A program made the position numbers and the translations under genes. A DNA stretch of 44,563 nt from Capsulimonadales bacterium. Its GTDB lineage: Bacteria; Armatimonadota; Armatimonadia; Armatimonadales; Armatimonadaceae. This document shows positions 1 to 44,563 of this stretch, piece after piece. Numbering within the stretch: the first letter of the stretch is position 1; every line of letters begins with the position of its first letter. The notes under the pieces are model-generated. The model ran no database searches. It saw nothing but the letters and a program-made list of their open reading frames with translations, and was not told the DNA's origin. Location of the stretch: contig JANRLW010000060.1 of NCBI GenBank assembly GCA_033762295.1, positions 1 through 44,563 of the forward strand, given 5' to 3'.

Positions 1-1282
1 CATTTTGTGGTACCTGTCGGTATTTTCCCGCCCGACGGGCGGCGGTGTCTTGTGGGGTCGCGGGTTTTTCCGGGACGGCCCTGGGCGCGTCGGGGCGGGG
101 GGGCGGGTCGTCTGCGGCAAGAAACCGGTCGAACGCCGGGCGAATGCCCGTGATCCGGCGAACCGTGTCGTCCTCCTCGTGAGGGCCGGACATCTCCAGC
201 CACGCGGGATCGACATCGATCCCCCCACCGGACCGGAAGTAGGCGGAATGATGGAGGCGGACGAAAGCCCGGCAATCCTCCGGACGGGTGACCGGCCGAT
301 CCTCGATGCCCCGAACATACCGGAAATAGCGGCGCAGGTTCTCGGTCAGGTGATCCCGGTCGGTGGCGGGAACGATTTCGAGTCCCCGTTCCCCGGTGAT
401 TCGTATCGTCGTATCCGTGGCGATCTCAATGTCGGCCCGGTCGCAATGAACGGTCTCGATGTTTTCGGACGGCGGGGCCGCGGCATGTGTGACGGCGAGA
501 CGGAGTTCGACCCCGTTACGGGTGACCGTGCGCAGGAAGGCGGTGTCGAACGTTTCGATCGAATTGGCGCGATAGAGTTCGGCGTCCGGCTCCCCGGCGA
601 AGTGGGGATCGGTCAGGGTGTCCGGTGCGTCGCCCCCCGCCCAGAGCAGGCAGTTTTGAACGTGGTGCGCCATGGCGTTGCCCGGACAGGAGTCCAGGAT
701 CAGCCTGCCGTCCTCACCGTAAAGGCGTCCGACCCATCCGGCGCGTCGAAAATACCCCTGGGAGCGGGGCCAGAGGCCGCGAAAGGTGACACGCCGGACG
801 GCTCCGAACTCGCCGGAGCGAATGCGCCGGAGAAGCGCGACCCGGCGGGGTTCGCCGACGAAGTTGAAGCCGACCTGGGTCTTTCCGGGGGCTTGCGCGT
901 CCAGATCGATCATACTTTCCAGTTCGTCGGGATCGAGGGTCGGCGGCTTTTCCAGGTAGCAGGCGACTCCGGCGAGGACGCAGGCCCGATGCATGGGGGC
1001 GTGCCAGGGGATCGGCGCGGCTACGGTGACGACGTCGACCTGTCCGGCCCACGTCTCCAGCATTTCCCGGTAATCCCGATGAACGGTCACGGAACGCTCC
1101 TCGAACTGCCATCGTTGTTGCTGCTCGGCGAACCGTTCGGGCAGAGGGTCGCAGGTCGCGAGGAGTCGGCACTCCCCCTCCCGTTGGAGCAATTGAACCG
1201 CCCGGTGATGTTCTCCGGCGAAGCCTCCCATGCCGATGATGGCGATTCGCAGGACGGAACCGTCGTTGCGATCTTGACGCAT
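1..1282 (-). CDS. Gfo/Idh/MocA family NAD(P)-dependent oxidoreductase, 3' end runs off the window (absent from the ORF track)
   Basis: Manual minus-strand translation from ATG at 1282: MRQDRNDGSVLRIAIIGMGGFAGEH (Rossmann GxGxxA), CYLEKPP (EKP motif), QVGFNF. No stop codon before position 1. The + ORF 5..1297 is its antisense shadow. Confidence 0.9.
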   Translation of the reverse strand, partial: MRQDRNDGSVLRIAIIGMGGFAGEHHRAVQLLQREGECRLLATCDPLPERFAEQQQRWQFEERSVTVHRDYREMLETWAGQVDVVTVAAPIPWHAPMHRACVLAGVACYLEKPPTLDPDELESMIDLDAQAPGKTQVGFNFVGEPRRVALLRRIRSGEFGAVRRVTFRGLWPRSQGYFRRAGWVGRLYGEDGRLILDSCPGNAMAHHVQNCLLWAGGDAPDTLTDPHFAGEPDAELYRANSIETFDTAFLRTVTRNGVELRLAVTHAAAPPSENIETVHCDRADIEIATDTTIRITGERGLEIVPATDRDHLTENLRRYFRYVRGIEDRPVTRPEDCRAFVRLHHSAYFRSGGGIDVDPAWLEMSGPHEEDDTVRRITGIRPAFDRFLAADDPPPRPDAPRAVPEKPATPQDTAARRAGKYRQVPQN

Positions 1283-1415
1283 CGTCGTCTCCCGTAAGAG
1301 GTGCTTGTGTGTACCTGCATCTTACCCGCCTCGCCGCCAAATTCTCCGTTGCCGCCGAAACCTACCATCCTCCGGGAAGATAGGGCATAATACGGACGGA
1401 AAGGTACCTACCGGT

Positions 1416-2651
1416 ATGATGTCAGGTTTGCGGATTCACCCCGCGCACGGGCGCGATTTTCTCCGGGCGGCGGCAATGGCCCTGCTATGGTTTCCGGGCG
1501 TGGCGTTCGCCCAAACGCAGTCACCGCCGAAGACGGTCTCCGCGTCGGTCCCGGACTGGCTGCAGCCGCCGTTGCGCCGTGCCGGAGCGAACCGCGTCCA
1601 GCTGATCGACGCCTGGAACCGGACGCCGAAGGAGGAGCGGGAAGGGATGCGCTTCCTGCTGGAAAACATGCCCGACCGCGATCTGCAAACGCTTTCCTCC
1701 GCCTATCTTCGGGAGCAGGTGTCGCTGGGGTACCGGGCGCTGGCCGACGCGCCGTGGAAGGACGCTATTCCGTCGGCGCTTTTTCTGAACGATGTTCTGC
1801 CGTATTCGGTTCTGAACGAGGAGCGCGATACCTCGCGGCGAATGTTGCGCGAGACGTCGCTCCCCCTGATCGCCGACTGTCGTACGCCCGGCGAGGCCGC
1901 GCAGCGTCTGAACGAACGGCTTTTCCCGCTGTTGAAGGTTCGGTATTCGACCGAGCGGAAGCGTCCGGATCAGAACCCGACGGAGACGATCGAAAGCGGC
2001 AAGGCGACCTGTACCGGTCTGTCGATTCTTCTGGTCGACGCCTGTCGTTCGGTCGGCATTCCGGCGCGGGTGGTCGGCACCCCGCTCTGGACCAATCTGC
2101 GAGGAAACCATACCTGGGTGGAGTTCTGGGACGGAACGCGATGGCGATTTACCGGCGCGGCGGAACCGGACCCGCAGGGGCCGGATCGCGGCTGGTTTAC
2201 CGGGGATGCGTCGAAGGCGCTCAAGGATAATCCCCGGCATGCGATCTATGCGAGCAGTTTCAAGCGGACCGGTGTCGCCTTTCCGCTCGTCTGGGCGAAG
2301 GATATTCGCTGGGTGAACGCCGAGAATGTGACCGATCGCTACACGGTCTCCGTCCCGACGACGGACGACGGCAAGACCCGCCTGCTGGTGAAAACGGTGG
2401 ATGCGACGGGCAAACGGGTCGCCGCGCAGGTCACCCTGCGGGCGTTCGGCGGAACGGAGACGCTGGCCGAGGGGCGAAGCAAGGGCGATACCGCTGATAT
2501 GAATGATTATTTGACGTTCGAAGTGCTGCGAGTCTGCCCGCCCCGGCAGTACGAAATCACGGTGGTTTTCGGGAAGGCGACGGTTCGGCGGACGATTTCG
2601 GCGGGAATGGAACCGGAGGAGATGGTCGTCATCCGACTGGGGAACGGGTGA
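1416..2651 (+). CDS. Secreted transglutaminase-like domain protein
   Basis: Signal peptide ending in AFA-Q; ATCTGLSILLVDACRSVGIPARVVG and NHTWVEFWDG are transglutaminase-like Cys/His motifs. Start placed at ATG 1416 or 1419. Confidence 0.8.
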   Translation: MMSGLRIHPAHGRDFLRAAAMALLWFPGVAFAQTQSPPKTVSASVPDWLQPPLRRAGANRVQLIDAWNRTPKEEREGMRFLLENMPDRDLQTLSSAYLREQVSLGYRALADAPWKDAIPSALFLNDVLPYSVLNEERDTSRRMLRETSLPLIADCRTPGEAAQRLNERLFPLLKVRYSTERKRPDQNPTETIESGKATCTGLSILLVDACRSVGIPARVVGTPLWTNLRGNHTWVEFWDGTRWRFTGAAEPDPQGPDRGWFTGDASKALKDNPRHAIYASSFKRTGVAFPLVWAKDIRWVNAENVTDRYTVSVPTTDDGKTRLLVKTVDATGKRVAAQVTLRAFGGTETLAEGRSKGDTADMNDYLTFEVLRVCPPRQYEITVVFGKATVRRTISAGMEPEEMVVIRLGNG

Positions 2652-2658
2652 TTCGACG

Positions 2659-2691
2659 GAATCAGGGGACAACCATGGTGTCCCCTGATTC
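2659..2691. terminator. Perfect 13-bp stem-loop between convergent genes (probable bidirectional terminator)
   Basis: GAATCAGGGGACA-accatgg-TGTCCCCTGATTC. Confidence 0.65.
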
Positions 2692-2704
2692 ACGGAGGTT
2701 ATTT

Positions 2705-3358
2705 TTATGGTCGGCGGCGACGTGCGACCAGACCGCCCAGTAGCGGCAGGAGGAGTGCCAGGCTCCCCGGTTCCGGTGCGGATACGGTATTCAGAAGGGA
2801 ATGAAAACTGCCGGCGGCCCAACCCGGACCGGTTGCAATCCGCCCTTCCGTCGGACGAAGGAGTGTTGGACTGTCGATGATGCGATCATCCACATAAGTG
2901 AGGCCGGGCGCCATCACCGTGGACCCGGTCGGCCAGAAAAAGACCGAAAAATCGGGCTGGTTGAACTGACCGATACTGGTGGTTCCGCCCACAATGTAGC
3001 CCGCCGCCGCCGGAAGGCTGATTGGGGTAATGTTGACAAAGCGAAAACCGGCGCTATCCAACCCTGTTTCCGAACCGGCAGGGATGACTGTGGAAACGAG
3101 CAGGTCGCCGGCCGGATTCCAGATACCAACCTCATGCGCCTCGACCAGACCGTCGTTGCCCCGATCGAAGTACGAAAGGGCGGTCACGGTAACGCCCTGC
3201 GGGGCGGTAACATCGAACTCATAGCCCTGGACACGCCACGGGAAGTTATTGGTGAAGGAGCCACCGGTAAAGGAAAGAGCCGGGGTCTGCGCGAGAACCG
3301 GTGAAGCGACGACCATGGCGACGAGACCGGCACCGAGAAAAGTGGGTAACAGTTTCAA
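2705..3358 (-). CDS. PEP-CTERM sorting-domain surface protein (DUF4082-like beta domain)
   Basis: Signal peptide ending VLA-Q; GYEFDV...VTALSYFD; C-terminal SAPEPGSLALLLPLLGGLVARRRRP. TTG start with an AAAGGA RBS. Confidence 0.85.
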   Translation of the reverse strand: MKLLPTFLGAGLVAMVVASPVLAQTPALSFTGGSFTNNFPWRVQGYEFDVTAPQGVTVTALSYFDRGNDGLVEAHEVGIWNPAGDLLVSTVIPAGSETGLDSAGFRFVNITPISLPAAAGYIVGGTTSIGQFNQPDFSVFFWPTGSTVMAPGLTYVDDRIIDSPTLLRPTEGRIATGPGWAAGSFHSLLNTVSAPEPGSLALLLPLLGGLVARRRRP

Positions 3359-3486
3359 TGTTCGAATCCTTTCACGAGGCTATTTCCTTCGACATGGTAT
3401 GTCTTCCTGCTTTCGATGGATATTTTCTCCCCGGCTGACCGCTTCACGGGAGAGACCGGGATTTTTGAGGAACCGATCCTCGGGTT

Positions 3487-4359
3487 TCAGTTCTTGCCGC
3501 CGGTGGTGGCGATACCCTGGATGAACGTCCGTTGCGCGAAAAAGAAGAGGAGGATAATCGGCAGGGTGAAGAGGACGGAGGCGGCCATCAGGTGCGCCCA
3601 CTGCCCGCCGTGCTGAGAGAGGAACTGCTGCAGTCCGTAAGCCAGGGTGTAGCGGGAAGAGTCGTTCAGATAGAGAAGCGGTCCGAAAAAATCGTTCCAG
3701 GTCGCCAGGAACTGAAACAGAGCGCAGGTCGCGATCGCCGGCCGGGACAGGGGCAGGATGATCCGGAAGAAGATACGCCACTCGCCGGCCCCGTCCAGAC
3801 GGGCCGCCTCGCTCAACTCCTCCGGGATGCCCCGGAAGAATTGTGTCAGGAGAAAGATGAAGAACGGCGACCCGAAGAACGACGGCACGGTCAACGGAAG
3901 GTAAGTGCCGTACCATCCGAGCCAGCGGAACAGGGCGAAGACCGGAATCATCGTCACCTGCCCCGGCAGCGCCATTGTCGCCAGCAACAGAAGAAACAGG
4001 AAATCGCGGCCTTTGAATCGGAGACGGGCGAACCCGTAGGCGACGGTCAGGCTGGACGTCACCGCTCCGACGACGTTGATCAGGCAGAGGCAGAGGGTGT
4101 TTCGCAGGTAGAGGCCGAACGGAACCGTTTTCAGCGCGTCCGGGTAGTTCGTCCACCGCACCGGATGGGGAAGAAGGTTTTGCAGGAAGGCGGTCGCGTT
4201 GTCCGTATTGCCTGTCGCGTAAATCTGGGAATCGGGCTTCAGCGAGGTGGAAATCATCCAGAGGAGCGGAAGCGCCGCCGGGATGCTGAGAAGGATCAGC
4301 AGAGAATGCGCGGCGAACTCCTGCGCCGGTGACAGATCGAACGGACCTCTATTCCGCAT
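3487..4359 (-). CDS. Carbohydrate ABC transporter permease (MalG/UgpE-like)
   Basis: EAA loop IPEELSEAARLDGAGEWRIF, WNDFFGPLLYL, C-terminal QRTFIQGIATTGGK. Confidence 0.95.
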   Translation of the reverse strand: MRNRGPFDLSPAQEFAAHSLLILLSIPAALPLLWMISTSLKPDSQIYATGNTDNATAFLQNLLPHPVRWTNYPDALKTVPFGLYLRNTLCLCLINVVGAVTSSLTVAYGFARLRFKGRDFLFLLLLATMALPGQVTMIPVFALFRWLGWYGTYLPLTVPSFFGSPFFIFLLTQFFRGIPEELSEAARLDGAGEWRIFFRIILPLSRPAIATCALFQFLATWNDFFGPLLYLNDSSRYTLAYGLQQFLSQHGGQWAHLMAASVLFTLPIILLFFFAQRTFIQGIATTGGKN

Positions 4360-5743
4360 ATCCCAGCTTTCGTCGTCGTTGTCGTTCCTGGCGGATGTCC
4401 GTCTCCAGGGTTTCCAGCGCCCGTTCCGGTGTCAGCGTTCCTCGCTTGACCAGATCCTGCATCCGGCTGATGCTGTCCGCCAGGAAGGCCTGATAGGGGA
4501 CCGGTGGGGGAGGCTGAAGGTTCGGACTCGGCAGAACCTCCAGAAAAGTCCGTAGCGCAGGGTACTTCCGTACATAATCCCGGTAGATCGGGGACTCGGC
4601 GATGGCCGGACGGATGGGGAGCCAGCCGCCGCGCAGAAAGAACTCCGCCGCCGTCTCGGGTCGGGTCAGGCCGGACCAGAAACGAATGAACTCCCATGCG
4701 CCCTCGGGTTGGCGGGCGTCGCGCGGAATGAGCAGCATGTCGGCATTGGCCCATCCGGCGTTCGGCGTGCCTCCGTTCGGCGGCGGGAGCGGCGCGGTCC
4801 GATACGGCAGATCGGGCGCGAATTTTGCAAGCTGTTCGATGCGCCACTGACCGTCGACCACGATCGAATACGCGCCGGAAATGAACGGCCAGTCGACCGA
4901 CCCGCCGGAGTCGCCGGTCAGGCCGGACGTGAACCGGACGATATTCTCGAATCCGAGTTTTCGGTGGGCTTCGGCAAGGTACTCCAGGGCGCGGCGGTTG
5001 GGCGGAGTGTTCAGGGAAACGGTCCCGGTCGTCTCGTCGTAAAAGCCACCGCCGAACAACCCGGCGAACTGCGGATACTCCGTGGGCAGGAAACCGATAC
5101 GTTTCAACCGACCGGTGCGGTCGAAACGTGTCAGTGTCTCTCCGGCCTGCGTCAACTCCTCCAGGGTCGTGGGGAAACGGTCGGGGTCCAATCCGGCGTC
5201 CCGGAAGTGGTCGGTCCGGTAAAAGCAGACGCTCAGGTTGGGGCCGATGCCGATCGCGTAGAGTTTATCCTGAAAGCGACCGACCTTGCGGACGAACGAA
5301 TAGGTGTCCGTCCGAAGGGTCCGGCGGTCCTCGGCGGACATCAGTTCCTCCAGCGGAAACAGGACGCCGTTCTCGGCCCAGGTCGCCAGAACGAGATTCC
5401 ATTGCGCCATCATGTCGGGCGGATCGCCCCCGACGGCGGCCAGGAGAAATTTGGAGTCGGCGCTGGCCGTGGGGACGGACAGCGGAATCACTTCGTAGCG
5501 ACTCTGGCTTTCATTGAAGCGATCGGCGATCTCCCGGATCACGGCCTCCCATTCGGCCGTCCACATATGCCAGAAGCGGACGGGAACCCGGCGCGTCCGG
5601 GGACGGGGCGGAGGCGGCGTTGCCAGCACGGCCACGGCGGCAAGGGTTCCGGCCGTTCCCAGGAGCCGACCGAGCGCCTCGCGTCGCGTCGATCGGGCGT
5701 CCGGAATGGTCGGTTCCTCCGGAGTGGTCGGCTCAGTCGCCAT
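4349..5743 (-). CDS. Carbohydrate ABC transporter extracellular solute-binding protein (family 1), Tat-like N-terminus
   Basis: STRREALGRLL twin-arginine-like signal; VRFWHMW, GGDPPDM, FYRTDHFRDAGLDP, DGQW, AWEFIRF. Confidence 0.9.
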   Translation of the reverse strand: MATEPTTPEEPTIPDARSTRREALGRLLGTAGTLAAVAVLATPPPPRPRTRRVPVRFWHMWTAEWEAVIREIADRFNESQSRYEVIPLSVPTASADSKFLLAAVGGDPPDMMAQWNLVLATWAENGVLFPLEELMSAEDRRTLRTDTYSFVRKVGRFQDKLYAIGIGPNLSVCFYRTDHFRDAGLDPDRFPTTLEELTQAGETLTRFDRTGRLKRIGFLPTEYPQFAGLFGGGFYDETTGTVSLNTPPNRRALEYLAEAHRKLGFENIVRFTSGLTGDSGGSVDWPFISGAYSIVVDGQWRIEQLAKFAPDLPYRTAPLPPPNGGTPNAGWANADMLLIPRDARQPEGAWEFIRFWSGLTRPETAAEFFLRGGWLPIRPAIAESPIYRDYVRKYPALRTFLEVLPSPNLQPPPPVPYQAFLADSISRMQDLVKRGTLTPERALETLETDIRQERQRRRKLGYAE

Positions 5744-6599
5744 AGTGCACCCATCGCCGCTGCGTGACGAACAGGAAGCCGGTGAGCGCCATGATTAGAA
5801 CGAACAGCACCCAGGCCATCGCGCTGGCGTACCCCATGTCGAGGTAACGCCAGGCGCGGTTGAAGAGGTAGAGGGCGTAAAACAGCGTACTGTCCTCCGG
5901 ACCGCCACGGGTCATCACGTACGCTTCGGTGAAGTACTGAAACGATCCGATCGTTCCCATGACCACATTGAAGAAAATCACCGGCGTCAGCATCGGGAGG
6001 GTGACATGGCGCAGACGCTGCCACCGGTTCGCTCCGTCGAGGAGAGCGGATTCGTAAAGATGCACCGGAATGTCCTTCAGCCCCGCCAGGTAGATGACCA
6101 TGCTGCCGCCCACTCCCCAGAGCGACATGAAAACAAGGGACCAGGGCGCCCAGTGCCGATCCTGCAGCCAGGCCGGTCCGACCACGCCGACCAGACCGAG
6201 AAGGCGGTTGACCAGGCCGATCTCCGGGTTCAGAATCCAGAGGAAGACGACGGACACGCCGACCGTCGGGACGATCGTCGGCAGGTAGAAGAGAGTCCGG
6301 TAGAGGGCGATGCCACGCAGGTTGAGGTTGAGCAGAAGCGCGAGGGCGACACCGGCGACGGTTCCGGCCGGAATCGCGACCAGCGCGTACCGCAGCGTCA
6401 CCCAGAGCGACTTCCGGAAGAGCGGGTCGTCGTAGACGAGCGTTTCGTAGTTCGTGCCCCCGACCCAGACCGGGGGAAGAACGATGTTGTAGCGGGTAAA
6501 CGATAGGAACAGACTGGCGGCGAAGGGGAAGGCCGTGAAGATCAGGAAACCGATCAGCCAGGGCGCGATAAACGAGTAGGCGACAAGTTGTTTCCGCAT
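5733..6599 (-). CDS. Carbohydrate ABC transporter permease (MalF/UgpA-like)
   Basis: Start MRKQLVAYSFIAPWLIGF at ATG 6599; YLAGLKDIPVHLYESALLDGANRWQ EAA loop; MGYASAMAW. Confidence 0.95.
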   Translation of the reverse strand: MRKQLVAYSFIAPWLIGFLIFTAFPFAASLFLSFTRYNIVLPPVWVGGTNYETLVYDDPLFRKSLWVTLRYALVAIPAGTVAGVALALLLNLNLRGIALYRTLFYLPTIVPTVGVSVVFLWILNPEIGLVNRLLGLVGVVGPAWLQDRHWAPWSLVFMSLWGVGGSMVIYLAGLKDIPVHLYESALLDGANRWQRLRHVTLPMLTPVIFFNVVMGTIGSFQYFTEAYVMTRGGPEDSTLFYALYLFNRAWRYLDMGYASAMAWVLFVLIMALTGFLFVTQRRWVHYGD

Positions 6600-6610
6600 T
6601 CCCGAATCGC

Positions 6611-7444
6611 CTAGGATGGGTAGTTCCGTCGCCAGTTCCAGCTGTCGCTGCCGGACAGAACGCGCCGCGTCTCCTCGGGGAGGGTCGCCAGGTAGGCGGG
6701 ATCGATCTCGTTGCCGGGCCATTCGCGGAGCATCGGCGGCGTATAACCGGCGACGCAGATGACGCGTTCCCGATCGCTCCAAACGGCGGTCGTGCTGTGG
6801 ATCAACGATTCGGCGAAGAGGAGCACGGACCCGGCCGGCCCCTGTACCTGGCGAATCAGATGCTTCGGGTCTTCGAACGCCGCCTCGATCATTTCGTTCT
6901 GCCGCCAGGCCATCTTATGGCTTCCGGGAATGACGGCGGTGCCGCCGTCGCCGGGGCCGACATCGGTCAGGTAGGCGAGCGTTTTGACGAAGAGACAGTG
7001 GAAGCGATCCTGCTCCTGGTAGGTGCCCCAGCCATGCCGGGTCCCGGTATGGAAGCCGAGCGGAACGATGTCGCGTTCCCTAAGACCGTCCGTGTCGGAT
7101 TTCGGGTCGCGCCGGTTGATGATGGCTTCGGTCTCCTCCAGGCGCACCTCGCCGCCGACGACATCCCGCACCAGCGGAAGCAGGAGCGGATGTGCGGCGA
7201 ACCGGGTCAGCGACGGGTCGTAGGCGACCAGATTGCCCATATGGATGGAGTGATCCTGTTCGTGGTTCAGATAGATGCCGCGCGCGGCCTTGTTCGGGTC
7301 GGAGCGCATCCGGTAGAGCGCCTCCTTCATCGCCGCGACCTCGTCCGAAGGAAGAATACTTTCCAGAAGGACATAGCCGTAGACGTCGAAGTGAAATCGC
7401 TGGGCGGGAGTCAGGGCGGTGTGAGGGGCATTGTCTTCGAACAT
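6611..7444 (-). CDS. Phytanoyl-CoA dioxygenase (PhyH) family Fe(II)/2OG oxygenase with HxG metal motif
   Basis: FDVYGYVLLE, YLTDVGPGDGGTAVIPGSHK, GSVLLFAESLIHS...R; the proximal motif reads FHTG. Confidence 0.9.
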   Translation of the reverse strand: MFEDNAPHTALTPAQRFHFDVYGYVLLESILPSDEVAAMKEALYRMRSDPNKAARGIYLNHEQDHSIHMGNLVAYDPSLTRFAAHPLLLPLVRDVVGGEVRLEETEAIINRRDPKSDTDGLRERDIVPLGFHTGTRHGWGTYQEQDRFHCLFVKTLAYLTDVGPGDGGTAVIPGSHKMAWRQNEMIEAAFEDPKHLIRQVQGPAGSVLLFAESLIHSTTAVWSDRERVICVAGYTPPMLREWPGNEIDPAYLATLPEETRRVLSGSDSWNWRRNYPS

Positions 7445-7512
7445 GGTTTGCAGGATAAGCGGAAGGAAAGCCGCAGGCCATGAGCGACCTGCGGCAGGGA
7501 GGTCGGAGAAGA

Positions 7513-7740
7513 TCAGGGAGCGGGCGTTCCGGACGGGGCGGACGACGGACGCTTCCCGGCCCGGATCGCCAGCCCTTCACGCCGGATCCGTTCCCGCTCT
7601 TCGGGCGAGAGTTTGGCGTAGGTAGGTGAAACGGTGGGCTGGGAGTTGTCCTTCAGCGAGTTCCACCCGAAGTACCCGGCCGCAGCGACCGCCAGAACGG
7701 TCACGACCGCTATAAGGATGGTTTTCGTTTTTTCGTTCAC
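7513..7740 (-). CDS. Small single-pass membrane protein, partner of the upstream pilin-like gene
   Basis: MNEKTKTILIAVVTVLAVAAAGYFGW: charged N-terminus plus one TM helix; GGAG RBS upstream; lies within the operon. Confidence 0.7.
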   Translation of the reverse strand: MNEKTKTILIAVVTVLAVAAAGYFGWNSLKDNSQPTVSPTYAKLSPEERERIRREGLAIRAGKRPSSAPSGTPAP

Positions 7741-7791
7741 GTCATTACTCCGTCGATCAGCGGTGGCGTCCGACCGATCCGATCGATGTGA

Positions 7792-8628
7792 CTACGGTCG
7801 CGGTCGCGGAACGACCGTCCAGGAGATGCCTTTCGCGCCCCGGGCGAACTTGACGTGGTAGTCGGCGAACAGCACGTTGTTGCCGCCGGTGTGTCGGGCC
7901 GGAACGACCTGGGAGATCGCGCCCACGCCACCGTAGTCCGCGCCCGGCGCGTTATAGACCTGCCGCCAGGTCACGTCCTGATCCTGGAAGGGATTCGGCG
8001 AGTCGTAGCCGTTCTCGGAGTAGCCGATCATCCAGGCGGTGTTGTTCGGGTCGGTCTGGAACGGGGTGCTGTTGGTGGTCCAGACACCGAACAGGCCGGT
8101 CGCCTCGCTGATCAGGATCTGCTCGGAGGGGCGGTCAATCGCGGCGTCGGCCAGGGCGTTCCCCATGTAGTTCCAGTTGCCGGAGGAGTCGGACCATCCG
8201 GTTTCGTTGAACAGGTAGGACATGGAAAATCCGCCCGGCGTTCCACGAAGCGGGTCCGGAATGCTGACATAAGGCGCGGTCCCGGCGCTCGGACACTTGG
8301 TGATGTCACGGTTCTTGAAATAGGGCCAGAGCACTTCGTAGAAGGAGTGGTCCCAGTCCCAGACGTTGGGAAGGTCCGCGGGCGGGTTCGGGTTCTGACC
8401 GAACGGCCACTGGTGGACGTTTCTCTCGTCGTAGTCCTGCTTGTACATGGCGAGCGCGAGCCCGATCTGCTTCAGGTTCGAGATACAGGCGGTGGCGCGG
8501 GCCTTTTCACGGGCCTGGGCGAATACCGGGAAGAGGATGGCGGCGAGGATCGCGATAATGGCGATGACGACGAGCAACTCGATGAGCGTGAAGGCGCGGC
8601 GGACAGGAAGCAATGCGTTACGGTGCAT
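7792..8628 (-). CDS. Prepilin-type N-terminal cleavage/methylation DUF1559 protein (pilin-like 1)
   Basis: [35 protein letters not shown]...[10 protein letters not shown]-terminal [16 protein letters not shown] (H-X9-DG motif with G changed to Y); GAAGGAG RBS. Confidence 0.95.
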
Positions 8629-8830
8629 TGAACATTCTCCTTCGTTAGAGATGAGGAGTGCCGACGTTACTCAACGTTAAACGAGAAAACTTGAGTAATG
8701 ACATTGGGCCCCTCGCATCGCATTCTACATTGCTTTATTGCCACTTCGCAACCACTTTCACCGGTAAAATATAGCCCGACGATGCTGCAATAGCGTTTTT
8801 GGACCACTTATCTGCCATAATGGGGACATA

Positions 8831-10759
8831 ATGACCGGAGCCAACCTGACCGGGAGCATCCCGCCCGGAGCCAACCTGACGACCGAAGGGATTCCGCCGT
8901 TGCCGCTCGATCTGGTCGATGCGGTCGGTCCCTACGCCGAGTTTCGCGCCGCCACCTTCGAGGACTGGCACCCGACCCGACGCGAGATCCTGATCGGCAC
9001 CCGCTTTGCCGATACGCAGCAGATCCACCACGTTCGGATGCCCGGCGGGGCGCGGATACAGCGGACGTTCTTTCCGGATAATGTGACCGGCGCGTCGTTC
9101 CAGCCGACACACGGCGAGTACTTCCTTTTTTCGAAGGATATCGGCGGCAATGAGTTCGCGCAGATCTACCGCGCGGACCTGGCCGACGGACGCATCACGC
9201 TTCTGACCGACGGCACCTCGCAGAACCTGGGGTATGTCTGGTCGCGGCAGGGCGACCGCATCGCCTATACCACGACCCGGCGTAACGGGCGGGATCGGGA
9301 CGTCCACATTCTCGATCCGCTCGACCGGACCTCGGACCGGACCGTCGCCGTGCTGACCGGCAGCTGGTCCGTCGCCGACTGGTCGCCCGAGGACACGCGT
9401 CTGATTCTGTGCGAATACCGCTCGATCAACGAGTCCTACCTCCGGATTCTCGACCTGGCGACGGGCGCGTTGACGCCGTTAACGCCGTTGACACCGCAGA
9501 CCGGGGAGGAACCCGTCGCTTACGGCCAAACCCGGTTCGCCCCGGACGGACGGAGCGTTTACACCGTGACCGACCGTGCCGGGGAGTTCCGGCACCTGGC
9601 GAGGATCGATCCGGAAACCGGGGAGTGCCGGTATCTGACCGCGGATATCCCCTGGGATGTCGAAACGTTCGACCTGTCGCCGGATGGCAGGACAGTGGTT
9701 TTTTCCGTGAACGAGAACGGGGTCAGCGTGCTCCGCGTGCGCGATACGGAGACGGGTGAGGAACGGGTCCGTCCGTCGCTGCCGGACGGGGTGATCGGCC
9801 CCCTGAAGTTCCGGAGCGACGGGACCGAGGTGGCGTTCGCGCTGGCATCGGCGGGTTCTCCGAGCGATGTCCATACCTGCGACATCGCCTCCGGCGCGGT
9901 CACACGCTGGACGTTCGGAGAGACCGGCGGCCTGCCGTCGTCGGCATTTTCCCGACCGGCCCTGATCGAGTGGCGCGCGCCGGACGGCCTGACGATCACC
10001 GGTTTTCTCTACCGACCCGACGCAACAAAATTCCCCGGCAAACGACCGATCATTGTTCTGATCCACGGCGGACCGGAAAGTCAGGCGCGACCGGGGTTCC
10101 TGGGTCGATGGAACTATTTCCTGAGCGAACTCGGGGTCGCGCTCGTGTTACCGAACGTGCGCGGGTCGAGCGGTTACGGAAAATCGTTCCTGAAGGCCGA
10201 CAACGGAATGCGCCGGGAAGCGGCCTATACCGATATTGAGGCGCTGTTCGACCGGATCGCTTCGCTGCCGGACCTGGACGGTGATCGGATCATGGTGACG
10301 GGCGGGAGTTACGGCGGGCATATGACCCTGGCGTTGGCGACCCGTTACCCGGAACGGATCGCCTGTTCGCTGTCGGTGGTGGGTATCTCGCACTTTGTCA
10401 CCTTCCTGGAGAACACCGAAGCGTATCGGCGCGATCTGCGGCGGGCGGAATACGGCGACGAACGCGACCCCGAAATGCGGGCGTACTTCGAGCGGACCGC
10501 TCCATTGAACCGGGCGGGAAGGATCACGCATCCGCTCTTTCTGGTTCAGGGGCGGAACGACCCGCGCGTGCCGTACACCGAAGCGCTACAGATGAAAGCC
10601 GCCGTCGCCGACAACGGGGTTCCGGTCTGGTTCCTGATGGCGGACGACGAGGGGCACGGGTTCGTCAAGAAGCGGAATCTGGATTTTCAGCTGTATGCGA
10701 CCATCGCGTTCGTTCGGGAGTTTCTGTTGACGGACGGCAGGGACGGCGTCCCCTCGTGA
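8831..10759 (+). CDS. S9 family (prolyl oligopeptidase/acylaminoacyl peptidase-like) peptidase
   Basis: Beta-propeller repeats, IHGGPESQ, GGSYGG nucleophile, GRNDPRV (Asp), DEGHG (His). Confidence 0.95.
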   Translation: MTGANLTGSIPPGANLTTEGIPPLPLDLVDAVGPYAEFRAATFEDWHPTRREILIGTRFADTQQIHHVRMPGGARIQRTFFPDNVTGASFQPTHGEYFLFSKDIGGNEFAQIYRADLADGRITLLTDGTSQNLGYVWSRQGDRIAYTTTRRNGRDRDVHILDPLDRTSDRTVAVLTGSWSVADWSPEDTRLILCEYRSINESYLRILDLATGALTPLTPLTPQTGEEPVAYGQTRFAPDGRSVYTVTDRAGEFRHLARIDPETGECRYLTADIPWDVETFDLSPDGRTVVFSVNENGVSVLRVRDTETGEERVRPSLPDGVIGPLKFRSDGTEVAFALASAGSPSDVHTCDIASGAVTRWTFGETGGLPSSAFSRPALIEWRAPDGLTITGFLYRPDATKFPGKRPIIVLIHGGPESQARPGFLGRWNYFLSELGVALVLPNVRGSSGYGKSFLKADNGMRREAAYTDIEALFDRIASLPDLDGDRIMVTGGSYGGHMTLALATRYPERIACSLSVVGISHFVTFLENTEAYRRDLRRAEYGDERDPEMRAYFERTAPLNRAGRITHPLFLVQGRNDPRVPYTEALQMKAAVADNGVPVWFLMADDEGHGFVKKRNLDFQLYATIAFVREFLLTDGRDGVPS

Positions 10760-10788
10760 CGAATGTGAGGTCGGGGCAGGAGAGTATC

Positions 10789-11430
10789 ATGGCCATTTTG
10801 ACGACGGAGCAGCGTGCCGCGTTTGCGCGCGACGGGTTCTTGCTGGTTTCGGGGCGGATTCCGGAGCCGGTTCTGGCGGACGGGCAGGCGGCGATGCGCC
10901 GACTGCTCGCCGAACGGGCGGACGCCTATGCCTACGGAACGAGCGACTTCAATGCGTGCTACACCGAGGCTCTCTGCGCGGCGGCGGCGGAACTGGGCGG
11001 CGAACCGGAGCGGGGGGCATACTACCCGGTGTCGGGCGCGCTGGCGATCCTGTCGCATCCGGCCGACGGCGAATGGACCTGGCCCGGTCCGCATATCGAC
11101 CATGCCATCCCCGAACACGGGCATAAGGTTTTTCCCAGGCCGTTCCGTCTGGCATCGCTCCTGTATCTGAACGATGTCGGACCGCGCGGCGGGGGAACGG
11201 TGGTCTGGCCCGGATCACACCGCAAACTGGAAGCGCTGGCGAAGAGCGACCCGGAGCGATTTACCCTGATGGCGACGCTCAATCAGGCGATCGACGAGGC
11301 GGGGATCGGGGAACCGCAGGAGGTGCTGGCGAAGGCCGGCGATATTCTGTTCTACGATTACCTGCTGGCGCATTCGGGCAGCAAGAACATCACGTCGGTG
11401 CCCCGATTCGCGCTGAATCACAAATGGTAG
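10789..11430 (+). CDS. PhyH family Fe(II)/2OG dioxygenase
   Basis: FARDGFLLV, PHIDH (HxD), GGGTVVWPGSHR, LLAHSG...R; AGGAG RBS before ATG 10789. Confidence 0.9.
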   Translation: MAILTTEQRAAFARDGFLLVSGRIPEPVLADGQAAMRRLLAERADAYAYGTSDFNACYTEALCAAAAELGGEPERGAYYPVSGALAILSHPADGEWTWPGPHIDHAIPEHGHKVFPRPFRLASLLYLNDVGPRGGGTVVWPGSHRKLEALAKSDPERFTLMATLNQAIDEAGIGEPQEVLAKAGDILFYDYLLAHSGSKNITSVPRFALNHKW

Positions 11431-11449
11431 ACCGACGGCGACCGATCGG

Positions 11450-12175
11450 TCATTCGTCGGCGATCAACCGGAGCGATTCCAGGTAGCCCGCGCCGTCGGT
11501 CTGGTAGATTTGCATCTCCGGTAATCGAAGGGCGGTCAGCAGGCCGCCGTAGGCCGCGCCGGTGTCGATGCCGATTTTGTCCCGCTGCACCCGGACGTTC
11601 CGGTACGGCGTGTGTCCGTGGATGACCAGGCGACCCGACGTGTCCTCGTAGTCCAGAAAGTCCTCGCGAATCCAGAGCATGACTTCGCCGCTTGACCGTT
11701 CGGGCGTCAGGCCGGGCAGGATGCCGGCATGGACGTAGATGCAGTTCTCCAGTTCGGGAAACCGGTCGGTCGGCGGTCGCCAGTAGACGTTCAGCAGGGG
11801 GAAGAGGCGTTCCAGATCCTCCGGGCAGGGGGCGGAGAACAGTTCGGGCGCGGCGTAACCGTAGGACTGCATGGCCTCCAGACCGCCGTTCCGAAACCAG
11901 TCGTAGGGATCGTATTCCAGGTGGGACGGCGCATCGAACCCGAACGTGGATGCCGCCATGTCTTCATGGTTCCCCCAGAGTAGAACCGTATCGTCCGGCG
12001 CGGCGTCGTGTTCGGCCAGGACCCGGCGGACGACCCCGGCGCTGTCCGGACCCCGGTCGATGTAGTCGCCGATAAACAGTGTCACGTCACCGGGCTGTCG
12101 CGGAAGGGCCTCCAGAAGGGCCTCCAGATGATGAATCTGACCGTGAATATCGCCGATGGACCAAACCGAAGCCAT
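11450..12175 (-). CDS. Calcineurin-like metallophosphoesterase (PPP-type Ser/Thr protein phosphatase family)
   Basis: GDIHG, GDYIDRG, GNHE, HGHTP, IDTGA motifs. Confidence 0.93.
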   Translation of the reverse strand: MASVWSIGDIHGQIHHLEALLEALPRQPGDVTLFIGDYIDRGPDSAGVVRRVLAEHDAAPDDTVLLWGNHEDMAASTFGFDAPSHLEYDPYDWFRNGGLEAMQSYGYAAPELFSAPCPEDLERLFPLLNVYWRPPTDRFPELENCIYVHAGILPGLTPERSSGEVMLWIREDFLDYEDTSGRLVIHGHTPYRNVRVQRDKIGIDTGAAYGGLLTALRLPEMQIYQTDGAGYLESLRLIADE

Positions 12176-12340
12176 TCAGTCTACCTCTTTTTCCTCAAAA
12201 GAAGATTCGTCGTTTTCGGTGGGACCACCTTCTTTCGAAAATACGCCCGGACGTCAGGGAGCAGGCTGCTCCCCACTTCCTTAGATCGGAAATTTTCGGC
12301 GATTCCCCTACCTGCTGTGGCGAAATTAACGAAGAAACGG

Positions 12341-12368
12341 CGACCTCACCCCGCTCAGGGTGAGGTCG
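12341..12368 (-). terminator. Stem-loop just downstream of the desaturase-like gene (probable terminator)
   Basis: CGACCTCACCC-cgctca-GGGTGAGGTCG, 11-bp stem followed by a U-rich tract on the minus strand. Confidence 0.6.
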
Positions 12369-12383
12369 AACGACCGGTCAGGG

Positions 12384-13118
12384 TCAGGCAAGGAGGCGAA
12401 ACAGGTCGTCCGCGCCGCCGGGCAGTTCGTAGATGGCGGCAAGGATGCCGGCGTTTTCGCGGATCGGTGCCTCGTACCGCTCGCCGATGATTTTGAGGGC
12501 GTCGCGCAGGAAGTCGCGATGGGCGTATTCGTCCGTCAGGATCTTCTCGAGCGCGTCCGTCAGGGCGGCGTCGCCGGACTCTCGGGCGAGCGTTTGGGCG
12601 GCGGTGATCCGCTCGATCTCCCGGGTTTCGCGGAGAAGCATATCCCAGAAGATGCCGGGCGCGTCCTCGACGGGCGGCTCCCAGCGGTGGGCGGTCAGTT
12701 GTTCGGCGGCGTACTCGCGCAGATAATCGTCGTTATGCACGCCGGAGCGGACCATCCATTCGATCCAGACCAGGAGATGTTTCCCTTCCTCGTAGCTCCA
12801 GCGGGTCCAGAACCAGGCGCGGCCGCGGCTGGCGCGCAGCAGATGCAGGGATCGGGCGGAATAGTCGGGCAGGAACAGGTCGGCCCGGTACAGATCGAAG
12901 ACGGCGGTCGCCAGGGCGGTCGGCGGCTCGGGAACGACCGAATCCCACGGGATATCGGTCCAGAGGTTCCAGTTGCGCCGGTCCTCGGAGTCGCGGAAAA
13001 ACTGACGATAAAGCTGGTAGAGACGACTTTCGGTCTCAGGGTCAAGCATGGCGGCAGCGGATTGCCGGGTGGTTCCCATCTGCCGGGTCGTGATGTCGTA
13101 GGTCTCGTTCGTACTCAT
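12384..13118 (-). CDS. Ferritin-like diiron protein, acyl-ACP desaturase-like
   Basis: WNLWTDIPWD, LPDY, WSYEEGKH (ExxH), ILTDEYAH (DExxH). Confidence 0.75.
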   Translation of the reverse strand: MSTNETYDITTRQMGTTRQSAAAMLDPETESRLYQLYRQFFRDSEDRRNWNLWTDIPWDSVVPEPPTALATAVFDLYRADLFLPDYSARSLHLLRASRGRAWFWTRWSYEEGKHLLVWIEWMVRSGVHNDDYLREYAAEQLTAHRWEPPVEDAPGIFWDMLLRETREIERITAAQTLARESGDAALTDALEKILTDEYAHRDFLRDALKIIGERYEAPIRENAGILAAIYELPGGADDLFRLLA

Positions 13119-13145
13119 GATAATGGGTGGTTTCCTGTGGAAGGG

Positions 13146-13439
13146 TCAGCCCCAGTAGCGAAACAGGGCCGGCAAGGGCAGAGATGCCTGCCCCCAGAGG
13201 CGGAACGCCTCGAAGAGGCAGAGGATCGCCCAGAAAAGCGTCACATAAGGCGGTTTCGCCCAGCAACGCCACTCGCGCACGCCCTTCATCGCGGCGAGGA
13301 TATAAAAAACGGTCGCCAGGGCGGACAGAACGAACAGAGCGTAGCGTCCGCACAGCAGCACCAGAAACGCCGCCTTGCAGAAGGTGAACGCCCATCCCTC
13401 GTATCGCTTTCCCTGTCGCTGACGATCGAATTCGCTCAT
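13146..13439 (-). CDS. Small hypothetical membrane protein
   Basis: 97 aa with 2-3 hydrophobic segments; starts 9 bp after the radical SAM stop codon. Confidence 0.65.
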   Translation of the reverse strand: MSEFDRQRQGKRYEGWAFTFCKAAFLVLLCGRYALFVLSALATVFYILAAMKGVREWRCWAKPPYVTLFWAILCLFEAFRLWGQASLPLPALFRYWG

Positions 13440-13448
13440 GCGTTCGCC

Positions 13449-14909
13449 CTATTTCGCCATCGTCAGCGTCCGCAGACCGGCGGTTCTGTTCGGAAGGCGT
13501 CCTCGATGGAAGACATTGTACTCGCAGAAGGAGACGGCCTCGCCGTGTTCGTTGACGATTTTGGTGCAGCACTGCGCGATCCGGCGATGGTCGTAGGTAT
13601 GGGCGTCCATGAACGGTTTGACGACGATGCGAAAGACACGTTTCCCCATCCGTTCCGGGTCGCGAAGCAGCGGGAGAGCGTCGGCCAGTCCGCCGCGCGT
13701 GAACAGGATCGCCAGGTCGCGCAGGGTACGTCCCGCCCGCAGGTTGGCGACATCGGACCAGACCCGTCGCGCCGCGCCGCCCAGAATACCGGTGAAGGTA
13801 ATCCGGTCGGAGAACAGATCGAGGTACCGGGCGACGTCGAGGTGGCGGGGCAGCGGGGTCAGCCGTTTCCGGTCGGCGTCCAGCAAGCCGTACGTCAGGG
13901 CGCAGCAGTCGGGATGGGAGCAGGGCAGACCGACGAAGTCCGTGGTGCGGACGGCCCCGTCGGTCTGCGTTTCCAAAGCCTGCAGGACGCCCGTCAGCGT
14001 CAGGCGTTCGGCGGCGGCGTAGCCGTGAAGGTAACGACCGTTGTCCATCACGGGCTGATAGGTGATACCGCCGATATTGTCCACGGAAAGCGCATAATGG
14101 TACAGTTCGGCGATCTCGTCGTCGTTGATTCCGGCTTCCACCGTCGGTACCAGAGTAACGAAGTTCCCGGCCTCGCGAATCCTCGAAATGGCGGATTGTT
14201 TCTCCCGGATCAGGTCTTTGCCATACAGACGAATATGGGTTTCGGGGCGGAAGGAAGCGAACGAGAAGTAGTACTCGACCCGTTGCCGCCGTTCGCCGAG
14301 GAATGTCAGCAGGGCTTCCCCTTTCCGTCCGGCGTAGGGACTGTCGGAGAGGCGAAGTCCGTTCGTGTTGATGATGACCCGGTCGATCGGGTAGGTGAGG
14401 GCCAGGTCGAGGATCTCGCCGAACTGCGGGTGGATCGTCGGTTCTCCGCCGGAGAGCATCAGGAGGTCAAGGCGCGGCTGTTGTCGGAAAAACGCCTCCA
14501 ATCTCCGGCGGGCCTCCTCGACCGACAGAAAGCGATGCGCGGCCCCGTCGTCATTGTCGTCGCCGTTCGCGTCGGCGTAGCAGGTCGGACAGCGGAGGTT
14601 ACAGGCCGAGGTAATCTCCAGCAGGAGGACGCAGGTCGGCGGACCGGTGACCGTATCGCCGCACTCCTCCTCCGGGCCGCAACAACAGGCCCCGGACAGA
14701 CCGGCGAGAGCACGCTCCGGCACATATTTTCGCAGGCGCAGGTACTCGTTCGCATCCGAAGCGAGGAGGGCCTGGGATGTACCGTGTCGCGGGCAGGTCC
14801 GCTCCATCCGGATGCGTCCGGAATCCGCGAACAGGCGAACCGGGACGGTGCGCAGACATTCCGGGCAAAGTCCCGTCGACTCCTCGAACCAGTGGATGTT
14901 GTCAGCCAT
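13449..14909 (-). CDS. Radical SAM protein of the COG1964 / MJ0619 (Tes, GDGT-MAS tetraether synthase)-like family
   Basis: N-terminal rubredoxin-like CPEC...CPRHG; CNLRCPTC; SGGEPT; LVPT...GINDDEI; YQPV..GR; CSHPDC; FMDAHTYD...CC...FCEYN..HR; AAGGAGG RBS. Confidence 0.9.
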   Translation of the reverse strand: MADNIHWFEESTGLCPECLRTVPVRLFADSGRIRMERTCPRHGTSQALLASDANEYLRLRKYVPERALAGLSGACCCGPEEECGDTVTGPPTCVLLLEITSACNLRCPTCYADANGDDNDDGAAHRFLSVEEARRRLEAFFRQQPRLDLLMLSGGEPTIHPQFGEILDLALTYPIDRVIINTNGLRLSDSPYAGRKGEALLTFLGERRQRVEYYFSFASFRPETHIRLYGKDLIREKQSAISRIREAGNFVTLVPTVEAGINDDEIAELYHYALSVDNIGGITYQPVMDNGRYLHGYAAAERLTLTGVLQALETQTDGAVRTTDFVGLPCSHPDCCALTYGLLDADRKRLTPLPRHLDVARYLDLFSDRITFTGILGGAARRVWSDVANLRAGRTLRDLAILFTRGGLADALPLLRDPERMGKRVFRIVVKPFMDAHTYDHRRIAQCCTKIVNEHGEAVSFCEYNVFHRGRLPNRTAGLRTLTMAK

Positions 14910-14937
14910 AGAACCTCCTTCGATCTCTGCAATCTCC

Positions 14938-15417
14938 TCAGCTTCCTCCGGTCACCGCGTATCCGGCGAGAATTCCCAGACAGTTCGAGAGCAACCCGAG
15001 CGGGAAAAGGATCGTGAATACGAGGGCCGTGATGCCGTACGTCCGGCCCAGAATCGGGAAACGCCGTCTCAGGGCAAAATACAGGGCCGCGTAGAGTCCG
15101 AGGCAGACCGGTATGGTGAAAAGCAGGACGAGGGTTGCGGGTTCCCCGGTGAAGTTCCCGAACCGGTTGGTCAGGTTGGCGGTGATTCCCCCCGGCAAAC
15201 CGACCAGGAACGGCGTGATGCCGGCAAAAAACACTCCGACCACCCCGTCGCCCCACGCAGTGCCGGTCAACCGGCGCGGTTCCTCGACGACGTTTTCCGT
15301 TTTCCCTTCCAGGACGGGGAGCGGCGGCAGGGCCTTGCCACAGTGGGAACAGGAGGTGGCAGGCGCGGGGACGGCCGTGCCGCAGTTGGGGCAGGGGCGT
15401 TCGTTCGAATCGCTCAT
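14938..15417 (-). CDS. Zinc-ribbon membrane protein
   Basis: CPNCG...CSHCG at the N-terminus followed by about 3 TM helices. Confidence 0.75.
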   Translation of the reverse strand: MSDSNERPCPNCGTAVPAPATSCSHCGKALPPLPVLEGKTENVVEEPRRLTGTAWGDGVVGVFFAGITPFLVGLPGGITANLTNRFGNFTGEPATLVLLFTIPVCLGLYAALYFALRRRFPILGRTYGITALVFTILFPLGLLSNCLGILAGYAVTGGS

Positions 15418-15463
15418 AGTGATATTTCTACCTTTTCTTCGTGGGAATTACGCGCGAAACAGG

Positions 15464-15871
15464 TCATCCTCTGCCTTTCAGCGCGATCATGCAGATCGCC
15501 AGCAGACCAAGAAAGATCAGGAGCGGAAGAAGAATGAAGAGGATTCCTCCAACGATGCCGAAGGCGCGGGCGACCACGGGGTACCGTTTGCTGAGGAGGA
15601 GAAAGCAGAGGATCGGCGGCGCGATCACGATCGGGCCGGCGGCCTGAACCCGGTAGCGGGTCAGCACGGTCAGGATCCCGCCCGACACCACGAGGCAGGC
15701 GAAGGCGAGCAACACGCCGAGGGCGGCGTCTCCCGGTCGCGACCCGGTCATCAGCGGTTCGTCACGAAAGGTCCGGAACGGTCGGCCGCAATGAGGACAG
15801 AGGACGGCCGACGGCGGAACGGTCTGCCCGCAAGACGGACAGCGAACGGAATCACCCAGGGCGGACGGCAT
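15464..15871 (-). CDS. Zinc-ribbon membrane protein, paralogue of 14938-15417
   Basis: CPSCG...CPHCG, then LMTGSRPGDA (cf. LTGTAWGDG) and TM helices with RYPVVAR (cf. RFPILGR); GAGGGG RBS before ATG 15871. Confidence 0.75.
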   Translation of the reverse strand: MPSALGDSVRCPSCGQTVPPSAVLCPHCGRPFRTFRDEPLMTGSRPGDAALGVLLAFACLVVSGGILTVLTRYRVQAAGPIVIAPPILCFLLLSKRYPVVARAFGIVGGILFILLPLLIFLGLLAICMIALKGRG

Positions 15872-16559
15872 GTTTCCCCTCCGTTTCGGATTGCATCTGG
15901 CGCCAGCGTACCAGAAAAAAGACAAAACCGGCAAGGCAGCACCACTGCGCCAGGGTCAGTCCGAGCGCGAAGAGGTGTCCCTCACGAAAATACTCGGCGA
16001 GAAACCGGGCCGGACAGTAGAGCAGACCCTGCAAATAAAAGAGTCCGTTTTCGGGCAGGGGGCGGCGGAATTCGACAAAGAGCAGAATACCCAGGATAGT
16101 GAAACAGGCCAGCGACAGATAGAGTTGGGCCGGATGCCGCCAGGCGTCGTGCTGATAAACGGCGAAGGGAAGGTCGCACGTGCGGCCGAAGCAGCATCCG
16201 CCGAGGAAGCATCCCCAGCGACCGACTCCCTCGCCTGCCATCAGGGCGACGGCAAACAGGTCGCCGGTCGGTCGGCGCAGACCGATCATCCGTTTGTAGA
16301 GGACGACCGAGAGGTACCCGCCCGCCAGCCCGCCGAGGACGGTTTTGCCGGCGGAACCGGAGGCGAGGTACTGGGTAACGTTCGCGCCGACCAACCCGCC
16401 CACCAGAGCGACCAGGGAGGTACGACCGATCCCTTCGGTCAGCAGACGCCGGCGTTTCGCCATCAGGACGAACGCGAGGCAGCCGACGAGATAGGCGGCG
16501 AGGTAGCAGCCGGCGGACGGAGTCAGGGCCGGGAGAGCGACGATCGGGAAGAACCCCAT
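15852..16559 (-). CDS. Prolipoprotein diacylglyceryl transferase (Lgt) family protein, divergent paralogue
   Basis: GKTVLGGLAGG, GRWGCFLGGCCFG, RHPAQLY, RFLAEYFR, LTLAQW. Likely start is ATG 16559 (MGFFPIV), not 17204. Confidence 0.85.
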   Translation of the reverse strand: MGFFPIVALPALTPSAGCYLAAYLVGCLAFVLMAKRRRLLTEGIGRTSLVALVGGLVGANVTQYLASGSAGKTVLGGLAGGYLSVVLYKRMIGLRRPTGDLFAVALMAGEGVGRWGCFLGGCCFGRTCDLPFAVYQHDAWRHPAQLYLSLACFTILGILLFVEFRRPLPENGLFYLQGLLYCPARFLAEYFREGHLFALGLTLAQWCCLAGFVFFLVRWRQMQSETEGKHAVRPG

Positions 16560-16626
16560 GCCCTCAGTGTACGGCAATTCGCCACGAAAGCGTTGGGTCG
16601 AAAGTCCTGATCGAAAGGGTCGGCAT

Positions 16627-17400
16627 CTATCGTAGGAGGATCGGGCGGAGCGGAAAGACGTCGACCTCGACCCCGGCAGCGTAGTGGACAAGGGGCGGGG
16701 GACCGTCGAAGGCGAAGCCGGCGGCGCCGGTAAGCGATTCCGTGAGCGTTTCCAGCCGTGCGGACCGTAGGGGATAGGGCGCGTGATGGACCCGGCCACG
16801 GTACAGGCGGCCGTTCGCACGCGAATAGAGAAGATAGCGTTCGGCCAGGAAGTGTTCGAGCGTGCCGGGGACGGCGAAAAAGGCGTTTCCGGTCGGAGTG
16901 ATCGTCGCGCGGCAGTCGCCCGGCAGGGGACCGGGTCGACACCGTTCGGAAGCGTAGACGATGGATTCGCCGTCGCCGCCCAGCGACATCCGGGCGTAGT
17001 GGTAGGGCAGTTTCCAGACCGTTCGGGCGATCCGGACGGCGATCTCATTGGCGGCGTCCAGACTGAAAAACCAGACCCCCGGATGACCGCCCCGGTGGTG
17101 GACGTACGTCCGCACGTTGGTCTCGTGGAAGTACGACAGACCGCGCACGGCGGGAGCGCCGGCGGGCCGAACGTTGCGCATCGTGAACGGAACCAGCCCG
17201 ACATAAGCCCGACCCTCGAAGGTGTCGACGGTCAGATCGTCCGGCAACAACGCCCGAACGACCTCCGGCGCGACCGGCCAGTGCAGAAACGAAAGGTGCC
17301 GCCACTCCTGACGCATGACGACGGGTTCGTGCGGACGGTAGGTCGGCGCGATCCGATCCGGGAGATCCGTTCGATCCGAGCGGTGCGATCGGTTCGTCAC
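16627..17400 (-). CDS. DUF2071 / YqjF family protein
   Basis: MRQEWRHLSFLHWPV, FHETNVRTYV, GVWFFSLDA, FLAERY. Confidence 0.9.
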   Translation of the reverse strand: MTNRSHRSDRTDLPDRIAPTYRPHEPVVMRQEWRHLSFLHWPVAPEVVRALLPDDLTVDTFEGRAYVGLVPFTMRNVRPAGAPAVRGLSYFHETNVRTYVHHRGGHPGVWFFSLDAANEIAVRIARTVWKLPYHYARMSLGGDGESIVYASERCRPGPLPGDCRATITPTGNAFFAVPGTLEHFLAERYLLYSRANGRLYRGRVHHAPYPLRSARLETLTESLTGAAGFAFDGPPPLVHYAAGVEVDVFPLRPILLR

Positions 17401-17404
17401 GGGG

Positions 17405-17836
17405 TCAGACGCCGTCCTTTCCGGCGGGCCGGGCCGTCGTCGACGGCAGGGAGCAGGATGCGGCGGACCCGGCGCGGGGAAAGAACACGCGGGAAAAGAA
17501 CTGTCGGTTGGCGGCGACGACTTTATAGCCGATCTCGACCCCCCAGACGAACGGGGGCCACATCAACGGTCTGGCGACAGCGCCCCATCCGATCCGGTCG
17601 AGCAGATAGAGCGCGGCGCGACCGGCGCGCAGGACCTTACCTTCAGGCGTGAGGACATGGACGGCCTTTTTGCAGGCGGCGGCAAGTTCGGGCGTCATCG
17701 GCGGCGACGGCGCCTCCTGGTACGGCACCGGGTGAAAGGCATCGTTCGTGTCCCGCGCCTTGAGCCAGTCCACCGAGTGGCGACAGAACCCGCAGTCCCC
17801 ATCCCAAAAAATCCAGCTCTGATCCGGACGTTTCAT
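17405..17836 (-). CDS. DCC1-like thiol-disulfide oxidoreductase family (DUF393)
   Basis: WDGDCGFC (DxxCxxC) and Y..VAANR motifs. Confidence 0.9.
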   Translation of the reverse strand: MKRPDQSWIFWDGDCGFCRHSVDWLKARDTNDAFHPVPYQEAPSPPMTPELAAACKKAVHVLTPEGKVLRAGRAALYLLDRIGWGAVARPLMWPPFVWGVEIGYKVVAANRQFFSRVFFPRAGSAASCSLPSTTARPAGKDGV

Positions 17837-17911
17837 GCGTACGCTCGCTTTTCTTCAGGATTCGCGTGGCCGGCGGCGGTCCGATGACCGCATCGATTTT
17901 TCTGCGACGCG

Positions 17912-17939
17912 GCAACGAAACCTTGACTTTCGGCGTCTA
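17912..17939 (+). promoter_or_regulatory. Putative ECF-sigma promoter
   Basis: GCAAC-N17-CGTCTA about 60 bp upstream of ATG 18002. Confidence 0.45.
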
Positions 17940-18001
17940 AATGACAGGATTTCCGTGACATAACGACGGAATACACCTTTAAGGACGATTTAAGGACGCC
18001 C

Positions 18002-18784
18002 ATGGAACGCGAAAATATCCCGTTTTATCTGAAAAAACTCGGCGAGACGGTGGAGAACCGGGTCACGGAGGCCATTCGTGGCAAGGAGACCGACTCCGAA
18101 AAGTCGAATGCGCCGATGCCGCCGATGCGTGGCGACAACCAGGAATTCATGGAGCCGGACTGGGACGATCTGGATCGGAAGGCCGACCTGATCATCGTCC
18201 GCTACACCGCCGTTTCGGCGGTGATGAACATCCTGCCGATGCCCTTCGATGTCATGGGGGTCACCGGGACGTTCACGAAGATGGCGACCGAACTGGCGGG
18301 GGTCTACCAGGTGATCGTCTCCAACAAACGGGCGCGCCAGATGGGCTGGGCGATCGCGACCACGACCGCGTCCGTTCTGGGGATCGCATACGCCGGGTCC
18401 AAACTCGCGAAGATGCTGCCGGGCGGGTACTGGATCGCGACCGCCGCCCAGGCTCCCCTCGTCGGAGCGATCGCCTGGGCCGCGGGCGATGCGCTGAAGA
18501 ACTACTTCAAGCAGTGCCGTCAGGGACGCGAACCTTCCGTCGCCTCGCTGTCCGAGTCGTTCGCGCAGACGCTGCGTATCCGGCTGAAAAAAGCCTCTCC
18601 GGAGAAGACCGTAGCGACCGCCGCGGAAGCCGCCCCGACGACCGCCGCCGGAACGGTCACCGGCCCAATGGCGGTGGGCGATGTCGTGGAAAAGATCGCC
18701 GGACTGCACGAACTGTTGCGCGCCGGAGCGATCACCCAGGAGGACTTCGACCGCAAAAAAGCCGAACTGCTCTCCAAACTGTAG
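18002..18784 (+). CDS. DUF697-like membrane-associated protein with C-terminal SHOCT domain
   Basis: Hydrophobic core (NILPMPFD...ELAGVY); C-terminal IAGLHELLRAGAITQEDFDRKKAELL is a SHOCT motif. Confidence 0.75.
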   Translation: MERENIPFYLKKLGETVENRVTEAIRGKETDSEKSNAPMPPMRGDNQEFMEPDWDDLDRKADLIIVRYTAVSAVMNILPMPFDVMGVTGTFTKMATELAGVYQVIVSNKRARQMGWAIATTTASVLGIAYAGSKLAKMLPGGYWIATAAQAPLVGAIAWAAGDALKNYFKQCRQGREPSVASLSESFAQTLRIRLKKASPEKTVATAAEAAPTTAAGTVTGPMAVGDVVEKIAGLHELLRAGAITQEDFDRKKAELLSKL

Positions 18785-18847
18785 GCCGCTTGAACGGCTA
18801 CCGTTCCTGCGGCGGAAAAAAACGAACGAAGAGGGAAGAGAGGGAAG

Positions 18848-18891
18848 ACGCGCGGAGCGAGGCGGTGTGATGCCGCGTTCGTTCCGCGCGT
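18848..18891. terminator. Stem-loop between convergent genes
   Basis: ACGCGCGGAGCGA...TCGTTCCGCGCGT (one G-U pair). Confidence 0.45.
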
Positions 18892-18911
18892 TTCGACGTA
18901 ACGCCGCTTTT

Positions 18912-19766
18912 CTACTTTTCGCCGCCGCCCATCGCCATCGCGCCACCCATTGCGCCACCCATTGCCATTCCCATGCCGCCGCCCATGGTGACCGCATGAA
19001 CCGTCTCCGAGGAGGGCCGGGTCGTCGCGCAGGACGGGTCGATACCGCGCAGCATCATGCCCTGTCCGCGACTTTCGTGGGTGCGAACGGTCGGCGGGTC
19101 CGTCGGGTCCCGCATCTGGATCAGCAGGGTGGTACGCGCCTCGTTCGATTCGTTGATTCCCGACCCGTGGATCGTCAGGTAGGAGAAGAACAGGGCGTCT
19201 CCGGCGCGGGCGGGAAGCGGGAGGGCATCCGCGACCGGATACTCCTTCGGATCGAGATGCCAGCTGCCGTCGGCGATATGGGGCAGCAGACCGTTCTTAT
19301 GGCTGCCGGGAACGACCCGGACGCAGCCCTTCTCCAAAGGAGCGTCGTCGAAATGCACGATGGCGGCGATCATCGAGTGGCGATCGTGCGGGAAGAACGG
19401 CGCGTCCTGATGCATCGGGAACGGACTGCCCTTCTCCGGCGGCTTGACGAACGCCTTGGTATGGTGCAGCTGGACGTTCGGACCGATAATATCGGCGGCG
19501 ACGCCCGTAATCCGCTCGTCGACAATCAGGCGGGCGAACGCCGCGCTCTGGAACTGAACATCGTGGCAGTGTTGGAGAACCGTTCGCTTTTCGGTCATAT
19601 CGCGCGCCGCGCCCCAGGTCGCATCATTGCTCCGGAAGTGAGCGATCCGCTCCATCAGGTCGTGAATCTCCTGACGATAGGCGGTCGCCTCGTCCGGGGA
19701 GAGTAGCCCCCGAATCAGGATATAACCATTCTCCGCATAAAAATTTTTCTGCTCGTCGGTCAGCAT
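18912..19766 (-). CDS. PhyH family Fe(II)/2OG dioxygenase with Gly/Met-rich C-terminal tail
   Basis: MLTDEQKNFYAENGY, MHQD (HxD), GCVRVVPGSHK, LTIHGS...R; GGAGG RBS before ATG 19766. Confidence 0.93.
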   Translation of the reverse strand: MLTDEQKNFYAENGYILIRGLLSPDEATAYRQEIHDLMERIAHFRSNDATWGAARDMTEKRTVLQHCHDVQFQSAAFARLIVDERITGVAADIIGPNVQLHHTKAFVKPPEKGSPFPMHQDAPFFPHDRHSMIAAIVHFDDAPLEKGCVRVVPGSHKNGLLPHIADGSWHLDPKEYPVADALPLPARAGDALFFSYLTIHGSGINESNEARTTLLIQMRDPTDPPTVRTHESRGQGMMLRGIDPSCATTRPSSETVHAVTMGGGMGMAMGGAMGGAMAMGGGEK

Positions 19767-19903
19767 TGGCTTTACCTCCGCCCGGCGAGTCGGATGCTCG
19801 ATGCGGGCGTTTTCCCGGAAATACGTCGCCATTATAGGAAAAACCGGTGGGCGGCGCATTGCCGGTTCGTGTCGTCCTTTTGACGATTTGCGACACGATT
19901 CGC

Positions 19904-20836
19904 CTACCAGACAAGCTGTCCGACCGTTTCCGGGGAGGCGGAATGCAGCTTCGGGCCGCCGCCCTCCCGGCGGAACCGACCGGGAGGGCAGCCCAGGGTC
20001 CGGGTAAAAACGCGAGTGAAATGATGAATGTCCTCGTATCCGAGCAGAGCGGCGATCTGCTTGATCGGATCGTCGGTGCGAAGCAGCAAGGCGGCGGCCC
20101 GGTCCATGCGCGCGCGGGTGATGTACAGGGCGGGCGAGACGCCGACGAATCGCAGGAACAGGCGTGCCAGCTGACGCTCGGAGACGCCGAGGGCGTCGGC
20201 GACCTCCGAAACGGACAGGGGGCGGTCCAGGTGGTCGTGAACGTAGCGAACCGCCTGCCGAATGCGGACGTCGGAAGGTGCGTTTCCGTTCCGGTCGGCG
20301 GTCGTCGCCGAATCGCATCCGGCCTGCGCGATGGCGATCAGGAGCGCGGCCATGAGCGCGCGAAGCTGCGTTTCCATGCCAAAGGCGAACTCCGGGGCGT
20401 TCGACGCGGACTCGGCGGCGAGTCGAAGGCTATGCCAGAGCGACCGGGTAGTGCCGGAGGTGTCGGCATGAACGAGAACGGAGGAGCGGGCGAAACGATC
20501 GAAAAGGGAGTCCGCGCCGCCCGCCCGCGTACCGCCGGCGGTCCATTGAAAGCAGACCCAGTACAGTTCCATCCAGGGCTGGACGGTATTGACGATCTGA
20601 TGCAGGACGCCGGGACGGGCGAAGAAGAGGGTCCCCGGAACCAGGGAATACGGCACCCCTTCGACACGATAGAGTCCCTGGCCCCAGCCGTCGACGTAGC
20701 AGACCTCGAAATAGGTATGCCGGTGCGGAACATTATCCGCCAGATGCTGGCTGTAGGCCCAGCTGCGCGCCTCGATGGTCGCCTCGCCGAGGACGATACG
20801 TCCGGTGACGCGATTCAGACGTTCGATCCAGTTCAC
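19904..20836 (-). CDS. AraC family transcriptional regulator (cupin sensor plus HTH)
   Basis: PHRHTYFEVCYV cupin; VSERQLARLF and IAALLGYEDIHHFTRVFTRTLGCPPGRFR. GTG start overlaps the upstream stop (GTGA). Confidence 0.92.
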   Translation of the reverse strand: MNWIERLNRVTGRIVLGEATIEARSWAYSQHLADNVPHRHTYFEVCYVDGWGQGLYRVEGVPYSLVPGTLFFARPGVLHQIVNTVQPWMELYWVCFQWTAGGTRAGGADSLFDRFARSSVLVHADTSGTTRSLWHSLRLAAESASNAPEFAFGMETQLRALMAALLIAIAQAGCDSATTADRNGNAPSDVRIRQAVRYVHDHLDRPLSVSEVADALGVSERQLARLFLRFVGVSPALYITRARMDRAAALLLRTDDPIKQIAALLGYEDIHHFTRVFTRTLGCPPGRFRREGGGPKLHSASPETVGQLVW

Positions 20837-21642
20837 CCGGGCGAAACCGTATCCTTTTCCGTTGGCAGCGGCGCATCGAGCCAGGCCCGAAGCGCGGCGC
20901 GAAGACGGCGACCGTCCTGCAGGGTGGCGGACAGACGGGCGGCCTGATCGCGGGCAAGAAGCCACACGTGGGCGGACGTCCCGGCCAGACGGAGGCGTAC
21001 ATGCGCCCCGGTCAGGTCGCCCGGACTGCGCCGCAGGGTGACTTCGTCCGCGAGACGGTTCCGGGGAATAAGGACCTCCTGCCGCTCGCCCGCGAAGAAC
21101 AGCGCGTCCGGAGTCAGAACCAGAAACCCGACGTCGGGAGCGGGCATTCCGGCATCGCGCGTTTCCCGTGGCGAGGCGCGCAGTTCGACGAAGAAACGCG
21201 GTCCGTCGGGAAGTTCGACCCGCGTGAGGAAGCGGCGTTGCGCCTTCCGGTTGCCGATCATGGCCAGGTGATCCAGCGCGAGGTAGAGGCAACACCAGGT
21301 CGCCACCAGCGCGGAGAGCGCCGCCACATCCAGCGACCAGCCGGCGGTCGTCGCCGGATCGGTTTGTCCGCCGAAACGCCGGACCAGGGCCGCCAGGAGG
21401 CTCCCGCCCCGGTCCCATCCGAACGCCAGCGTCGCCGCCCCGAGAAGCGTGCGAAAGGTGAAGCCGAAAATCCAGACGAGCGGCCCCCCGGCGATGAAGA
21501 GGAGCAGGGTCATCAGGTGAATTGCCGCCTGATGCCGTCCGGAAAAAATCGGCCGCGGCCCGACGGTCCGTACCCGAATCGGGGGGCCGGACAGGACGGC
21601 GGGCGGCGACGGGTCGGACGCCTTTGACACTGTGGTCGCCAT
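20833..21642 (-). CDS. Hypothetical membrane protein
   Basis: 2-3 TM helices then a soluble domain (PDVGFLVLTPDALFFAGE); translationally coupled to the araC gene. Confidence 0.65.
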   Translation of the reverse strand: MATTVSKASDPSPPAVLSGPPIRVRTVGPRPIFSGRHQAAIHLMTLLLFIAGGPLVWIFGFTFRTLLGAATLAFGWDRGGSLLAALVRRFGGQTDPATTAGWSLDVAALSALVATWCCLYLALDHLAMIGNRKAQRRFLTRVELPDGPRFFVELRASPRETRDAGMPAPDVGFLVLTPDALFFAGERQEVLIPRNRLADEVTLRRSPGDLTGAHVRLRLAGTSAHVWLLARDQAARLSATLQDGRRLRAALRAWLDAPLPTEKDTVSPG

Positions 21643-21757
21643 GCTTAGTATTCTACCAAGCCTTTCGCGGGAAGGGAAAGCGGGACCCCGGAGTGAAAAT
21701 GAGGGAAGGTTCCGAAGTACGCTTCGAACCAACGCTTTAGAAACAGGACCAAGGACA

Positions 21758-22519
21758 ATGGCGGAAAAGATCCCTGTCGGCTTACAAATGTATACGGTTC
21801 GCGACGATGCCGCGAAAGACTTTGCCGGGACCGTCAAGACGATCGCCGAGATCGGTTATGCGGGCGTGGAACTCGCGGGCTATGCGGGCCTGACGGCGGC
21901 GGAGGCAAAGAAGGTTCTCGATGACAACGGTCTGGCGGTATTCGGCGGTCACGTCGGTTACGACCAGATGACGAACAATCTCGAACAGGTCATCGACGAA
22001 TTTTCGGCGTTCGGAGCGAAGTATGTCGCCGTGCCGTGGATCGGCAACGAGTGGCGGAACTCGCTCGATGACTATCGCCGCCTGGGCGCGGCGCTCAACG
22101 AGATCGGCGCAAAGTTGACCGCCGCCGGAATCACTCTCTGCTACCATAACCACGATTTCGAGTTCAACCGCTTCGGAGGCGACGTCTACGGGTTCGACGC
22201 TCTGTTCGCGGCGGCCGAACCGGCGAATCTCCAGGTGGAGATGGATACCTTCTGGGTCAAGAAGGCGGGCGAAGACCCCGTGGCGTACGTCACGAAGTAC
22301 GCGGGCCGCCTGCCGCTGGTGCATCTGAAGGATATGACCCCGGACGGCGACTTCGCGCCGGTCGGCGAGGGAACGATCGATTACATCGCCCTCACCGGCG
22401 CGGCGGAAGCGGCCGGGACGAAATACTTCATCGTCGAACAGGATGTCTGCAGGACACACCCGCCGCTGGAGTCCGTTCGCATTTCCTTCGAAAATCTGAG
22501 AAAACTCGGTAAAGTCTGA
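21758..22519 (+). CDS. Sugar phosphate isomerase/epimerase (xylose isomerase-like TIM barrel)
   Basis: VGLQMYTVRD, GYAGVELAG, YHNHDFEF, EMDTFW, HLKD, IVEQD; AAGGA RBS. Confidence 0.93.
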   Translation: MAEKIPVGLQMYTVRDDAAKDFAGTVKTIAEIGYAGVELAGYAGLTAAEAKKVLDDNGLAVFGGHVGYDQMTNNLEQVIDEFSAFGAKYVAVPWIGNEWRNSLDDYRRLGAALNEIGAKLTAAGITLCYHNHDFEFNRFGGDVYGFDALFAAAEPANLQVEMDTFWVKKAGEDPVAYVTKYAGRLPLVHLKDMTPDGDFAPVGEGTIDYIALTGAAEAAGTKYFIVEQDVCRTHPPLESVRISFENLRKLGKV

Positions 22520-22540
22520 GTTTAAGGGTATAATGAACGG

Positions 22541-22575
22541 AAGGGCAGGAGATGACGCGATTTCCTGCCCTTTTT
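22541..22575 (+). terminator. Rho-independent terminator after the isomerase gene
   Basis: AAGGGCAGGA...TCCTGCCCTT followed by a T-run. Confidence 0.6.
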
Positions 22576-22591
22576 CGTCGCATGCGCGAAT

Positions 22592-24355
22592 ATGAGGAGG
22601 AGCGGTTCGATTATGCTGGGGACGATGCGCTTGTGTCGCCGCATGGTATCGGCGACGTTTCGACATCCGGCCGCGCGGTTCGCGGTCGCGTTGAGCGGTC
22701 TGTGTTTTCTGACGGGTCCGATCCGGGCGCAGGTCTATGTCACCTCGGACACCACCCTGGATACGGAAATCAACGATCTGGTGATTGTCGGTGAGGATAG
22801 TTTCGGTCTGCCCTTTCCGGGGGTGCAGGTCGGGGTGGTTACCGGCGCTCGACTGACGGCCGGTTTGAATGCGTTTAATGCCAGCACCATCGACATGACC
22901 GGGGGAATTCTCGATACCGTGCTGGCGCGCGACAGCGCCGTCAATATCTCCGGCGGGTCGGTCGAGTTCACCCTGGAAGGGATGAATTCGGCGATTTCCG
23001 TCTCCGGCAACGCGAACGTCGGCAATATTCTGGACGATTACGCCAGCTCCCTCACCGTGAGCGGTGGCGCTCTGGGCTATGCGGTTCTCAGGGGAACCGC
23101 AACCATCACGGGCGGAACGTTCTCCGACACGTTCGCGACGCTGGAAGCGCGGGGAAACGGCGTCGTTTCGGTCGAGGGAGGTTCGTACGCCTCCGGGTTC
23201 CTGGTCTTCGATAACGGAACGCTGACGGTTCGCGGAAGCGGACTGGCATCGTCGGTTCTGGAAACGGGCATCGCCCACTACGATGCCAGTACCACGCTGA
23301 ACTACCTGGCGAACCGCTACTCGCTGCAGGGAACGCTGGCCGACGGAACGGCGATCGATACCGAAGTGCAGCTGGCGGGCGGAGTGACCGGGAACGGTGC
23401 CGCCCTCACCTTTTCCGGCATCGCGACGGGAACGCTCGCTCCGGACCTGTATGTGACGGCCGATGGCAACGTTTCCGCCGTCCTGAACGATGTTTATGTC
23501 GGAGTCAATCAGGCCAGCACGCTCCTCACCAGCCCGACGGTAATTGTCGATGGCGCCGCCGACCTCGCTCGTCTCACGGCCTTGAACTCCAGCCAGGTGA
23601 CGGTCTTCGGCGAGGTACGGGATACGGTGTTCGCCCGGGACGGCAGCCATGTCGATATCCGCTCCGCGCTCGGGGCGGTGATTGCCGGCGTCGCGGTGTC
23701 CGACAGCGCCTCCGCCACCATCCGGAGCGGGAACGTCGATAATCTGAGCGTTCGCGATACGGCCTCGGTGGTCGTGTCGGACGGCGGTATTCTCGTCCTC
23801 TCGGCGTCCGGACTGTCCGATGCGACGGTCAACGGCGGAGTGATCGACCGGATCGTCGCCCAGGAAAACGCCCTGGTTTCCATAAACGGCGGTTTCGTTG
23901 AAGAAGCCGTCGCCTACGATACGTCGGTCATCGAGGTCCGCGGAGGATCGATCGGGGAACTGGTCGCGGTCGGCGCGACGATCACCATGACCGGCGGGAC
24001 GGTCGCCAACAGCACGCTCGTCAACCTGCGGGATACGTTCGGTCAGTACGGCCTTTTCCAGTTGCTGGGCAGCGATTTCGTGGTCGGGACGAACGGCGTC
24101 GAAGGAACGTATGACGACGGCAACCTGGTATGGTCCGGCGTCTACTGGACCCTGACCGGACGGCTGCTGAACGGCGATATCCTGGATACGCGTTACTTTG
24201 AGGCGGACGGGGAACTCGTTCGTCCCCGGTTCCGGTTCGAGGAGGGCTATCTGCTGCTCGGACGGATCTCCGCGCCGGAACCGGGCTCGCTGGCGTTGCT
24301 CGGGTTCGTCGGTCTGCCGGTTCTCACCCGGTTTCTGCGCCGGTCGCGCCGTTAG
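22592..24355 (+). CDS. PEP-CTERM surface protein with two tandem beta-helix-like modules (start codon uncertain, 22592-22643)
   Basis: Signal peptide ending IRA-Q; repeated xIxGG beta-strand units; C-terminal SAPEPGSLALLGFVGLPVLTRFLRRSRR. Confidence 0.85.
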   Translation: MRRSGSIMLGTMRLCRRMVSATFRHPAARFAVALSGLCFLTGPIRAQVYVTSDTTLDTEINDLVIVGEDSFGLPFPGVQVGVVTGARLTAGLNAFNASTIDMTGGILDTVLARDSAVNISGGSVEFTLEGMNSAISVSGNANVGNILDDYASSLTVSGGALGYAVLRGTATITGGTFSDTFATLEARGNGVVSVEGGSYASGFLVFDNGTLTVRGSGLASSVLETGIAHYDASTTLNYLANRYSLQGTLADGTAIDTEVQLAGGVTGNGAALTFSGIATGTLAPDLYVTADGNVSAVLNDVYVGVNQASTLLTSPTVIVDGAADLARLTALNSSQVTVFGEVRDTVFARDGSHVDIRSALGAVIAGVAVSDSASATIRSGNVDNLSVRDTASVVVSDGGILVLSASGLSDATVNGGVIDRIVAQENALVSINGGFVEEAVAYDTSVIEVRGGSIGELVAVGATITMTGGTVANSTLVNLRDTFGQYGLFQLLGSDFVVGTNGVEGTYDDGNLVWSGVYWTLTGRLLNGDILDTRYFEADGELVRPRFRFEEGYLLLGRISAPEPGSLALLGFVGLPVLTRFLRRSRR

Positions 24356-25433
24356 CGTGGTGGGCGGAGGGGACGACCGGGACGGACGTTCCCTCCGCCA
24401 TTTCCAGCAGGCGGCGTACTTTCCGGTTCAGGTCGAATTTGCCGCACTGTTCGCATCCGGGGACGAACCGTCCTTCGCGCAGCCTGACCCGGATCTCCTG
24501 CCAGCGTTCGCTGTGCCACAACTGAGTGAAGGAGGTTTCCTGCAGGGAACCGATTCGGAGACGAGGGAACTGATTGCAGCAGTAGAAGACGTCGGCGTTC
24601 GCGGTGATCCGGGCGTAGTAGTGTCCGGCGTAACAGCCGGTCGTCGCGATCGGAAACTCGGTCGGGGTCGCTCCCGACAGTTCCGCGATCAGGGTATCGA
24701 AATTCGCGGAGACGTCGCGCCGGTCCGCCCGTTCGATCAGGGCCGCCACCTCGGAGCGCAGAGCATCCCGACGTTCCCCGGTCAGGGCGATCGAGCGCGT
24801 ATCGTCGGTCGCGCTCATCAGTTTGAACTGAATCGATGCCCCCAGCTCCCCGGCCACGTCGATGACCTTCGGAAGCGCGTCCGCATTCACCGAACAGATG
24901 ACGAACACCAGTTTAACCTTCGTTCCACCGGACGCCATACGCGCCAGCAGGGAAACCAGTCGGGGGAAGTCGGCGGCGGTCCGGTTCGGGTGAAACGCGA
25001 CGTAACTTTCCGGGTCGCCGCAGGAAAAGTTCGCCAGTAGGGTGTCGATCCCGATCGCCGCCAGACGTTCCGGGTCACGGGCAAGCGTCAGGTTGGAGAT
25101 AAGCGTCACCTTCAACCCGGCATCTCCGGCATCGCTCAGGATCGCCTCCGCTTCGGGGTGTGCCAGCGGGTCGCCGCCGCCCGTGAAGATGGCTCGTTCG
25201 GTACCGAGGGTTTTCGCCTCCCGGAACAGATCGGCGAGGAGCGTACGGGAGAGACGTCGCCGCATCCATTCCGCGGACGGGCGTTCGGCGCGCAGAGCGG
25301 AGTACGTCCAGCAGGTGATGCAGTTCAGATTGCAGGCGTTCGTCAGGGCGATCCCGAGGCTCTCCGGCCCCAGGGTCGGCGGACGATGCTCCCGTACCTC
25401 GCGCAATCGGATCTTCGCCGGGGAGGTGACCAC
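24324..25433 (-). CDS. Radical SAM protein with C-terminal SPASM/twitch domain
   Basis: CNLNCITC, FTGGGDP, C-terminal CYAG...DVFYCC...IGSL...CEQC. Confidence 0.9.
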   Translation of the reverse strand: MVTSPAKIRLREVREHRPPTLGPESLGIALTNACNLNCITCWTYSALRAERPSAEWMRRRLSRTLLADLFREAKTLGTERAIFTGGGDPLAHPEAEAILSDAGDAGLKVTLISNLTLARDPERLAAIGIDTLLANFSCGDPESYVAFHPNRTAADFPRLVSLLARMASGGTKVKLVFVICSVNADALPKVIDVAGELGASIQFKLMSATDDTRSIALTGERRDALRSEVAALIERADRRDVSANFDTLIAELSGATPTEFPIATTGCYAGHYYARITANADVFYCCNQFPRLRIGSLQETSFTQLWHSERWQEIRVRLREGRFVPGCEQCGKFDLNRKVRRLLEMAEGTSVPVVPSAHHANGATGAETG

Positions 25434-25450
25434 GGGGATTTGCGAACCGG

Positions 25451-25984
25451 TTACCGCTTCACCCAGGTCTCGCCATTAAGCGAGTAGGTTTCGGTGAAGT
25501 TGCCGTCGTCGTTCGGGGAGACTCGCCGCTTGATCTTGCCGTCCTTTGAAATGTCCCAGCGTTCATCGTCCTTCTTGTTGCCGTCGTAGTCGATTTTGAC
25601 CCGGTTCCAGGAGTCGAAACCCTTATCCTTATCGCAGCGGAACTCCGCCTTGATGCCACCTTCCTTATAGACCCATTTCACGGTGTCTCCACTGGTCTGC
25701 CCGTTGGAAAGCGGCTCCTTCCGCATCCGAAGGATCGCCCGGTGGACTTCGGTGAAGGCGGCGGTATCTCCCGACACCTCTCCGGGCGCAGGGGCGGCGT
25801 TTCCGTCGGCGGACGGCGCGGGCGCGTTGTCGACCGGAGCGTTATTCGATGCGGTCACCGGCGCGGCCGGTTCGGGGTTCTGCGCGGCGGGCGTCTGCGC
25901 CCGACAGCCGAGCCAGACGAGCGGGGCGGCAATCAGCAGGGCGATCGCAGCGATACGCAATTGAGCGAATGTTTGGTATTTCAA
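25451..25984 (-). CDS. Putative lipoprotein / exported protein with Pro-Ala linker and Asp-rich C-terminal domain
   Basis: Hydrophobic signal ending WLGC (lipobox-like); KIDYDGNKKDDERW and SPNDDGNFTE. TTG start overlaps the GT stop (TTGA). Confidence 0.7.
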   Translation of the reverse strand: MKYQTFAQLRIAAIALLIAAPLVWLGCRAQTPAAQNPEPAAPVTASNNAPVDNAPAPSADGNAAPAPGEVSGDTAAFTEVHRAILRMRKEPLSNGQTSGDTVKWVYKEGGIKAEFRCDKDKGFDSWNRVKIDYDGNKKDDERWDISKDGKIKRRVSPNDDGNFTETYSLNGETWVKR

Positions 25985-27435
25985 TGGTGGGTGCCTTCCG
26001 AAAAGGCCAGCGCCTTCTCCGTAATTTCGTCGATACGGCTATCTTCGGCAATGTCTCTGATCCTGCGCAGGGCGGTCAGGGCGCGGTCGAATCGAATCTG
26101 CCGTTGTTGAGACTCCCGAAGGTAACGAAGAGTTGCCGCCAGCACTTCGTCCGCCCGGTCCGGCGTCATCGGCTCGGAGTACTTCTCCCGGATCAGGCGC
26201 GCCGCGCCCAGGAAGACGTGTTCGGGAATGTCCCGGCGTCGAGCCTCCGTCAGCATCTCCGGATCGCATAGAAGCGACGCCTGCTCGGTCGGTTCCTCCT
26301 CATAGATGAGGGACAGAATTTCCTCGGCGGCCCGCAACGCATGGTTGGTCGGGACCAGCGAAGCGGCGACGCGCGCCGCGTCGGCGTTGCGCTCCGGCTC
26401 CAGCAGTTCGGAAAGGGCGGCGGTCAGCGCCTCGACCGTTCGTTCGGGCAGGGAGACGCCCGCACCGGCGGCGACGCACCGGGCGACCCGCCGCTCCTGA
26501 TCGTCGTGGGACCGTGGTTGCGGCAGGAAGACGCAGGGAATGCCGCAATGCATCAGTTCGTTGACCGAATTGAACCCACCTGCCGTGACGGCCAGATCGA
26601 ACGCCCGGAAGTACTCCATCATTGTCTGCCGGTAGGACCAGACGACGTTGGCCGCCGGGTATTCGCGGCCGCGATACAGCGTTCCCGCGCCGATCAGGAA
26701 CCGCACATTCGGCATCCGCTCCGCCGTTTCGATGACCATCCGGAAGATCGTTTCCGCCGACGTATCGCCGCCGCCGCCGGTCGAAACGTAGACGACCGCG
26801 CCCGTTTCCGGCAGTCCGAGGGCGAGACGGGCATCGGCACGCGTCAGGATCTCCGACGCCGATCGGATCAGAATCTCCCCGACCGACACCGCGCGTTCCC
26901 CGGTCCCTTCCGGCAGCGGCGAGCCGTGCTCACCCTGCTCCGCCGGCAGGAGGATTCGGTCGTAGCCCCGGAGCGCCGTCTGAAAGGCGGGCTGCAGGGC
27001 GGCTTCCGGACGGACGGCCCGGTAGATAAAGACATTCTTCTGCCCGAAATCCAGAACGTCATACAGTTCATGGAAACTTCCGGAAGGGAAGGTATCCACG
27101 ATCAGAATATCGGGGGCGATCAGGTTGATCGCGTTCCATACCCATTGCTTTCCGATTTTCCGGTAGCGGGCCGGGTCCAGTCCGCAGGAGCCGACAATCC
27201 CCCGCGCCGGAATCTTGAAGGCGGCGAAGTCGTGGGCGAAGGCCAGCGAGTCCGCCTCGGAGGAGGTGAGAAAGGTGATTTCGGCCGGATGCGGGGCGAG
27301 CAGAGCCGACAGACGGCGCAGCTGCCGGTTGATCGCGAGGAGCCGGGTCAGATGGCCGAGCCCGAGCCCGTTGATCGCGTAGTTGAGGATGCGCAGGGGC
27401 GGAGCGTCCCTGCCCCTGCCGCCGGCTGCGGGCAT
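25981..27435 (-). CDS. GT-B glycosyltransferase (GT28 C-terminal/MurG-like fold)
   Basis: NGLGLGHLTR, PDILIVDTFP, VSTGGGG, AGGFNSVNE, DDQERR. Confidence 0.85.
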   Translation of the reverse strand: MPAAGGRGRDAPPLRILNYAINGLGLGHLTRLLAINRQLRRLSALLAPHPAEITFLTSSEADSLAFAHDFAAFKIPARGIVGSCGLDPARYRKIGKQWVWNAINLIAPDILIVDTFPSGSFHELYDVLDFGQKNVFIYRAVRPEAALQPAFQTALRGYDRILLPAEQGEHGSPLPEGTGERAVSVGEILIRSASEILTRADARLALGLPETGAVVYVSTGGGGDTSAETIFRMVIETAERMPNVRFLIGAGTLYRGREYPAANVVWSYRQTMMEYFRAFDLAVTAGGFNSVNELMHCGIPCVFLPQPRSHDDQERRVARCVAAGAGVSLPERTVEALTAALSELLEPERNADAARVAASLVPTNHALRAAEEILSLIYEEEPTEQASLLCDPEMLTEARRRDIPEHVFLGAARLIREKYSEPMTPDRADEVLAATLRYLRESQQRQIRFDRALTALRRIRDIAEDSRIDEITEKALAFSEGTHH

Positions 27436-27436
27436 C

Positions 27437-28705
27437 TCAACTGTTATCCCCGAAATCGGAGAATCCGCTTACGCTCGACGTGTCCTCCGGCCGTTCGTAC
27501 ATCGGCCGTTCGTAGACGTAACCGGGGTTCATCGCGCGATACTCCTGCACCTCGGGAATGAAGTTTCCGTCGATTCGCCCGTCGGTCATGACATCCCACC
27601 AGAGGAACTCCTCCAGCGGGGAAGCGCGGTAGTAGTCATCGAAGACGTAGATGGTCGTTCCGGCGCGGTTATACCGGTTGTACAGGACATCGTAGCGCTC
27701 GATCCGTCGGCGGTCGAACCGCTTGTCAAACTGCTCCTGGGAGAAGCGTTTGTTGCGATAGCGGTACCGATCGGAGGCGTACCGTTGTTGTTCGTCTTCC
27801 AGTCGGTTGGCTCGCTGCGCCAGTTGCGAAAGGTCCTGCCGGACCTTGACCGACAGGTCGTCCAGGTATCGAATCTGGTGTTCCATACCGTCGAGCACGA
27901 CGCCCCGTCCCTTCAGTGTGTCCGCGTTCGGAAGGGCGGTCAGGTCGATTTTATCGAGAAGAGGGGCGACGGTGCGACCGACCTGTTCGTGGACCCGGGC
28001 CGGAAGCTCGTTCCGTTCCTGCAGAAGATTGTCGCGTTCCTGAAGCACCGCCTGAATCGCGTTCAATCGAGACTGCAGATCGCTGACCGAACGGCCCAGC
28101 ACCTCGACCTGTTCCTGTCGTTCGCGATAGCGATCGATCACTTCCGGGAACGCGCTGACACGGAGCGTGGCGATGATCTCATCGGCGTGTCGCCAGTCGG
28201 AGAGATACTGTCCGTTGAAGAAGCGGAGCCAGCCGCGGTGAGGGTACTGTGGGGTCCCGTACTGTCGTTCGACCAGTTCGCGACAGCGGGGCAGTCGGTT
28301 CAGCGCGTCCCAGTCGGCCCGCGCGTGTTCGAACGCCGGGCGGACCTCCTCCAGCTGCTTCTGCAGTTCGTAGACCTGTTGTTCGCGGGTGCGGTAGAGA
28401 TCGGACGTCTCGATCTGATCGAGCCGCTGATCGATCCGCGCCTGCCGTTCGGAGCCGTTGCGGAAGATGCCGTTCAGTTCGGGCAGGCCCAGACGCGCGG
28501 CCAGATCGGAGAACGCAGTAGCGGAAAGGTCGGGGAGGAGCGCCGCGCCCAGGTCCGAATAGGCGGTCATCAGGCGCGTCGCCAGGTCCCGGCGTTTCGT
28601 TTCGGTGTCGCGTGCCAGTTCCTCGAAGCGGACCATCCGCTCGCGATAGCCGTCCATCTGCCGGTTGGCTTCGCGCAAAAAGTCATCGGTGGTGTAGAAA
28701 GCCAT
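27437..28705 (-). CDS. Hypothetical coiled-coil protein
   Basis: Long E/Q/R/L heptad stretches; aromatic C-terminal motif FLWWDVMTDGRIDGNFIPEV; 1-bp gap to the GT gene. Confidence 0.75.
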   Translation of the reverse strand: MAFYTTDDFLREANRQMDGYRERMVRFEELARDTETKRRDLATRLMTAYSDLGAALLPDLSATAFSDLAARLGLPELNGIFRNGSERQARIDQRLDQIETSDLYRTREQQVYELQKQLEEVRPAFEHARADWDALNRLPRCRELVERQYGTPQYPHRGWLRFFNGQYLSDWRHADEIIATLRVSAFPEVIDRYRERQEQVEVLGRSVSDLQSRLNAIQAVLQERDNLLQERNELPARVHEQVGRTVAPLLDKIDLTALPNADTLKGRGVVLDGMEHQIRYLDDLSVKVRQDLSQLAQRANRLEDEQQRYASDRYRYRNKRFSQEQFDKRFDRRRIERYDVLYNRYNRAGTTIYVFDDYYRASPLEEFLWWDVMTDGRIDGNFIPEVQEYRAMNPGYVYERPMYERPEDTSSVSGFSDFGDNS

Positions 28706-28784
28706 GGGTTTTCCCGTTCGTTCCACCTCAGGGTACTACACCACGGGAATTTCTGTCAATTCCGGCAGCCCGTCGGACCGAATC

Positions 28785-28847
28785 CGTCAGGACATCGGGA
28801 AGATTTTAACCGCTTCCTCCTCGGACGGGAGGCGCAGACCGTCGGTG
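28785..28847 (-). repeat. R1a: degenerate copy of the 3' end of the AhpD/CMD-like gene (matches 30055-30153 with a 36-bp deletion)
   Basis: CGTCAGGACATCGGGAAG is identical to 30055-30072; the next 45 nt match 30109-30153 with 4 mismatches. Confidence 0.92.
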
Positions 28848-28876
28848 GGCATCAACGCACTGAATTCTTTAACCCG

Positions 28877-28891
28877 GAAGATTTAATCTTC
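28877..28891. promoter_or_regulatory. Palindromic operator-like site upstream of pilin-like 2
   Basis: GAAGATT-T-AATCTTC perfect inverted repeat; TTGACT (28901) and TATAAT (28920) follow. Confidence 0.4.
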
Positions 28892-28975
28892 TGATAACCT
28901 TTGACTTAATCAAGTTAGGTATAATCTCGTCGTCTACCTCCACAAAAGGTGGAGCGACTGGAACAGGAGAACCGT

Positions 28976-29947
28976 ATGCTGTTGAAATCCTCCGTTACGG
29001 TCAATGCAAACGCCTCAAAGAAGGCATTTACCCTGATCGAACTTCTCGTGGTTATTGCTATTATCGCGATCTTGGCCGCGATTCTCTTCCCGGTGTTTGC
29101 TCAGGCTCGCGAAAAGGCGCGTCAAATTACCTGTCTGTCAAACCAGAAGCAGATCGGCCTCGGAATAATGATGTATGTCCAGGACCATGACGAGCAGTAC
29201 CCGATCAACTTCCGCGACTGGTGCGTGCAGGCAGGCATGACCACAGGCGAAAATGCCAACAACTGTCGCTGGGCTTCCTGGACCCACCAGGTGTATCCCT
29301 ACATGAAGAACATCGGTATCTTCTACTGCCCGACCACCAATATTGGCGCCGGGAATACAGCGGCGGCGCTTTTGTCCCAACCCGCCAACAATGAACTGGA
29401 TGTCCCCGGCCCCCAAAACTCGGCTCCGTTGCGGGTCGTCGTCTTCGGTAGCCTCGGCGTTAACGAGTTCATCTTTAAAAACGGCAACACCGACGCTTTC
29501 GGCCGGACTGCGATCCCGCTCGCCTCAATCGGTCGCCCCGCAGAACTGGCGATTGTCGCGGACAGCACCCACCTTCTGTTTACGGATGCTCGGCGTATCA
29601 TGAGCCCGAACTGCGTCGGCCCGAACAACAACCCCGGTAACTGCTGGTGGGCAGGACCACGCAACTCACCGTCCGAAAACGACTACTTCCCGGTGCCGAA
29701 CCGACAGCGACATCAGGGCGGTTCTAACGTCACCTTTGGGGACGGTCACGCCAAGTACTTCAAAGCCGAACAGATGGGACCCGATCCCGAACGTCGCGCC
29801 CGTGCCAACGCCGGCATCCCGATCTGTACGGGCGCCTCTGCTGCACAAACCCCGCCCTGTGGGCGTCAAGACGGCGGCCGTACCTTCGCCCGCGACTTCT
29901 TTTTCAGGCTGGCCACCCATCCTGATGACGATCGCGTCAGCCAGTAA
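28976..29947 (+). CDS. Prepilin-type DUF1559 / H-X9-DG protein (pilin-like 2), Cys-rich
   Basis: [59 protein letters not shown] before ATG 28976; 8 Cys. Confidence 0.95.
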
Positions 29948-29976
29948 ATCCGAATAGTTTAGGTGCGGAACAACCC

Positions 29977-30013
29977 AAAAAGGTATGCCCTTTCCGGAGG
30001 GCATACCTTTTTT
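29977..30013. terminator. Bidirectional rho-independent terminator
   Basis: AAAAAGGTATGCCCT-ttccgg-AGGGCATACCTTTTTT between convergent genes. Confidence 0.9.
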
Positions 30014-30015
30014 GC

Positions 30016-30056
30016 CGATTCGAGAGGGAAAAGAACACTTTAGCGTATGGTTTTCG
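30016..30056 (+). repeat. R2a: 41-bp non-coding direct repeat (second copy at 32310-32350)
   Basis: CGATTCGAGAGGGAAAAGAACACTTTAGCGTATGGTTTTCG versus CGATTCGAGAGGGAAATGAACACTTTAGCGCAGGGTTTTCG, 38/41 identical. Confidence 0.92.
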
Positions 30057-31310
30057 TCAGGACATCGGGAAGGCTTCGTATGCGCCGTCCCCGTACGTCT
30101 CCCGGTAGATTTCGACCGCCTCCTCCTCGGAAGGGAGGCGCAGACCGTCGGTGAATCGGTTCATGAAGCTGAACGCACAGGTCTGCAGGACGATTTCCAG
30201 AGCGGCCCGGTCGTCGGGGAACGCCGACTTCAGCCCGGCGACATCGGTGTCGTTCACCGACTGCGGCGAGCGGGCGAGCTTGCGGGCAAACGTGACCGCC
30301 GCTTTCTCCGTCGGTGTCAGGACGGAATCGTCCTTTTTCATCGCCTGCAGTTTCGCGATATCGACATTCAGGCGACGAAGGCCCGCCACCTGGTGCAGGA
30401 CGCAGTACCGGCAACCGTTCGCCATCGAGACCGCGAAGGACACCTGTAACTGCATCTCCCGGGGAACGGTCGCGTTTTCACGGATCGATTTCCAGTAATC
30501 CCACCAGGCGGAGGCCATATCGGGTACGCGCAGCATCGCGCGTTGTGAGTTGGCGATACCGATCCCCAGCCCCTTTTTCAAATCCGGCGACGGATTGACC
30601 AGGCCGGCCGCCATTTTCATTTCGTCATCGGAGGCCAGCGAAACACGGGCGACGTTCGATAATGCGGGCGGTTTCGGTGCGGGAACGGCATCCGGCGGAA
30701 GGTGGAGCCACTCCTCCGTCGTCAGACCCGCGCCCTGGCAGAAGCGAGCGAAGTAGTGGAAAAAACAGGTCGCGATCGTCAACTCCACCAATCGGGCGTC
30801 ATTATAGACGGTCCGTGCCTCGGCGAAGCGAGCGTCATCGACCCCGTGGATATCGTACGTCAGGCGGGCGGCGTAGGCGAGCGCAATCCGCTGCCCGGCA
30901 TCGGTCGGCGTTTTGCCGGTTTCGACCGCCGCCCGCAGGCTCCGTCCGGTCGCGGTTCGGTCCAGCAGGCGGGAGAGATGCGCGGCCAGATAGCGCGATC
31001 CGGCGGACCGGGCAACGTAAAGTCCCATCGCCGCCTTGGTCTCAGGGGCGATCGTGCCCCCGTACACTACCGTTTTGAACAGGCGGGCGAACGGAGCGAC
31101 CGATTTTGGGTGGGTGGCCGCCAGAACGCGCAGGTAGCCGGGGACCCGTCCGGACGTCGGGGAATCGAGGGCGTCGCCGCCCGGAATTGCGAGGGCGGGC
31201 GTATCGAGCGGAGCCAGCGGAAAACGGGTAACGTCGACCGAGGCCGACGAGGGAAGGGGGACCAGGGTGAGAGAAACGAGCGCAAGGACAGACAGCGCGG
31301 GAAACTTCAT
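30057..31310 (-). CDS. Exported two-domain carboxymuconolactone decarboxylase/AhpD-like peroxidase-related protein
   Basis: Signal peptide; C-terminal domain VSMANGCRYCVLHQ (CxxC..H); N-terminal domain is degenerate (SAGSRYLAAH); AAAGGA RBS. Confidence 0.85.
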   Translation of the reverse strand: MKFPALSVLALVSLTLVPLPSSASVDVTRFPLAPLDTPALAIPGGDALDSPTSGRVPGYLRVLAATHPKSVAPFARLFKTVVYGGTIAPETKAAMGLYVARSAGSRYLAAHLSRLLDRTATGRSLRAAVETGKTPTDAGQRIALAYAARLTYDIHGVDDARFAEARTVYNDARLVELTIATCFFHYFARFCQGAGLTTEEWLHLPPDAVPAPKPPALSNVARVSLASDDEMKMAAGLVNPSPDLKKGLGIGIANSQRAMLRVPDMASAWWDYWKSIRENATVPREMQLQVSFAVSMANGCRYCVLHQVAGLRRLNVDIAKLQAMKKDDSVLTPTEKAAVTFARKLARSPQSVNDTDVAGLKSAFPDDRAALEIVLQTCAFSFMNRFTDGLRLPSEEEAVEIYRETYGDGAYEAFPMS

Positions 31311-31333
31311 AGCGATTTCCTTTAACGTGTAGA

Positions 31334-31362
31334 GGGGACAGGGACGGTGGTTCCCTGTCCCC
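31334..31362. repeat. 11-bp stem-loop between pilin-like 3 and the AhpD-like gene
   Basis: GGGGACAGGGA-cggtggt-TCCCTGTCCCC; shares the GGGGACA/TGTCCCC core with the hairpin at 2659. Confidence 0.55.
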
Positions 31363-31379
31363 GGAACATCGGACCCGGT

Positions 31380-32210
31380 TCAGAAGGCGGCCCGATATTC
31401 CAGCGTGTTCAGCGTGTTGGAGTCGGCATCCGAGTCGGCGAAGTGGGTCGGCAAACCGGGGTTCAACTCCGGCGTCGCGCCGAACTGGACGAATCGGATG
31501 GAACTGCGCCGCTGGAACTTGGCGTGTCCGTCGCAGAAAAGCAGGTTCGCCCCGCCATTGTGGAGATAGTCGTAATACTGGTGGGTGAAATTGACCCAGA
31601 GTCCTGTGCTTTTCCGCTGACGGGGCTTCTCCTGCGCGACGCGGTTGTAGTTGCGCGTTTCGTGCAGGAAGATGGTATCGGCGGGAGCGGGGATTGCAGC
31701 CAGCGACTTGCTCGCCGCGATGCCGTTCAGCAGGAGGTTACCGTTGCCGGCATTCGCGACACCCGTCACCTCGCAGGTGTTCGCCGTAGGGGTGCAGGGA
31801 CCGTCGGACGAACGGGGCTTGGTCTCGGGGCATCGGAAGATACCAAGGTTCTTCGTGTACGGCTGGACGTCACGCGCCCAGATGCGGTAGGTGCCGACGT
31901 TGTTCACATCGAACGGCTGCATCCACCCCATCGGTTCGGAGAGGCCCGCGCTATGGGCGGTGGTCGCATCCGGCCATCGCGGATCGGAAACGGTATCGAG
32001 CGTCGTGTTGCCCGGCAGGATCTCATCGTAATCCTGGGCGTACATCAGGAAGGCAAGGCCCACCTGTTTCTCGTTGGAGAGGCAGGAGGCTTGCCGGGCT
32101 TTGGCGCGTGCCTGGGCGAAGACCGGGAAAAGAATCGCGGCTAGAATCGCTATAATGGCGATAACTACCAGTAGCTCGATCAGAGTAAAAGCGGAACGAC
32201 GAGGGATCAT
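31380..32210 (-). CDS. Prepilin-type DUF1559 / H-X9-DG protein (pilin-like 3)
   Basis: [60 protein letters not shown]. Confidence 0.95.
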
Positions 32211-32309
32211 GGCGGTGTTTCCTTCGATGGAATTTCGTTAACGGCCCCATTTTAGGTCGTCACGGAACCTGCGGCAATCGACGGCGGGGGCAATTCGGGC
32301 AGGTTTCAG

Positions 32310-32350
32310 CGATTCGAGAGGGAAATGAACACTTTAGCGCAGGGTTTTCG
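32310..32350 (+). repeat. R2b: second copy of the 41-bp repeat
   Basis: 38/41 identity to 30016-30056, same orientation. Confidence 0.92.
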
Positions 32351-32454
32351 ACGCCTGAGGGCAGGTTTCGGAAGCGGTGGAAACGAGCAGGAACCTGTTC
32401 CCTGCCGCGTCTCGTCTTCGTTACGGCCCCTGCCAAAAAGGTATTTACTGTCTC

Positions 32455-33360
32455 ATGATCGTCACCGGAAAAGTGTCGCTACTCGCCACCGCGATCGATA
32501 TGCGCTGGCGTCTTCTGACCATCGGGTTGGTCGCCGTCGTCGTCTCGGTGGCGTATGAATGGCTGAACAAAACGGAGATTTCGATCCAGATCACTCCAAT
32601 CACCGCTCTCGGCGTCGCGATCGGTCTCTTCCTCGGTTTTCGTTGCACCGTCGTCTGGAACCGCTACTGGGAGGCGCGAACGCTCTGGGGACGGCTGATC
32701 AATGCGTCGCGAACCCTGGCCCGCCAGCTGGCGACGCTCCTTCAAAGCGACGATCCGACCGTTTCCGCCGATTTTTACCGGGAGATGCTCCGCTGGCATC
32801 AGGCCTATGTCCATGCGTTTCGAGCGCATTTGCGGGACGACGATCCGCTGAAGGAGGCGAGCCCCTATTTTCCGGAGGCGATGACCCGGGAGATGAAGAC
32901 CGCCGTCAACCTGCCGGCGGCGATCCTGCATCGGATGGGAGAGCGTCTGCACGATGCCTGGGGTAAGGGAATGCTGACGGAGTTTCGGCTGCTGCCGCTG
33001 GACGAGACGATGACCGAGATTACGGAGATTCAGGGCGGGTGTGAACGAATCAAGAATACACCGATCCCGCCCGCGTTTACCTATGTCTCGCACCGTATGA
33101 TGCAGGCGTACTGCTGTCTGATCCCCTTCGGTCTGGTTTCGGATCTGCGCTGGTTTACGCCGGCGGTCACTCTGCTCATCTCTTTCGCCTTTCTGACACT
33201 CGACCAGATCAGCGACCTGATCGAGCAGCCGTTTTCGACCGCCGATAACGACCTGCCTCTGGATGCGATGACCCGGACGATCGATATCGACCTGCTGCAG
33301 CGGATGGGTTCGGAAAAAGTGCCGCCGCCCATGGAACCTGTGGACGGCGTGCTGCTGTAA
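32455..33360 (+). CDS. Bestrophin family (YneE-like) anion channel
   Basis: LFLGFR...RYWEARTLWGRLINASR, QGGCERIKNTPIP, IEQPF...NDLPLDAM. Confidence 0.92.
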   Translation: MIVTGKVSLLATAIDMRWRLLTIGLVAVVVSVAYEWLNKTEISIQITPITALGVAIGLFLGFRCTVVWNRYWEARTLWGRLINASRTLARQLATLLQSDDPTVSADFYREMLRWHQAYVHAFRAHLRDDDPLKEASPYFPEAMTREMKTAVNLPAAILHRMGERLHDAWGKGMLTEFRLLPLDETMTEITEIQGGCERIKNTPIPPAFTYVSHRMMQAYCCLIPFGLVSDLRWFTPAVTLLISFAFLTLDQISDLIEQPFSTADNDLPLDAMTRTIDIDLLQRMGSEKVPPPMEPVDGVLL

Positions 33361-33371
33361 GGAACCGGGTA

Positions 33372-33848
33372 GTGGCGACGCTCCTTCTGATCTGCGGACT
33401 GCCCGGCGCGGGAAAAACGACCCTCGCCCGTCGTCTCGAACGGGAACGTCCGGCCTTGCGCCTCTGCCCCGACGAATGGATCCTCGCGATTCTGCGCGAC
33501 CCGAACGATGTGACCGAGCGGGATCGTCTGCGCTCCCCGGTAGAAGCGGTGCAGTGGGAACTGGCGAAGAACGCTCTGATGCTCGGTAACGACGTCATCC
33601 TGGAATGGGGTTTCTGGTCGCGGGCGGAGCGGCGGCAGTTTCGCGACGAGGCCGTGGCGATCGGCGCGAAAACCGAACTGTACTATCTCGAGGTCGAGAA
33701 AGCCGAACTGTGGCGTCGACTGACCGACCGGAACGCACGACGGCCTCCCGGCACCTTTCCGGTGGCCGAGGCGGAGTTCGAACTCTGGCACTCCTGGTTC
33801 GAACCGCCGGGGAACGAGGAACAGCCCGTACGTATCGCGAACCGATAA
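33372..33848 (+). CDS. AAA_33-type P-loop kinase/ATP-binding protein
   Basis: CGLPGAGKTT Walker A, CPDEW, VILEWGFWSRAER. Confidence 0.88.
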   Translation: MATLLLICGLPGAGKTTLARRLERERPALRLCPDEWILAILRDPNDVTERDRLRSPVEAVQWELAKNALMLGNDVILEWGFWSRAERRQFRDEAVAIGAKTELYYLEVEKAELWRRLTDRNARRPPGTFPVAEAEFELWHSWFEPPGNEEQPVRIANR

Positions 33849-33876
33849 AGGGATTTCCGATGAGGGACGCGCATCC

Positions 33877-34878
33877 ATGAAGGCAATGATTCTGGCGGCG
33901 GGCGAGGGGACGCGCCTGCGTCCGCTGACACTGGCTCTGCCCAAGCCGATGGTTCCGCTGGTGAGTGTGCCGCTTTTGACACGCACCCTCCGTCTGCTGC
34001 GGGCTCAGGGGGTGACGGAGATCGCGGCAAATCTGTTCTACCGTCCGGAAGCGATCCGCGCGGAACTGGGAACCGGCGAATCGCTCGGCGTTCGCCTTCG
34101 TTTCTCGGAGGAGTCCGTCCTGATGGGAACGGCGGGCGGGGTGCGTCGTCTGGCGGAGTTTCTGGACGAAACATTCCTCGTGCTCTACGGCGATAACCTG
34201 TACGCCGCCGATTTCGCCCCGTTGATCGCGTTTCACCGACGGAAGGGGGCGACGGCGACGATGGCGACCTTCACCGCGCCGAACCCGTCCGCCTGCGGAC
34301 TGGTTCTGACGGACGGCAGCGGACGGGTCACCCGATTCCAGGAAAAGCCTCCTCCCGACCAGGTTTTCACCGACCAGGCGAACGCCGGCGTGTATGTCCT
34401 CGAACCCGGTATTTTCGATGTCATTCCGCCCGGGACGGTCTGCGATTTCGGAAAGGATATCTTTCCGCGCCTGCTCGTCGAACGCCCCGGAAGTCTCTTC
34501 GCCCGGCCTCTCGACGGCTATTTGCAGGACACCGGGACGATTCCGGCCTATCGACAGGCGAACTGGGATCTTCTGGAGGGGCGGGCCGGGCCGCCCGAAC
34601 GCGGGGTGCATCCGACGGCGGTCATCGCCGAGGCGGCGCTGTTGCTCGGCCGCAATGTGGTCGGTCCGGGCACCCGGGTCGGAAAGGGCGCGACACTGAT
34701 CGAGACCATCGTCTGGGAGAACTGCCGGATCGGGGAGAAGGCGATGGTACGCGAGGCGATTCTCGGACGCGGCGTGACGGTGGGCGCCGGGGCGACGGTC
34801 GGCGCGGACAGTGTTCTGGCCGATGGCGTGAATGTGGCGCCCGGCGAAACGGTCCCTCCGGGCAGTCGCCTGTCCTGA
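33877..34878 (+). CDS. NDP-sugar pyrophosphorylase (mannose-1-phosphate guanylyltransferase-like)
   Basis: MKAMILAAGEGTRLRPLT...PKPM, GTAGG, FQEKP, NAGVY, DTGT; C-terminal hexapeptide repeats. Confidence 0.93.
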   Translation: MKAMILAAGEGTRLRPLTLALPKPMVPLVSVPLLTRTLRLLRAQGVTEIAANLFYRPEAIRAELGTGESLGVRLRFSEESVLMGTAGGVRRLAEFLDETFLVLYGDNLYAADFAPLIAFHRRKGATATMATFTAPNPSACGLVLTDGSGRVTRFQEKPPPDQVFTDQANAGVYVLEPGIFDVIPPGTVCDFGKDIFPRLLVERPGSLFARPLDGYLQDTGTIPAYRQANWDLLEGRAGPPERGVHPTAVIAEAALLLGRNVVGPGTRVGKGATLIETIVWENCRIGEKAMVREAILGRGVTVGAGATVGADSVLADGVNVAPGETVPPGSRLS

Positions 34879-34984
34879 GGTTCGGTCGGGCCGCTTCGTG
34901 GAAGGAATCCGATCCTTCCCCGGTGAAGCGATACCGTTAAGAGGAATTAAACGGACTATATGTTCGGATCGGAGACGGAGAACG

Positions 34985-36967
34985 GTGAGGTACTGGATTG
35001 CAATGCTGTTAATTTCGGCGGTTCTGGCGTTGGGTGATCCGAAGGCGGCTTCCGCGCAGGAAAAACCTCTGCTGGCGAACGTGTTTCAGGATAACATGGT
35101 CCTCCAGAGGAATGTGCCCGCACCGGTCTGGGGATGGGCGTCGCCCGGAACGCAGGTCACGGTCGAGGTCGCGGGGAAGCGGGCGTCCGGTGTCGCCGAT
35201 GCCACGGGCCGTTGGATGGCGAAACTGCCGCCGTTGCCGGTCGGAGGCCCCTATTCTTTGAAAGTGACTGGGCCGGAAACGCGCGAACTGACCAATATCC
35301 TGGTCGGCGATGTCTGGGTCTGTTCGGGACAGTCCAATATGGAGCAGGGAGTCGCGATCTCGGCCGATCCCGAAAAGGAGATTGCCGCCGCCGATTATCC
35401 GCAGATTCGCCTGCTGACCGTCGCCCATCAGGTGGCGCTGTCGCCGCAGGATACGTTCGTCGGCCGGTGGGCGGTCTGTTCTCCGAAAACGATTGCATCG
35501 GGCGGCTGGGGCGGGTTCTCAGCGACCGCTTACTACTTCGGTCGGGAACTGAACACCCGGCTGAAAATACCGATCGGTCTGATCCACACCTCCTGGGGAG
35601 GGACGATTGCCGAGGCCTGGACCAGCGAGGAGGCTTTGAACGGTCTGGAGGATTTCCGTCCGCGGGTCGCTCAGGTGGTCGCCGAGCGGGCGAACCGGAC
35701 CACCCCGGAGGAGTTCCGGAAACAGGTGGCCGATTGGTGGGCCAGGAACGATCCCGGAATGAAGGGCGACTGGCGGAATCCGGAGACCGCGGACGCCGAC
35801 TGGAAGACGATGGCGCTTCCCGGTCCCTGGGAGGACCGGGGTCTGCCCGGTTTCGACGGAATCGTCTGGTTCCGGCGGACGGTGGAGGTTCCGGGCGACG
35901 TCGCCGGGAAGGAGGCGGTTCTGCGGCTGGGACCGATCGACGACCGGGATGTAACGTTCGTCAACGGCGTTCGGGTAGGAAGCACCGACCTGTACAATAT
36001 CGACCGTGAGTATAAGATACCGGCGGGAACGCTAAAGCCGGGGCGCAATGTGATCGCCGTCAGCGTGCTGGACACCGGAGGGGCGGGCGGTCTGGTCGGG
36101 ATGCCGGAGAACCTGTCCCTGTCCTTTGGCGGCGATTCGACGATTTCGCTCGCGGGAGACTGGAAGTATCAGGTGGGGGAGGAGTTGAAGAAACTCCCGC
36201 CGTTGCCGGCCCGGATCGGCGGCGAGGACCCCAACGTTTCCACGGTGCTGTACAACGGGATGGTCGCGCCGTTGATTCCGCTGGCGATCAAGGGGGCGAT
36301 CTGGTACCAGGGCGAGAGCAACGCCGGTCGGGCGTTTCAGTACCGTTCCCTGTTACCGACGTTGATCCGTGACTGGCGTCGTCGGTTCGGCGTCGGCGAG
36401 TTCCCGTTCTACATCGTGCAGCTGGCGAACTGGCAGGCGCGACAGACTCAGCCGGGGGACGACGCCTGGGCCGAACTGCGGGAAGCGCAGGCGATGACCG
36501 CCCGGACGGTCGGCAACTCCGGGATGGCGGTCACCATCGACATCGGGGAGGCGGAGGATATACATCCGAAGAACAAGCAGGATGTCGGCAAGCGTCTGGC
36601 GCTCCAGGCGTTGAAAAAGACGTACGGTCAAAAAAATCTCGTCGCCTCCGGACCAGTTTACACGGGCATGACGAAAGCGAACGGGGAGATTCGTCTGAAG
36701 TTTGACGAGGTGGGCGGCGGTTTGATCGTCCGGGGTGGCGCACTCGAGGGGTTCGCCATCGCCGGACAGGACCGCCGTTGGGTCTGGGCGGAAGCCCGGA
36801 TCGATGGTCGGGACGTGGTGGTCTCCTCGTCGAAGGTGCCGGAGCCGGTGGCGGTCCGATACGCCTGGGGGATCAATCCGCTCGGAAACCTGTTCAATGC
36901 GGAAGGATTGCCGGCGTCTCCCTTCCGTACGGATGACTGGCCGGGCATCACCGTCAACAACCGGTGA
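34985..36967 (+). CDS. Secreted sialate O-acetylesterase (SGNH) with inserted sugar-binding domain
   Basis: Signal peptide; GDVWVCSGQSNM, WGGT, WYQGESN, DIHPKNK, PASPFRTD; start codon approximate. Confidence 0.92.
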   Translation: MRYWIAMLLISAVLALGDPKAASAQEKPLLANVFQDNMVLQRNVPAPVWGWASPGTQVTVEVAGKRASGVADATGRWMAKLPPLPVGGPYSLKVTGPETRELTNILVGDVWVCSGQSNMEQGVAISADPEKEIAAADYPQIRLLTVAHQVALSPQDTFVGRWAVCSPKTIASGGWGGFSATAYYFGRELNTRLKIPIGLIHTSWGGTIAEAWTSEEALNGLEDFRPRVAQVVAERANRTTPEEFRKQVADWWARNDPGMKGDWRNPETADADWKTMALPGPWEDRGLPGFDGIVWFRRTVEVPGDVAGKEAVLRLGPIDDRDVTFVNGVRVGSTDLYNIDREYKIPAGTLKPGRNVIAVSVLDTGGAGGLVGMPENLSLSFGGDSTISLAGDWKYQVGEELKKLPPLPARIGGEDPNVSTVLYNGMVAPLIPLAIKGAIWYQGESNAGRAFQYRSLLPTLIRDWRRRFGVGEFPFYIVQLANWQARQTQPGDDAWAELREAQAMTARTVGNSGMAVTIDIGEAEDIHPKNKQDVGKRLALQALKKTYGQKNLVASGPVYTGMTKANGEIRLKFDEVGGGLIVRGGALEGFAIAGQDRRWVWAEARIDGRDVVVSSSKVPEPVAVRYAWGINPLGNLFNAEGLPASPFRTDDWPGITVNNR

Positions 36968-36990
36968 TGCCCCGGGGCAACGGAACGTCC

Positions 36991-37896
36991 TTATTCCGGG
37001 AGCCGGAGGGTCAGCCCTTCGTAGGCGACGGTACAGCGGATATCGGGGGCGTTCTCCGCGAACCAGCGGTTACATTCCGCCTGAATGGCGTCCAGTTCGT
37101 CGTCCGTCCGATCGGGATCGTGATGGAAGAGAACGAGATGGCGTACCCGGGCGGCGCGGGCCAGTTCGCGTACCTGGGAAACGAGACTATGTCCCCATCC
37201 CCATTTTCCGGGCATATCCGCCTCGGTAAACTGGGCGTCGTGGATCAGGACGTCGGCTTCCCGGCAGAACTCCGTTAGTTCCTCGAAGGAGACCTGACGG
37301 TTTTCGGGGGGCGATACCTCGTTATCGGGTATGTAAACGATGTGGCAGACGGGCAACTCGGCCCGGAAACCGTACGTCTCGCCCGGATGGTTGACGCGGA
37401 TTCGGCGGATTCGATAGCCTTTGGCCTCATGTTCGGCGATCCGCTCCGGCGTATGGGTGAGGAGACGCGACCGCAGCGCGTCCAGACGGATCGGGAAGCG
37501 AGTGCCGTCCATCTGGTCGAGGAGAAGTTGAAAAAGCCCGTGTTCCCGTTCGTTGCGCGACAGGTAGATGTTGCGGTCCTGCTGGCGAAGCGGGGCGAAG
37601 AACGGAAAACCCTGAATATGGTCCCAGTGCGTATGGGTGAGCAGGAGAAGGATATCCTGATGACCGTTGATCAACTCGTCGCCGAGAAGGCGAATGCCGG
37701 TTCCGGCATCGAAGATGCCGACCGTCGGCGTTCCGTCCGAGTAGTTTCCTTCGACGCTCACACAGGACGTATTGCCGCCATAGCGGACGGTATGCGGTCC
37801 GGGAGAAGGGATCGAACCGCGCACTCCCCAGAAGCGTACGGTAAAGGTCGGCGCGGCCGGGTTCTTGATCTTTGAGTTCGACTCCGTAAATTCCAT
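36991..37896 (-). CDS. MBL-fold metallo-hydrolase (cyclic-nucleotide phosphodiesterase-like)
   Basis: FWGVRGSIPSPG...YGGNTSCV, DAGTG, THTHWDHIQG, HDAQF, WGHS, FHHDP. Confidence 0.9.
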   Translation of the reverse strand: MEFTESNSKIKNPAAPTFTVRFWGVRGSIPSPGPHTVRYGGNTSCVSVEGNYSDGTPTVGIFDAGTGIRLLGDELINGHQDILLLLTHTHWDHIQGFPFFAPLRQQDRNIYLSRNEREHGLFQLLLDQMDGTRFPIRLDALRSRLLTHTPERIAEHEAKGYRIRRIRVNHPGETYGFRAELPVCHIVYIPDNEVSPPENRQVSFEELTEFCREADVLIHDAQFTEADMPGKWGWGHSLVSQVRELARAARVRHLVLFHHDPDRTDDELDAIQAECNRWFAENAPDIRCTVAYEGLTLRLPE

Positions 37897-38136
37897 AACA
37901 GCCTGAATTTCCTCGATTGGATGAACACGTTTTTCCCAGGGACCATGGCATACCGTCAATGAAACACGAACGATAGTATCGATTGCCTGCATTGTAGCCC
38001 AACCTTGGCGAAACGGGAAAGGTTGGTAGCATTAATTGTAGCGGACTTTCAATTTGGACGAAATCGTTAAATACTGTTAAAATTTATATGATTGTTTAAG
38101 GAAATGTCAAAAAATATGCCTATAATGGAGATTGCT

Positions 38137-38976
38137 ATGCTACCTCAACCAATACAGTACGAACCACTGTTGCGAATGGCTCTGGCCGAGGATATCGGTG
38201 CGGGGGATCTGACAACCCTGCTGACGGTGCCGCCGGATACCGGAGCGGAAGGTCTGCTGCTGGCGAAAGCGGACGGCATCATTGCCGGTCTGCCGATCGC
38301 CGCACATACGTTCGTTCTGATCGAGAATACGGCGGAAGTGACGCTTTCGGTTTCCGACGGAGACCGGATTTCCGCCGGAACCGTTCTGGGTCGTGTGCGG
38401 GGACCGGCGCGCGGCCTGCTGACGGCGGAGCGGGTCGCCCTGAACCTGTTGCAGCGTTTGAGCGGTATAGCCACCCTGACCGGGAAGTTTGTTGAGGCGA
38501 TCGAGGGAACGCCCGCTCGTATCGTCGATACGCGAAAAACGACGCCGGGTCTGCGCCTCCTGGAAAAGTATGCGGTGCGCGTCGGCGGCGGCTATAACCA
38601 TCGTTTCGGGCTGTCGGACGGCATTTTGATCAAGGACAACCATCTGGCGGCGGGCGGGGGCGTCCGTGCCGCCGTGGAACGCGCCCGGCGGAACGCCCCG
38701 CACACCCTGAAAATCGAAGTCGAGTGCAAAACTCTGGCCCAGGTGGATGAAGCGATCGACGTACGCGCCGATGTGATTCTGCTCGATAATATGTCGCTGG
38801 CCGACCTGCGAACGGCGACGGAGCGCATCGCGGGACGAGCGATCACGGAGGCGTCCGGCGGCGTCCGGCTCGAAACCGTGGCCGATATCGCACGGACGGG
38901 CGTCAATCTGATCTCGGTCGGCGCATTGACTCACTCCGCCCCTGCGCTCGATATCTCGCTGGATTTTTCGGTATAA
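38137..38976 (+). CDS. nadC: Nicotinate-nucleotide pyrophosphorylase (carboxylating) / quinolinate phosphoribosyltransferase
   Basis: ALAEDIGAGDLTT, ERVALN, DTRKTTPGLR, NHRFGLSDGILIKDNH, IEVE, LLDNM, EASGG. Confidence 0.97.
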   Translation: MLPQPIQYEPLLRMALAEDIGAGDLTTLLTVPPDTGAEGLLLAKADGIIAGLPIAAHTFVLIENTAEVTLSVSDGDRISAGTVLGRVRGPARGLLTAERVALNLLQRLSGIATLTGKFVEAIEGTPARIVDTRKTTPGLRLLEKYAVRVGGGYNHRFGLSDGILIKDNHLAAGGGVRAAVERARRNAPHTLKIEVECKTLAQVDEAIDVRADVILLDNMSLADLRTATERIAGRAITEASGGVRLETVADIARTGVNLISVGALTHSAPALDISLDFSV

Positions 38977-38991
38977 GGAGAAGCTGGTAAC

Positions 38992-39783
38992 GTGGCCGGA
39001 TCGCCGTCTGACTCCTCCCTCCCTTCGTCCGCCGAACCGCTTCCGTTGTTCGGCACGAGGATTTATCGGTACGATGTCATTACTTCGACGCAGGACCGGG
39101 CGCGTGAATGGATCGAAAAGGGAGCCGAACCGGGAACCGTCGTTACCGCTCGGGCGATGACGGCGGGAAGAGGGCGTCTCGGACGGGTCTGGCACGCGCC
39201 GGCGTCCGCCAATTTGAACCTGACGGCGATCGGCCCGCCGGTGCCGCCCGACTCCCTCTGGCAGATTCCGCTGGTGATGGGAAGGGCCGTCGCCGATGCG
39301 ATCCGGGATGTTCTCCCGGAGCAGCGTGTCGGACTCCGTTTCCCGAACGATATCGTTTTTCTGGGGCGCAAAGTGGCAGGAATCCTGGTGGAAACCGCCG
39401 TATCGCCCCGTTCCGGGGATCGGCTGCCGATGATTGGCATCGGGATCAACGTGCGGTCCGCATCGCTGCCTCCGGAAATCGCCGAACGCGCCATCGCTCT
39501 GGAGGAGATCGGCGGGGCGGTGACGGTCGAAGCGGTGGAACGAGCGACGCTGGAGAGAATGACCCGCTGCTGGTCGGAGTGGCAACAAGAGGGGGTCGAG
39601 GAGATGCTGATCAACTATCATGCGTATCTCGATCCGACCGCCCGGCGAAATTTCGTCGTGGACGGAAGGAATTTGCCCTGCCGACTGGTTCGTGTCTTCG
39701 CCAACGGGGCGGTCGTGATCGAAACGGAGGAAGGCGTTCAGCGAGCCTTCCATGCGGCGCAGGTCGTGCCGGGCGACGACTGA
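38992..39783 (+). CDS. birA: Biotin-[acetyl-CoA-carboxylase] ligase (no N-terminal HTH)
   Basis: TSTQ, TAGRGRLGRVW, FPNDI, KVAGILVE, GIGINV. Confidence 0.9.
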   Translation: MAGSPSDSSLPSSAEPLPLFGTRIYRYDVITSTQDRAREWIEKGAEPGTVVTARAMTAGRGRLGRVWHAPASANLNLTAIGPPVPPDSLWQIPLVMGRAVADAIRDVLPEQRVGLRFPNDIVFLGRKVAGILVETAVSPRSGDRLPMIGIGINVRSASLPPEIAERAIALEEIGGAVTVEAVERATLERMTRCWSEWQQEGVEEMLINYHAYLDPTARRNFVVDGRNLPCRLVRVFANGAVVIETEEGVQRAFHAAQVVPGDD

Positions 39784-39791
39784 TCGCGACG

Positions 39792-40496
39792 TTACGGTTT
39801 GGGTTTCGTCTTGCGGCCGGTCGCGGAACCGGCCGGTCGGGTCCGGGAGGCCGGCCTGGTTGTCGGGACGGCTGTCTCGACGGGGACGGAAGCGCCGGTA
39901 AACCGGCGGATGACGCCGCCCACCACCTTCATGTCCGGATAGCCGACCGTTCGCGCCACCGTCACCTTATCTCTCTGCCGTATCACGACCGCGATCCCCT
40001 GTGGCTGGTCGAAACCGACGATCAGTACCGCGTCCTGGCCGGCATTGTAAAACAGACGGCGACCTCCCTCGGCGCGGAACGCCCTTTCGTAGAAGGCGGG
40101 GGCGTCGTCGCTCACTTCCTTGATCTCGCCGGATTCCGCGTTCTCGGGCAGGGAGTAGACGACCAGGTGCAGGTGGCGTACGTTGCGCAGGAGCGTCGCC
40201 AGTCGGTCGCTTCCGCCGGGTCCGAAAAGCAGGTCGAGCGGGGTGGGACCGGAGGCGGTTTCCGCGCCGGTTTTACCGTCGGTCGTAGTCATGCCGTTAA
40301 TCAGATCCTTGACCATCCCGAGCAGATCGTTCTCTCTGCCGTCAAATTCGGTGTTGATTTTCGCGCCGTTCGGAACGGCGATCGGAAGCGAGGACGGCGG
40401 CGGGTTTTGCGCCCGAGCGACGGAGAGCGACATCAGAGCGATCGAACAGACCGCGAGCGACGTGAAGGATACGGAACGGAAACGTCCGGGTGCCAT
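39792..40496 (-). CDS. Secreted hypothetical protein
   Basis: AGGAG RBS before ATG 40496; signal peptide ending ARA-Q; basic low-complexity tail. Confidence 0.7.
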   Translation of the reverse strand: MAPGRFRSVSFTSLAVCSIALMSLSVARAQNPPPSSLPIAVPNGAKINTEFDGRENDLLGMVKDLINGMTTTDGKTGAETASGPTPLDLLFGPGGSDRLATLLRNVRHLHLVVYSLPENAESGEIKEVSDDAPAFYERAFRAEGGRRLFYNAGQDAVLIVGFDQPQGIAVVIRQRDKVTVARTVGYPDMKVVGGVIRRFTGASVPVETAVPTTRPASRTRPAGSATGRKTKPKP

Positions 40497-40544
40497 GCGG
40501 GTTCTCCTGATGACCGAGGTGTGAAAGCGGGCTTTCCGTTCTTT

Positions 40545-40573
40545 CTGACGGCACGGCGGATAGGGGGGTTGCA
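40545..40573 (-). promoter_or_regulatory. Putative ECF-sigma promoter
   Basis: Minus strand TGCAAC-N17-CGTCAG about 50 bp upstream of ATG 40496. Confidence 0.45.
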
Positions 40574-40653
40574 CGTAATTCCCGGCAAGGGGTCGGCAGC
40601 CCGACGTCGAAAGGATATACTGCAGTTAATCCATAGATTCATTGAGGTTTCAG

Positions 40654-41706
40654 GTGAATTTCGAGTTATTACGTCGTCTCTGTGAAACGCCGGGAGTGCC
40701 GTCGCGCGAGGAACATATCCGGCGCGTGGTGATGGAGGAGATGCAACCCTACGTGCACGAGGTGATCGTGGACACGATGGGGAATGTTATCGGGCACAAA
40801 AAGGGCATGGACGGTCCGGTCGTGATGCTGGCCGCCCATATGGACGAAATCGGCTTTATTGTCAAGCATATTGATGATCGGGGATTCCTGCGCTTGCACC
40901 CCCTCGGCGGATTCGACCCGCGCAACCTGATCGCCCAGCGGGTGCACGTTCACGGGTTTGGCGGCGACCGTATGACCGGCGTGTTGCAGCCGGGGACGAA
41001 GCCGGTGCATATGCAGGCGGACGACGAAAAGGGAAAGCCGTTTCGTCTGCACGACCTGTTTGTCGATCTGGGGATGTCCGGCGATCAGGTTCGTGCGCGG
41101 GTGGAGATCGGCGATCCGGTGACGATGGCGCGCGAGACGGAGATCGTCGGTTCGACCGTCGTTTCCAAGGCGCTCGACAACCGGGTCTCGCTGTACGTGA
41201 TGATCGAGGCTCTGCGCCTCTTGGGAGCCCACCAGTGTGAGATCTATGCGGTGGCGACGACCCAGGAAGAGGTCGGTCTGCGCGGCGCGATCACGTCGGC
41301 GTACCATCTTCAGCCGGACGTCGGAATCGCGATCGACATCACCGTGGCCAATGATTTTCCCGGACCATCGGAAACGGACCGGGTCACCGAACTCGGCAAG
41401 GGCCCCGCACTGAAGATCGTGGACAGCTCGACGATCAGCCATCCGAAAGTCGTCCGTCATTTCCGGGATGTCGCTTCCATGCATGAGATCCCGTACCAGC
41501 TGGAAGTCCTGCCGATGGGCGGCACGGATGCCGGGGGGATTCAGCGGTCCCGTCAGGGCGTCCCCGCGTTCACGCTGTCGATTCCGACCCGCTACGTCCA
41601 CACGGTCAACGAGATGGCCAGCATCGCCGATATCGATTGCGCCGTCACTCTGCTCCAGCAGTATCTGGAAGAGATGCACGTTCGCCCCTACCGCTTCGAT
41701 ATCTAG
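40654..41706 (+). CDS. M42 family (TET/glutamyl) aminopeptidase
   Basis: AHMDEIG, KALDNR, QEEVGLRGA, IDIT, GGTDAG, RYVH; GTG start with GAGG RBS. Confidence 0.95.
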   Translation: MNFELLRRLCETPGVPSREEHIRRVVMEEMQPYVHEVIVDTMGNVIGHKKGMDGPVVMLAAHMDEIGFIVKHIDDRGFLRLHPLGGFDPRNLIAQRVHVHGFGGDRMTGVLQPGTKPVHMQADDEKGKPFRLHDLFVDLGMSGDQVRARVEIGDPVTMARETEIVGSTVVSKALDNRVSLYVMIEALRLLGAHQCEIYAVATTQEEVGLRGAITSAYHLQPDVGIAIDITVANDFPGPSETDRVTELGKGPALKIVDSSTISHPKVVRHFRDVASMHEIPYQLEVLPMGGTDAGGIQRSRQGVPAFTLSIPTRYVHTVNEMASIADIDCAVTLLQQYLEEMHVRPYRFDI

Positions 41707-41813
41707 CCCGCCGATCGGGATTCCGTCCGCGAAAAAACCGTGAGAAGCGGAAGACCCGCCCGGAACCACCTCAATACGGGTATAACACCGGTAGAAAAAT
41801 CGAGGAGTCGTCC

Positions 41814-42731
41814 GTGCGGGTCATTCATGAGATCGGGGAGTGCGTCAGCGTCGAAATAGACGGCGTCGAGCGATTACGTTACCGTTATCCGGTGGCCGGC
41901 CGCGCCGACCGTTCCTTGCCCCGTCCGTTCTTCTCTCCGATCCGGACCCCCGACGGTATCGAGATCACCGCGCATTCCCCCGTCGATCACTTCTGGCATC
42001 GCGGACTCTGGTTTACTTATAAATATGTCAACCGGGTGAACTACTGGGAGGAGAACCAGGAGATCGTCGGGCGACAGGTCGTACCCGAATCGGCGATGCT
42101 CACGACCGACATCGATCCGGGGCGTTCCCGGGTTCGCTGGGCGCATCCACTTTCCTGGATCGACGCGCGCGACGGGCAAACGATCGAGCGGCTCCGCGAG
42201 GATCGCGAGATCACGGTCGAGTCGCTGTCCGACGGCGCGCTGGTGCTGACACTGCGGAGCGCCGTCACCCCGGCGGAGGAAACGACGCTCGATCGGACCC
42301 CGTTTTCGACCTGGGGCGGTTATGGCGGGCTGTATGTGCGGATGACGCAGGCGTTGCAAAAACAGCGTCTGGTCCTGGCCGGGGAAACGCCGACGGAGTC
42401 GCCACGCTTCGAGGCCGCCGCGGTCGGCAGTCGCCACCGCTGGGCGGGAATCGAGGGCCGTCTCGATACCGATGCGGATATCGGCGAACGCTGGGCGGCG
42501 TTCGTTTTTCTTCCGTCGACGCGCAATCGCCGTTACCCCGAACCCTTTTACGGCGATGCCCGCCCGTTCTATAATTTCTTCGGTCCCGCGCCACTTTTCG
42601 CGGAACCGATTGTCCTCACAGCGGGCGAGACGTTCGTATATGAGGTTCGGACGCTGATCCTGCCGCGACGGATCGATATCGAAGAGGTCGAACGCCATTT
42701 TGAGACCTGGAACGGGACGCAGACCCCGTAG
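41814..42731 (+). CDS. PmoA-like / DUF6807 family protein
   Basis: RPFFSPIRTPDG...PVDHFWHRGLWF, VNYWEE, YGGL; GAGGAG RBS before GTG 41814. Confidence 0.75.
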   Translation: MRVIHEIGECVSVEIDGVERLRYRYPVAGRADRSLPRPFFSPIRTPDGIEITAHSPVDHFWHRGLWFTYKYVNRVNYWEENQEIVGRQVVPESAMLTTDIDPGRSRVRWAHPLSWIDARDGQTIERLREDREITVESLSDGALVLTLRSAVTPAEETTLDRTPFSTWGGYGGLYVRMTQALQKQRLVLAGETPTESPRFEAAAVGSRHRWAGIEGRLDTDADIGERWAAFVFLPSTRNRRYPEPFYGDARPFYNFFGPAPLFAEPIVLTAGETFVYEVRTLILPRRIDIEEVERHFETWNGTQTP

Positions 42732-42764
42732 AATATCTTCTTCGGAAGAGGAGTCGATTGAACC

Positions 42765-43853
42765 ATGAGCAAGGAAACCGGAAATAGGGAGGGGAGCAAC
42801 CCCCTCGGCAATATCGTCAAGGGACTGCTGATCGCCGGAACGGCGGTCGGCGTGACCGCCCTGGCCAACGCCTATGTCTTTTATCGAACGCCGCCCCTGA
42901 CCTCGCCGTTTCCGGGTGGCGAGGTTCGGTATTTTCCGACACCGGACGGCGATATCTTCTACAAGAAGATGGGGGAAGGCCCCCCGCTGCTGTTGATCCA
43001 TGGGATCGGAGCGGGCTGTTCCTCCTTTGAATGGCGTCATGTGTGGGAACCGCTGGCCGAGGGGCACACGGTGTACGCTCTTGACCTGCCCGGTTTCGGG
43101 AAGTCCGATAAACCGGCGATCGAGTACACCCCCGAACTGTTCATCGGATGGATCGCGGATTTCTGCCGGAATGTCATCAAGGTCGGGGATGGGCGCGGGG
43201 AGTGTGATGTGATCGCGACCTCGCTGTCGGCCGCCTATGTGATTGCGTTGTCTCAGCGGGACCCGTCCCTTTTCCATCGTCTCGTGCTGGTCGCGCCGAC
43301 GGGCATCGAGGAACTGGCGGAGGAGCCGAATGCGGTTTCTGCGGCGGTCCGCGCGACCCTCAAAACTCCGGTGCTGGGGACGGCGTTCTATAACGGCGTC
43401 ACGAGCAAGGGAGGGATCCGTCGGTACCTGACCGATCGTATCTATGCCGATCCCAGTCTGATTACCGACGAGGTGATCGAACGCTACTATGTCGCCTCCC
43501 ATCAACCGGGAGCCGATAACGTTCTCCCGTATTTCGTCTCCGGGTTTCTCAACATCAACATCCGGGAAGCGTTCAAGGGAGTGGTGGACCTGCCGTTGCT
43601 CGTCTGGGGGCGACAGGCGACGGAAACGCCGGTCGGCATGGCGGAGTCCTTCCTGCTGGCAAACGCCAACGCCAAACTCGAGGTCATCGAGGAAGCGGGA
43701 ATGCTGCCGCACGAGGAGCAACCGGAAGCGTTCCTGGCCGCGGTTCGTCCGTTCCTTCTGAGCGCCGGGCCGGAGTCTTCCGACACGACCGAGGTCGAGA
43801 CCGCCGAAACGGGGTCGGAGACCGGAGCCGTCCCGACGGTTGCCGCCACTTAA
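42765..43853 (+). CDS. Membrane-anchored alpha/beta hydrolase fold protein
   Basis: N-terminal TM helix, LLLIHG, ALDLPGFGKSD, ATSLS elbow, LPHEEQPE. Confidence 0.9.
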   Translation: MSKETGNREGSNPLGNIVKGLLIAGTAVGVTALANAYVFYRTPPLTSPFPGGEVRYFPTPDGDIFYKKMGEGPPLLLIHGIGAGCSSFEWRHVWEPLAEGHTVYALDLPGFGKSDKPAIEYTPELFIGWIADFCRNVIKVGDGRGECDVIATSLSAAYVIALSQRDPSLFHRLVLVAPTGIEELAEEPNAVSAAVRATLKTPVLGTAFYNGVTSKGGIRRYLTDRIYADPSLITDEVIERYYVASHQPGADNVLPYFVSGFLNINIREAFKGVVDLPLLVWGRQATETPVGMAESFLLANANAKLEVIEEAGMLPHEEQPEAFLAAVRPFLLSAGPESSDTTEVETAETGSETGAVPTVAAT

Positions 43854-43911
43854 TGGTATCGGGCAACCGCCCGCGAACGGTTGGTCCGGGGCGGTGACGA
43901 AAATTTAACCG

Positions 43912-43951
43912 GAACGACGGGGGCATGTCGCCTCCCGTCGTTCGTTTTTTT
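43912..43951 (+). terminator. Rho-independent terminator
   Basis: GAACGACGGG...CCCGTCGTTC followed by GTTTTTTT. Confidence 0.8.
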
Positions 43952-43995
43952 GACCGTGGTTTGCTGTATAATGGGCCGGTAAAGGTAACACCGAA

Positions 43996-44563
43996 TTGGT
44001 CACCCGGAGCGAACAACCCATATCCCGGTTTCCGGGCATTTCCGGCGCGTTACGAAAAGCGTTGCTGCCGATCCTGCACACCTGCTCCCGCCTGCCGCAG
44101 ACCGCGCCCGAATTCTTTCGCCGGGTTTGGAACGAACAGCGGCACTGGCTCGTGCCGCTGGTGCCGTTTCTCTTTCTGCTCTACCGACCGATCCGCCTCG
44201 CCTGGGGCACCTGGTTCGGCGCGGGTTCCCCTCTGACCATTCAGGCGTTCGTCCCGCTGCTGGCGGTGTATCTGGCCTGGGAGCAGCGGCATACCTATGC
44301 TGCGGCCTACCGGGATTTCCATCTGATGTTGCCGGCGGGCAGCAAGCATCGGCGAGGCACTATCTGGCCGTTGCTGTTCAGTTGTCTGTTGATGCTGGTG
44401 GCGGCCGTGGCGATCGTTCCCTCGCTGATCGTTCTGGCGTTCGTCCTCATGGTCATCAGTGTGATTTATTATGTGTTCGGCTGGTTCGTTCTGCGGATGC
44501 TCTGGGCGCCGCTGACATTTCTTCTGTTGATGACGCCGCCGGGCAACCTGATTTTTCATGTTC
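43996..44563 (+). CDS. Exosortase/archaeosortase-like multi-pass membrane protein, truncated by the window end (absent from the ORF track)
   Basis: Manual translation in the frame of 44050: ...QAFVPLLAVYLAWEQR...FGWFVLRMLWAPLTFLLLMTPP resembles exosortase N-terminal helices. Probable TTG start at 43996. Catalytic residues would lie beyond the window. Confidence 0.6.
   Translation, partial: MVTRSEQPISRFPGISGALRKALLPILHTCSRLPQTAPEFFRRVWNEQRHWLVPLVPFLFLLYRPIRLAWGTWFGAGSPLTIQAFVPLLAVYLAWEQRHTYAAAYRDFHLMLPAGSKHRRGTIWPLLFSCLLMLVAAVAIVPSLIVLAFVLMVISVIYYVFGWFVLRMLWAPLTFLLLMTPPGNLIFHV

What the first reader, a model, noticed from the sequence alone, without database searches (positions are those of the whole stretch)
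28785..32350. Two head-to-tail units with shared ends but different pilin-like cargo: candidate DUF1559 cassette array or duplicate-and-swap locus
Seen: two repeat pairs are interleaved as R1a(28785-28847)-[pilin 2, +]-terminator-R2a(30016-30056)/R1b(30055-30153)-[AhpD-like, pilin 3, -]-R2b(32310-32350). R2a and R1b abut and overlap by the dinucleotide CG. Unit 1 (28785-30056) and unit 2 (30055-32350) therefore both start CGTCAGGACATCGGGAAG and end GGTTTTCG. Divergence is similar in the two pairs (4/63 aligned nt and 3/41), which fits a single event. The interiors are unrelated except that each holds a DUF1559 prepilin-like gene, in opposite orientations. Pilin 2 has its own promoter-like AT-rich leader and a bidirectional terminator. 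No integrase or transposase lies in the window. Inference: either a tandem duplication whose left copy was refilled by a different pilin gene, or a non-autonomous cassette with defined ends that stacks in arrays. Either would be a mechanism for expanding and varying these surface proteins.
Basis: partly seen in the sequence, partly recalled or inferred. Interest (0 to 1): 0.8.

Follow-up and report, generated by a model that had tools for sequence, protein, structure and literature searches.

The report
Tandem-duplication scar holding a pilin gene
The interleaved repeats are real, but they look like the worn-down ends of an old back-to-back duplication of a conserved two-gene operon, with a different pilin-like gene now in the gutted copy; this is an ordinary genome scar, not a mobile cassette system.

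Summary
R1a/R1b and R2a/R2b exist at the stated coordinates, abut with a shared CG, and score far above chance.

R1 is not a cassette end. It is the last 32 codons plus stop of a secreted CMD/AhpD-like gene. R1a is a dead relic of that gene end with a secondary 12-codon deletion. R2b lies in the native regulatory region of pilin 3.

Unit 2's "cargo", pilin 3 plus the CMD gene, is a conserved gene pair in 10 of 10 orthologous loci from other genera.

R1 and R2 occur nowhere else: not in this 5.16-Mb genome, not in 31 other family genomes, not in the species-representative genome collection. The junction does not fold like a recombination site. No recombinase lies on the contig.

Best reading, about 0.72: a 2294-nt microhomology (CG) tandem duplication of the pilin 3-CMD operon. 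The left copy was later gutted and now holds an unrelated DUF1559 gene.

No reads and no strain-level relatives were available. The pre-duplication state and the assembly are therefore inferred, not shown. Interest is low.

The parts
27437..28726 (-). Coiled-coil protein gene (429 aa, no Pfam family). It is the left neighbour; its start lies 58 nt from R1a (79 nt if the ATG codon is the true start).
   Evidence: ORF; no Pfam hit; orthologues in 10 of 40 relatives, always next to the glycosyltransferase gene and never next to the CMD or pilin genes within 1.5 kb
28785..28847 (-). R1a: dead relic of the 3' end of a second CMD gene copy. It reads TDGLRLPSEEEAVKIFPMS-stop on the minus strand, with a secondary in-frame 36-nt deletion.
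   Evidence: all 10 orthologues keep the long C-terminus, so the long form is ancestral
28848..28975 (+). Low-G+C (43%) leader of pilin 2, with no homology to unit 2. It is the left end of the replacing segment.
   Evidence: no promoter called by the scanner
28976..29947 (+). Pilin 2: a DUF1559 / H-X9-DG prepilin-type protein (323 aa). It is 33% identical to pilin 3.
   Evidence: G+C 58.1% and GC3 0.70, the 4th to 6th percentile of 109 prepilin-like genes in this genome
29977..30012 (.). Bidirectional terminator-like hairpin with a 16-bp stem and flanking A and T runs.
30016..30056 (-). R2a: relic copy of part of the pilin 3 upstream region. Its CCCTGCGC motif has decayed to CCATACGC.
30055..30056 (.). 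CG join point of the duplication. It is shared by the end of R2a and the start of R1b. The same CG also stands at 28785-28786 and 32349-32350.
   Evidence: read directly from the sequence
30055..30153 (-). R1b: the native copy, made of the stop codon and last 32 codons of the intact CMD gene.
30057..31310 (-). CMD/AhpD-like protein gene (417 aa) with a signal-peptide-like N-terminus and a CRYC motif.
   Evidence: (PF02627, 38.7 bits against a cut-off of 23); orthologues at 44-55% identity
31380..32210 (-). Pilin 3: a DUF1559 / H-X9-DG prepilin-type protein (276 aa). It is the conserved partner of the CMD gene.
   Evidence: (64-79% identity to orthologues in other genera)
32249..32277 (-). The only sigma-70-like promoter match in the region (TTGCCG-17-TAAAAT), upstream of pilin 3.
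   Evidence: a consensus match only
32310..32350 (-). R2b: the native copy, inside the pilin 3 regulatory region. It holds the second of two CCTGC-type motifs spaced 22 nt apart.
32297..32369 (-). Two exact 11-nt GAAACCTGCCC motifs (32297-32307 and 32359-32369) bracketing R2b. The outer one lies beyond the duplicated segment and continues a conserved motif pair.
   Evidence: a 19-of-20 match of 32351-32370 upstream of the pilin 3 orthologue in L004
32377..33360 (+). Bestrophin-family channel gene, the right neighbour, divergent from pilin 3.
   Evidence: PF25539, E 3e-79

Best explanation
The locus is the relic of a one-off tandem duplication. The ancestor had, on the minus strand, pilin 3, then the CMD/AhpD-like gene, then about 60 nt of spacer, then the coiled-coil gene. 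A 2294-nt segment was duplicated head to tail by illegitimate, microhomology-type joining at a CG present at both ends. That segment ran from just past the CMD stop codon to about 140 nt upstream of the pilin 3 start. The join created the new junction R2a|R1b. The left copy later lost about 2.16 kb of interior: most of its CMD gene, all of its pilin 3 and the proximal promoter. A 1168-nt segment now lies there instead, carrying an unrelated DUF1559 gene (pilin 2) with its own leader and a bidirectional terminator. What survives of the left copy is 63 nt of the CMD 3' end (R1a, after a further 36-nt deletion) and 41 nt of the distal pilin 3 upstream region (R2a). Both are drifting. Shown: the repeats, their nature, their polarity and their uniqueness. 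Inferred: that the whole 2.3 kb was once duplicated, the order of events, and where pilin 2 came from. The structure does nothing as a device. Its likely effects are that a terminator now separates the CMD gene from the coiled-coil gene, and that the remaining 41- to 63-nt repeats are too short and too diverged for the duplication to collapse readily.
For: (1) R1b is the stop codon plus last 32 codons of an intact 417-aa CMD gene. R1a translates in the same frame to the same C-terminus minus 12 residues. All 10 orthologues keep those residues, so R1a is the derived, decayed copy. It keeps the ancestral K where R1b has E. (2) R2b is continuous with its right flank as part of a conserved regulatory pattern. 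CCTGC-type motifs stand 22 nt apart at -155 and -133 from the pilin 3 start, with a third at -93. CCCTG stands at -59 and at -81 or -92 upstream of the pilin 3 orthologues in 7 of 10 loci, covering 3 genera. The first motif lies outside the repeat, so R2b|right flank is the native join and R2a|R1b is the novel one. Two of the three R2a/R2b differences destroy the motif in R2a. (3) R1a and R1b start at the same base, and R2a ends exactly there. CG stands at both ancestral ends and once at the junction. One duplication explains both repeat pairs. (4) Pilin 3 and the CMD gene are adjacent in 10 of 10 orthologous loci from relatives' genomes and in 1 of 5 metagenome loci. Unit 2 is therefore old resident DNA. 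(5) R1, R2 and the junction have no other copy in the 5.16-Mb genome. R2 is not found in 31 other family genomes at up to 3 mismatches. Its core has 0 hits in the species-representative collection. (6) The junction and the repeat ends do not fold better than shuffles, with z between -0.7 and +1.3. No recombinase was found. (7) Pilin 2 is compositionally low for its family. Its best in-genome paralogue is 42% identical, against 57% in another genus. Its reciprocal-best homologue in G003 sits at a different, lineage-specific site. This fits secondary arrival. (8) Head-to-tail DUF1559 arrays elsewhere in the genome, for example four genes 1.4-1.6 kb apart on C79, show that tandem duplication is active in this genome. 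Joining at short microhomology border sequences to form a duplication join point is described in passages of PMC11111574.
Against: No trace of the CMD gene or pilin 3 survives inside unit 1. Duplication of the full 2.3 kb is therefore inferred from its two ends only. A 2-nt microhomology arises by chance about once in 16 or more often. No genome closer than about 55% protein identity is held, so neither the pre-duplication state nor an intact two-copy state has been seen. No sequencing run could be listed, so the contig has not been checked against reads. How the interior was replaced has no direct evidence. Three of the four R1 differences are synonymous third-position changes. That hints the left copy stayed functional for a while, but chance gives this with p about 0.11, so it is not informative.
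Confidence: 0.72

Rival explanations
1. Two strain alleles were joined in vivo. One allele had already swapped the operon for pilin 2 between R1 and R2, and the other kept the operon. DNA of the first entered a cell of the second, circularised and integrated by a single crossover in R1 or R2. This gave the same tandem topology.
For: The topology is identical to the one observed. The roughly 7% divergence of the repeat pairs and the ancestral K in R1a could reflect allelic divergence rather than in-place divergence. Pilin 2 is compositionally atypical.
Against: It needs the same replacement event plus an extra circularisation exactly at the ends of homology plus an integration. No second allele or strain is known: all three proteins are singletons at 90% identity in the protein collection.
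Confidence: 0.1
2. Pilin 2 was already between the coiled-coil gene and the CMD gene. R1a and R2a are short templated patches copied from nearby during one complex replication-based repair event (template switching), with no full-length duplication.
For: No relic of the CMD gene or pilin 3 lies inside unit 1. The patches are short, 63 and 41 nt.
Against: It does not explain three things: why the two patches are exactly the two ends of one contiguous 2294-nt segment, why R2a ends precisely where R1b begins, or why R1a starts at the same base as R1b. Pilin-2-type genes have no conserved position in relatives.
Confidence: 0.07
3. Non-autonomous mobile cassettes: R1...R2 units have defined ends, recombine through an R2|R1 circle junction, and stack in arrays carrying DUF1559 genes.
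For: Both units share ends and abut with a 2-nt overlap. Each holds a DUF1559 gene. Pilin-2-type genes sit at lineage-specific sites in different genera.
Against: One 'end' is the coding 3' end of a conserved gene and the other is part of its operon's regulatory region. There are no further copies in the genome, the family or the species-representative collection. The junction has no hairpin or palindrome and no recombinase is present. Unit 2 is a vertically conserved operon. The pilin-2 homologue inserted in G003 has no comparable flanking repeats.
Confidence: 0.04
4. Assembly artefact: two co-existing strain alleles were concatenated by the assembler of this 132-contig draft genome.
For: The genome is a draft, 94.5% complete with 2.2% contamination. 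No reads were available for checking.
Against: The alleles would overlap by only 2 nt at R2a|R1b. A k-mer or overlap assembler cannot join them there without reads that span the junction (inference). The contig holds no N run at that point. The repeat copies are diverged, not collapsed.
Confidence: 0.05

Closest known systems
Microhomology-mediated (illegitimate) tandem duplication in bacterial chromosomes, and the decay of one copy
   Same: The copies lie head to tail. The novel join point links the right end of the segment to its left end. A short microhomology (CG) stands at both ancestral ends and once at the join. One copy is degraded while the other stays intact. Join points formed at short microhomology border sequences appear in passages of PMC11111574. 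Microhomology tandem duplication as a general mechanism appears in the listings and abstracts of PMC13167724 and of two bioRxiv preprints.
   Different: Only 63 and 41 nt of the second copy survive. Its interior has been replaced by an unrelated gene of the same superfamily in the opposite orientation. The duplication is old, with about 7% divergence of the relics, unlike the fresh, unstable duplications of laboratory studies.
Integron gene-cassette arrays
   Same: Units lie in series, with the end of one abutting the start of the next. Each unit holds one or two genes.
   Different: There is no attC-like foldable site and no integrase. One unit has its own leader and terminator, and its gene faces the other way. 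The 'ends' are a coding sequence and a promoter fragment. No other copies exist.
Private repeats beside DUF1559 genes noted earlier in this scan on other genomes (e1-361031, e1-1410876, e1-710457)
   Same: These are two-copy repeats made of gene fragments or local duplications next to DUF1559 genes. The follow-up agents judged them ordinary relics (AI notes, not checked here).
   Different: Here two repeat pairs interleave and define a duplication join point. The repeats derive from the neighbouring CMD gene and the pilin promoter region, not from the pilin gene itself.

Membership tests
Tandem duplication relic (microhomology join) | Direct repeats arranged so that the right end of a segment is joined to its own left end | tested here: met
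   R2a ends at 30056 and R1b starts at 30055. R1a and R1b start at the same base, and R2a and R2b end at the same base.
Tandem duplication relic (microhomology join) | Microhomology present at both ancestral ends and once at the join | tested here: met
   CG stands at 28785-28786, 32349-32350 and 30055-30056. At only 2 nt this is weak on its own.
Tandem duplication relic (microhomology join) | One member of each repeat pair sits in its native context | tested here: met
   R1b lies in the intact gene and the long C-terminus is ancestral. R2b is continuous with a conserved motif pair that extends beyond the repeat.
Tandem duplication relic (microhomology join) | The two copies share their interior | tested here: not met
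   The interiors are unrelated apart from the family-wide prepilin N-terminus. Secondary replacement has to be assumed.
Integron cassette array | attC-type imperfect palindrome at cassette borders | tested here: not met
   DNA folds of the junction and ends gave z +1.10, +1.33, -0.68, -0.12 and +0.71. No inverted repeat lies there.
Integron cassette array | Adjacent integron integrase | tested here: not met
   No integrase family was found among the 35 ORFs of the whole contig scanned against Pfam.
Non-autonomous transposable element (MITE or IS-derived) | Multiple copies of the ends in the genome | tested here: not met
   Only the two local copies of each exist in the 5.16-Mb genome. There are none in 31 other family genomes and 0 core hits in genome contigs.
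Non-autonomous transposable element (MITE or IS-derived) | Terminal inverted repeats and a target-site duplication | tested here: not met
   No inverted repeat joins the unit ends. The flanks of the units show no duplication beyond the CG.
DUF1559 / H-X9-DG prepilin-type proteins (pilin 2, pilin 3) | N-terminal methylation motif, the DUF1559 domain and the H-X9-DG C-terminal motif | tested here: met
   PF07963 and PF07596 score above their cut-offs for both proteins. TIGR04294 scores 25.7 and 27.8 bits against a cut-off of 19.
Carboxymuconolactone decarboxylase / AhpD-like family (the 417-aa protein) | CMD domain above the Pfam threshold, and a CxxC motif | tested here: met
   PF02627 scores 38.7 bits against a cut-off of 23, at residues 263-342. 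CRYC is visible in the translation. TIGR01926 falls below its cut-off at 67.2 against 81.8. Enzyme activity was not tested.

The most novel reading that the evidence does not exclude
The R1...R2 units could be members of a lineage-private, recombinase-independent cassette mechanism. Excised circles of a tandem unit, joined R2|R1 at the CG, would re-integrate by homology and pick up single DUF1559 genes that travel with their own leader and terminator. This would explain why pilin-2-type genes sit at different, lineage-specific sites in different genera. Nothing tested supports it. With no strain-level relatives and no reads, it is not strictly excluded.
Probability: 0.04. Interest if true: 0.65.

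Novelty: already known. Interest (0 to 1): 0.14.

Why it matters
It matters little on its own. It is a clean, base-level example of how a tandem duplication decays and of how a DUF1559 gene came to lie in the wreck of a duplicate. It removes a candidate mobile-cassette system from the list. The by-products are more useful. A DUF1559 protein unusually well conserved across genera (64-79% identity) is always paired with a secreted AhpD-like thiol protein and sits behind a conserved repeated promoter motif. That gives a concrete, testable partner and regulator site for one member of a very large uncharacterised family.

Tried and rejected
Sequencing runs holding 28600-32500: none was listed. No read-level check of the junction, empty sites or circles was therefore possible, and read laying was not used.

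Metagenome contigs searched with the CMD protein: 5 loci, all at 55% identity or less, so no strain-level comparison.

Exact look-up of the CMD protein, pilin 2 and pilin 3: each is a singleton cluster seen on one contig.

R2 as a conserved element upstream of pilin 3 orthologues or downstream of CMD orthologues: no alignment beyond short words.

Rfam over 28000-33000: only one sub-threshold chance hit, inside the CMD gene.

attC-like or hairpin structure at the junction and ends: none.

Hidden homology beyond the repeat borders: none.

DNA similarity of the pilin 2 leader or tail to the flanks of its homologues in nine relatives' loci, or to the C90 site: none.

Flanking repeats around the pilin-2 homologue inserted in G003: only G+C-rich low-complexity matches.

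Inversion switch between the inverted N-terminal coding stretches of pilin 2 and pilin 3: rejected. The 74% identity is the family-wide level shared with dozens of paralogues, and no recombinase is present.

R1a as a real 21-codon gene: rejected by inspection. It has no ribosome-binding sequence, and it is simply the tail of the CMD frame.

One search failed on a parameter limit and was repeated within the limit. One search failed on a wrong frame and was repeated without that item.
Full report
OBSERVATION. The window is one whole contig (C60, 44563 nt) of a 132-contig draft genome of 5.16 Mb. R1a (28785-28847) matches R1b (30055-30153): 18 nt are exact, R1a then lacks 36 nt, and the last 45 nt differ at 4 positions. 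R2a (30016-30056) matches R2b (32310-32350) at 38 of 41 positions. R2a and R1b overlap by CG. In 100 dinucleotide-preserving shuffles of 27500-33500 the best direct self-hit averaged 25.2 bits and never exceeded 34.2. The real sequence gives 61.9, 58.0 and 36.2 bits. Homology stops sharply at all four borders.

WHAT THE REPEATS ARE. R1b is the stop codon and last 32 codons of a 417-aa minus-strand gene (30057-31310). That gene carries a CMD/AhpD-like domain (PF02627, above cut-off), a signal-peptide-like N-terminus and a CRYC motif. Read on the minus strand, R1a gives TDGLRLPSEEEAVKIFPMS-stop. This is the same C-terminus with 12 residues missing, preceded by unrelated sequence and a stop. All 10 orthologues from relatives keep the missing stretch (...AVKxYRETYG...). 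The long form is therefore ancestral, and R1a is a decayed relic of a second copy of this gene's end. R1a keeps the K found in most orthologues, where the living gene now has E.

R2b lies 100-140 nt upstream of the pilin 3 start, among repeated CCTGC-type motifs. Two exact GAAACCTGCCC copies bracket it (32297, 32359), and a CCCTGCGC lies inside it. That inner motif stands 22 nt from the outer motif, which lies beyond the repeat. CCCTG stands at -59 and at -81 or -92 upstream of the pilin 3 orthologues in 7 of 10 loci, covering three genera. The 20 nt just outside R2b match the upstream region of the L004 orthologue at 19 of 20 positions. So R2b and its right flank form native, continuous regulatory DNA. 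R2a is the displaced copy, and two of its three differences destroy the motif.

WHAT THE UNITS HOLD. Pilin 2 (28976-29947, +) and pilin 3 (31380-32210, -) are both DUF1559 / H-X9-DG prepilin-type proteins. They are only 33% identical to each other. Pilin 3 and the CMD gene are neighbours in 10 of 10 orthologous loci from other genera of the family. They are co-directional in six loci and divergent in the four loci of genus g6. Pilin 3 is 64-79% identical to its orthologues and the CMD protein 44-50%. One of five metagenome loci shows the same pair. The other four hold the CMD gene without a DUF1559 neighbour in the fetched flanks. Unit 2 is thus an old resident operon, not cargo.

Pilin 2 is different. 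Its G+C (58.1%) and GC3 (0.70) fall at the 4th to 6th percentile of 109 prepilin-like genes in this genome. Its best in-genome paralogue is 42% identical, against 57% in genus g4. Its reciprocal-best homologue in G003 lies, together with an unknown 358-aa ORF, between two conserved genes A and B. Those two genes are adjacent in this genome, on contig C90 with a gap of about 110 nt and no relic between them. Of 15 stretches fetched upstream of B in other relatives, none held a pilin-2-like gene and 7 held A. Pilin-2-type genes therefore occupy lineage-specific sites.

The hairpin after pilin 2 (29977-30012) has a 16-bp stem with A and T runs on its two sides. It folds well on both strands, with z -2.7 and -3.9. 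The simple scanner called neither the hairpin nor any promoter for pilin 2.

IS IT A CASSETTE SYSTEM? R1, R2 and the junction have no other copy in the genome. R2 with up to 3 mismatches was found in 1 of 32 family genomes, and that one is this genome. Its 24-nt core has 0 exact hits in the species-representative genome collection. The junction and the ends do not fold better than shuffled sequence. Rfam gives nothing. None of the 35 ORFs scanned across the contig matches an integrase, transposase or other recombinase family. The insertion carrying the pilin-2 homologue in G003 has no comparable flanking repeats. Every testable prediction of the cassette reading failed.

MOST LIKELY HISTORY. 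R1a and R1b begin at the same base. R2a and R2b end at the same base. R2a ends where R1b begins. CG stands at both outer ends (28785-28786 and 32349-32350) and once at the junction. This is the geometry of a tandem duplication of a 2294-nt segment joined at a 2-nt microhomology. Join points at short microhomology border sequences are described for bacterial tandem duplications in passages of PMC11111574. I saw only listings and abstracts of the other papers.

The native member of each pair lies in unit 2, so unit 1 is the derived copy. About 2.16 kb of its interior is gone and 1168 nt of unrelated DNA with pilin 2 lies in its place. A later 36-nt deletion trimmed R1a. Before these events the CMD stop lay 58-79 nt from the coiled-coil gene on the same strand. 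The terminator now stands between them.

Steps shown: the identity, polarity, uniqueness and geometry of the repeats. Steps inferred: that the whole segment was once present twice, the order of events, and the route by which pilin 2 arrived. Head-to-tail DUF1559 arrays elsewhere in the genome, for example four genes 1.4-1.6 kb apart on C79, show that tandem duplication does shape this family. In this event, however, the duplicated pilin was lost, so the event did not expand the family.

WHAT REMAINS OPEN. No sequencing run could be listed. No relative closer than about 55% protein identity was found in genomes or metagenomes. All three proteins are singletons at 90% identity in the large protein collection. 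The ancestral single-copy state, an intact two-copy state, population variation and the assembly itself are all unverified.

A concatenation artefact is unlikely on logic alone. The two putative alleles would overlap by only 2 nt at the junction. Rivals that give the same topology cannot be excluded. These are integration of a circularised allele from a sister strain, and a complex template-switch event with pilin 2 already in place. Each needs more coincidences than a single duplication.

COMPARISON AND VERDICT. The closest known thing is an ordinary microhomology tandem duplication followed by decay of one copy. It differs from laboratory cases only in its age (about 7% divergence of the relics) and in the replaced interior. 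It is not an integron-like array, a MITE or an IS relic: the defining features of each were tested and not met. Earlier notes of this scan on other genomes reached similar 'ordinary relic' verdicts for private repeats beside DUF1559 genes. I did not check those notes and they carry no weight here. The kind of event is already known, and interest is low.

Noticed in passing
window 30057-32210; loci L002-L011, L033: Pilin 3 and the secreted CMD/AhpD-like protein form a conserved gene pair in 10 of 10 orthologous genome loci and 1 of 5 metagenome loci. Pilin 3 is 64-79% identical across genera, far more conserved than typical DUF1559 paralogues. This suggests a specific, fixed function with a thiol-redox partner.
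   Followed up: partly
window 32297-32369; upstream of pilin 3 orthologues in L004-L008, L010, L011: A repeated CCCTG(C)C motif stands at fixed offsets before the start codon (-59 and -81 or -92) in three genera. It occurs three times in the window, spaced 22 and 40 nt apart. It looks like a binding site for an unidentified regulator. The exact 11-mer GAAACCTGCCC occurs 8 times in the genome against about 2.5 expected.
   Followed up: partly
L003-L007, directly after the CMD gene: A conserved ORF of about 60 aa made of NQ-heptad repeats (xILxNQx) follows the CMD gene in genera g10 and g7. tblastn finds no such ORF in this window's genome.
   Followed up: partly
L008-L011 (genus g6): The pilin 3 orthologue is transcribed divergently from the CMD gene here, not co-directionally. 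The pilin gene was inverted within the pair in one genus.
   Followed up: no
L040 6809-8790 (G003) against G000 contig C90 53929-54034: The closest homologue of pilin 2, together with an unknown 358-aa ORF, is a lineage-specific insertion between two conserved genes. Those two genes are adjacent in this genome, and 7 of 15 stretches fetched from other relatives held both. No flanking repeats mark the insertion.
   Followed up: yes
G000 contig C79 about 20144-24765: Four DUF1559 genes lie head to tail at 1.4-1.6 kb spacing. Several other contigs also hold clustered paralogues. Tandem arrays are common in this genome, which holds about 109 prepilin-like genes.
   Followed up: no
window 28877-28891: A near-palindrome, GAAGATTTAATCTTC, lies in the low-G+C leader of pilin 2 and could be an operator.
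   Followed up: no
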